9,310 nucleotides of DNA, taken from IMG/VR virus record IMGVR_UViG_2663762948_000005. The stretch is one strand, 5' to 3'. The number at the start of each line of letters is the position of its first letter. Within the stretch, counting starts at the first letter, position 1. The translations under genes were made by a program, and so were the position numbers. The DNA comes from a virus (lineage: Duplodnaviria; Heunggongvirae; Uroviricota; Caudoviricetes). This document shows positions 1 to 9,310 of the stretch, piece after piece. The notes beneath the pieces were generated by a model. The model ran no database searches. It saw nothing but the letters and a program-made list of their open reading frames with translations, and was not told where the DNA came from.

Positions 1-423
1 TCACTTCAATAAATACCGAACATCCCCCTGATAAAACGACAATATGCGCTGCATAACTTCGCTCTTCCGGCACTCGCGACAGATTATGTTTAGGCGACTG
101 TCGTAGCGACGTATTTCTCCGTCAGGTAATGACCAGATAAGGTCCGGATCAACCACAACCGGTTTCTTCAGCTTTGCCCTCGATAATTTTTTGCGGGCAT
201 TTTGCCAGTCTTTACGAGCCTGTTCAGACGGGAATAACCCGTAGCCAGAATTGTATACATCGCCACTGGCAACCAGCTCTCTGGCCAGAACGCTCATCAG
301 ATATCTTGTTGCCCCAGTTTTAGCTTCCAGTTGTCGTAACGTCTCGCGCCCACTCTGGCGTACGAGTTCAAGAACCTGCCCTTTAATTTTTTCCCGCTCT
401 TCTTGTGTAAAAACTTTTGCCAC
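1..423 (-). CDS. hypothetical protein, 140 aa, immediately downstream of the replication-initiator-like gene
   Basis: Complete ORF on the minus strand with stop at 1-3. GTG start at 421-423 is preceded by AGGAGG (complement of 428-433), a 4-nt spacer. No recognisable Walker motif, so it is not the DnaC-like YdaV expected at this position in K-12 Rac. Function unknown. Confidence 0.55.
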   Translation of the reverse strand: MAKVFTQEEREKIKGQVLELVRQSGRETLRQLEAKTGATRYLMSVLARELVASGDVYNSGYGLFPSEQARKDWQNARKKLSRAKLKKPVVVDPDLIWSLPDGEIRRYDSRLNIICRECRKSEVMQRILSFYQGDVRYLLK

Positions 424-463
424 AAGCCCTCCTGAAAATTACCTCATGACCAGAAATTAACAC

Positions 464-1534
464 TTACCCCCTGAAGCCCGGCGGAATTTCGTTATCCGGT
501 TCAGAAATATGATTCACACAACGCTGGTTGTTCGTGCCGCTTACCGGGAGCAACCAGGGGTTCTCAAAATTCCGGTCCGGTCCAAAAAACGTCGTCGCTC
601 GCTGAACAAATTCCGTTCCCGTTTTCCCGGTAGCCGCCAAGTATCTTGCGTAACGCCTCACGCCATCCAGCATGGCCTCTGGTGGCACCCCCTCGCGTAA
701 TCTGGCCTTCCAGGCACTGAAAGCGGATTTCTTCGGGTTTGCCCCAGCACGCAACGGGTACTCCCGCCAGACCTGTTCGAACACATCCGGATAATCCACT
801 CGTCCCACAGACTGCCCGGTGTTTTCCGGGACTACCCGATCGGCTTCCCGCTGAATGGCGGAATCGGCTTCAGGCTGCTGCAGTTGGTGTGATTGCTCCG
901 CCCTTGCGGTCATCACCTGCTGCACAGCGCCCGAATCGGCTTTCAGCGCATACGCTGAATCGGCTTCCGGTGTCGTGCCTGCTGGCTGACCAAGATTGAC
1001 GGTCTGAACATCCCCTGCCTGGTTCGTGGCGTTTTTTATGCCATGGACCATAGTGTTTTGATCTTCTTGATCTGTATCTTTATCTGTATCTTTATCTGTC
1101 GTGACTCGTCGTGACATGTGCGTGACATTTCGTGACGCGCCGTGACAATCGCCATTTTGTTCCCGCTTTCTTTCCCTCTCTCGCTGCGCCCTCTTGCGCT
1201 CTGCAGGAGATTTTGCGGTTTGCGAAATATTGCCGTTGTCCTCTTTAAGCACCTGGCGTTTTTCCCATCCAGTGATTAAATCACCATCAAGTACCCGCCC
1301 CTGCATCGTCTGCAAAATTGAATCAATTACCTCTTCTGTCACGTCGAGCGCACTTGCCAAATCTTCTGTCGTGACATCAATGTGACCTCGCGTGACATTT
1401 CGTGACGCGCTCACCAGGAGGTGGATATACACTGCCATCACTGTTGCAATTGGCTGTCCTGACACCCTGGCAATTGTTCGCCACTTAGGGTCATTTGGCA
1501 TGTCATGCCATAATCTGAGCCAGGCGTTAGCCAT
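464..1534 (-). CDS. putative phage replication initiation protein (lambda O analogue, YdaU position), about 356 aa
   Basis: Long minus-strand ORF; the track starts it at GTG 1540, but ATG at 1532-1534 with GAGGTGA just upstream is the more likely start. It has an N-terminal domain, a charged low-complexity linker (ERKRAQRERERKREQ...DKDTDKDTDQEDQ) and a conserved-looking C-terminal domain. It sits downstream of ydaS/ydaT-like genes as in K-12 Rac. Family assignment is from memory and uncertain. Confidence 0.65.
   Translation of the reverse strand: MANAWLRLWHDMPNDPKWRTIARVSGQPIATVMAVYIHLLVSASRNVTRGHIDVTTEDLASALDVTEEVIDSILQTMQGRVLDGDLITGWEKRQVLKEDNGNISQTAKSPAERKRAQRERERKREQNGDCHGASRNVTHMSRRVTTDKDTDKDTDQEDQNTMVHGIKNATNQAGDVQTVNLGQPAGTTPEADSAYALKADSGAVQQVMTARAEQSHQLQQPEADSAIQREADRVVPENTGQSVGRVDYPDVFEQVWREYPLRAGANPKKSAFSAWKARLREGVPPEAMLDGVRRYARYLAATGKTGTEFVQRATTFFGPDRNFENPWLLPVSGTNNQRCVNHISEPDNEIPPGFRG
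1061..1146. repeat. iteron-like array A: two 12-bp tandem units (ATCTGTATCTTT) followed by five CGTGAC hexamers spaced 10-11 bp
   Basis: Read directly: CGTGAC at 1100-1105, 1110-1115, 1121-1126, 1131-1136 and 1141-1146, preceded by atctgtatcttt at 1070-1081 and 1082-1093. Lies inside the initiator gene's linker-coding region. Confidence 0.7.
1361..1410. repeat. iteron-like array B: four (C)GTGAC hexamers spaced 10-11 bp; shares an exact 20-bp repeat with array A
   Basis: Hexamers at 1370-1375, 1381-1386, 1391-1396 and 1401-1406. The 20-mer cgtgacatttcgtgacgcgc occurs at 1121-1140 and again at 1391-1410, 270 bp apart. Both arrays begin with atct(t)ctgtcgtgac. Confidence 0.7.
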
Positions 1535-1605
1535 ACTCACCTCTTTTGATACCGAATCTTTTTACTCACAAATTGCCGGAAGTGATCCGGTATGAATATT
1601 GCGAG

Positions 1606-2031
1606 TCAATGCACAGCCACAATATTTCCTGCAGGGCCACCACGATTCATCTGGTTGAAACCAGCGATCGCCACTGCGACAAAATCATCAGCGTCTCTCA
1701 CCAGTCGTTCCCGCGTCTCCACTAGTTCCCGAAAATAGGCTGAGCTATGGCTGCGCATTCGGGCCACCAGCAGAGGTGGCATTGCTTTTTCGATAGCTGG
1801 TAACAACGCCTGAATTTTTTCAACTGCATCAGGGGTGTCTTTCTCTACCCAGCGGAAAATTTTCTGGGTATTGCGAGCCAGGGCTTCCGGATGGCTGTCG
1901 TCATACAGTTCTGGGAACGTCATACCCAGTTCAAAATAAGCCCTGGTTATTTCAGCTGCCGGAACTTTTTCACCGTCCGGATGCGCCCAGGCATTCATCG
2001 CCATGCGGATGTGTTCATGCTTGATTTTCAT
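1606..2031 (-). CDS. ydaT: YdaT-like protein (proposed CII-like regulator, also described as a toxin), 141 aa
   Basis: ATG at 2029-2031 with AGGAG 8 nt upstream on the minus strand. N-terminus MKIKHEHI matches my recollection of Rac YdaT. Overlaps the upstream ydaS-like gene by 17 bp. Confidence 0.6.
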   Translation of the reverse strand: MKIKHEHIRMAMNAWAHPDGEKVPAAEITRAYFELGMTFPELYDDSHPEALARNTQKIFRWVEKDTPDAVEKIQALLPAIEKAMPPLLVARMRSHSSAYFRELVETRERLVRDADDFVAVAIAGFNQMNRGGPAGNIVAVH

Positions 2032-2296
2032 GAATCAAGCTCCTAGAAAGTGGTTGTGTTAACATTTTGGTATCTTCCAGCTCGGGCCAAATATTCATCC
2101 AATCAAAAGGCCTTAGTTGCTGACGTGTAACTTCACCATTACTGGCTCGCTCAATAAGGACACATAACGATGCCCCTAACACTTGACCTTTACTCAATGC
2201 CTTTCTTAGATAACCGATGCTGGTACCACACTCGCATGCAAACATACGCTGTTCATCTGACGAAAGAGAATTGAGAAATATTCTTAATTCTTCCAT
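2015..2296 (-). CDS. ydaS: YdaS-like Cro-type HTH protein, 93 aa
   Basis: ATG at 2294-2296 with AAGGAG 5 nt upstream on the minus strand. Divergent from the repressor gene across a 100-bp operator region. Contains an ...IERA..GEVTRQQLRP... motif typical of the YdaS/Cro-like family, from memory. Confidence 0.6.
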   Translation of the reverse strand: MEELRIFLNSLSSDEQRMFACECGTSIGYLRKALSKGQVLGASLCVLIERASNGEVTRQQLRPFDWMNIWPELEDTKMLTQPLSRSLIHENQA

Positions 2297-2321
2297 AGCT
2301 ACTCCTTAGTAAACACAGCAA

Positions 2322-2404
2322 AGAATACCCATAGGTAAACAAAAGTCAATACCCACAGGTTGTTTACCTTGCAGTAATCGCATCTATTATTTACCTATGG
2401 ACAA
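2322..2404. promoter_or_regulatory. divergent promoter/operator region between ydaS-like and racR-like genes with three TACC-N4-GGTA sites
   Basis: Sites TACCCATAGGTA 2326-2337, TACCCACAGGTT 2350-2361 and TACCTATGGACA 2392-2403. Putative leftward promoter on the minus strand: TTGACT (complement of 2344-2349), 16-bp spacer, TATTCT (complement of 2322-2327). Putative rightward -10 TATTAT at 2385-2390, 6 bp before the racR ATG. Confidence 0.5.
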
Positions 2405-2816
2405 ATATGAATTTAGACGACAGCAACTCATCAAAATTCGTGATGAGAAATGCGATGGTAAAGCGGTTAACGTGGCCAGAAAGATCGGGCGCGAGCCTTC
2501 TTATGTATCAAGAATGTTGTACCCAGAGGGGAAAAAGGGAAAAAAACGGATCGCTGATGATATGGTGGAGATTATCGAAGAGTCCTTTGGGTTACCCCGG
2601 GGATGGATGGATGGTATCGTTTCATCATCAACGAACACAGCCTCCAGTTATGAAACAAGGGTTCTAACGCCACGACAACGTATTTTTTTAGATCTCTTAG
2701 ACGAACTGCCAGAAAGTGAAGCGGATAACTTATTAAAAACTCTTGAAGAGAAAAAACAGTATTACAATATGATCTACGAAGAAATCCGTAAAAAGAAAGC
2801 ACAAAACGCATCATAG
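2397..2816 (+). CDS. racR: RacR-like CI-type prophage repressor, 139 aa
   Basis: ORF with N-terminal HTH-like segment (AVNVARKIGREPSYVSRML). Divergent from the ydaS/ydaT-like genes and flanked by palindromic operator-like sites. No Shine-Dalgarno before the ATG, so it is a candidate leaderless transcript. Identity with K-12 RacR is not verified. Confidence 0.65.
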   Translation: MDKYEFRRQQLIKIRDEKCDGKAVNVARKIGREPSYVSRMLYPEGKKGKKRIADDMVEIIEESFGLPRGWMDGIVSSSTNTASSYETRVLTPRQRIFLDLLDELPESEADNLLKTLEEKKQYYNMIYEEIRKKKAQNAS

Positions 2817-2858
2817 CTCACCAAACAACTAGTCACCAGTTAAGACACCGCAAAAAGT

Positions 2859-2895
2859 TACCCATGGGTATTTACTTTTTAAATACCTATGGGTA
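2859..2895. promoter_or_regulatory. pair of perfect 12-bp palindromic operator-like sites downstream of racR
   Basis: TACCCATGGGTA at 2859-2870 and TACCTATGGGTA at 2884-2895, separated by tttactttttaaa. Same motif family as the three sites upstream of racR. A possible rightward promoter (TTTACT 2871-2876, 17-bp spacer, TATCCT 2894-2899) overlaps them. Confidence 0.45.
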
Positions 2896-3070
2896 TCCTT
2901 CTTTTCATACCAACCCACCCCGCCCCACAGAATGCAGGGCAATACTTCGAGTTACCAGGCAGTGGTCAGGGGTTAAGTAGCCAGCCCGAGGCGTAAGAAC
3001 ATGACGGCGGGATTCAAATTTTGCAGTGCAGCAGTTAGTTCCGCCACCCGGCGTTAAGGGGAGAGATAAG

Positions 3071-3205
3071 ATGGTGCATTACGAAGTAGTTCAGTATTTG
3101 ATGGATTGTTGCGGTATCACTTACAACCAGGCTGTGCAGGCTTTACGCAGCAACGACTGGGATCTCTGGCAGGCAGAAGTCGCTATACGTAGCAACAAGA
3201 TGTGA
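3071..3205 (+). CDS. ydaG: small Rac prophage protein YdaG, 44 aa
   Basis: ATG at 3071 preceded by GGGGAGAG. Translation MVHYEVVQYLMDCCGITYNQAVQALRSNDWDLWQAEVAIRSNKM matches my recollection of K-12 YdaG. Too short for the ORF track. Confidence 0.55.
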   Translation: MVHYEVVQYLMDCCGITYNQAVQALRSNDWDLWQAEVAIRSNKM

Positions 3206-3215
3206 GATTCGCAAA

Positions 3216-3371
3216 ATGCAAAAAATCGACCTCGGCAACAACGAATCCCTGGTGTGCGGCGTGTTCCCCAACCAGGATGGAACGTTCACTGCCATGACGT
3301 ATACCAAAAGCAAAACATTTAAAACCGAAACTGGTGCGCGCCGATGGTTGGAGAAGCACACAGTAAGCTAA
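3216..3371 (+). CDS. ydaF: small Rac prophage protein YdaF, 51 aa
   Basis: ATG at 3216. Translation MQKIDLGNNESLVCGVFPNQDGTFTAMTYTKSKTFKTETGARRWLEKHTVS matches my recollection of K-12 YdaF. Weak RBS. Converges on sieB with a 4-bp overlap. Confidence 0.5.
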   Translation: MQKIDLGNNESLVCGVFPNQDGTFTAMTYTKSKTFKTETGARRWLEKHTVS

Positions 3372-3856
3372 CGATTAAAACGTCTACTCCTGCTGTTCCA
3401 GAATAACTTCATAAAATGGGAGTATTTTTCGGTGACGAGATAATAAGAACAGTTTGCGCTATCACTCTGATGTTGAATGATGCCCTTCCGTTCTAATTTT
3501 TTCATAACCGGGTTACGGCAAGGAGAAGTGATAATAAGATTTCCTGTTTTAAGGAAATCTTTAAATACAGCGATTTCTTTCTCAGATAAACGAAGCAATA
3601 CTCGTTGCTCTGGTAGTAATGAATAATGCTTTTGAATATGTGCTCGCAATCTTGAGAAGGAAATGGCGACCACGAAAGAAAAGGCAAAAACGATAATCTG
3701 AAAGAGCCAAGGTATTTCAGTATAAGCATTGAATGCGACAGTAAACTCTTTCGGTATCAGCCAGAGAGTGAGACCAAAAATGATAATCGTATACATAAGT
3801 CTTTCGAGTGGCTCGTTAGCAAAAAGTTTCAACAATGGAGTAAATACATCCAACAT
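3368..3856 (-). CDS. sieB: superinfection exclusion protein B, 162 aa, membrane protein
   Basis: The track ORF 3368..3979 has a 41-codon N-terminal over-extension. The likely start is ATG at 3854-3856 (MLDVFTPLLK...), with GAGAG upstream on the minus strand. Two hydrophobic segments are present. Sequence matches my recollection of K-12 Rac SieB. Confidence 0.75.
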   Translation of the reverse strand: MLDVFTPLLKLFANEPLERLMYTIIIFGLTLWLIPKEFTVAFNAYTEIPWLFQIIVFAFSFVVAISFSRLRAHIQKHYSLLPEQRVLLRLSEKEIAVFKDFLKTGNLIITSPCRNPVMKKLERKGIIQHQSDSANCSYYLVTEKYSHFMKLFWNSRSRRFNR

Positions 3857-4074
3857 ATCAATAACTCTCAACTGTAAGGGTATTGAAATGTTAACACAAG
3901 CTCTCGCTGTAGGGGTATAGCCGAGACCACCGAAGCCCGGAGGTGGTGAAATAAAACCGGGCACAACACGAAGGCGCATTTCCGATATCCATAAAGAGTC
4001 GGTCTTGTCTGTTAAATTTAAATGGTGGGAGTGCGCCTCCGGTTGTAAATAACGACATTGCTGTGTGTAGTCCT

Positions 4075-4123
4075 GGCGGCATCAGTTTTTTTCTTGAAGT
4101 TCGGCTGATGTCCGCCCTTTTTA
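4075..4123 (+). terminator. possible intrinsic terminator or structured element in the sieB-kilR intergenic region
   Basis: Inverted repeat ggcggcatcag (4075-4085) and ctgatg-t-ccgcc (4105-4116): 11 bp with one bulge and a 19-nt loop, followed by CTTTTTAAAG. The loop is atypically long, so this is tentative. Confidence 0.25.
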
Positions 4124-4297
4124 AAGTGAATTTTGTGATGCGGTTAATGCGGCTAAGCGCACGTGGCACAGTTAAAAGTCATGTCAGTCCTTATTGGTTT
4201 GGGTGGGAAAGCCGACTGTAATTGTTAACTGGTTGCAGTCACCTGGAGGCACCAGACACCGCATCAACAAAGTTCATTTGTAAAAATGGAGATAATT

Positions 4298-4519
4298 ATG
4301 ATTGCACATCACTTCGGAACTGATGAAATACCACGTCAGTGTGTGACTCCTGGCGATTATGTTCTTCATGAAGGCCGGACATATATTGCCTCGGCAAACA
4401 ATATTAAAAAGCGAAAACTATATATTCGTAACCTGACCACAAAAACATTCATTACTGACCGCATGATTAAAGTCTTCCTCGGTCGTGATGGTTTACCTGT
4501 AAAGGCGGAGTCATGGTGA
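4298..4519 (+). CDS. kilR: KilR, Rac prophage killing protein (cell division inhibitor), 73 aa
   Basis: ATG at 4298 with GGAG 7 nt upstream; the track start at 4286 is an over-extension. Translation [35 protein letters not shown]... matches my recollection of K-12 KilR. Confidence 0.75.
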
Positions 4520-4689
4520 TGACTAAGAAAATAAAATGTGCTTACCACCTTTGCAAAAAAGACGTTGAAGAAAGCAAAGCTATTGAAAGAATGCTTCACT
4601 TCATGCACGGGATTTTATCAAAAGACGAACCGAGAAAATATTGCAGTGAAGCTTGTGCCGAAAAAGACCAGATGGCACATGAACTTTAA
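4519..4689 (+). CDS. ydaE: YdaE, small Cys-rich Rac prophage protein, 56 aa
   Basis: ATG at 4519 overlaps the kilR stop (gtGATGa), with GGAG 8 nt upstream. Translation [56 protein letters not shown] has two Cys pairs (C..C and C...C), possibly zinc-binding. Below the ORF-track length cutoff. Confidence 0.6.
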   Translation: MTKKIKCAYHLCKKDVEESKAIERMLHFMHGILSKDEPRKYCSEACAEKDQMAHEL

Positions 4690-4763
4690 TTAATTGACTA
4701 TTCGAAACTGAATTTATGCCAGAAATGGCAGGTATTCGCTCAACCTTAATTAAGGAGAAAAAC

Positions 4764-5039
4764 ATGATTACCAATTATGAAGCCACTGTTGTAACTACCG
4801 ATGACATTGTTCACGAGGTGAATCTGGAAGGAAAGCGCATTGGCTACGTAATTAAAACAGAAAATAAAGAAACCCCATTCACTGTGGTTGATATCGATGG
4901 TCCATCAGGCAACGTAAAAACACTTGATGAAGGTGTCAAAAAAATGTGCCTGGTGCATATCGGAAAGAATCTGCCCGCAGAAAAAAAAGCCGAATTTCTG
5001 GCAACTCTAATTGCAATGAAATTAAAAGGTGAAATCTGA
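4764..5039 (+). CDS. racC: RacC, 91 aa
   Basis: ATG at 4764 with AAGGAG 6 nt upstream; the track start at 4716 is an over-extension. Translation MITNYEATVVTTDDIVHEVNLEGKRIGYVIKTENKETPF... matches my recollection of K-12 RacC. Confidence 0.75.
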   Translation: MITNYEATVVTTDDIVHEVNLEGKRIGYVIKTENKETPFTVVDIDGPSGNVKTLDEGVKKMCLVHIGKNLPAEKKAEFLATLIAMKLKGEI

Positions 5040-5044
5040 AAGAA

Positions 5045-5069
5045 ATAGCCTGCGTATGGCGCAGGCTAT
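5045..5069 (+). other. perfect 10-bp stem / 5-nt loop hairpin between racC and recE
   Basis: atagcctgcg (5045-5054), loop tatgg, cgcaggctat (5060-5069). No U-tract follows, so it is not a canonical intrinsic terminator. Confidence 0.5.
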
Positions 5070-5140
5070 GAACAGTGTGTATCCGGCAAGATCATTCACT
5101 GAACAAAACGAATTTTAATCTGAGTTGAGGTTAAAAAACA

Positions 5141-6524
5141 ATGAGCACAAAACCACTCTTCCTGTTACGGAAAGCGAAAAAATCATCCGGTGAACCTGAC
5201 GTCGTCCTGTGGGCAAGCAACGATTTTGAATCGACCTGTGCCACTCTGGACTACCTGATCGTTAAGTCAGGTAAAAAACTGAGCAGCTATTTTAAAGCTG
5301 TTGCCACGAATTTTCCTGTCGTTAATGACCTGCCCGCTGAAGGTGAGATCGATTTTACCTGGAGTGAACGCTATCAACTCAGCAAAGACTCCATGACATG
5401 GGAACTAAAACCGGGAGCAGCACCAGACAACGCTCACTATCAAGGCAATACCAACGTCAACGGCGAAGACATGACTGAGATTGAGGAGAATATGCTACTC
5501 CCAATTTCTGGCCAGGAACTGCCCATTCGTTGGCTTGCTCAACACGGCAGCGAAAAACCGGTAACGCACGTTTCACGCGACGGACTCCAGGCATTACACA
5601 TTGCTCGGGCTGAAGAACTACCGGCTGTTACTGCCCTGGCTGTTTCCCACAAAACCAGCCTGCTCGACCCGCTGGAAATTCGCGAACTCCACAATCGTAG
5701 AAGACATAGAGCCAGGTATTTATTACGGAATTTCGAATGAGAATTACCACGCGGGTCCCGGTATCAGTAAGTCTCAGCTCGATGACATTGCTGATACTCC
5801 GGCACTATATTTGTGGCGTAAAAATGCCCCCGTGGACACCACAAAGACAAAAACGCTCGATTTAGGAACTGCTTTCCACTGCCGGGTACTTGAACCGGAA
5901 GAATTCAGTAACCGCTTTATCGTAGCACCTGAATTTAACCGCCGTACAAACGCCGGAAAAGAAGAAGAGAAAGCGTTTCTGATGGAATGCGCAAGCACAG
6001 GAAAAACGGTTATCACTGCGGAAGAAGGCCGGAAAATTGAACTCATGTATCAAAGCGTTATGGCTTTGCCGCTGGGGCAATGGCTTGTTGAAAGCGCCGG
6101 ACACGCTGAATCATCAATTTACTGGGAAGATCCTGAAACAGGAATTTTGTGTCGGTGCCGTCCGGACAAAATTATCCCTGAATTTCACTGGATCATGGAC
6201 GTGAAAACTACGGCGGATATTCAACGATTCAAAACCGCTTATTACGACTACCGCTATCACGTTCAGGATGCATTCTACAGTGACGGTTATGAAGCACAGT
6301 TTGGAGTGCAGCCAACTTTCGTTTTTCTGGTTGCCAGCACAACTATTGAATGCGGACGTTATCCGGTTGAAATTTTCATGATGGGCGAAGAAGCAAAACT
6401 GGCAGGTCAACAGGAATATCACCGCAATCTGCGAACCCTGTCTGACTGCCTGAATACCGATGAATGGCCAGCTATTAAGACATTATCACTGCCCCGCTGG
6501 GCTAAGGAATATGCAAATGACTAA
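5141..6524 (+). pseudogene. recE: recE (exonuclease VIII) disrupted by an internal out-of-frame deletion; N-terminal 183 codons and the C-terminal exonuclease domain lie in different frames
   Basis: ORF 5141..5740 begins [30 protein letters not shown]... (RecE N-terminus as I recall it), stays RecE-like to ...[10 protein letters not shown] (ends 5692), then reads a 15-aa unrelated tail and stops. In another frame, from about 5694 ([23 protein letters not shown]...) to the stop at 6522-6524, the sequence is the RecE C-terminal nuclease domain and overlaps the recT start by 8 bp as expected. The total span is about 1.38 kb against about 2.6 kb for K-12 recE (866 aa, from memory). Confidence 0.7.
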
Positions 6525-7326
6525 GCAACCACCAATCGCAAAAGCCGATCTGCAAAAAACTCAGGGAAACCGTGCACCAGCAGCAGTTAAAAATAGCGAC
6601 GTGATTAGTTTTATTAACCAGCCATCAATGAAAGAGCAACTGGCAGCAGCTCTTCCACGCCATATGACGGCTGAACGTATGATCCGTATCGCCACCACAG
6701 AAATTCGTAAAGTTCCGGCGTTAGGAAACTGTGACACTATGAGTTTTGTCAGTGCGATCGTACAGTGTTCACAGCTCGGACTTGAGCCAGGTAGCGCCCT
6801 CGGTCATGCATATTTACTGCCTTTTGGTAATAAAAACGAAAAGAGCGGTAAAAAGAACGTTCAGCTAATCATTGGCTATCGCGGCATGATTGATCTGGCT
6901 CGCCGTTCTGGTCAAATCGCCAGCCTGTCAGCCCGTGTTGTCCGTGAAGGTGACGAGTTTAGCTTCGAATTTGGCCTTGATGAAAAGTTAATACACCGCC
7001 CGGGAGAAAACGAAGATGCCCCGGTTACCCACGTCTATGCTGTCGCAAGACTGAAAGACGGAGGTACTCAGTTTGAAGTTATGACGCGCAAACAGATTGA
7101 GCTGGTGCGCAGCCTGAGTAAAGCTGGTAATAACGGGCCGTGGGTAACTCACTGGGAAGAAATGGCAAAGAAAACGGCTATTCGTCGCCTGTTCAAATAT
7201 CTGCCCGTATCAATTGAGATCCAGCGTGCAGTATCAATGGATGAAAAGGAACCACTGACAATCGATCCTGCAGATTCCTCTGTATTAACCGGGGAATACA
7301 GTGTAATCGATAATTCAGAGGAATAA
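6517..7326 (+). CDS. recT: RecT, single-strand annealing recombinase, 269 aa
   Basis: ATG at 6517 with AAGGA 8 nt upstream; the track start at 6460 is an over-extension. Translation [42 protein letters not shown]... matches my recollection of K-12 RecT. Overlaps the recE 3' end (ATGACTAA). Confidence 0.9.
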
Positions 7327-7334
7327 TTCAGCCT

Positions 7335-7353
7335 GGCGGTGTAATGCACCGCC
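7335..7353 (+). other. 7-bp stem / 5-nt loop hairpin immediately after recT
   Basis: ggcggtg (7335-7341), loop taatg, caccgcc (7347-7353). A TTTTTT run (7365-7370) lies 11 nt downstream, not adjacent. Possible attenuator or RNA-processing element in front of ralR. Confidence 0.3.
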
Positions 7354-7382
7354 AACTTGAAATATTTTTTATGAGAAAAATT

Positions 7383-7577
7383 ATGAGATATGACAATGTT
7401 AAACCATGTCCATTTTGTGGTTGTCCATCAGTAACGGTGAAAGCCATTTCAGGATATTACCGAGCGAAGTGTAACGGATGCGAATCCCGAACCGGTTATG
7501 GTGGAAGTGAAAAAGAAGCACTCGAAAGATGGAATAAACGAACCACTGGAAATAATAATGGAGGTGTTCATGTATAA
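7383..7577 (+). CDS. ralR: RalR (Lar), restriction alleviation protein / DNase toxin of the RalR-RalA type I TA system, 64 aa
   Basis: ATG at 7383; the track start at 7344 is an over-extension. Translation MRYDNVKPCPFCGCPSVTVKAISGYYRAKCNGCESRTGYGGSEKEALERWNKRTTGNNNGGVHV matches my recollection of K-12 RalR. Has a CxxC...CxxC zinc-ribbon-like pattern. Confidence 0.75.
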   Translation: MRYDNVKPCPFCGCPSVTVKAISGYYRAKCNGCESRTGYGGSEKEALERWNKRTTGNNNGGVHV

Positions 7578-7779
7578 AATTACCGCCACTATTGAAAAGG
7601 AAGGTGGCACTCCTACTAACTGGACAAGATATTCAAAATCTAAACTAACGAAATCAGAATGCGAAAAAATGCTCTCAGGTAAAAAAGAAGCAGGCGTTTC
7701 CAGAGAGCAGAAAGTAAAACTGATAAATTTTAATTGCGAGAAACTTCAGTCCTCGAGAATTGCATTGTATTCAAATTAA
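7570..7779 (+). CDS. ydaC: YdaC, small Rac prophage protein, 69 aa
   Basis: ATG at 7570 with GGAGG 5 nt upstream; overlaps the ralR 3' end by 8 bp. Translation MYKITATIEKEGGTPTNWTRYSKSKLTKSECEKMLSGKKEAGVSREQKVKLINFNCEKLQSSRIALYSN matches my recollection of K-12 YdaC. Confidence 0.7.
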   Translation: MYKITATIEKEGGTPTNWTRYSKSKLTKSECEKMLSGKKEAGVSREQKVKLINFNCEKLQSSRIALYSN

Positions 7780-7790
7780 AACTTCATAGC

Positions 7791-7806
7791 TGATTATTAA
7801 TAATCA
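7791..7806. promoter_or_regulatory. perfect 16-bp AT-rich palindrome TGATTATTAATAATCA between ydaC and xis
   Basis: Read directly; its reverse complement is identical. Lies 52 bp upstream of the xis start. Candidate protein-binding site; function unknown. Confidence 0.4.
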
Positions 7807-7857
7807 ACATCGGGCGTCAATTTCAGTCTAACATTGGCGCCTGCCAGAGGTGATGCG

Positions 7858-8073
7858 ATGGCACAAGTAATCTTTAATGAAGAGTGGATGGTTGAATACG
7901 GCCTGATGCTTCGCACTGGTCTGGGGGCCAGACAAATTGAAGCATACCGCCAGAACTGTTGGGTGGAGGGCTTCCACTTCAAACGAGTATCTCCTTTAGG
8001 TAAGCCAGACAGCAAACGAGGGATTATCTGGTACAACTATCCAAAGATAAATCAGTTTATCAAAGACTCATGA
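7858..8073 (+). CDS. xisR: excisionase-like protein (YdaQ / XisR), 71 aa
   Basis: ATG at 7858 with AGAGG 7 nt upstream; the track start at 7834 is an over-extension. Small basic protein directly upstream of and coupled to the integrase (TGAtATG). Sequence [41 protein letters not shown]... matches my recollection of K-12 YdaQ. Confidence 0.7.
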
Positions 8074-8074
8074 T

Positions 8075-9310
8075 ATGTCTAAATTACCAACAGGTGTCGA
8101 GATTAGAGGTAGATACATTCGCATCTGGTTCATGTTTCGAGGAAAACGATGTCGGGAAACATTAAAAGGCTGGGAGATTACAAACAGTAATATTAAAAAG
8201 GCCGGAAATTTAAGATCGCTGATAGTTCATGAAATAAACTCCGGTGAATTTGAGTATTTAAGACGTTTTCCCCAGTCCAGCACTGGGGCAAAAATGGTGA
8301 CAACGAGAGTCATAAAAACGTTCGGAGAGCTTTGTGATATCTGGACAAAAATTAAAGAGACAGAGTTAACAACAAACACAATGAAGAAAACGAAATCACA
8401 ATTAAAAACACTCAGAATAATAATTTGTGAAAGTACCCCGATATCACATATTCGTTATAGCGATATCTTAAACTACCGGAATGAACTGCTGCATGGAGAA
8501 ACGCTTTACCTGGATAATCCAAGATCCAACAAAAAAGGAAGAACCGTGCGCACAGTTGATAACTATATCGCCCTGCTCTGTTCGCTGTTGCGTTTTGCGT
8601 ATCAGTCGGGATTTATATCAACTAAACCATTTGAAGGAGTAAAAAAATTACAGCGAAACAGAATAAAGCCTGATCCGTTATCTAAAACAGAATTCAATGC
8701 ATTAATGGAAAGTGAAAAAGGACAGAGCCAGAACTTGTGGAAATTTGCCGTTTACTCAGGACTTCGTCACGGGGAACTGGCAGCTCTGGCGTGGGAGGAT
8801 GTGGATCTCGAAAAGGGAATAGTGAATGTCAGAAGAAACCTGACGATACTTGATATGTTCGGTCCCCCAAAAACAAATGCCGGGATCCGAACAGTAACAC
8901 TACTGCAGCCTGCTCTTGAAGCACTGAAGGAGCAATACAAACTGACCGGGCATCATCGCAAAAGCGAAATCACCTTTTATCATCGGGAGTACGGCAGAAC
9001 CGAAAAGCAAAAACTGCATTTTGTTTTCATGCCCAGGGTGTGTAACGGAAAACAAAAACCTTATTACTCGGTAAGCAGTTTGGGGGCAAGGTGGAATGCA
9101 GCAGTAAAACGTGCTGGTATTCGCCGCCGTAATCCGTACCATACGCGGCATACTTTTGCCTGCTGGCTGTTGACGGCAGGAGCGAACCCGGCATTTATAG
9201 CCAGCCAAATGGGGCATGAAACTGCGCAGATGGTGTATGAAATTTACGGTATGTGGATTGATGACATGAACGACGAACAGATAGCCATGTTGAATGCGCG
9301 GTTATCGTAG
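8075..9310 (+). CDS. intR: Rac prophage tyrosine integrase, 411 aa
   Basis: ORF starts 1 nt after the xis stop. The C-terminus contains ...HTRHTFACWLL... and ...MVYEIYG..., consistent with the tyrosine recombinase catalytic region. Matches my recollection of K-12 IntR. The stop is the final codon of the window. Confidence 0.9.
   Translation: MSKLPTGVEIRGRYIRIWFMFRGKRCRETLKGWEITNSNIKKAGNLRSLIVHEINSGEFEYLRRFPQSSTGAKMVTTRVIKTFGELCDIWTKIKETELTTNTMKKTKSQLKTLRIIICESTPISHIRYSDILNYRNELLHGETLYLDNPRSNKKGRTVRTVDNYIALLCSLLRFAYQSGFISTKPFEGVKKLQRNRIKPDPLSKTEFNALMESEKGQSQNLWKFAVYSGLRHGELAALAWEDVDLEKGIVNVRRNLTILDMFGPPKTNAGIRTVTLLQPALEALKEQYKLTGHHRKSEITFYHREYGRTEKQKLHFVFMPRVCNGKQKPYYSVSSLGARWNAAVKRAGIRRRNPYHTRHTFACWLLTAGANPAFIASQMGHETAQMVYEIYGMWIDDMNDEQIAMLNARLS

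Follow-up and report, generated by a model that had tools for sequence, protein, structure and literature searches.

A predicted Ren-related DUF977 (LygF) protein is encoded directly after the replication initiator gene of a Rac-type prophage

We report that the 140-aa ORF at positions 1..423 (minus strand) of a 9,310-nt stretch of prophage DNA (IMG/VR record IMGVR_UViG_2663762948_000005, hereafter the window) is almost certainly lygF, a member of the DUF977/PHROG 142 family. The gene is an already catalogued, ordinary member of this family in its usual position, and profile comparisons relate its product distantly to the Ren protein of phage lambda. Our confidence in this explanation, as a blend of the identity and a Ren-like role, is roughly 0.5.

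Results

The window ORF is a member of the DUF977 family

Residues 1-135 of the 140-residue product matched positions 1-133 of the 134 in Pfam DUF977 (PF06163) with a score of 99.4 bits (E 2.2e-28), the gathering cutoff for this family being 22.1 bits, and residues 1-137 matched positions 1-113 of the 116 in PHROG 142, 'Ren-like exclusion protein' (E 4.7e-45), which PHROGs assigns to the category 'moron, auxiliary metabolic gene and host takeover'. RefSeq contains an identical protein (WP_001151151.1, labelled 'DUF977 family protein'), annotated on the same CDS in E. coli CP53; at this locus the CP53 and window sequences are 99.9% identical at the DNA level. Phage records refer to the gene variously as LygF, 'Ren-like exclusion protein' or 'DUF977 family protein'; those that carry it include Tritos, mEp460, Rac-SA53 and the Shigella Stx phages 75/02 and POCJ13, and the window protein is 65-96% identical to the LygF of phage records (tblastn). 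The name itself originates from Salmonella Enteritidis Sdr I genes adjoining ydaO and carries no functional meaning. The first-pass annotation, made from the letters of the window, had described the protein as unrecognised and without similarity, a description that is overturned by the full-length Pfam and PHROG matches and by the RefSeq label; clear homology to a known family, which that annotation had itself named as evidence against its view, was looked for and found.

The coding sequence and its ribosome binding signal are as follows.

1..423, minus strand: lygF, DUF977 family CDS, 140 aa (ORF listing, Pfam, PHROG 142, RefSeq, dN/dS)
428..433 (433-428), minus strand: Shine-Dalgarno sequence AGGAGG, with a 4-nt spacer before the lygF start codon (read from the sequence)

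Translation would begin at a GTG codon at 423-421 and end at a TGA codon formed by bases 3-1, which is the edge of the window; the sequence and the ORF listing thus bear out the first-pass description of a 140-aa ORF that has an AGGAGG and begins with GTG, ending exactly where the window does. The GTG start, together with decay elsewhere in the host prophage in the form of an internal recE deletion, might suggest an untranslated ORF, either open by chance or part of a decaying pseudogene. However, dN/dS values for lygF ranged from 0.05 to 0.28 (Nei-Gojobori) against ten homologues of 65-95% protein identity, all of which keep the start position (GTG or ATG), and three distant homologues have ATG there too. 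In addition, a purine-rich Shine-Dalgarno-like sequence (AGGAGG or a variant) is present at the equivalent site in 14 of 14 homologous loci, the family profile is matched over its full length, and the gene is found in 4080 genomes and in viable phages. lygF is a real coding gene under purifying selection, and this selection signature effectively refutes an untranslated ORF, the probability of which we regard as negligible.

A megablast search with the 423-bp gene found lygF in 4080 of 5426 complete E. coli genomes (~75%), with up to five copies per genome, and every one of the listed matches was annotated as DUF977. Beyond the E. coli clade the family is small, comprising 99 cluster representatives (50% identity; 1.84 billion proteins), many of which are fragments. 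A scan of genome contigs for DUF977 loci, which used a narrow pattern and returned 12 loci, found them essentially in Escherichia, Shigella and one Enterobacter only, the matches in Collinsella and Veillonella MAGs being probably mis-binned Escherichia contigs. Fusions of DUF977 to Fic have been reported (Kinch et al. 2009, PMC2686095); none was found among the 99 cluster representatives. As a discovery, a catalogued family member present in three quarters of complete E. coli genomes amounts to little.

Predicted architecture of LygF and its relationship to lambda Ren

Three regions can be delimited in the protein.

229..405, minus strand: N-terminal winged helix-turn-helix, residues 7-65 (AlphaFold2 model, Foldseek, Kinch et al. 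2009)
100..225, minus strand: helix 67-84 and basic linker 85-108, largely missing from Ren (model, hhalign)
25..105, minus strand: C-terminal Ren-type motif, residues 107-133 (DUF977 alignment, BLASTP, hhalign)

The AlphaFold2 model, built from 32 sequences, has a mean pLDDT of 77, rising to ~90 over residues 11-80, and consists of helices at residues 7-24, 29-36 and 40-53, a beta wing at 57-64, a further helix at 67-84 and short helices at 116-132, with a linker that is modelled at low confidence (pLDDT 54-60 over residues 81-110). Residues 67-108 have an isoelectric point of 9.9, and LygF as a whole one of 9.8. The top Foldseek matches in the PDB were mostly winged-helix regulators (MarR, GntR, IclR, ArsR, MntR and Z-alpha), with probabilities of 0.82-1.0 but E values of at least 0.024; since these are not significant alone, we treat them as a fold assignment and not as evidence of homology. 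Kinch et al. (2009) likewise assigned DUF977 to the winged-helix fold, by HHpred and COMPASS (PMC2686095), and the N terminus of LygF is predicted to have this fold. A Foldseek search of viral predicted structures returned generic winged-helix proteins only and no informative full-length match, and a sequence search of solved structures gave nothing meaningful (best E 0.18).

The C-terminal motif, which in the window protein reads Y-D-x-x-x-N-I-I-C-R-E-C-R-K-S-E-V-M-Q-R-I-L-S-F-Y-Q-G (residues 107-133), is by alignment the most conserved part of LygF. Of the 12 columns that are invariant in the DUF977 alignment, ten fall within residues 107-130, with Y107, N112, C115, E117, C118, R119, S121, M124, R126 and F130 unchanged across 15 sequences of 30-88% identity; the recognition helix (residues 40-53) is variable across the family. 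The homologues of Ren show the same pattern in family alignments, their C-terminal motif also being the most conserved part. Both cysteines of the CxxC (C115 and C118) are invariant in DUF977 and the first is a Phe in lambda Ren; it is conceivable from the sequence that the pair forms half of a metal site or a dimer 'hook'.

BLASTP against lambda Ren aligned the C-terminal 20 residues (NIICRECRKSEVMQRILSFY with NLVFKECRQSAAMKRVLAVY, E 5e-6). Comparison of the DUF977 and Ren alignments by hhalign, shallow as both are (Neff 2-3), gave a match of 96.8% (E 2.7e-10) that covers the helix-turn-helix and the C-terminal motif and leaves a gap relative to Ren where LygF carries ~40 extra residues. Finally, a 114-aa protein of Enterobacter hormaechei aligned over its full length to both the DUF977 and the Ren profiles (98.2% and 96.8%, respectively); its length lies between those of Ren (96 aa) and DUF977 (140 aa), and its motif takes the form ICxEC. 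The gene for this protein, in strain B56 (L023 4794-5138), starts one base after a lambda-P-like gene. Because of the profile-profile match and this bridging protein, we consider DUF977 and Ren, by sequence, to be distant homologues within one superfamily. The link is not new, as it is already encoded in the PHROGs grouping.

lygF follows the replication module irrespective of its composition

The genes preceding lygF were compared across 17 DUF977 loci, for which two further features of the window are needed.

424..463, minus strand: 40-nt intergenic spacer between the initiator gene and lygF (locus comparison)
464..1540, minus strand: replication initiator gene, 358 aa in the ORF listing, with a RefSeq start at 1534 (PHROG 3729)

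The upstream gene matched PHROG 3729, 'replication initiation protein', with an E value of 4e-257, and lygF follows it after a 40-nt gap, as the last gene of a rightward early string (cro-like, ydaT-like, initiator, lygF). In every one of the 17 loci lygF begins 12-40 nt after the last gene of the replication module. That module is a lone initiator in nine loci (the window type, Tritos, S. flexneri, the mEp460 type and two distant genera), an initiator and a DnaC-like gene in five (L011, L018-L021), and an initiator, a DnaC- or lambda-P-like gene and a DUF1627 gene in the remaining three (Rac-SA53, 75/02 Stx and E. albertii). Homologues of 32-35% identity occupy the same place after the replication genes, and adjacency of the initiator and DUF977 genes was found in 1541 complete E. 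coli genomes in which at least 80% of a 1600-bp query was covered. The position of lygF is independent of the type of initiator and of the type of loader. The order matches that of lambda, O-P-ren, and from gene order lygF appears to sit in a 'ren slot', after whatever replication module the prophage carries. The 40-nt spacer, nearly identical after two unrelated initiator types (Tritos, mEp460, L015, L016, L017 and L022), seems to travel with lygF.

This arrangement bears on the suggestion of the first-pass annotation that the ORF could be a moron. Such a gene would be expressed while the prophage is repressed and would benefit the host, for example as an exclusion or regulatory factor. The PHROGs category of family 142 is in keeping with this suggestion, as is the fact that no further gene separates lygF from a cargo island in CP53 or from moron-type genes (hokD and others) in Tritos. 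Nevertheless, lygF lies 40 nt after the initiator gene on the same strand, a consensus scan showed no promoter-like or terminator-like site on the lygF strand, and the gene is fixed in position relative to the replication genes and not to the cargo. In addition, the published list of prophage genes expressed in the Tritos lysogen contains no identifiable lygF homologue (PMC9928086; the mapping of locus tags is inferred). The moron suggestion is thus left without support by the promoter scan and the lysogen list, and we regard it as very unlikely.

The prophage is a mosaic

The window belongs to a Rac-type prophage adjoining ttcA, with integrase, recT, recE, kilR and sieB present. DNA like that of K-12 Rac is confined to positions 2906-5527 (99.7% identity; ydaG, ydaF, sieB, kilR, ydaE, racC and the start of recE). 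Positions 1-2905, which hold the repressor, cro-like, ydaT-like, initiator and lygF genes, gave no megablast match to the K-12 Rac segment compared. The prophage is therefore a mosaic in which the module with the immunity and replication genes and lygF has been swapped, and in a Shigella flexneri relative the repressor/cro segment (2044-2912) is different again.

Relative to E. coli CP53, a stretch of ~1.2 kb is missing from within recE (window 5141-6524, junction near 5693), which leaves a 199-aa N-terminal ORF (5141-5740) and, in another frame, a 307-aa ORF (5601-6524) that retains the C-terminal region. To the left of the window edge, the CP53 sequence (L001 1-9000) has a cargo block that starts 340 nt past the lygF stop and encodes a BCCT transporter, a DUF2254 protein, a LysR regulator, a gamma-glutamylcyclotransferase and an MFS transporter, followed by hokD and late-regulation genes. 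Tritos and mEp460 have different cargo at the equivalent spot after lygF.

LygF accompanies helicase loaders and the initiator has a DnaT-like tail

Taking K-12 Rac as its reference, the first-pass annotation placed lygF in the position normally held by a helicase loader gene. That placement is correct with respect to K-12 Rac only and fails in the 1541 E. coli genomes, in Tritos and in mEp460. The same annotation took the upstream gene for a homologue of ydaU, which did not hold up, as Pfam finds no DUF1376 domain in the window initiator, and its alignment with K-12 YdaU is limited to the final 19 residues. In the K-12 Rac segment compared, no lygF was seen after ydaW. A recent deletion of ydaV and ydaW in the strain that carries the window was considered and rejected, because the same junction, with a nearly identical spacer, occurs in viable phages and behind two unrelated initiator types.

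From this placement came the idea that LygF is a stand-in for the loader, recruiting DnaB or the host DnaC-DnaB complex to the initiator at the origin. Consistent with it, lygF directly follows a lone initiator in nine of the 17 loci, including those of the viable phages Tritos and mEp460; moreover, Ren has been described as likely to take part in replication, and a two-hybrid assay reported interactions of Rex proteins with O as well as with Ren. Much of the comparative evidence speaks against it. The window protein lacks a Walker-type motif, as the first-pass annotation had correctly seen in reporting no ATPase motifs, and AAA+/IstB, lambda-P and DnaD-type domains are absent from LygF: no match to PF01695 (AAA+/IstB) or PF06992 (lambda P) was present among Pfam and NCBIfam hits at E <= 1, whereas K-12 YdaV and Rac-SA53 YdaV do match loader families in the same type of search. 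A substitute would be expected to be mutually exclusive with loader genes, but lygF co-occurs with DnaC-like (L006, L011, L018-L021) and P-like (L002, L013) loaders in eight of the 17 loci. LygF proteins that are each ~95% identical to that of the window pair with unrelated initiators, which is unlike a specific initiator-loader pair. [quoted passage not shown] On this gene content, LygF appears to accompany loaders instead of replacing them, and the stand-in function, for which we find neither a loader domain nor the expected distribution, is highly improbable.

The lone initiators offer another, more economical account of the missing loader, a host-dependent route. The relevant features lie within the initiator gene.

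467..538, minus strand: DnaT-like C-terminal tail of the initiator, ...QRCVNHISEPDNEIPPGFRG (NCBIfam DnaT positions 156-179 of 179, E 7e-4)
1065..1406: probable origin within the initiator gene, with two phased CGTGAC iteron clusters and a 12-nt x3 tandem repeat

Every lone, loader-less initiator examined ends in the tail ...ISEPD.EIPPGFRG, and these initiators are of two unrelated types. Unrelated initiators in seven other loci also end in this tail, which was noted at L004, L008, L009, L015, L016, L022 and L007 4120-4977. The window initiator itself finishes in ...ISEPDNEIPPGFRG, and the same tail is found at the end of unrelated initiators of the HTH_36/lambda-O-like type, of K-12 YdaU and of E. 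coli DnaT. It may serve as a short peptide that docks onto a protein of the host primosome, and its recurrence suggests a direct link of these initiators to the host primosome and the DnaC route. Nine of the ten CGTGAC copies in the window fall at 1100-1406 (by chance, a mean of 3.3 copies would be expected in the entire window), five of them at 10-11 nt spacing (1100-1146), three at 1370-1406 and one inverted at 1338-1343; the 12-nt x3 tandem repeat at 1065-1100 adjoins the first cluster (repeat families D1, D2 and D4). This iteron region is probably the prophage origin. The missing loader would then need no substitute, as an initiator with a DnaT-like tail and internal iterons could use the host DnaC/primosome route.

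Tritos, which is loader-less like the window, has an initiator 98.6% identical and a LygF 95% identical to those of the window, and has been reported to be spontaneously induced, to form plaques on MG1655 hsdR- and to have been propagated and imaged (PMC9928086). Because a phage with a nearly identical initiator and LygF forms plaques, the loader-less module is viable, and it is not a defect of the strain that carries the window. This corrects an expectation centred on K-12: in many Rac-type and lambdoid prophages, plaque-forming phages among them, the replication module consists of a single gene, lacks a phage loader and is followed directly by lygF.

Discussion

Possible function of LygF

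Toothman and Herskowitz (1980) reportedly defined ren as the gene responsible for the resistance of lambda to Rex exclusion, and Ren is said by Thomason and Court (2022) to relieve Rex-dependent host phenotypes. Prophages that carry rexAB are much rarer than E. coli genomes that carry lygF. In the account of Thomason et al., ren is 'likely involved in DNA replication' and is transcribed from pR together with O and P, and two-hybrid data indicate that Rex proteins interact with O and Ren (bioRxiv 10.1101/2021.04.19.439022). By analogy, lygF would be co-transcribed with the initiator gene when the prophage is derepressed, and LygF would act like Ren, as a small accessory protein made alongside the replication proteins. 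Through its conserved C-terminal motif LygF would bind a partner shared by many lambdoid phages or by the host, and as a result phage replication could begin without setting off Rex-type abortive exclusion. Co-transcription is suggested by the short gaps and the absence of consensus promoter or terminator matches.

We hold this Ren-type accessory role, with expression alongside the replication genes, to be tentative and somewhat short of an even chance. Transfer of function from Ren is risky because the homology is distant (25% identity, shallow alignments of Neff 2-3), and LygF has a helix and basic linker of 40 residues that Ren is without. A role in countering Rex alone also seems too narrow, because lygF is present in 75% of genomes and rexAB is much rarer; an anti-Rex role, if there is one, would on this evidence cover only part of what LygF does. 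Our literature search found no functional study of any DUF977 protein, and PADLOC defence models matched neither LygF nor Ren.

The main rival to the Ren-like role is that LygF is a sequence-specific transcription regulator, in which the winged helix binds a site in phage DNA, the C-terminal motif oligomerises, and the targets are, for example, the timing of nin-like or late region expression or the modulation of the origin. A winged-helix fold like that of the MarR, GntR and IclR regulators, the basic character of the whole protein (pI 9.8), a recognition helix (residues 40-53) that varies across the family, as expected if targets differ, and the automatic annotation of N-terminal Ren fragments as MarR family regulators would all fit a regulator. 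On the other hand, nearly identical LygF proteins occur beside unrelated initiators, origins and downstream cargo, so that no consistent cis target is apparent; the strongest conservation lies in the C-terminal motif and not in the DNA-reading helix, and winged helices serve protein-protein contacts too. We therefore judge a regulator to be possible but unlikely. The first-pass annotation had listed a replication accessory factor and a regulator among its options, and both are compatible with a winged-helix relative of Ren; substitution for a loader is not supported.

A more speculative extension, which we consider improbable, is that Ren and DUF977 proteins are general replication-coupled adaptors whose invariant C-terminal motif docks onto a conserved component of the host replisome or primosome, such as DnaB, DnaC or PriB, while the variable winged helix contacts DNA. 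If so, LygF would help to recruit the host helicase in loader-less modules such as that of the window, the effect of Ren on Rex triggering would be explained, and lambda ren would gain a biochemical function after more than 40 years. The family makes an easy experimental target, as DUF977/Ren is a very common and strongly conserved early phage protein with a sharply defined C-terminal motif.

Comparison with known systems

The helicase loaders YdaV/DnaC (IstB-type AAA+) and lambda P resemble LygF only in map position, and that only relative to K-12 Rac, where ydaV occupies the place; they have no sequence similarity to LygF and co-occur with lygF in other prophages. A second family compared with LygF is DUF1627. 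K-12 YdaW was considered as a DUF977 protein and rejected, being a truncated DUF1627 protein without similarity to the window protein. The DUF1627 gene is, like lygF, an early gene that encodes a winged helix, and in Rac-SA53 and 75/02 Stx it separates lygF from the replication genes; nevertheless, DUF1627 is a separate family that gives no BLASTP alignment to the window protein and is absent from the window. DUF1627 (YdaW) proteins begin with a winged-helix-like region at L002 5223-5984, L006 4216-4986 and L007 5753-6313.

In the LygF loci of Rac-SA53, Shigella phage 75/02 Stx and phage Tritos (TRITO_37), the gene has the same start and Shine-Dalgarno-like sequence as in the window and likewise comes after the replication genes. 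These loci vary only in the preceding gene, which is a lone initiator in the window and Tritos, whereas DnaC- or P-like loaders, with or without a DUF1627 gene, precede lygF in Rac-SA53 and 75/02 Stx; nothing else of substance differs. The location of the probable origin within the initiator gene likewise has a counterpart in lambda, where O contains ori-lambda.

With lambda Ren itself, LygF shares the predicted N-terminal winged helix, the C-terminal motif N-x-[IV]-[CF]-x-E-C-R-x-S-x-x-M-x-R-[VI]-L-x-[FV]-Y and a slot directly after the replication genes, which for ren is in the pR operon after P. LygF differs from the compact form of ~96 aa without an insert that is characteristic of Ren, since it has 140 aa, 44 more than Ren, and helix 67-84 and linker 85-108 are additional. 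The two also differ in having CxxC (LygF) or FxxC (Ren) in the C-terminal motif, and their overall identity is only ~25%.

Follow-up and report, generated by a model that had tools for sequence, protein, structure and literature searches.

The window (the whole stretch of DNA analysed, 9,310 bp) carries a gene of a Rac-like, lambdoid prophage of E. coli, the product of which had been called a replication initiator in the first-pass annotation (Table 1). This assignment is borne out by a match to phrog_3729 ("replication initiation protein", E 4e-257), a match in which N-terminal and C-terminal sub-families separate. The other PHROG labels matched are DnaD-like helicase loader and replisome organizer, with weak matches to "replisome organizer" families at E 7e-6 and 2e-4, and close homologues carry the RefSeq name "phage replisome organizer". 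No Pfam family was found at E <= 0.01 (Phage_rep_org_N included), and sequence searches against Pfam, NCBIfam and PDB returned no family, except that the last 24 residues weakly matched the C-terminus of DnaT. Genes of the cro-like and cII/YdaT-like types precede it, a cI-like gene lies opposite, and a DUF977 gene follows downstream. In the complete genome of phage Tritos (46 kb), the initiator is the sole annotated replication gene and adjoins a hypothetical protein of the DUF977 family.

In the protein, a winged-helix domain at the N-terminus (aa 1-95) is joined by a basic helix (aa 110-128) and a disordered linker to a C-terminal domain (aa ~245-327), the C-terminal tail being IPPGFRG. AlphaFold2 models the N-domain as a winged helix-turn-helix, with a pLDDT > 90 over most of aa 11-90. 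Foldseek comparison of the model with the PDB recovered generic winged-helix regulators alone (E > 0.8) and no specific structural relative.

Table 1. Features of the initiator gene and of the repeats that it contains (positions in the window)
Feature	Position	Strand	Remarks
Replication initiator gene, 356 aa	464..1534	-	ORF and translation
Inverted repeat, 13-bp stem	1020..1050	.	Directly beyond the AT-rich tract
AT-rich tract, purine-rich on the coding strand	1055..1100	-	Proposed DNA-unwinding element; codes DKDTDKDTDQED
Cluster A, five iterons (GTCACG on the coding strand)	1100..1146	-	Proposed main initiator-binding array of the origin
Exact 21-bp repeat GCGTGACATTTCGTGACGCGC	copy 1 1120..1140; copy 2 1390..1410		Two iterons and spacer (copy 1)
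Single inverted iteron	1338..1343	+	Coding strand GAC GTG ACA = D64-V65-T66
Cluster B, four iterons (three GTCACG and one GTCACA)	1370..1406	-	Proposed second initiator-binding array

Nine hexamers, 10-11 bp apart, form two clusters inside this gene, at the positions first reported. On the + strand, CGTGAC is found at 1100, 1110, 1121, 1131 and 1141 in cluster A (spacings of 10, 11, 10 and 10 bp) and at 1370, 1391 and 1401 in cluster B, where TGTGAC occupies 1381 (spacings of 11, 10 and 10 bp). Cluster A codes for linker residues aa 130-145 (CHGASRNVTHMSRRVT). Cluster B starts ~130 nt into the gene and codes for aa 43-55 (ASRNVTRGHIDVT), i.e. the last part of helix 29-45 and the loop that leads into the helix-turn-helix, where the pLDDT of the AlphaFold2 model drops; the single inverted iteron codes for the turn of the helix-turn-helix. 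The window holds 10 copies of CGTGAC against 3.3 expected, of which one copy lies outside the arrays and the inverted site. The 5-mer GTGAC is not enriched over the whole window, and the clustering is the non-random part: a five-copy run of one hexamer at 10/11 bp was obtained in 0 of 500 dinucleotide-preserving shuffles, the longest shuffled run being 2. The Tritos genome contains no GTCAC clusters besides the two inside the initiator gene, and no second distant copy of the proposed origin.

In either cluster, copies of the hexamer are read in each of the three frames (C-H-G, A-S-R, N-V-T, M-S-R, R-V-T), which makes it a repeat of DNA, not of peptide. An exact sequence shared by the two clusters 270 bp apart had also been noted; the repeat is real, with a length of 21 bp instead of the 20 bp first given. 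Its copies had been said to encode different protein contexts, which calls for a correction: 270 bp is 90 codons, so the copies share their frame and both code for ASRNVT. This makes the argument from protein context weaker evidence than first thought, and the spread of the hexamers over three frames is the stronger one.

The tandem 12-bp AT-rich units described beside cluster A are indeed present, as three units at 1065-1100 (TCTTGATCTGTA, TCTTTATCTGTA and TCTTTATCTGTC), and their number differs among E. coli strains. The AT-rich tract has GATC sites at 1060 and 1069 and a GC content of 0.30, the lowest in the initiator gene. It also contains the least stable 40-bp duplex of the gene (-43.4 kcal/mol vs. 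a window mean of -53.3, sd 4.1), which is a minimum for the gene and not for the window, positions 7350-7770 being less stable. Together, cluster A and the AT-rich tract code for aa 130-158, a linker predicted to be disordered between the winged-helix domain and the C-domain. Whether the inverted repeat at 1020-1050 belongs to an origin is uncertain, as it is part of the C-terminal module, which is exchangeable; the homologues L006-L010 have unrelated sequence in its place. A scan for DnaA boxes found none, with fewer matches than expected by chance. Lambda-type origins do not require DnaA boxes.

Synonymous sites were compared in 22 homologues picked on their peptide sequence only, with a GC content of 42-68% in the gene; selection by DNA motif or by peptide only leads to the identical 22 sequences. 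Their four-fold sites outside the hexamers are saturated (1.3-2.0 bits). In comparison, the codons of the hexamers are fixed: GCG in 20/22, TCA in 21/22, GTC in 44/44, ACG in 43/44, GGT in 22/22 and CAC in 21/21. Valine is thus encoded by GTC in every hexamer position, vs. 22% elsewhere in these genes. Tested against other occurrences of the same amino acids in these genes, the hexamer codons gave Fisher P values from 2e-4 to 2e-25, which overstate independence because the compared sequences are related; the real argument lies in the saturated control sites. The synonymous positions of cluster B are also frozen, while its spacer codon R49 is free to vary, and Val65 of the inverted copy is GTG in 18 of the 18 homologues with Val at this position. 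Adjacent copies are separated by 10 or 11 bp in 118 of 124 spacings (10 bp, n = 92; 11 bp, n = 26). All 22 distant homologues have 3-5 linker copies in the same relative place, the rest of the linker being unalignable, and E. coli variants with 83-87% identity differ from each other in the spacers but not in the hexamers. The cluster B loop varies in length and content over the family.

The AT-rich tract follows the same pattern. In 20 of the 22 homologues, the last linker hexamer is followed by a AGATAAAGATAAAGA-type tract, and in the other 2 by AGATTAGATAAGA. This segment has a GC content of 0.15-0.40, vs. 0.42-0.68 for the genes, and is kept beside the array even in genes with 68% GC; its codons are strongly biased (GAT 76:4, AAA 65:11). 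The first-pass annotation had proposed a DNA-level constraint on the hexamers and had named as its refutation homologues that keep the protein and lose the phased hexamers. The comparison with synonymous drift came out in favour of the constraint, the synonymous sites being frozen in 22 deeply diverged homologues. This conservation shows that the arrays of (T)GTCACG, one per helical turn, and the AT-rich tract evolve under strong purifying selection at the DNA level in prophages of Gamma- and Betaproteobacteria.

The numbers of 12-bp units and of hexamers differ between strains and the encoded linker is disordered, as would be expected of a low-complexity coding repeat (VT-rich or DK-rich peptide) made by slippage, with no function as nucleic acid. 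We regard this origin of the repeats as extremely unlikely: three reading frames leave no peptide repeat, and the synonymous sites are frozen. Moreover, in one homologue (L008), the gain of a single 10-bp iteron breaks the reading frame and results in a pseudogene; the repeating unit is therefore a unit of DNA, not of codons. It is just as hard to credit that the repeats work in RNA, either by folding of the mRNA or by offering multiple sites to an RNA-binding protein or sRNA. Every direct copy is on the transcribed sense strand and the inverted copy could pair with the direct copies, but the 371-nt RNA has an unremarkable predicted folding energy (z = -0.86), no Rfam match was found in the region, the strict 10/11-nt period is the pitch of duplex DNA, and the AT-rich tract and module boundary suit a DNA element.

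The origin might also consist of cluster A and the AT-rich tract only, with cluster B as a passive copy (gene conversion or slippage) or as a sequence kept for the peptide SRNVTRGH..VT. The two clusters share frame and peptide. In addition, R49-G50 is conserved even in homologues without iterons (L047 and L049), so the loop is partly constrained at the protein level, and a low-GC sub-family (L039, L041 and L046) apparently lacks cluster B and retains the linker site, which means that cluster B may be dispensable for firing. Such a passive role nevertheless seems very unlikely to us. A protein constraint cannot fix third codon positions (GTC, ACG, TCA and GGT at 95-100%) across lineages with 42-68% GC in which R49 is free, unselected conversion would not last over such depth, and the 10/11-bp phasing is kept, with copies gained as units of 21 bp (two iterons, seven codons) that save frame and phase.

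Three classes of the repeated word were found in the family (GTCACG, GTAACG and CGAACGC), each shared by the two arrays and nearly absent from the rest of the gene. The word co-varies between the two arrays, and the classes segregate with the N-domain sub-families of the initiator. The homologues L036 and L037, for instance, have a near-identical peptide and differ in GTC ACG vs. GTA ACG throughout. Between iteron classes, the N-domain differs mainly in the cluster B loop, and also in residues 64-75, among which is part of the predicted recognition helix. Homology among initiator variants stops just past the AT-rich tract, as expected of a boundary between DNA binding and recruitment, and beyond it are three C-modules with different partners; some relatives have a lambda-P homologue downstream.

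These data make it probable that a lambdoid (Rac-like) prophage has its vegetative replication origin in this region, inside the coding sequence of its own initiator. Its type is best read as lambda-style, with iterons and unwinding element in the initiator linker and one more iteron array in a loop on the surface of the winged helix. Those parts of the first-pass interpretation that computation could test were upheld. We infer both origin activity and binding by the initiator. In the literature searched, there is no experimental report of binding or origin firing for this initiator family, and neither a mapped origin nor a published description of initiator-embedded arrays. A plasmid search for a replicon with the initiator alone recovered nothing but 51-kb circular genomes of Pseudomonas phages and large records that are probably chromosomal.

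The arrays could instead be operator or roadblock sites, with the origin elsewhere, bound by the initiator (autoregulation) or by a further early protein, for example the YdaT/cII-like or the DUF977 protein, any of which might be the one that binds. Cluster B, by its distance from the gene start, is well placed to block the rightward early transcript, and a sigma-70-like match on the + strand overlaps cluster A, but promoter-like matches are at background level (3 found vs. 1.9 expected). A pure operator would also leave the adjoining, equally conserved AT- and purine-rich tract without a role, and the word tracks the N-domain sub-family of the initiator, whereas the neighbouring regulators and downstream partners are freely swapped. 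Finally, the position at a domain boundary is that of the mapped origins of lambda O and SPP1 gene 38 (PMC7466680, PMC6316719). Operator function without an origin is for these reasons unlikely.

The likeness to lambda drawn in the first-pass annotation extends to the whole layout, i.e. N-terminal DNA-binding domain, iterons, AT-rich tract and swappable C-terminal domain (PMC7466680). In lambda and Stx phages, the ori is in the middle of the initiator gene O, as a repeat array followed by an AT-rich tract at the junction of the N- and C-domains, and the number of iterons varies among relatives with matching insertions in the protein (PMC7466680). The initiator gene of the window likewise has its proposed origin between the N- and C-domains, adjoining an AT-rich tract, and occupies the same genomic place after cro-like and cII-like genes. 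However, this initiator apparently does not belong to the lambda-O family, judging by the Pfam and PDB nulls and by its PHROG labels, and the downstream gene is DUF977 where lambda has P. The repeats also differ: the window has direct repeats with a core of 6-7 bp, (T)GTCACG, every 10-11 bp and without conserved spacers, whereas lambda iterons are ~19 bp long, dyad-symmetric, bound by O dimers and roughly two turns apart. The second array of the window is located inside the coding sequence of the DNA-binding domain, and lambda is not known to have an iteron array in a loop of a winged-helix domain.

Other known origins resemble the region in part. The oriL of SPP1 lies in gene 38, encoding the replisome organizer G38P, and combines direct repeats with an AT-rich unwinding element (PMC6316719). 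The same elements are found within the initiator gene of the window, but the repeat sequences are unrelated, and the second origin of SPP1 is ~13 kb away, whereas the second array here is ~230 bp away in the same gene. In SaPI/PICI origins, two sets of short iterons flank an AT-rich region, and the origin is separate from the pri-rep genes (PMC6092414). Two sets of short iterons and an AT-rich melting region are also features of the window, but both arrays are inside coding sequence, the AT-rich tract is outside the pair and the initiators are unrelated. Iteron plasmids (P1, pPS10, R6K and others) have a winged-helix Rep, direct repeats, an adjoining AT-rich unwinding element and extra control iterons. 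Their iterons are ~17-22 bp long, ~two turns apart and intergenic, and the window initiator has no sequence or fold match to the Reps beyond a generic winged helix. As in iteron-type origins in general, the repeated sites of this family co-vary with their cognate initiator (three classes).

A comparison with the Rac oriJ (ydaU-ydaV region of K-12) had been suggested, but the two are not the same element. The Rac prophage of K-12 is of the same type, is integrated at the same site (ttcA) and has the same order of cI-like, cro-like, YdaT and initiator genes. Its initiator, YdaU (DUF1376), is a different protein with an unrelated N-domain and repeats of its own, so that oriJ cannot serve as reference and an identity of the present element with oriJ was rejected. 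The window initiator and YdaU have only the linker stretch DKDTDKD and the C-terminal IPPGFRG in common. No GTCACG array was found in the K-12 Rac replication region. The linker of ydaU contains a cluster of GATGTTSAA repeats and then an AT-rich GATAAAGATAC / GATC tract as in the window, and we infer that these ydaU repeats are oriJ.

In the mechanism that we propose, monomers of the winged-helix N-domain would occupy the direct repeats in head-to-tail order, all on the same helical face. This complex would be brought by the linker array next to the AT-rich tract, which would then melt, and the C-terminal domain would recruit a helicase-loading partner, which depending on the C-module would be the DUF977 protein, a DnaC-like ATPase or a lambda-P-like protein. 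The same initiator would also bind the upstream array (cluster B) with the inverted copy at 1338. The upstream array might act jointly with the linker array, the DNA being looped or wrapped over ~230-260 bp so as to aid unwinding; alternatively, the upstream array might exert feedback on transcription through the initiator gene. A fixed helical phase between the two arrays was rejected, since the offsets between their first copies range from 240 to 350 bp among homologues, and this variable distance does not favour a rigid loop.

The upstream array lies inside the very loop that differs between classes, so the sequence of the binding site and the loop peptide change together by construction. 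A bolder and rather doubtful proposal, which we put forward tentatively, is a two-part origin with one array written into the loop that precedes the helix-turn-helix of its own reader protein, site and loop peptide changing together. Should this loop touch DNA or an adjacent protomer, a single mutational step in the word would alter both site and reader. If true, new replication specificities, incompatible with one another, could arise by this inbuilt route.

The N-domain of the initiator with its embedded repeats was found in 2186 of 5426 complete E. coli genomes, and the family is also present in Escherichia phages and in phages and prophages of Pseudomonas, Aeromonas, Ralstonia, Bordetella and others. 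The region therefore offers an origin that can be put to the test, for a prophage replication module that is very widespread and includes that of O157:H7 prophages. The amino-acid conservation of a disordered linker and of a loop in a folded domain is explained as imposed by DNA and not by protein, and caution is required in annotation and recoding, the hexamer codons not being open to synonymous change. Three natural specificity classes, down to one base of the word apart, provide material on the divergence of initiators and origins, and the same classes can serve to study replication modules that recombine at the AT-rich tract. In this class of phage origins, so frequent in E. coli, the upstream array may be needed as a partner in looping or as an enhancer, or it may serve as a brake in autoregulation.

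CGTGAC hexamers were found at 1100, 1110, 1121, 1131 and 1141 (cluster A) and at 1370, 1391 and 1401 (cluster B, with TGTGAC at 1381), and three tandem 12-bp AT-rich units adjoin cluster A, as the first-pass annotation had read them. Besides the two clusters and an inverted copy, just one CGTGAC occurs in the 9.3-kb window. In 500 dinucleotide shuffles, the longest run of hexamers spaced by 10 or 11 bp had two members, and a five-member run was never seen. The exact repeat shared by the clusters was confirmed, with a length of 21 bp (1120-1140 and 1390-1410) instead of 20 bp. The argument that its two copies lie in different protein contexts is weakened, because both copies, 90 codons apart, encode ASRNVT. 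Within each cluster, the hexamer occurs in every one of the three reading frames (CHG, ASR, NVT, MSR, RVT), and the repeating unit is therefore the DNA and not the peptide. An origin of the repeats as a peptide repeat generated by slippage is contradicted by at least one result. The same is true of an RNA element, for which the folding z-score is only -0.86 and no Rfam match was found.

Features of the initiator gene, its neighbours and the AlphaFold2 model of its product
Feature	Window position (strand)	Codons or aa	Remark
cI-like gene	2397-2816 (+)		
cro-like gene	2015-2296 (-)		
YdaT/cII-like gene	1606-2031 (-)		
356-aa initiator gene	464-1534 (-)		
DUF977 / 'Ren-like' gene	1-423 (-)		next after initiator gene
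Cluster B	1370-1406	codons 43-55	within N-domain
Inverted copy	1338-1343	codons 64-66	
Cluster A	1100-1146	codons 130-145	
AT-rich units	1065-1100	codons 146-158	encode DKDTDKDTDQED, then C-terminal part
Helices		aa 3-14, 16-25, 29-45	model
Loop		aa 46-55	model
Helix		aa 56-63	model
Predicted recognition helix		aa 67-77	model
Beta-hairpin wing		aa 78-88	model
Basic helix		aa 110-128	model
Disordered linker		after basic helix to about aa 245	model

A protein search returned hundreds of homologues of the N-terminal part (Enterobacterales, Pseudomonas, Bordetella, Achromobacter, Chromobacterium and others), and a genome scan seeded with the degenerate peptide patterns WHDMPND and [AG]S[RQ]NVTRGH, assumed to be free of codon-choice bias, gave 39 loci. 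Synonymous sites were compared in 22 non-redundant genes encoding S[RQ][NS]VTRG...VT, picked by peptide alone. Four-fold third-codon sites elsewhere in the N-domain are saturated (1.3-2.0 bits), and the spacer codon Arg49 is free to vary (1.77 bits). The hexamer codons are fixed: Ala43 GCG (20/22), Ser44 TCA (21/22), Val47 GTC (22/22), Thr48 ACG (22/22), Gly50 GGT (22/22), His51 CAC (21/21), Val54 GTC (22/22) and Thr55 ACG (21/22), with GTG for Val65 of the inverted copy in 18/18. Homologues keeping the protein and losing the phased hexamers, which the first-pass annotation had named as the adverse case, were not encountered in this set, and the element thus survives that test. Fisher tests set the hexamer codons against the codons used for these amino acids in the rest of each gene and gave p-values from 2e-4 to 2e-25; as the homologue sequences are related, the p-values are only indicative, the saturated neighbouring sites being the proper control. 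At least one result contradicts the view of cluster B as a passive duplicate of cluster A. Although the linkers of the 22 homologues defy alignment, each has 3-5 copies of GTCAC(G). Adjacent copies (124 spacings) are 10 bp apart in 92 cases and 11 bp apart in 26, the consensus unit being (T)GTCACG with unconstrained flanks.

In the AT-rich tract, AGATAAAGATAAAGA or a close variant lies three bases past the last linker hexamer in 20 of the 22 genes, and AGATTAGATAAGA follows that hexamer in the other two (L020, L035). The GC content of this segment is 0.15-0.40, against 0.42 to 0.68 for the 22 genes, and its coding strand is usually 75-88% purine. The GAT:GAC ratio is 76:4 in the tract versus 211:246 elsewhere, and AAA:AAG is 65:11 versus 148:168. 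Within the window's initiator gene, no stretch is lower in GC or less stable than the tract. Judged from sequence comparison, the two phased arrays and the adjacent AT-rich tract are clearly under selection at the DNA level. The window's tract contains two GATC (Dam) sites (1060-1063, 1069-1072), and Dam/SeqA control of the candidate origin is possible. The GATCTGTATCTTT stretch loosely resembles the 13-mers of oriC.

The unrelated initiator gene ydaU of K-12 (L011) has its own GATGTTSAA cluster, with four direct repeats and one inverted copy in the linker (L011 4263-4580), and then the same AATAAAGATACAGATAAAGATCT tract. This gives the AT-rich tract the look of a shared unwinding module and of a recombination point of replication modules. 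Two isolated GATGTTSAA copies lie in the ydaU N-domain coding region (4266, 4351), a hint that an arrangement in two parts is not limited to the family of the 356-aa protein. ydaU also has two GATC sites at the place equivalent to those of the window (L011 4618-4636). The ydaU repeats may mark oriJ; identity of our element with oriJ was rejected, the K-12 Rac module being ydaU/ydaV, with the GATGTTSAA repeats in ydaU.

Sub-families with a different N-domain loop peptide repeat both that peptide and its DNA word in the linker: GTAACG in loci L033, L037, L043 and L045, and CGAACGC in L040, L042, L044 and L048. Both arrays of a gene contain its word, which is nearly absent from the remainder of the gene. 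L036 and L037 have a nearly identical loop peptide (NPVTD..GVT..VTVT), with GTC ACG almost throughout the former and GTA ACG almost throughout the latter, a concerted synonymous switch. From these alignments, the two arrays evidently covary, and both follow the initiator sub-family. In a low-GC sub-family (L039, L041, L046), there are sites in the linker and no clear array in the N-domain. Both arrays and the AT-rich tract are absent from L047 (Serratia MAG) and L049 (Pantoea sp.), where the N-domain may therefore have been put to another use. Past about aa 105, it is fused there to a different segment (YVYYVA..VGIS.NPWAR) that recalls GIY-YIG nucleases.

No Pfam domain was found in the 356-aa protein. 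A match to phrog_3729 ('replication initiation protein') spans its whole length, and its N-terminal (aa 1-160) and C-terminal (aa 200-356) parts also have separate PHROG families. An AlphaFold2 model from a 69-sequence alignment is confident for the N-domain (pLDDT above 90 over most of aa 11-90). With this model, Foldseek returned just generic winged-helix regulators with non-significant E-values, and no sequence relative was found in the PDB. In the model, cluster B codes for a helix end and the loop preceding the helix-turn-helix; this loop appears tolerant of change, since family members differ in its length by as many as about 22 residues. Cluster A and the AT-rich tract code for disordered linker, and a constraint from the DNA best explains why the CH..SR.VT.DKD amino acids are conserved inside this otherwise variable linker. 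The C-terminal tail (aa 333-356; window 464-535, minus strand) ends in ...NEIPPGFRG, in common with K-12 YdaU (13/19 identical), and has a weak match to the final 24 positions of the DnaT model; a host replication protein may use such tails as a shared docking motif.

A prophage that CP53 and other E. coli strains carry at ttcA has 99.9% identity to the window. The gene order of the window opens with intR, xisR, rcbA, ralR, recT, recE, racC, ydaE, kilR and sieB, followed by the cI-like, cro-like, YdaT/cII-like, 356-aa and DUF977 genes, an order that identifies the window as part of a lambdoid prophage of the Rac type. This assignment agrees with the presence of RalA, the sRNA that serves as antitoxin to the RalR toxin, matched over its full length at window 7576-7754 on the minus strand (Rfam RF02694, 225 bits). 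The replication module differs from that of K-12 Rac, which has ydaU (DUF1376) and ydaV. Sequenced phages (Tritos, Evi, vB_EcoS-689R5 and others) have the 356-aa gene too, with 97-99% identity. It is the sole annotated replication gene of the complete 46-kb Tritos genome (L052), in which a hypothetical protein gene takes the place of the DUF977 gene, a position held in lambda by gene P. As no helicase or helicase loader is annotated in this genome, the module may have an uncharacterised way of loading the host helicase. Separately, a 50.9-kb circular record of P. aeruginosa deposited as a 'plasmid' (L051, CP124671.1) is the genome of a lambdoid phage; a family member, missing from the distributed gene table, lies there just ahead of a DnaB-like helicase gene.

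In E. coli variants at 83-87% nucleotide identity, mostly O157:H7 prophages, all hexamers are kept, the 4-5-bp spacers are changed and cluster B has six copies. The gain in the O157 prophages is 21 bp, i.e. two iterons and seven codons, so that frame and helical phase are both kept. In O157:H7 17B6-2 (L008; initiator 149-1202), a sixth cluster-A copy corresponds to a 10-bp gain and the gene is annotated as a frameshifted pseudogene. The reading frame limits iteron turnover. The 12-bp AT-rich unit differs in copy number among strains, and similarity ends just past the AT-rich tract, where these alignments clearly place the module boundary. C-terminal modules of at least three kinds are joined to one and the same N-domain with its repeats, and the downstream partner changes with the module (DUF977, a DnaC-like ATP-binding protein or a lambda-P-like protein). 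A division of labour like that of lambda O, with origin recognition in the N-part and recruitment of the helicase machinery in the C-part, would predict such swapping. Directly past the tract, in the exchangeable C-module, lies an inverted repeat with a 13-bp stem (1020-1050; TGGTTCGTGGCG...GCCATGGACCA). Initiators with another C-module (L006-L010, L017) have a palindrome of different sequence there, CGCGCACGTGCGCG, and lambda ori also has a palindrome at this position.

The element is probably the phage origin, bound by its own initiator. The winged-helix domain would bind head to tail along one helix face, with a hexamer for each turn; the linker array would set the initiator complex beside the AT-rich tract, which would open, and the C-terminal module would bring in the helicase-loading partner. 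The initiator would also bind cluster B and the inverted copy. We are much less sure of the particular role of cluster B, which might either aid a wrap or loop of about 230-260 bp driving melting, or throttle transcription of the gene. That the arrays are purely an operator is contradicted by at least one result.

In lambda, the origin lies in the middle of the initiator gene, with iterons then an AT-rich tract (PMC7466680), and SPP1 gene 38 contains direct repeats and an unwinding element (PMC6316719). Our element matches both plans, and the likeness to lambda ori inside O put forward in the first-pass annotation holds at the functional level. Membership in the lambda O/ori-lambda family was rejected, because the initiator has no Pfam O-family match, its sites are direct repeats of 6-7 bp, spaced one to a turn, and the DNA-binding domain has a second array within its coding sequence. 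The sites of lambda ori, in contrast, are long and dyad-symmetric. None of the well-studied model phages has this N-domain, and literature searches found no description of the N-domain/repeat element, which is ordinary in principle, yet well defined and undescribed. The N-domain with embedded repeats is carried by 2186 of 5426 complete E. coli genomes, in up to 6 copies per genome, and therefore ranks among the commonest replication modules of E. coli prophages. Should the loop take part in recognition, the coupling of its peptide to the iteron word would be of real interest.

Follow-up and report, generated by a model that had tools for sequence, protein, structure and literature searches.

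A predicted lambda-type immunity switch with TACC-N4-GGTA operators in a Rac-type cryptic prophage

Introduction

In phage lambda the tripartite OR lies between divergent promoters, its middle site is intrinsically weak and sits at about -42 from the repressor start, and its third site covers the repressor promoter. The cI mRNA made from PRM is leaderless, and OL/PL and CII/PRE are separate elements.

Two analogous prophage switches have been studied by experiment. One is the RacR, YdaS and YdaT switch of the K-12 Rac prophage (PMC9638921, PMC5700373, PMC11879457), in which three inverted-repeat operators serve racR, O1 lying on PydaS, and the strongest of the racR promoters gives a leaderless transcript (PMC9638921). 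The other is found in CP-933P, where the paaR2 transcript is leaderless as determined by 5' RACE and N-terminal sequencing, and where OR and OL regions are present (PMC8630535). The site TTGATT-N6-AATCAA has been defined by footprinting in both prophages, CP-933P (PMC9986795) and K-12 (PMC11879457).

We analysed a window (the whole stretch of viral DNA, 9,310 nucleotides) in which a lambda-like switch had been proposed from the sequence. An identical annotated locus is found in strain CP53, in the Rac-prophage position between ydaG/ydaF and ydaS/ydaT, and from position 2906 onward the window is 99.7% identical to K-12 Rac. The comparison of sequences makes it probable that positions 2297-2404 form the OR of an immunity switch built like that of lambda, which belongs to an E. 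coli cryptic prophage of the Rac type with an immunity module unlike that of K-12. The switch design is known from related prophages; the repressor found here and its TACC-N4-GGTA sites have not been described before, and a search of the literature found no operator, binding or transcription-start study of this repressor family, mEp043 included.

Results

The window shares with K-12 Rac the prophage backbone, the gene order, the spacing of about 100-120 bp between the divergent repressor and ydaS-ydaT genes, the ydaT ATG in the spacer of the YdaT box, and a second operator pair, located downstream of the repressor on either side of a PL-like promoter. The immunity proteins are different. K-12 RacR (b1356) is unrelated in sequence to the 139-aa repressor of the window (best BLASTP E = 2.3), so homology was rejected and the gene name racR, used in the original prediction, belongs to a different family. 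K-12 YdaS is only locally similar to the window protein, and YdaT is 33% identical. The K-12 operators are TAGGC-n3-GCCTA, in full form (T/A)TAGGC-n3-GCCTA(T/A) (PMC9638921), as compared to TACC-N4-GGTA in the window, and K-12 O3 lies over the ATG, whereas the conserved third site of the window lies over the -35.

CP-933P is similar in its short gap (97 bp) with PR and PRM, in the repeated operators over both promoters, in its OL/PL half, and in having a YdaT that is a CII analogue and binds TTGATT-N6-AATCAA (PMC9986795). Its repressor is also small and non-cleavable. The operator repeats of CP-933P are 18 bp long with the half-site GTTTAGTAA, and behind paaR2 lies a paaA2-parE2 toxin-antitoxin pair that is absent in the window.

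The features shared with lambda are the tripartite OR, the weak middle site, the third site over the repressor promoter, and the OL/PL half. The lambda sites are longer, 17 bp as compared to 12 bp, their spacings are 24 and 23 bp as compared to 24 and 15 bp, and there are three OL sites as compared to two. CI has an S24 self-cleavage domain, which the window repressor lacks, and Cro and CII are replaced in the window by YdaS-like and YdaT-like proteins.

The repressor of phage mEp043 (NC_019706) shares the DNA-binding domain, 65% identical over residues 1-86 of the window repressor and with an identical recognition helix, PSYVSRM. The Cro protein of mEp043 is 70% and that of CharmingMan 46% identical to the one in the window; both phages are known for this comparison from sequence records only. 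They have the three OR positions, an OL pair 25-26 bp apart, and a -10 hexamer 6-7 nt before the ATG. In contrast to the window, their repressors carry an S24 (LexA-like) C-terminal domain and should therefore be SOS-inducible, and mEp043 has a lambda-type CII and an N antiterminator. The C-terminal helical domain of the window repressor is of the type found in DicA, the Qin prophage repressor, where it is homologous, and the CI of phage Tritos is 39.5% identical over residues 21-139. These two repressors are also non-cleavable and of similar size, but their N-terminal DNA-binding domains and operators are different.

The gap separating the divergent repressor and cro/ydaS genes is 100 bp long (2297-2396), exactly as originally stated, and Rfam gave no match in it. 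Promoters were called by consensus match only. On the minus strand a predicted PR has the -35 hexamer TTGACT (2344-2349) and, 16 bp away, the -10 hexamer TATTCT (2322-2327); its predicted start at about 2315 would give a leader of about 19 nt that includes a Shine-Dalgarno sequence. On the plus strand a PRM-type promoter is predicted from the -35 hexamer TTTACC (2363-2368), a 16-bp spacer and the -10 hexamer TATTAT (2385-2390), which is 6 bp upstream of the repressor ATG at 2397. This is the sole sigma-70-like promoter on the plus strand of the gap, with its predicted start at A2397; the other plus-strand candidates were rejected, all of them using the same -10 hexamer at 2385-2390. The short gap has divergent predicted promoters, as in a lambda-type switch.

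The motif TACCYATRGGTA, allowing up to two mismatches, has five matches in the window as compared to 0.48 expected, and none of 200 shuffles reached five. OR1 (2326-2337, TACCCATAGGTA) is a perfect site that fills the PR spacer and shares 2 bp with the PR -10; its sequence is the reverse complement of that of OL1 (see below). OR2 (2350-2361, TACCCACAGGTT) has one mismatch to TACC-N4-GGTA and adjoins the PR -35, with its centre at -41.5 from the repressor ATG. OR3 (2365-2376, TACCTTGCAGTA) also has one mismatch and overlaps the -35 of the repressor promoter, with which it has TACC in common; in the E. coli variant L033 it is perfect, TACCTTATGGTA. The three score 19.4, 13.6 and 9.8 bits, respectively, with a PWM whose scores are partly circular, because its training sites were picked by the same core pattern. 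Together with a weak match at 2392, the candidate operators at 2326, 2350 and 2365 overlap both predicted promoters.

The related loci place these sites in a fixed register. Thirty of them contain 106 perfect TACC-N4-GGTA sites as compared to 2.6 expected, nearly all at -75 to -32 from the ATG or as a downstream pair 25-26 bp apart. The register is -72/-73, -47/-48 and -32/-33, with a hexamer resembling a -10 coming 6-7 nt ahead of the ATG, and it is kept from Yersinia, Edwardsiella, Klebsiella, Pantoea and Aeromonas to Ferrovum and a Hydrogenophilaceae MAG; those of the window are at -71, -47 and -32. A site homologous to OR1 is found in almost all relatives at -71 to -75 (mostly -72/-73), and the counterpart of OR3, a perfect site in the majority of them, at -32 to -35 (chiefly -32/-33). 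The site homologous to OR2, at -47/-48, nearly always has the end GGTT and occurs only where a Cro homologue is present. The promoters are conserved as well: 'tcaa' stands just before OR2, in the PR -35 region, in nearly all cro-bearing relatives, the PR -10 of mEp043 and CharmingMan likewise opens with the terminal TA of OR1, (A/G)TTTACC is kept across the relatives, and the spacer from the PRM-type -35 to the -10 is 16 bp in those with the standard layout. In the E. coli and Salmonella variants the substitutions are in N4 and the spacers, none in TACC/GGTA or the promoter hexamers.

The sites track the DNA-binding domain with either C-terminus, be it the S24 protease domain (mEp043, CharmingMan) or a DicA-like one. 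The switch of phage Tritos, with the same C-terminal domain and a different DNA-binding domain, has no TACC-N4-GGTA sites, nor has that of K-12 Rac. From this we infer that OR1, OR2 and OR3 are the operators of the repressor, in a layout fixed by the relatives.

Three sites had been named in the original prediction, at 2326-2337, 2350-2361 and 2392-2403. All of them exist, but only the first is perfect, the others having one and two mismatches. One was placed over the leftward -10 and one against the leftward -35, which agrees with the 2-bp overlap of 2326-2337 with TATTCT and with 2350-2361 abutting TTGACT. Left out were 2365-2376, the match that is conserved in the relatives, and the OL pair at 2859-2870 and 2884-2895, which is part of the same system.

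The match over the start codon (2392-2403, TACCTATGGACA) has both its mismatches in the right half and spans the ATG. If the original layout were right, this would be the third working operator, spanning +1 and the ATG, and autorepression would act by blocking the repressor promoter there, instead of or alongside 2365-2376. Its PWM score of 9.5 bits, rank 7 in the window, is about equal to that of 2365-2376, and such sites are expected 0.55 times per window of 9.3 kb, or roughly 0.006 times per 100 bp. In K-12, moreover, O3 of RacR overlaps the racR ATG (PMC9638921), and since OR3 is weakened in the window an extra site could compensate. The conservation points the other way. The E. coli variants L033 and L034 do have the sequence, but these are near-identical and carry little weight; it is degraded to TACTTATGGATA in Salmonella L035, and in the loci aligned upstream of the ATG no counterpart is present in any other relative, that is in at least 25 distant ones, which have no TACC before the ATG. 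Both mismatches are in one half-site, at positions with 92-99% consensus in the training sites, and this half is the conserved coding sequence ATGGAC. We therefore find it unlikely that the third operator is here. The site conserved as third operator is 2365-2376, and 2392-2403 would at best be auxiliary, weak and lineage-specific.

The 20 nt upstream of the repressor ATG (atcgcatctattatttacct) contain a single G and no Shine-Dalgarno sequence. ATG is the repressor start in every related locus, the homologues start at MDKYE, and the upstream extensions made by the gene caller are not conserved. From the stop at 2376 to the ATG at 2397 the frame offers no alternative ATG, GTG or TTG, and a start at the next in-frame codon downstream, GTG at 2472, would cut into the conserved domain. 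In about 26 of 27 relatives the ATG is preceded at 6-7 nt (8 in one of them) by a hexamer resembling a -10, for the most part TAnnnT, and only one of the 27, L030, has a Shine-Dalgarno sequence. TAnnnT is easily found by chance at a single locus in AT-rich DNA, and the argument consequently rests on the fixed position across the loci. Since the PRM-type promoter would set +1 on or beside the A of the ATG, the maintenance transcript of the repressor is predicted to be leaderless, as that of lambda cI. The leaderless start had been proposed on the lack of a Shine-Dalgarno sequence and on the TATTAT hexamer (2385-2390) 6 bp before the ATG at 2397; both are borne out, and the same arrangement in about 26 of 27 relatives, in K-12 racR and in CP-933P paaR2 argues for it.

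It is conceivable that the repressor is instead made mainly from a leadered transcript, starting at a PRE near the YdaT box or elsewhere upstream, and that TATTAT is not a working -10. There is a perfect YdaT box at 2021-2038, CP-933P has a PRE activated by YdaT (PMC8630535, PMC9986795), K-12 racR has two additional upstream starts (PMC9638921), and the scan behind TATTAT is one of consensus match only. A leadered repressor RNA would, however, still have no Shine-Dalgarno sequence at a usable distance, and no further plus-strand promoter was found in the gap. Although the flanks diverge, about 26 of 27 relatives retain the order of -35, 16 bp, -10, 6-7 nt and ATG. A PRE-type transcript would rather supplement than replace the leaderless maintenance transcript, as in lambda, and we consider a mainly leadered repressor to be quite improbable.

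The CI-type repressor is encoded by an ORF of 139 aa (2397..2816, plus strand), annotated in RefSeq as a hypothetical protein. It is composed of an N-terminal HTH (residues 1-72), a disordered linker, and a DicA-type C-terminal helical hairpin. Residues 1-139 match positions 1-133 of 133 in phrog_5736, 'transcriptional regulator' (E 4e-70), and residues 1-72, including the recognition helix, are homologous to the mEp043-type CI (MDKYE...LPRGWMDGI). The DNA-binding domain is 65-82% identical to that of many S24-type repressors, with 22 invariant columns. A Pfam search gave no match to the repressor, S24 (LexA-like) protease domain included; the relatives with the same DNA-binding domain carry PF00717, the domain of RecA-stimulated self-cleavage. 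The C-terminus is 33% identical to DicA over 46 residues (89-134; BLASTP E 1e-7), and the NCBIfam DicA profile matches at 86-136 (profile positions 81-131, E 3e-5), far below the cut-off set for the whole protein. A PDB sequence search gave noise only (ADAR Z-alpha, E 0.08), and structure prediction and Foldseek were therefore used. The AlphaFold model (pLDDT 86.9) has the HTH helices at 23-30 and 34-40 and the hairpin at 92-138, and Foldseek returned XRE-type HTH matches with weak E-values, the best being the SPC32H Rep repressor (5d50, 1e-3). The model thus predicts an HTH N-terminus and a candidate oligomerisation domain at the C-terminus, as in lambda-type repressors, and judged from the alignments the repressor joins an mEp043-type HTH to a DicA-type C-terminal domain.

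The first gene of the leftward operon encodes the Cro analogue, a YdaS-like HTH protein of 93 aa (2015..2296, minus strand), with the Shine-Dalgarno sequence AAGGAG (2307-2302) 5 nt before its ATG. It matches phrog_35 (E 1e-22); its score with Pfam YdaS_toxin, 25.8 bits, is below the cut-off of 30, and the local similarity to K-12 YdaS has E 1e-6. All loci with a three-site OR also have a Cro homologue, the two being inherited together in most of the loci, and Cro is likewise co-inherited with OR2 and PR. This co-inheritance, and a repressor DNA-binding domain without a Pfam family, could mean that TACC-N4-GGTA is read only by the Cro/YdaS-like protein and that the 139-aa protein binds elsewhere or is no DNA-binding repressor, but this is hardly credible and reading by Cro alone was rejected, because loci that lack a Cro homologue (Klebsiella L009, L011 and L013-L015; L028 and L030) keep sites at -73 and/or -33, plus downstream, and because the 139-aa protein has a confident XRE-type HTH, the position of CI, and an mEp043 counterpart annotated as CI.

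The second gene (1606..2031, minus strand) encodes a YdaT-family protein, the CII analogue, with 39.6 bits to Pfam YdaT_toxin (cut-off 21) and a match to phrog_163, 'CII-like activator'. At the ydaS/ydaT junction lies the YdaT box (2021-2038, TTGATTTTCATGAATCAA), a perfect inverted repeat with no mismatches to TTGATT-N6-AATCAA and with the ydaT start codon in its spacer. By analogy with CP-933P and K-12 it is probably a PRE-type control site. The patch around the box is conserved in K-12 Rac and in prophage Sp11 of O157:H7 Sakai; in Sp11 nothing of the region matched except this patch, of 37 nt.

Two further sites lie downstream of the repressor gene, OL2 (2859-2870, TACCCATGGGTA), which is palindromic over all 12 bp, and OL1 (2884-2895, TACCTATGGGTA), also a perfect site. 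They accompany a PL-type promoter (2871-2899, plus strand) with TTTACT (2871-2876), 17 bp and TATCCT (2894-2899), hexamers that are weak with 8 of 12 consensus positions. OL2 adjoins its -35, OL1 lies in its spacer and overlaps its -10 by 2 bp, and the layout, with a predicted start at about 2906, mirrors that of PR. In most relatives two sites spaced 25-26 bp from each other follow the repressor operon, and in L033-L035 the pair is conserved with changes confined to N4. The sites at 2859 and 2884 would thus be the second operator cluster over an early promoter that is expected in a lambda-type switch, and the predicted PL would drive ydaG-ydaF...kilR-recET. Possibly the OL pair also serves the repressor transcript as an intrinsic terminator: it can form a hairpin (dG -22.9 kcal/mol, z -5.85) with a U-rich tract behind it.

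Discussion

The lambda-like switch that was proposed for this locus fits about 30 related loci and two described analogues (PMC9638921, PMC8630535), but the repressor and the third operator had to be revised, and the OL/PL half was missing. Autoregulation of the repressor and repression of ydaS/ydaT from shared operators, which had also been predicted, agree with the related loci and with K-12 RacR and CP-933P PaaR2.

Binding, occupancy order, activation, looping and transcription start are inferred from what was computed: the sequences, the enrichment of the motif, its in-register conservation, the inheritance of the sites together with the DNA-binding domain, and the fold predicted for the repressor. 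The 139-aa HTH repressor would form dimers and bind the 12-bp inverted repeat TACC-N4-GGTA. Occupancy of OR1, in the PR spacer and -10, would shut off the cro/ydaS-ydaT-replication operon, and the intrinsically weaker OR2, against the PR -35, would help OR1 to repress. OR2 is centred at -41.5, where lambda CI sits when it activates PRM, which makes positive autoregulation possible. At high repressor levels OR3, over the -35 of the repressor promoter, would give negative autoregulation, although the mismatch of OR3 in the window (AGTA) implies that this may be weak. The 15 bp from centre to centre also makes simultaneous occupancy of OR2 and OR3 uncertain.

In the same way OL2 and OL1 would block the PL-type promoter of the kilR/recET arm. 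The DicA-like C-terminal helices probably give higher-order assembly, with loops of about 560 bp between OR and OL. The operators of the repressor are probably bound by the Cro analogue too, in the reverse order of preference, and YdaT would act at the box at 2021-2038 as a CII analogue. As the repressor has no S24 domain, the switch should escape release by RecA-mediated self-cleavage.

The general picture of lambdoid switches is unchanged. What is added is a map of this immunity type that can be tested, with five predicted operators, three promoters, and a leaderless start. The immunity type is found in 822 of 5426 complete E. coli genomes (about 15%), among them O157:H7, O111 and O25b:H4 strains. 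It also appears that one 12-bp operator and a fixed layout serve a family of phage repressors, including that of mEp043, across Gamma- and Betaproteobacteria. Module exchange is seen at two levels: the segment exchanged relative to K-12 Rac stops only a few bases from the predicted PL start, and one DNA-binding domain occurs with two C-terminal domains, one inducible and the other not. We put forward tentatively, as a possibility that the odds do not favour, that the hybrid repressor, with the DNA-binding domain of the inducible mEp043 type and the non-cleavable DicA-type C-terminus, has been domesticated as a phage-defence gene. If true, the host would be immune to superinfecting phages with TACC-N4-GGTA operators, such as mEp043, CharmingMan and their relatives. 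If the repressor works as predicted, the toxic ydaS/ydaT and kilR arms of the prophage would be held silent in a manner insensitive to SOS.

The immunity module and its repressor

A gap of exactly 100 bp lies between the two divergent genes, a 93-aa ORF at 2015-2296 on the minus strand and a 139-aa ORF at 2397-2816 on the plus strand. Chromosomal prophages in many E. coli strains match the region with 100% identity, and the immunity segment 2290-2905 is present in 822 of 5426 complete E. coli genomes. The annotated neighbours in strain CP53 identify the window as a Rac-type prophage, the order being DUF977 protein, replication protein, "toxin YdaT family protein", "transcriptional regulator", "hypothetical protein" (the repressor), ydaG-like, ydaF, sieB, kilR, ydaE, racC, recE, recT, ralR, xisR and intR. 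Starting at 2906 and going right, the window matches K-12 Rac with 99.7% identity, and to the left it does not align with K-12 Rac except for a 30-nt patch at 2008-2037. Since this homology begins at 2906, the exchanged immunity module ends at the start of PL; the sharp recombination boundary, left of which the prophages are unrelated, coincides with the predicted PL +1.

A perfect copy of the YdaT operator, TTGATTTTCATGAATCAA, was found at 2021-2038, with the ydaT ATG within its spacer. Footprinting has defined this operator in CP-933P (PMC9986795) and, in a version with one difference, in K-12 (PMC11879457). The 30-37 nt patch around the box is the only sequence left of 2906 in common with K-12 Rac and Sakai Sp11. 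The patch is likely a CII/PRE-type input, and the box looks like a conserved element of that type within otherwise unrelated immunity modules.

To the right, recE is split in two overlapping ORFs (5141-6524), with the Exonuc_VIII N-terminal domain at 5141-5740 and the PDDEXK domain at 5601-6524. Even combined, they fall far short of the length of K-12 recE, pointing to an internal deletion or a frameshift. They are followed by recT (6460-7326), and the RalA antitoxin sRNA (7576-7754, minus strand; Rfam RF02694, 225 bits) lies immediately downstream of ralR (7344-7577, plus strand; Lar-type restriction alleviation protein), on the opposite strand.

The name racR is only positional, since the 139-aa protein is unrelated to K-12 RacR (E = 2.3). 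A Pfam search gave no family, and the protein matches phrog_5736, "transcriptional regulator", from end to end. It is a domain hybrid of an mEp043-type DNA-binding domain and a DicA-type, non-cleavable C-terminal domain. Residues 1-72 (MDKYE...LPRGWMDGI) showed 60-82% identity in database searches to many repressors, all with a C-terminal S24/LexA-type protease domain; among them are a phage CharmingMan protein and the protein annotated as CI in lambdoid phage mEp043. Residues 89-134 are homologous to the DicA C-terminus (E 1e-7; also NCBIfam DicA) and to the CI of phage Tritos, whose N-terminal domain differs. The AlphaFold model (pLDDT 86.9) has four N-terminal helices with the HTH at 23-40, a disordered linker at 77-87 and then a helical hairpin at 92-138. 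Foldseek matched it to XRE and lambda-repressor-like domains; the best match, the non-cleavable Rep of Salmonella phage SPC32H, is weak (E 1e-3).

Some E. coli alleles of the repressor (proteins P0015 and P0018) are called from an out-of-frame ATG at 2407 (window 2407-2550) and rejoin the frame in an A/G homopolymer run at about 2528-2546. Such a frameshift destroys the DNA-binding domain.

Putative operator sites in the window and in related loci

In the 9.3-kb window TACCYATRGGTA has five matches with two mismatches or fewer, as compared to 0.48 expected, and in 200 shuffles five was never reached. Three of them are where the original prediction had placed its operators in the 100-bp gap, OR1 at 2326-2337 (TACCCATAGGTA, 0 mismatches), OR2 at 2350-2361 (TACCCACAGGTT, 2 mismatches) and a site at 2392-2403 (TACCTATGGACA, 2 mismatches). 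The predicted positions were thus accurate and all three sites exist, but only one is a perfect match, and the list was incomplete. It missed the downstream sites OL2 at 2859-2870 (TACCCATGGGTA) and OL1 at 2884-2895 (TACCTATGGGTA), both with 0 mismatches, and OR3 at 2365-2376 (TACCTTGCAGTA), which is added by the looser TACC-N4-GGTA with one mismatch. OL1 and OR1 are exact reverse complements.

If the DNA-binding domain reads TACC-N4-GGTA, the motif should accompany the domain into unrelated genomic contexts, and it does. In both phage mEp043 and phage CharmingMan the cI-cro gap contains three sites, and two more, with a spacing of 25-26 bp, are found downstream at the annotated PL. Scanning one genome per species gave 27 further loci, most of them with sites at -72/-73, -47/-48 and -32/-33 from the repressor ATG; the hosts of the related loci are Yersinia, Edwardsiella, Klebsiella, Brenneria, Pantoea, Atlantibacter and Aeromonas, and also Ferrovum and a Hydrogenophilaceae MAG. 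Perfect sites number 106 in 30 loci (171 kb), as compared to 2.6 expected from base composition. Half of these are at -80 to -25 from the repressor ATG, and the others are nearly all members of a single pair that lies downstream of the repressor operon with a spacing of 25-26 bp. As expected, the motif is absent from the switch regions of two controls, K-12 Rac and phage Tritos (same C-terminal domain, other DNA-binding domain), and no sites were found in L031, the locus of the most distant homologue (30% identity).

The window is in the family register, with sites at -71 (2326), -47 (2350) and -32 (2365) and the downstream pair at +462 and +487, and L033, a 91%-identical E. coli variant, has the same layout (-71, -32, +463, +488). 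Substitutions in the E. coli and Salmonella variants are in the N4 and the spacers, with TACC/GGTA and the promoter hexamers unchanged. The OR2 equivalent ends with GGTT, not GGTA, in most relatives, which suggests that OR2 may be an intrinsically weak site, filled by cooperativity.

The Cro analogue, the 93-aa protein, shares 70% identity with mEp043 Cro and 46% with CharmingMan Cro, and a Cro homologue is encoded upstream in every locus with the middle site. In the loci that have none (Klebsiella L009, L011 and L013-L015, plus L028 and L030) the middle site and the adjoining 'tcaa' (PR -35) are absent, which links the middle site to loci that have the divergent cro promoter. These loci retain the outer sites and the downstream site(s), and the motif itself is therefore tied to the DNA-binding domain of the repressor.

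The five Klebsiella loci are a different, two-site variant of the control region, with a conserved 'ttgctatatttt' segment in place of the middle operator; the outer sites at -73 and -33 are retained in L013-L015, and -33 is degenerate in L009 and L011. Outside OR and OL, the top-scoring match to the operator weight matrix, which was built from the relatives' sites, is TACCAACAGGTG at 8085-8096 (11.3 bits), 10 nt inside the integrase ORF and probably due to chance.

Predicted promoters and the probable third operator

A consensus scan of the gap gave one promoter per strand, PR leftward (-35 TTGACT at 2349-2344, 16 bp, -10 TATTCT at 2327-2322) and a PRM-type promoter rightward (-35 TTTACC at 2363-2368, 16 bp, -10 TATTAT at 2385-2390). 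OR1 occupies the PR spacer, and the PR -10 opens with the final two bases of this site, a relation that is identical in mEp043 (TAAACT) and CharmingMan (TAATAT). OR2 adjoins the PR -35 and ends 1 bp before the PRM -35, and its centre is at -41.5 from 2397; in lambda, CI bound to OR2, with its centre near -42 from PRM, activates this promoter. PL mirrors the design of PR; its spacer is 17 bp, and transcription is predicted to start near 2906. OL2 adjoins its -35 (TTTACT, 2871-2876), and OL1 occupies its spacer with a 2-bp overlap with the -10 (TATCCT, 2894-2899).

As RNA, the OL operators pair with each other in a 16-bp hairpin (2859-2905, dG -22.9 kcal/mol, z -5.85), followed by UCCUUCUUUUC, about 45 nt past the repressor stop codon. 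It could be an intrinsic terminator of the repressor transcript, made from the operator pair. Just past it, at about 2906, PL is predicted to start.

The third operator had been predicted to lie over the repressor start codon. The match at 2392-2403 exists, but conservation points to 2365-2376, over the -35 of the repressor promoter, as the third operator. OR3 has one mismatch in the window and is perfect in L033, and its TACC is common to the operator and the PRM -35. The site over the ATG scores about the same on the weight matrix (9.5 bits, and 9.8 bits for OR3), a level at which about 0.55 sites are expected per window. It is retained in the E. coli variants L033 and L034 and degraded in Salmonella, and it has no counterpart in any distant relative, where the sequence is, for instance, aaatcATGGAT; ATGGAC, conserved as coding sequence, makes up its right half. 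An operator in this position is not implausible, since the unrelated K-12 RacR has its O3 over the racR ATG (PMC9638921), and yet we consider it unlikely that 2392-2403 works as an auxiliary operator.

Predicted leaderless start of the repressor gene

The leaderless geometry described in the original prediction holds, with a -10 (TATTAT) that ends 6 nt before the ATG and a single G in the preceding 20 nt; AAGGAG precedes the ATG of the divergent gene by 5 nt. A looser scan of the plus strand of the gap gave no other promoter candidate. All alternatives share the -10 at 2385-2390 and put the predicted start on the first base of the ATG, 2397. The geometry recurs in about 26 of the 27 relatives, with a -10-like hexamer, mostly TAnnnT, 6-7 nt before the ATG (in one locus the gap is 8), and those with the standard layout have a 16-bp spacer from an (A/G)TTTACC -35. 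A Shine-Dalgarno sequence (aaggggggatctATG) is found among the relatives only in L030 (Orbus), whose operator layout is also different.

All loci start with ATG and the homologues begin with MDKYE. Occasional gene-caller extensions upstream of this are not conserved, and they are to be expected, since the software seeks a ribosome-binding site that does not exist. Calls extended by a few codons were seen in the locus L004 (2492-3169) and in the proteins P0009, P0028, P0036, P0041, P0064, P0087 and P0108. This looks like a systematic annotation error for the repressor family, probably caused by the absent ribosome-binding site.

The classical leaderless case is lambda cI transcribed from PRM. 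Primer extension showed that the strongest promoter of K-12 racR, which expression requires, produces a leaderless transcript (PMC9638921), and for CP-933P paaR2 the leaderless state was established by 5' RACE, N-terminal sequencing and mass spectrometry (PMC8630535). Direct evidence for leaderless repressor mRNA thus comes from analogues only, and the start in the window is predicted; the searched literature gave no transcription-start data for its immunity type. K-12 dicA (L037, 2400-2437) has ttagcattagctaactATG before the start codon and no obvious Shine-Dalgarno, and judged by this sequence DicA may be another prophage repressor with a leaderless gene.

A model of the switch

Beyond sequence, conservation and predicted fold, we infer the mechanism from the analogous switches of lambda, K-12 Rac and CP-933P. 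While the prophage state lasts, repressor dimers would occupy OR1 and OR2, and also OL1 and OL2, which would turn off PR (cro/ydaS, ydaT and replication) and PL (ydaG, ydaF, kilR and recET). Repressor bound at OR2 may stimulate the leaderless PRM-type promoter, and at high repressor levels OR3, and possibly 2392-2403 too, would turn it off. It is conceivable that the C-terminal helices bridge OR and OL, which are 558 bp apart, centre to centre. Release of repression would not occur by RecA-mediated self-cleavage, since the repressor has no S24 domain.

The same architecture, including the leaderless repressor gene, has already been published for K-12 Rac and CP-933P. No description of the repressor family or of the TACC-N4-GGTA operator was found in the literature, and the family, its 12-bp operator and the very regular layout appear to be undescribed. 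The switch is of moderate note, as it is common in E. coli and its operator map is immediately testable.

Follow-up and report, generated by a model that had tools for sequence, protein, structure and literature searches.

Sequence analysis predicts a left operator-promoter at the edge of an exchangeable immunity cassette in a Rac-like prophage

The DNA analyzed here (9,310 bp in all, hereafter the window) is a Rac-like prophage sequence that is 99.9% identical to E. coli CP53 except for one deletion. Its genes come in the order DUF977, replication gene, ydaT-like gene, cro-like gene (minus strand), repressor gene (plus strand), ydaG, ydaF, sieB (minus strand), kilR, ydaE, racC, recE, recT, ralR, xis and int. 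Past the end of the repressor gene, in its orientation and ahead of the kil/recombination operon (ydaG, kilR, recE/recT, xis, int), lies a pair of short repeats that we call OL2 (promoter-distal) and OL1 (promoter-proximal), following the lambda convention (Table 1). The pair begins 43 nt past the repressor stop codon (ORF end 2816) and stands 172 nt ahead of the ydaG ATG at 3071. The initial annotation had located it between the racR stop and ydaG; the position was right and the name of the gene was not, as the repressor has no detectable similarity to K-12 RacR (b1356; best BLASTP E = 2.3) and the identification was rejected. When the complete window was searched against Rfam with E up to 1, 2800-3100 gave no match, and the only matches elsewhere were RalA, a sub-threshold DicF-like hit and a spurious lncRNA. 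A scan of IMG/VR recovered near-identical copies only, which were used for haplotype variation and were unsuited to deep comparison.

Table 1. Features of the window discussed in the text; promoter elements, the transcription start and the hairpin are predictions.
Feature	Coordinates	Strand	Sequence	Remarks
Cro-like regulator gene	2015..2296	-		73% identical to mEp043 Cro
Immunity cassette	2038..2905			cro-like gene, OR, repressor gene and OL/PL; exchanged as a unit; from comparison with K-12 Rac
OR1	2326..2337		TACCCATAGGTA	overlaps PR -10 TATTCT (2327-2322, minus); offset -71 to -73 from repressor ATG
OR2	2350..2361		TACCCACAGGTT	adjoins PR -35 TTGACT (2349-2344, minus); offset -47/-48
OR3	2365..2376		TACCTTGCAGTA	overlaps repressor-promoter -35 TTTACC (2363-2368); offset -32/-33
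Repressor gene	2397..2816	+		139 aa; residues 1-86 65% identical to mEp043 cI
OL2, promoter-distal	2859..2870		TACCCATGGGTA	abuts -35 hexamer
Predicted PL -35	2871..2876	+	TTTACT	TTGACA-like hexamer after first site in 26/26 family loci
OL1, promoter-proximal	2884..2895		TACCTATGGGTA	covers promoter spacer and first two -10 bases
Predicted PL -10	2894..2899	+	TATCCT	last TA of second site opens TAnnnT in 26/26 family loci
Candidate repressor-transcript terminator (RNA hairpin)	2859..2905	+		two sites and spacer, then UCCUUCUUUU
Predicted PL start and right cassette edge	2906..2907	+		7-8 nt past -10; homology junction
Conserved PL-transcript leader	2906..3062	+		76-100% identity behind seven operator types
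ydaG	3071..3205	+		first operon genes (with ydaF); RefSeq annotation of identical CP53 sequence
ydaF	3216..3371	+		as for ydaG
kilR	4298..4519	+		probable distal gene of same operon; annotation

OL2 is a perfect 12-bp palindrome and an exact TACC-N4-GGTA. OL1, whose reverse complement is TACCCATAGGTA, matches in five of its six palindromic pairs, so that the description of both sites as perfect 12-bp palindromes holds for 2859-2870 and fails for 2884-2895; the centre-to-centre spacing of 25 bp was confirmed. Both sites repeat the (pseudo)palindrome of the OR type, which occurs three times ahead of the repressor gene (2326, 2350 and 2365) and twice behind it (2859 and 2884). The sequence of OL1 recurs at 2326-2337, where it lies over the PR -10 on the opposite strand. 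A single palindrome is by itself unremarkable, because the window contains eight perfect palindromes of at least 10 bp where 9.4 are expected. The specific motif is another matter. Exact TACC-N4-GGTA occurs three times in the window (2326, 2859 and 2884), whereas 200 shuffles averaged 0.04 sites and none of them reached three; this is about 75 times the expectation. For two exact sites 24-26 bp apart, we calculated that about 0.003 are expected per 4.6-Mb genome.

A whole-window matrix scan, as proposed in the initial annotation, gave the same picture. With a symmetrised matrix built from 111 sites of the repressor family, the three top scores in the window fell at 2859 (22.8), 2326 (22.5) and 2884 (21.1), followed by 2350 (13.9), 8085 (13.2), 2392 (11.1) and 2365 (8.3); the match at 8085 is probably a chance hit. 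The information in this matrix is concentrated in the A, C, C and the G, G, T (about 2 bits each); it falls to about 1.5 bits at the outer T/A and is low at the central four positions. A third OL site was sought upstream of 2859, and nothing resembling the motif was found in 2817-2858; relatives have two sites as well. We regard two OL sites instead of three as a variant feature that does not disqualify the element from the OL/PL class.

We compared 26 diverse loci that encode this DNA-binding domain, namely the window, the phages mEp043 and CharmingMan and 23 genomes, with sources in Yersinia, Arsenophonus, Edwardsiella, Klebsiella, Brenneria, Pantoea, Leclercia, Atlantibacter, Izhakiella, Orbus, Ferrovum and a Hydrogenophilaceae MAG. 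Over the 159.6 kb of these loci the exact motif was found 88 times, where 2.4 copies are expected (36 times). Half of the sites (44/88) precede the repressor ATG by 20-80 bp, with fixed offsets near -73, -48 and -33. Another 42 follow the repressor gene or operon, for the most part in pairs spaced by 24-26 bp or as remnants of pairs, which leaves only two elsewhere. The OR1 offset is kept in almost all of the loci and the OR3 offset in most, and the OR2 offset is present, with at most one mismatch, in about half; OR3 of the window is a weak match (matrix score 8.3). The upstream positions that relatives conserve are 2326, 2350 and 2365; of the three upstream sites proposed previously, the third, at 2392, is not conserved.

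The downstream pairs share one layout. Every one of them consists of an A-tract, a site, a -35-like hexamer immediately after it, 7-8 nt and then a second site whose last TA opens a TAnnnT, and all of them point away from the repressor gene. The pair of mEp043 is flanked by the cI operon and the antiterminator gene N, the place where OL/PL belongs. In the window, the predicted -35 and -10 of PL are separated by a spacer of 17 nt and match the consensus in 8 of 12 positions, which places the promoter below the threshold of the promoter scan and accounts for its absence from the output. The predicted promoter copies the architecture of PR, which reads AACCTGTGGGTA-TTGACT-TTTGTT-TACCTATGGGTA-TTCT on the other strand, and its -35 TTTACT is a paralogue of the PR -35 TTGACT. 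The initial annotation had likened the two clusters to the OR/OL arrangement of lambda and had suggested TTTACT/TATCCT as a promoter overlapped by the sites; the layout of the 26 loci, the mirroring of PR and a homology junction at the predicted start all support this reading.

The repressor that would bind these sites consists of an mEp043-type cI DNA-binding domain and a short helical C-terminus. It is probably translated from a leaderless mRNA. Databases label the 139-aa protein 'hypothetical protein'; it belongs to no Pfam family, and a sequence search of the PDB returned no significant chain. An AlphaFold model (mean pLDDT 86) has a four-helix N-terminal domain, a disordered linker at residues 77-87 and two C-terminal helices, and the modelled N-terminal domain is consistent with a helix-turn-helix fold. 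A fold search gave, with weak E-values, the Salmonella phage repressor structures 5d50 and 5d4z and Xre-type domains as the nearest. Among relatives, the same N-terminal domain is followed by one of two C-terminal parts, this short tail or a peptidase domain of the S24 (LexA-like) type. We found no published description of operators of the mEp043 or TTACC-GGTAA type for this repressor family. The Cro-like regulator matches Pfam YdaS_toxin with 25.8 bits, under the cutoff of 30, and is expected to share the operators.

Comparison with the K-12 Rac prophage defined the borders of the segment to which the sites belong. The window is 99.75% identical to K-12 Rac over 2906-5694. On the other side, 2008-2037 gives a match of 30 bp, and the stretch in between, 2038-2905, has no similarity to the K-12 prophage. 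At the same place K-12 Rac reads TAGGCATAGCCTA-TTGACA-ATCAAT-TAGGCATTACCTA-TAGTT, that is, two RacR-type TAGGC-N3-GCCTA sites 25 bp apart around a TTGACA/TATAGT promoter upstream of ydaG, and the K-12 racR-ydaS spacer holds three further copies; we found no published discussion of the pair upstream of ydaG. As TAGGC-N3-GCCTA is present only in the K-12 locus and the window has TACC-N4-GGTA instead, the idea that the sites are RacR operators was rejected. Five phages (Tritos, pPE4, Evi, 640R1 and 606R7) carry other repressors, palindromes of their own and -35 hexamers of the TTGAC type, and join the common sequence at 2903-2913. Given these junctions with K-12 Rac and the five phages, the sites occupy the last 47 bp of a cassette that ends at the predicted PL start. 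The repressor domain (65%) and Cro (73%) both match mEp043, and the sites are inherited together with the repressor and cro genes as one cassette, with boundaries relative to K-12 Rac at 2037/2038 and 2905/2906.

Among 5426 complete E. coli genomes, 822 (about 15%) carry the cassette segment 2297-2905. In 29 E. coli haplotypes of the interval from the stop codon to the leader, together with strain JNEC-KY180, substitutions within the sites were confined to 2865 and 2866 in OL2 and to 2888 and 2889 in OL1, that is, to the central four bases, and the outer TACC and GGTA were invariant. Variants at 2897 change the -10 to TATTCT, TATGCT or TATACT, and TA...T is kept in all of them.

Since the motif is enriched, the layout is conserved and homology to K-12 Rac starts exactly at 2906, we interpret 2859-2899 as the left operator-promoter (the OL/PL equivalent) of this lambdoid Rac-like prophage, lying within a swappable cassette, and we assign this reading, made from sequence comparison, a probability of roughly 85%. 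On this interpretation, dimers of the 139-aa repressor would recognise TACC-N4-GGTA by contacting the outer four bases of each half-site, with the central four free to vary. One dimer would sit on 2859-2870, directly against the -35 TTTACT, and a second, 25 bp away on 2884-2895, would overlie the spacer along with the TA that opens the -10 TATCCT, so that both together would exclude RNA polymerase from PL in the lysogen. Upon loss of the repressor, transcription would start at about 2906-2907 and run through the conserved 157-nt leader into ydaG and ydaF, and then most likely onward through the KilS RNA, kilR, ydaE, racC, recE/recT, ralR, xis and int. At a later stage of development, these sites are probably also bound by the Cro-like protein (2296-2015).

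The leader that follows the predicted start is conserved behind at least seven immunity types. Of the 5426 genomes, 3804 match some part of 2300-3400, and among the matches listed the weaker ones mainly cover the leader. As a structured RNA, 2906-3062 gave no signal, with an MFE z-score of 0.01, no Rfam match and no compensatory pairs among 31 predicted pairs in seven sequences of low divergence. It could be an undescribed cis-acting element for elongation or Rho access. In the ydaG-ydaF region, Pfam UBA_4 and DUF1391 were matched.

The view that kilR is controlled differently from the genes behind the pair is probably wrong. No consensus sigma-70 promoter was found on the plus strand of 2900-4600, and hence none for kilR alone. 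In K-12 with reduced RacR, ydaF, ydaG, ydaE and racC rise about 40-fold and kilR, ydaC and ralA more than 70-fold (PMC6765115), and CRISPRi of racR induces ydaG, kilR, ydaE, racC, recE, recT, ralR, xisR and intR together (bioRxiv 10.64898/2026.09.06.749655). The lack of a promoter in 2900-4600 and this joint induction make kilR most simply a distal gene of the PL operon. In the dicBF operon of Qin, likewise, no additional internal promoter was found (PMC10448788). By sequence and by analogy with these systems, PL most likely drives ydaG, ydaF, kilR and the genes beyond. A hairpin followed by a T-run was read at 4074-4122, between PL and kilR, where Rfam gave the sub-threshold DicF-like match, and it corresponds to the 3' end of the RNA annotated as KilS in K-12. 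Because this hairpin and T-run intervene, transcription of kilR from PL would need read-through or processing.

We considered whether the main task of the pair might be to join the OR cluster, at a distance of about 530 bp, in a DNA loop held by the repressor, in the manner of lambda CI octamers, which would tighten repression of PR and tune the synthesis of the repressor itself. Two clusters of identical sites on either side of the repressor gene would suit such a loop, and the 24-25 bp spacing of the pair is that of the cooperative pairs of lambda. Octamers are reported for PaaR2 of CP-933P (PMC8630535), and the long C-terminal helix of the model could mediate oligomerisation. The distance between OR and OL in the family, however, ranges from about 0.5 to 2.6 kb without obvious constraint, and the pair always lies exactly on a promoter, which local repression already explains. 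Looping would thus add to promoter control and not replace it, and as the main function of the pair we hold it to be possible but unlikely.

Besides acting as operators, the two sites and their spacer might also, as RNA, terminate the repressor transcript, as an equivalent of t_imm, and so keep transcription that starts at the repressor promoter out of the toxic kil operon. The transcript of the pair can fold into a hairpin of 16 pairs (2859-2874 with 2880-2895) around a 5-nt loop (2875-2879), and the fold is strong (-22.9 kcal/mol, z = -6.4). With the tail UCCUUCUUUU, this is the only terminator-like site in 2200-3300; by reading of the sequence, no other hairpin lies between the stop codon at 2816 and the sites. 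As the only such feature after the repressor gene it could therefore end the repressor transcript. The spacer contributes four complementary pairs (TTTA/TAAA) that are absent from the PR copy, natural AA-to-GG variants at 2881-2883 would preserve G.U pairing, and in the family the OL tail is richer in T than the tail of the OR pair (4.8 vs 3.4 T per 10 nt, p = 0.0016). Yet repeats of a single palindrome are always complementary to one another, so that a hairpin comes free with the operators, and the single terminator-like site in the region equals the shuffle expectation (1.0). Only five of the 16 pairs are G-C, the base of the stem is A-U and the U-tract is interrupted by a C, and the T-richness may simply come from the -10 and from the bases that are transcribed first. 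In 18 loci the hairpins of OL and those of the OR pair did not differ in stability (-11.7 vs -13.5 kcal/mol, p = 0.26), and many OL hairpins are weak (-4 to -10 kcal/mol); a family-wide terminator role was rejected given the equal energies. We consider an added terminator role in this lineage rather unlikely. Sequence alone does not separate the two roles, because the same bases form the operators, the hairpin and the U-rich tract. Quite unlikely, in our estimate, is a truly dual-purpose pair, in which the DNA binds repressor to shut PL and the RNA of the same 37 bases terminates the repressor transcript; if it were true, one module of 47 bp at the edge of the cassette would shield the toxic kil operon against initiation as well as read-through.

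That the palindromes arose by chance or are neutral repeats without any regulatory function, or that they are sites for the K-12 RacR protein, is extremely improbable: the number of perfect palindromes in the window is indeed near expectation, but the motif stands at 75 times its expectation there and at 36 times in the 26 loci, at fixed places, the repressor is unrelated to RacR and the RacR operator is TAGGC-N3-GCCTA (PMC9638921).

As an OL/PL equivalent, the element would by analogy work like lambda OL/PL, PL933P and Qin dicBp, a textbook arrangement that opens no new question. In lambda, operators of the OR type lie downstream of the repressor operon, on the same strand, and overlap the early leftward promoter; adjacent operator sites are about 24-25 bp apart and form cooperative pairs, and OL has three of them. 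The element resembles lambda OL/PL in that it comprises a predicted promoter for early kil/recombination genes and lies in an exchangeable immunity region. It differs in having two OL sites and a 12-bp recognition sequence, TACC-N4-GGTA, in a repressor that lacks a RecA-cleavable S24 domain, and in being followed not by an N gene but by the conserved leader, ydaG and ydaF.

CP-933P is likewise a lambdoid prophage of the YdaS/YdaT type, with a leaderless repressor mRNA, as is probable here, and a second promoter with PR-like operators, PL933P, whose OL1-3 are repressed by the repressor PaaR2 and the Cro-like YdaS (PMC8630535); by analogy, we suppose an equivalent dual control here. In contrast to the window, its operators are GTTTAGTAA-type repeats, it has three OL sites, and its repressor operon also carries a toxin-antitoxin pair (PMC8630535). 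K-12 Rac, in which RacR binds the operators O1-O3 of the type TAGGC-N3-GCCTA (PMC9638921), has the same prophage backbone (99.75% from 2906), three OR sites and a pair 25 bp apart around a promoter, whereas its repressor protein and operator sequence are unrelated to those described here. Phage mEp043 (PV340537.1, JQ182734.1) shares the operator consensus and the three-plus-two geometry of sites, and the identity of the repressor DNA-binding domain (65%) and of Cro (73%) points to shared components of immunity type; unlike the repressor of the window, its cI has 228 aa (relatives of that length carry a Pfam S24 peptidase), and its OL precedes gene N. In Qin, dicBp is repressed by DicA, with three operators reported (PMC10448788), and is a repressor-controlled promoter just past the repressor gene, as predicted here, although repressor and operators are different. 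Phages with operons of the dicBF type have the same leader after the promoter, followed by a DUF1391 gene, an sRNA and a cell-division inhibitor.

What is new here, from the sequence, is the putative recognition sequence TACC-N4-GGTA and a predicted full operator map (three OR and two OL sites) for an unannotated repressor, whose DNA-binding domain is common to phage mEp043 and to prophages from Yersinia to Ferrovum. The analysis also points to a matching pair of RacR type upstream of ydaG in K-12 Rac. In these Rac-like prophages, the repressor most likely controls the toxic kilR and the recombination genes directly, at PL.

The leader that directly follows the predicted start of PL, the putative promoter lying on the operator pair downstream of the repressor gene, is shared across at least seven different repressor/operator types, behind which it was found with 76-100% identity. 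A query with the region 2300-3400 matched, over at least part of its length, 3804 of the 5426 complete E. coli genomes searched, at as many as 6 places per genome, and among the matches listed the weaker ones fell mainly on the leader. The first gene begins just beyond the end of the leader homology. The 5' end of the leader, CCAACCCACCCCGCCCCACAG, is rich in C and poor in G, and an 18-codon ORF lies within it (ATG at 3002, preceded by GAGG). No match to the leader was found in Rfam, its folding gave an MFE z of 0, and compensatory pairs in the predicted structure were absent among the 7 sequences compared.

In K-12 Rac, the racR-ydaG interval carries a promoter sequence (TTGACA/TATAGT) flanked by two RacR-type sites spaced 25 bp apart. 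The RacR literature that we found describes operators O1-O3 in the racR-ydaS spacer only, and the racR-ydaG pair is absent from it. Strain JNEC-KY180 (record L115) retains an intact operator pair, in which the central bases read CACG and CGCG. An expanded CAAACAAC repeat (1727-1756) was also observed in this strain, after the stop codon of the repressor gene and ahead of the operators.

Features of the window and of K-12 Rac
Feature	Position	Strand	Remark
RacR-type site TAGGCATTACCTA	1419630-1419642		K-12 MG1655 (L110)
RacR-type site TAGGCATAGCCTA	1419655-1419667		K-12 MG1655 (L110)
Repressor promoter (predicted)	-35 TTTACC 2363-2368; TATTAT 2385-2390		16-nt spacer
Palindrome-like TACCTATGGACA	2392-2403		overlaps repressor start codon; 9/12 palindrome positions match
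Leader	2906-3062		157 nt, directly after predicted PL start
KilS equivalent	4025-4122		counterpart of K-12 small RNA KilS (b4833); upstream of kilR
recE N-terminal ORF	5141-5740		Pfam Exonuc_VIII
Separate ORF with PDDEXK nuclease domain	5601-6524		frame differs from recE N-terminal ORF
RalA antitoxin sRNA, full-length	7576-7754	minus	Rfam RF02694, 225 bits

Judged from the positions of the predicted repressor promoter hexamers, transcription would begin on the first base of the start codon (ATG, 2397), so that the repressor mRNA is probably leaderless, like those of lambda cI and paaR2. A TAnAAT-like hexamer occurs at a comparable short distance upstream of the ATG in most of the loci encoding the DNA-binding domain of this repressor. 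The palindrome-like site at the start codon, which showed no conservation in relatives, may serve autoregulation in this lineage alone or may have arisen by chance; O3 of RacR likewise overlaps RacR's own ATG (PMC9638921).

Elsewhere in the window, the KilS-equivalent region has a hairpin and then a T-run at its 3' end. Positions 4062-4117 within it match DicF in Rfam, although below threshold (39.1 bits versus a gathering score of 48). Compared to strain CP53, ~1.2 kb is absent from the interior of recE at 5693-5694, a loss that leaves the N-terminal ORF and a separate nuclease-domain ORF.

The repressor itself (2397-2816) is modular, with one DNA-binding domain joined to alternative C-terminal partners. 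This domain is without a Pfam family; Pfam-annotated relatives from other genera combine it with an S24 peptidase, and mEp043 cI is similar in length to these S24-fused relatives. In the window repressor and in phage Tritos-like repressors, a short helical tail replaces the peptidase, which predicts that induction depends on an antirepressor and not on RecA-stimulated cleavage.

Follow-up and report, generated by a model that had tools for sequence, protein, structure and literature searches.

Does a recE locus that keeps both ends of the gene, but in two different reading frames, still give rise to an exonuclease, or has it become a pseudogene beside a recT gene that still works? We met this question in a stretch of 9310 nt (called the window here, always at its full length), which is a Rac-type lambdoid cryptic prophage of E. 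coli read in the recET direction. The initial annotation had noticed that a RecE N-terminus and a RecE C-terminal nuclease domain are both recognisable in the window, and it had left two readings side by side: recE is dead while recT is retained, or the nuclease domain is made by an unconventional route. From the comparison of sequences presented below, we conclude that the locus is very probably a strain-specific recE pseudogene in a Rac-type cryptic prophage, created by one deletion of about 1.2 kb.

The genes of the window follow each other in this order:

Minus strand: DUF977, a replisome-organiser-like gene, ydaT and a cro-like gene.
Plus strand: a cI-like gene (2397-2816) and ydaF; minus strand: sieB; plus strand again: kilR, ydaE and racC.
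Plus strand: recE, recT, ralR, rcbA, xisR and intR.

The surroundings of recE are those known from Rac, with racC upstream and, downstream, recT (joined by a stop/start overlap), ralR, rcbA, xisR and intR. Over its whole length the window is 100.0% identical to the Rac prophages of natural strains, isolated for instance from people, poultry or mink, except for the extra recE sequence that these prophages carry. Its closest full-length relative is strain 2017.15.01CC, in which recE is uninterrupted (2592 nt, 863 aa, WP_000105142.1). Outside the deletion only 2 SNPs, at positions 1039 and 4145, distinguish the window from strains with an intact recE.

Structure of the interrupted recE locus

The features on which the following analysis is based are:

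5141..5740, plus strand: truncated N-terminal recE ORF of 199 aa (RecE residues 1-184, 15 out-of-frame codons and TGA).
5601..5603, plus strand: TTG, the sole canonical start (ATG, GTG or TTG) in the nuclease frame before residue 606; it lies within the translated N-terminal ORF.
5672..5694, plus strand: left copy of an imperfect direct repeat, CTGGAAATTCGCGAACTCCACAA, probable substrate of slipped misalignment.
5693..5695, plus strand: deletion junction, at which nt 554 of K-12 recE is followed directly by nt 1772, the AA at 5693-5694 being common to both sides.
5694..6524, plus strand: complete RecE nuclease module (K-12 residues 591-866), 100% identical to K-12 and in the +1 frame relative to the N-terminal ORF.
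5699..5704, plus strand: tandem rare Arg codons AGA_AGA in the N-terminal frame, made by the junction; further AGA at 5708, AGG at 5714 and CGG at 5726.
5738..5740, plus strand: premature TGA of the N-terminal ORF, overlapping the ATG at 5737 (ATGA).
6504..6508, plus strand: Shine-Dalgarno (SD) sequence of recT, AAGGA, 8 nt upstream of the ATG; duplex of -6.0 kcal/mol.
6517..7326, plus strand: intact recT, 269 aa, sharing its first 8 nt with the end of recE (ATGACTAA, 6517-6524).

Aligned by BLAST to the 2601-nt recE of K-12 MG1655, the locus falls into two blocks, both 100% identical: window positions 5141-5694 correspond to nt 1-554 of the gene and positions 5693-6524 to nt 1770-2601. Compared to K-12, 1217 nt (3x405+2) are missing, which corresponds to codons 185-590; compared to recE of strain 2017.15.01CC the loss is 1208 nt (3x402+2). 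The alignment thereby bears out the earlier estimate that the locus is roughly 1.2 kb shorter than the K-12 gene. The deletion itself, which had been placed near 5692/5694, was found as described, but its exact position had to be corrected to 5693-5695, with K-12 codons 185-590 removed. A chance pattern can be rejected because each half reproduces a known gene exactly. A single-base sequencing error was likewise ruled out, as about 1.2 kb of sequence is absent.

As the deleted length is of the form 3n+2, ribosomes starting at recE add 15 junk residues to RecE residues 1-184 before they meet the stop at 5738-5740. The codon list beyond ...RELH (AAT CGT AGA AGA CAT AGA GCC AGG TAT TTA TTA CGG AAT TTC GAA TGA) agrees with the 15 unrelated codons and the stop that had been described there. 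In this 5141-5740 ORF the Pfam family PF06630 (Exonuc_VIII) is matched over residues 2-178 (E=2.6e-99). A second ORF, 5601-6524 (307 aa), overlaps the first one in a different frame; it matches PF12684 (Pfam, E=4.5e-29), and the PD-(D/E)XK nuclease domain of RecE in PDB 3H4R aligned to it over its full length. Both RecE regions are thus retained, but they do not form one continuous reading frame, and these two ORFs with their exact K-12 matches confirm the frame difference from which the question arose. The ATG at 5737 opens an ORF of 42 aa (5737-5865) in the third frame, not in the nuclease frame.

It might be possible that such a locus represents an sbcA-like rearrangement activating recombination, or a natural short isoform of RecE. 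Both ideas had been brought up before, the second one in the form of a RecE that is naturally about 460 aa long in a single frame. Natural in-frame length variants of RecE do exist, and a synthetic in-frame fusion used as a query recovered many of them, the E. coli ones measuring 597-785 aa and the Salmonella ones 591-805 aa. In favour of a rearrangement, Chu, Templin and Clark are said to have reported in 1989 that in-frame laboratory fusions of N- and C-terminal parts within recE restore exonuclease VIII. However, the fusion in the window is out of frame, and none of the natural in-frame variants (591-805 aa) has its junction. RecE is not naturally a protein of about 460 aa in a single frame here, nor is the locus a mosaic short allele, because the nearest relatives in the lineage carry an intact recE of 863 codons. 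An activating rearrangement is further contradicted by the control region: the 5.1 kb upstream of recE, which include racC and the repressor, are unrearranged and the same as in intact-recE strains except for the SNPs at 1039 and 4145. We therefore consider an activating rearrangement or a short isoform exceedingly unlikely.

Origin of the deletion and rarity of the allele

A single deletion of about 1.2 kb took codons 185-590 from a K-12-like recE. It most likely arose when two imperfect direct repeats of about 24 nt, both ending in AA, were brought together by slipped misalignment or by illegitimate recombination. The left copy, CTGGAAATTCGCGAACTCCACAA, is an imperfect in-register copy of CTGGCGAAGTCGCAGATCCCGTAA, which ended the deleted segment. 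When a junction-anchored gapped score was computed for every possible left position in recE, the left breakpoint ranked in the top 0.36% of all recE positions for similarity to the right end. An earlier ungapped or lightly gapped repeat search had found only out-of-register similarity; the repeat came to light through recE alleles that align across the junction of the window. The locus hence combines 100% identity on both sides of the junction, AA microhomology and flanking repeat similarity above background, as expected of a deletion pseudogene. A deletion mediated by an insertion sequence was rejected: no IS remnant is found at the junction, and the alleles of EC09 and ST12468, in which recE is truncated by IS1, have their junctions at nt 1252 and 1803.

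A 131-nt probe across the junction was matched contiguously in none of 5426 complete E. coli genomes, and the junction was found neither in 72,556 plasmids nor in 50,697 phage records, nor in viral, metagenome and species-representative genome collections. An exact look-up of the 199-aa product in a public gene-position index, which covers 153 billion gene positions, gave no record. Within the collections searched, the allele of the window is strain-specific or at least unsampled. As to whether it recurs in the Rac-like prophages of other genomes, a comparison that the initial annotation had suggested, the answer is divided: the exact allele does not recur in the complete genomes, whereas alleles of the same kind are common.

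Absence of the exact junction and product from all these records is also what one would expect if the deletion were an artefact of assembly or sequencing and the strain truly possessed a full-length recE. Yet a loss of 1.2 kb bounded by only 2 nt of identity is atypical of assembly collapse, and the junction looks like one left by a biological deletion between imperfect repeats. Comparable alleles are moreover real and have been sequenced repeatedly (BL21 in 33 complete genomes, 11PC and L009). An artefact thus appears very unlikely to us.

Translation of the nuclease module and of recT

In this pseudogene the nuclease domain is intact as DNA, but is probably not translated to a meaningful extent. 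The nuclease frame is open from 5565, and a codon scan from this position found no ATG or GTG in frame upstream of residue 606, where the crystallised domain begins. The earlier observation that an in-frame ATG and an SD sequence are lacking nearby, and that the TTG at 5601 is the only start, was confirmed: the SD duplex at this TTG is weak, with -2.5 kcal/mol compared with -6.3 kcal/mol for recE and -6.0 kcal/mol for recT. Neither internal promoters nor internal terminators stand out in the locus. One promoter-like site was found versus 2.0 expected, and the terminator-like matches were weak stems, not above chance.

Independent translation of the nuclease would have to start at TTG 5601, giving a 31-aa out-of-frame leader followed by residues 591-866, or at one of the codons ATC 5694, ATA 5706 and ATT 5718/5730, at what was ancestrally the start of the nuclease. 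Among the non-canonical candidates ATT 5730 has the best SD score (-3.8 kcal/mol). Such a start might profit from the nearby stop of the upstream ORF, and the two-gene layout known from stand-alone nucleases would then be re-created. Stand-alone homologues indeed begin at this boundary (in the Salmonella protein P0028, MPDDIQPG lies opposite K-12 I591-VEDIEPG), and in 4/4 alleles with the same right end, which are described below, the upstream ORF stops less than 50 nt from that end. However, ATG and GTG are lacking, the SD scores are far below those of genuine starts, and the TTG at 5601 sits within a translated ORF. ATC, ATA and ATT are very poor initiators in E. coli. Termination-reinitiation at the ATGA (5737-5740) was rejected as well, since the restart at ATG 5737 falls in the third frame. 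Taking these points together, we regard independent translation as highly improbable.

A second route would be a +1 frameshift, which could produce a low-level fusion of the N-terminal region to the nuclease, RecE(1-184)-NR(R)-DIEPGIYY...866. Wherever it occurred from 5565 to 5738, a slip by +1 would bring the ribosome into the nuclease frame and yield a product with the entire crystallised domain. The most plausible site would be AGA_AGA, which is the out-of-frame reading of GTA GAA GAC and the sole feature that could favour a productive shift here. Past the junction the N-terminal frame holds AGA AGA CAT AGA GCC AGG, codons of the documented slip type, and the same post-junction frame is found in the L009/P0121 allele, which occurs in many assemblies (271 member sequences). 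A product of this kind might be functional, as the nuclease domain alone genetically replaces full-length RecE (PMC11611040). Frameshifting at tandem AGA_AGA and AGG_AGG has been documented in E. coli, mainly for over-expressed mRNAs; at low mRNA levels shifting is greatly reduced (PMC5009743). Little mRNA is to be expected from a repressed single-copy prophage gene. On reading the sequence we saw no SD-like stimulator upstream of AGA_AGA, and P-site re-pairing would be poor (AGA to GAA). Nor did we find a frameshift arrangement conserved across lineages. The recE genes of the nearest relatives are uninterrupted, and among the other alleles with the same right end those of BL21 and 11PC are in another frame and stop at once at the junction, so that AGA_AGA is not common to all. 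With neither conservation nor a stimulator seen, the locus does not look like a programmed +1 frameshift gene of the prfB kind, even though slow codons are present. Such a fusion is in our view decidedly unlikely.

The proposal that the nuclease is made by a frameshift or by reinitiation within 5601-5740 thus found no positive support, the ATGA being in the wrong frame and no stimulator of the SD type having been seen upstream of AGA_AGA. All unconventional routes of nuclease expression together are possible but unsupported, and we judge them unlikely. The other proposal, a dead recE with a retained recT, is supported by the out-of-frame deletion, by the relatives with intact recE, by the annotation of comparable alleles as pseudogenes or frameshifted genes and by the lack of a credible start.

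For recT the outlook is different. Its product matches PF03837 (RecT; Pfam, E=9.7e-56), the recT region is 100% identical to that of the relatives, and the intact gene retains its own strong ribosome-binding site. Judging from the position of the premature stop, recT has to be translated here without the benefit of ribosomes arriving from recE, and the untranslated stretch of 777 nt ahead of it could cause some polarity. A composition resembling rho-utilisation sites was not distinctive between the premature stop and recT, where the maximal C-G excess of 0.14 merely reaches the window-wide 95th percentile. In the nuclease region of recE and in recT we saw no further mutations in comparison with the relatives, which is compatible with a recent event and with continued selection alike. 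In a lysogen the whole leftward operon would presumably be repressed, so the loss of recE was probably neutral.

Related recE alleles and stand-alone nucleases

Decayed recE alleles are frequent in other strains. In BL21(DE3) and 32 other complete genomes of the B lineage, recE nt 1-270 is joined to nt 1770-2601, and PGAP annotates this allele as a short ORF (ECD_RS26535) and a pseudogene (ECD_RS07105). The strains ET881 and SW071610 have nt 1-747 joined to nt 1147-2601, annotated as 'frameshifted', and PSS-07 lacks the whole stretch between recE nt 417 and the middle of recT. The deletion in 11PC, annotated as a pseudogene or frameshifted gene, lies in a divergent recE allele (L010-type); what had looked like '165 nt of unrelated sequence' in this strain is actually the divergent L010 allele with its own deletion. 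A protein search with the N-terminal ORF gave dozens of variously truncated or frameshifted N-terminal ORFs, several RecE-N::RecT fusions among them. Judged by these sequences, the middle of recE is evidently prone to deletion and weakly constrained. This fits the literature because the nuclease domain alone suffices genetically and works with RecT (PMC11611040); the N-terminal region of RecE has no known function except for enhancing linear-linear recombination (PMC11611040; PMC7516269).

Four of the out-of-frame deletions end within the same six nucleotides, GTAATC (K-12 nt 1768-1773, codons 590/591):

Window: nt 554/1772, AA microhomology.
BL21: nt 270/1772, AA microhomology.
L009/P0121: nt 589/1773, imperfect repeat TCCC(G)TAATC.
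11PC: L010-type, nt 465/about 1769, TA microhomology.

These four deletions appear to be independent, because their left ends differ, because the recE allele of 11PC is only about 95-97% identical to K-12 and because of the SNP distance of L009. Under a uniform model, the chance that 4/13 mapped internal deletions share a window of 6 nt is P ~4e-5; that 3/4 alleles found without bias towards the tail share the right end has P ~1e-4 by a hand estimate under the same type of model. Scans for further alleles ending at GTAATC added only copies of the BL21 type, and two IMG/VR viral-contig matches to the hot-spot pattern were also BL21-type. None of the in-frame natural RecE variants uses this end. 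The GTAATC site is also the place where stand-alone homologues begin, as in the 276-aa protein P0028 of Salmonella mentioned above; in the proteins of about 272 aa from Hafnia, Proteus, Providencia, Xenorhabdus and Aeromonas, the first residue lies slightly further on than in that of Salmonella, by a few positions.

Pure neutral decay would not lead one to expect that four independent out-of-frame deletions stop at one common right end, precisely where the nuclease module starts, and this counts against it. Three causes could underlie the common end: the site may be a hot spot of mutation, the boundary of homology between prophage modules may have an effect, or the arrangement may be selected for. 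We rejected a hairpin in the DNA, or a block to replication, as the reason for the hot spot, since the folding of K-12 nt 1650-1800 was nothing unusual (z = +1.25 and +0.54 on the two strands). By the junction-anchored score, repeat similarity accounts for the right ends of the window and L009 alleles, but not for those of BL21 or 11PC. It might be possible that the deletions at GTAATC are non-random, owing either to a one-sided hot spot or to selection for a layout that liberates the nuclease domain as a low-level partner of RecT; to this we give a distinctly small chance. As a candidate mechanism for the hot spot one may think of illegitimate joining that has its anchor where a module or a region of homology ends. 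In the domain-liberating case a short upstream ORF would end beside a stand-alone-like nuclease, which would be made via a +1 shift at AGA_AGA or via termination-reinitiation.

Taken singly, the locus of the window matters little: a silent prophage gene has one more route of decay, and annotation pipelines already call equivalent alleles pseudogenes. In practice, strains carrying the allele should be assumed to be RecE-deficient and possibly RecT-proficient, which is relevant to recombineering and to genetics of the recBC sbcA type. Of wider interest is that the middle of recE is strikingly deletion-prone and that independent deletions recur at the boundary where the nuclease is a stand-alone gene elsewhere. 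If this recurrence had a mechanistic or selective cause, it would be informative on how modular phage genes are built and dismantled.

As far as its sequence tells, the window belongs to a kind of recE pseudogene that is already known, the BL21 type, whereas its junction is on no other record searched. Both are internal out-of-frame deletions in a Rac recE, with the right end in GTAATC, 2 nt of AA microhomology, an intact nuclease module and recT, and racC, ralR, rcbA, xisR and intR as neighbours. They differ in the left end (nt 270 in BL21, nt 554 in the window) and in the length lost (1501 nt in BL21, 1217 nt in the window), and the N-terminal ORF of BL21 stops immediately (…ELK-S-TAG) in the other frame. 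The BL21 allele is moreover fixed in an entire laboratory lineage (33 complete genomes), whereas that of the window was found nowhere else.

The P0121/L009 allele (Logan assembly ERR7436882; 271 member sequences) agrees with that of the window in Rac type, right end and frame, and its tail of 15 codons is identical. Its left end lies 35 nt further on (nt 589), and its deletion involves the imperfect repeat TCCC(G)TAATC. The prophage around it is 17 SNPs away from the window, whereas the window is only 2 SNPs away from intact-recE strains; an independent origin of the two alleles is therefore likely.

Laboratory recE deletions and sbcA mutations resemble the window in that they drop much of the N-terminal or middle part of recE and keep the C-terminal domain. 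Reportedly (Chu, Templin and Clark, in 1989), in-frame laboratory deletions within recE or from racC into recE suppress a recE frameshift. Such mutants are in frame and/or have a de-repressed operon, with active exonuclease VIII; the deletion in the window, on the contrary, is out of frame behind an unchanged control region. The RecE truncations used in recombineering and the crystallised domain (564/588/606-866; PDB 3H4R) comprise the same nuclease domain that is encoded at 5694-6524. These constructs were given an engineered ATG and a promoter, whereas in the window the domain lies without a usable start, out of frame behind a truncated ORF. Finally, the stand-alone PF12684 (DUF3799) exonucleases of Enterobacterales and Aeromonas, of about 270-280 aa, are homologous across the whole nuclease module with 55-88% identity. 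Unlike the module in the window, they are complete genes that start with their own Met and carry no PF06630 N-terminal region.

A shared right end of recE deletions

In our analysis we found that four independent out-of-frame recE deletions, namely those of the window, the BL21 lineage, the L009/P0121 allele (from a Logan assembly) and strain 11PC, have their right end in common. Positions in recE are given in K-12 numbering.

Window 5693-5698 (recE nt 1768-1773): shared deletion right end, GTAATC; also at L002:3268-3276, L009:5630-5640 and L005:1960-1970 of the compared loci
L010:4001-6652 (GCA_020556325.1): divergent recE allele

The shared end falls exactly at the codon where stand-alone nuclease homologues begin. 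The left ends differ among the four deletions (nt 270, 554, 589 and an L010-type 465). No hairpin is present at the shared right end, and repeat similarity accounts for just two of the four deletions. The L010 allele is the parental type for the 11PC deletion allele: it is ∼95% identical to K-12 recE from nt 655 onwards, while nt 298-654 are replaced by an unrelated segment, and it is itself split into three ORFs of 161, 492 and 230 aa.

Age of the window deletion and the racC-recE spacer

Over 9310 nt the window differs from strain 2017.15.01CC, its closest relative with an intact recE, by only two SNPs, at 1039 (T/C) and 4145 (T/G). The recE deletion must therefore be recent relative to intact relatives. 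The spacer between racC and recE contains one further feature.

Window 5045-5069: perfect 10-bp inverted repeat, ATAGCCTGCG…CGCAGGCTAT

Only on the minus strand does this repeat receive a terminator-like score. Because it lies within the block that matches the intact-recE relatives, it is unrelated to the recE deletion.

Other rearrangements of recE in public sequences

Many natural RecE variants remain in frame (P0208-P0221, P0290); their lengths range from 597 to 785 aa in E. coli and from 591 to 805 aa in Salmonella. These variants result from loss of part of the middle region, and in several cases the deletion seems to have occurred between short repeats at the peptide or DNA level, such as RDC…RDC or FPNP…ANPDP; the deletion in P0217 reaches into the nuclease domain. 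We also noted several different ORFs in public E. coli assemblies in which the RecE N-terminus is fused in frame to RecT (P0134, P0146, P0166, P0174 and P0178), the deletions running from about recE nt 200-310 into recT. In P0134, P0166 and P0174 the right ends in RecT are at most about 10 codons apart, and this clustering may point to a second site at which deletions preferentially end. P0002, a 463-aa ORF from a Logan assembly, joins the N-terminus of an MFS transporter to RecE from residue about 540 on, and is another rearrangement that keeps the nuclease module behind a foreign upstream ORF.

The immunity/replication region and the recET-int arm

The annotated gene products of the immunity/replication region include the following.

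Window 464-1540: 'replisome organizer', 356/358 aa
Window 2015-2296: cro-like gene, 93 aa
Window 2397-2816: cI-like HTH gene, 139 aa
Within window 464-2816: ydaT

These products do not appear to resemble the racR/ydaS/ydaU set of K-12. In contrast to this region, the recET-int arm of the window is essentially identical to K-12.
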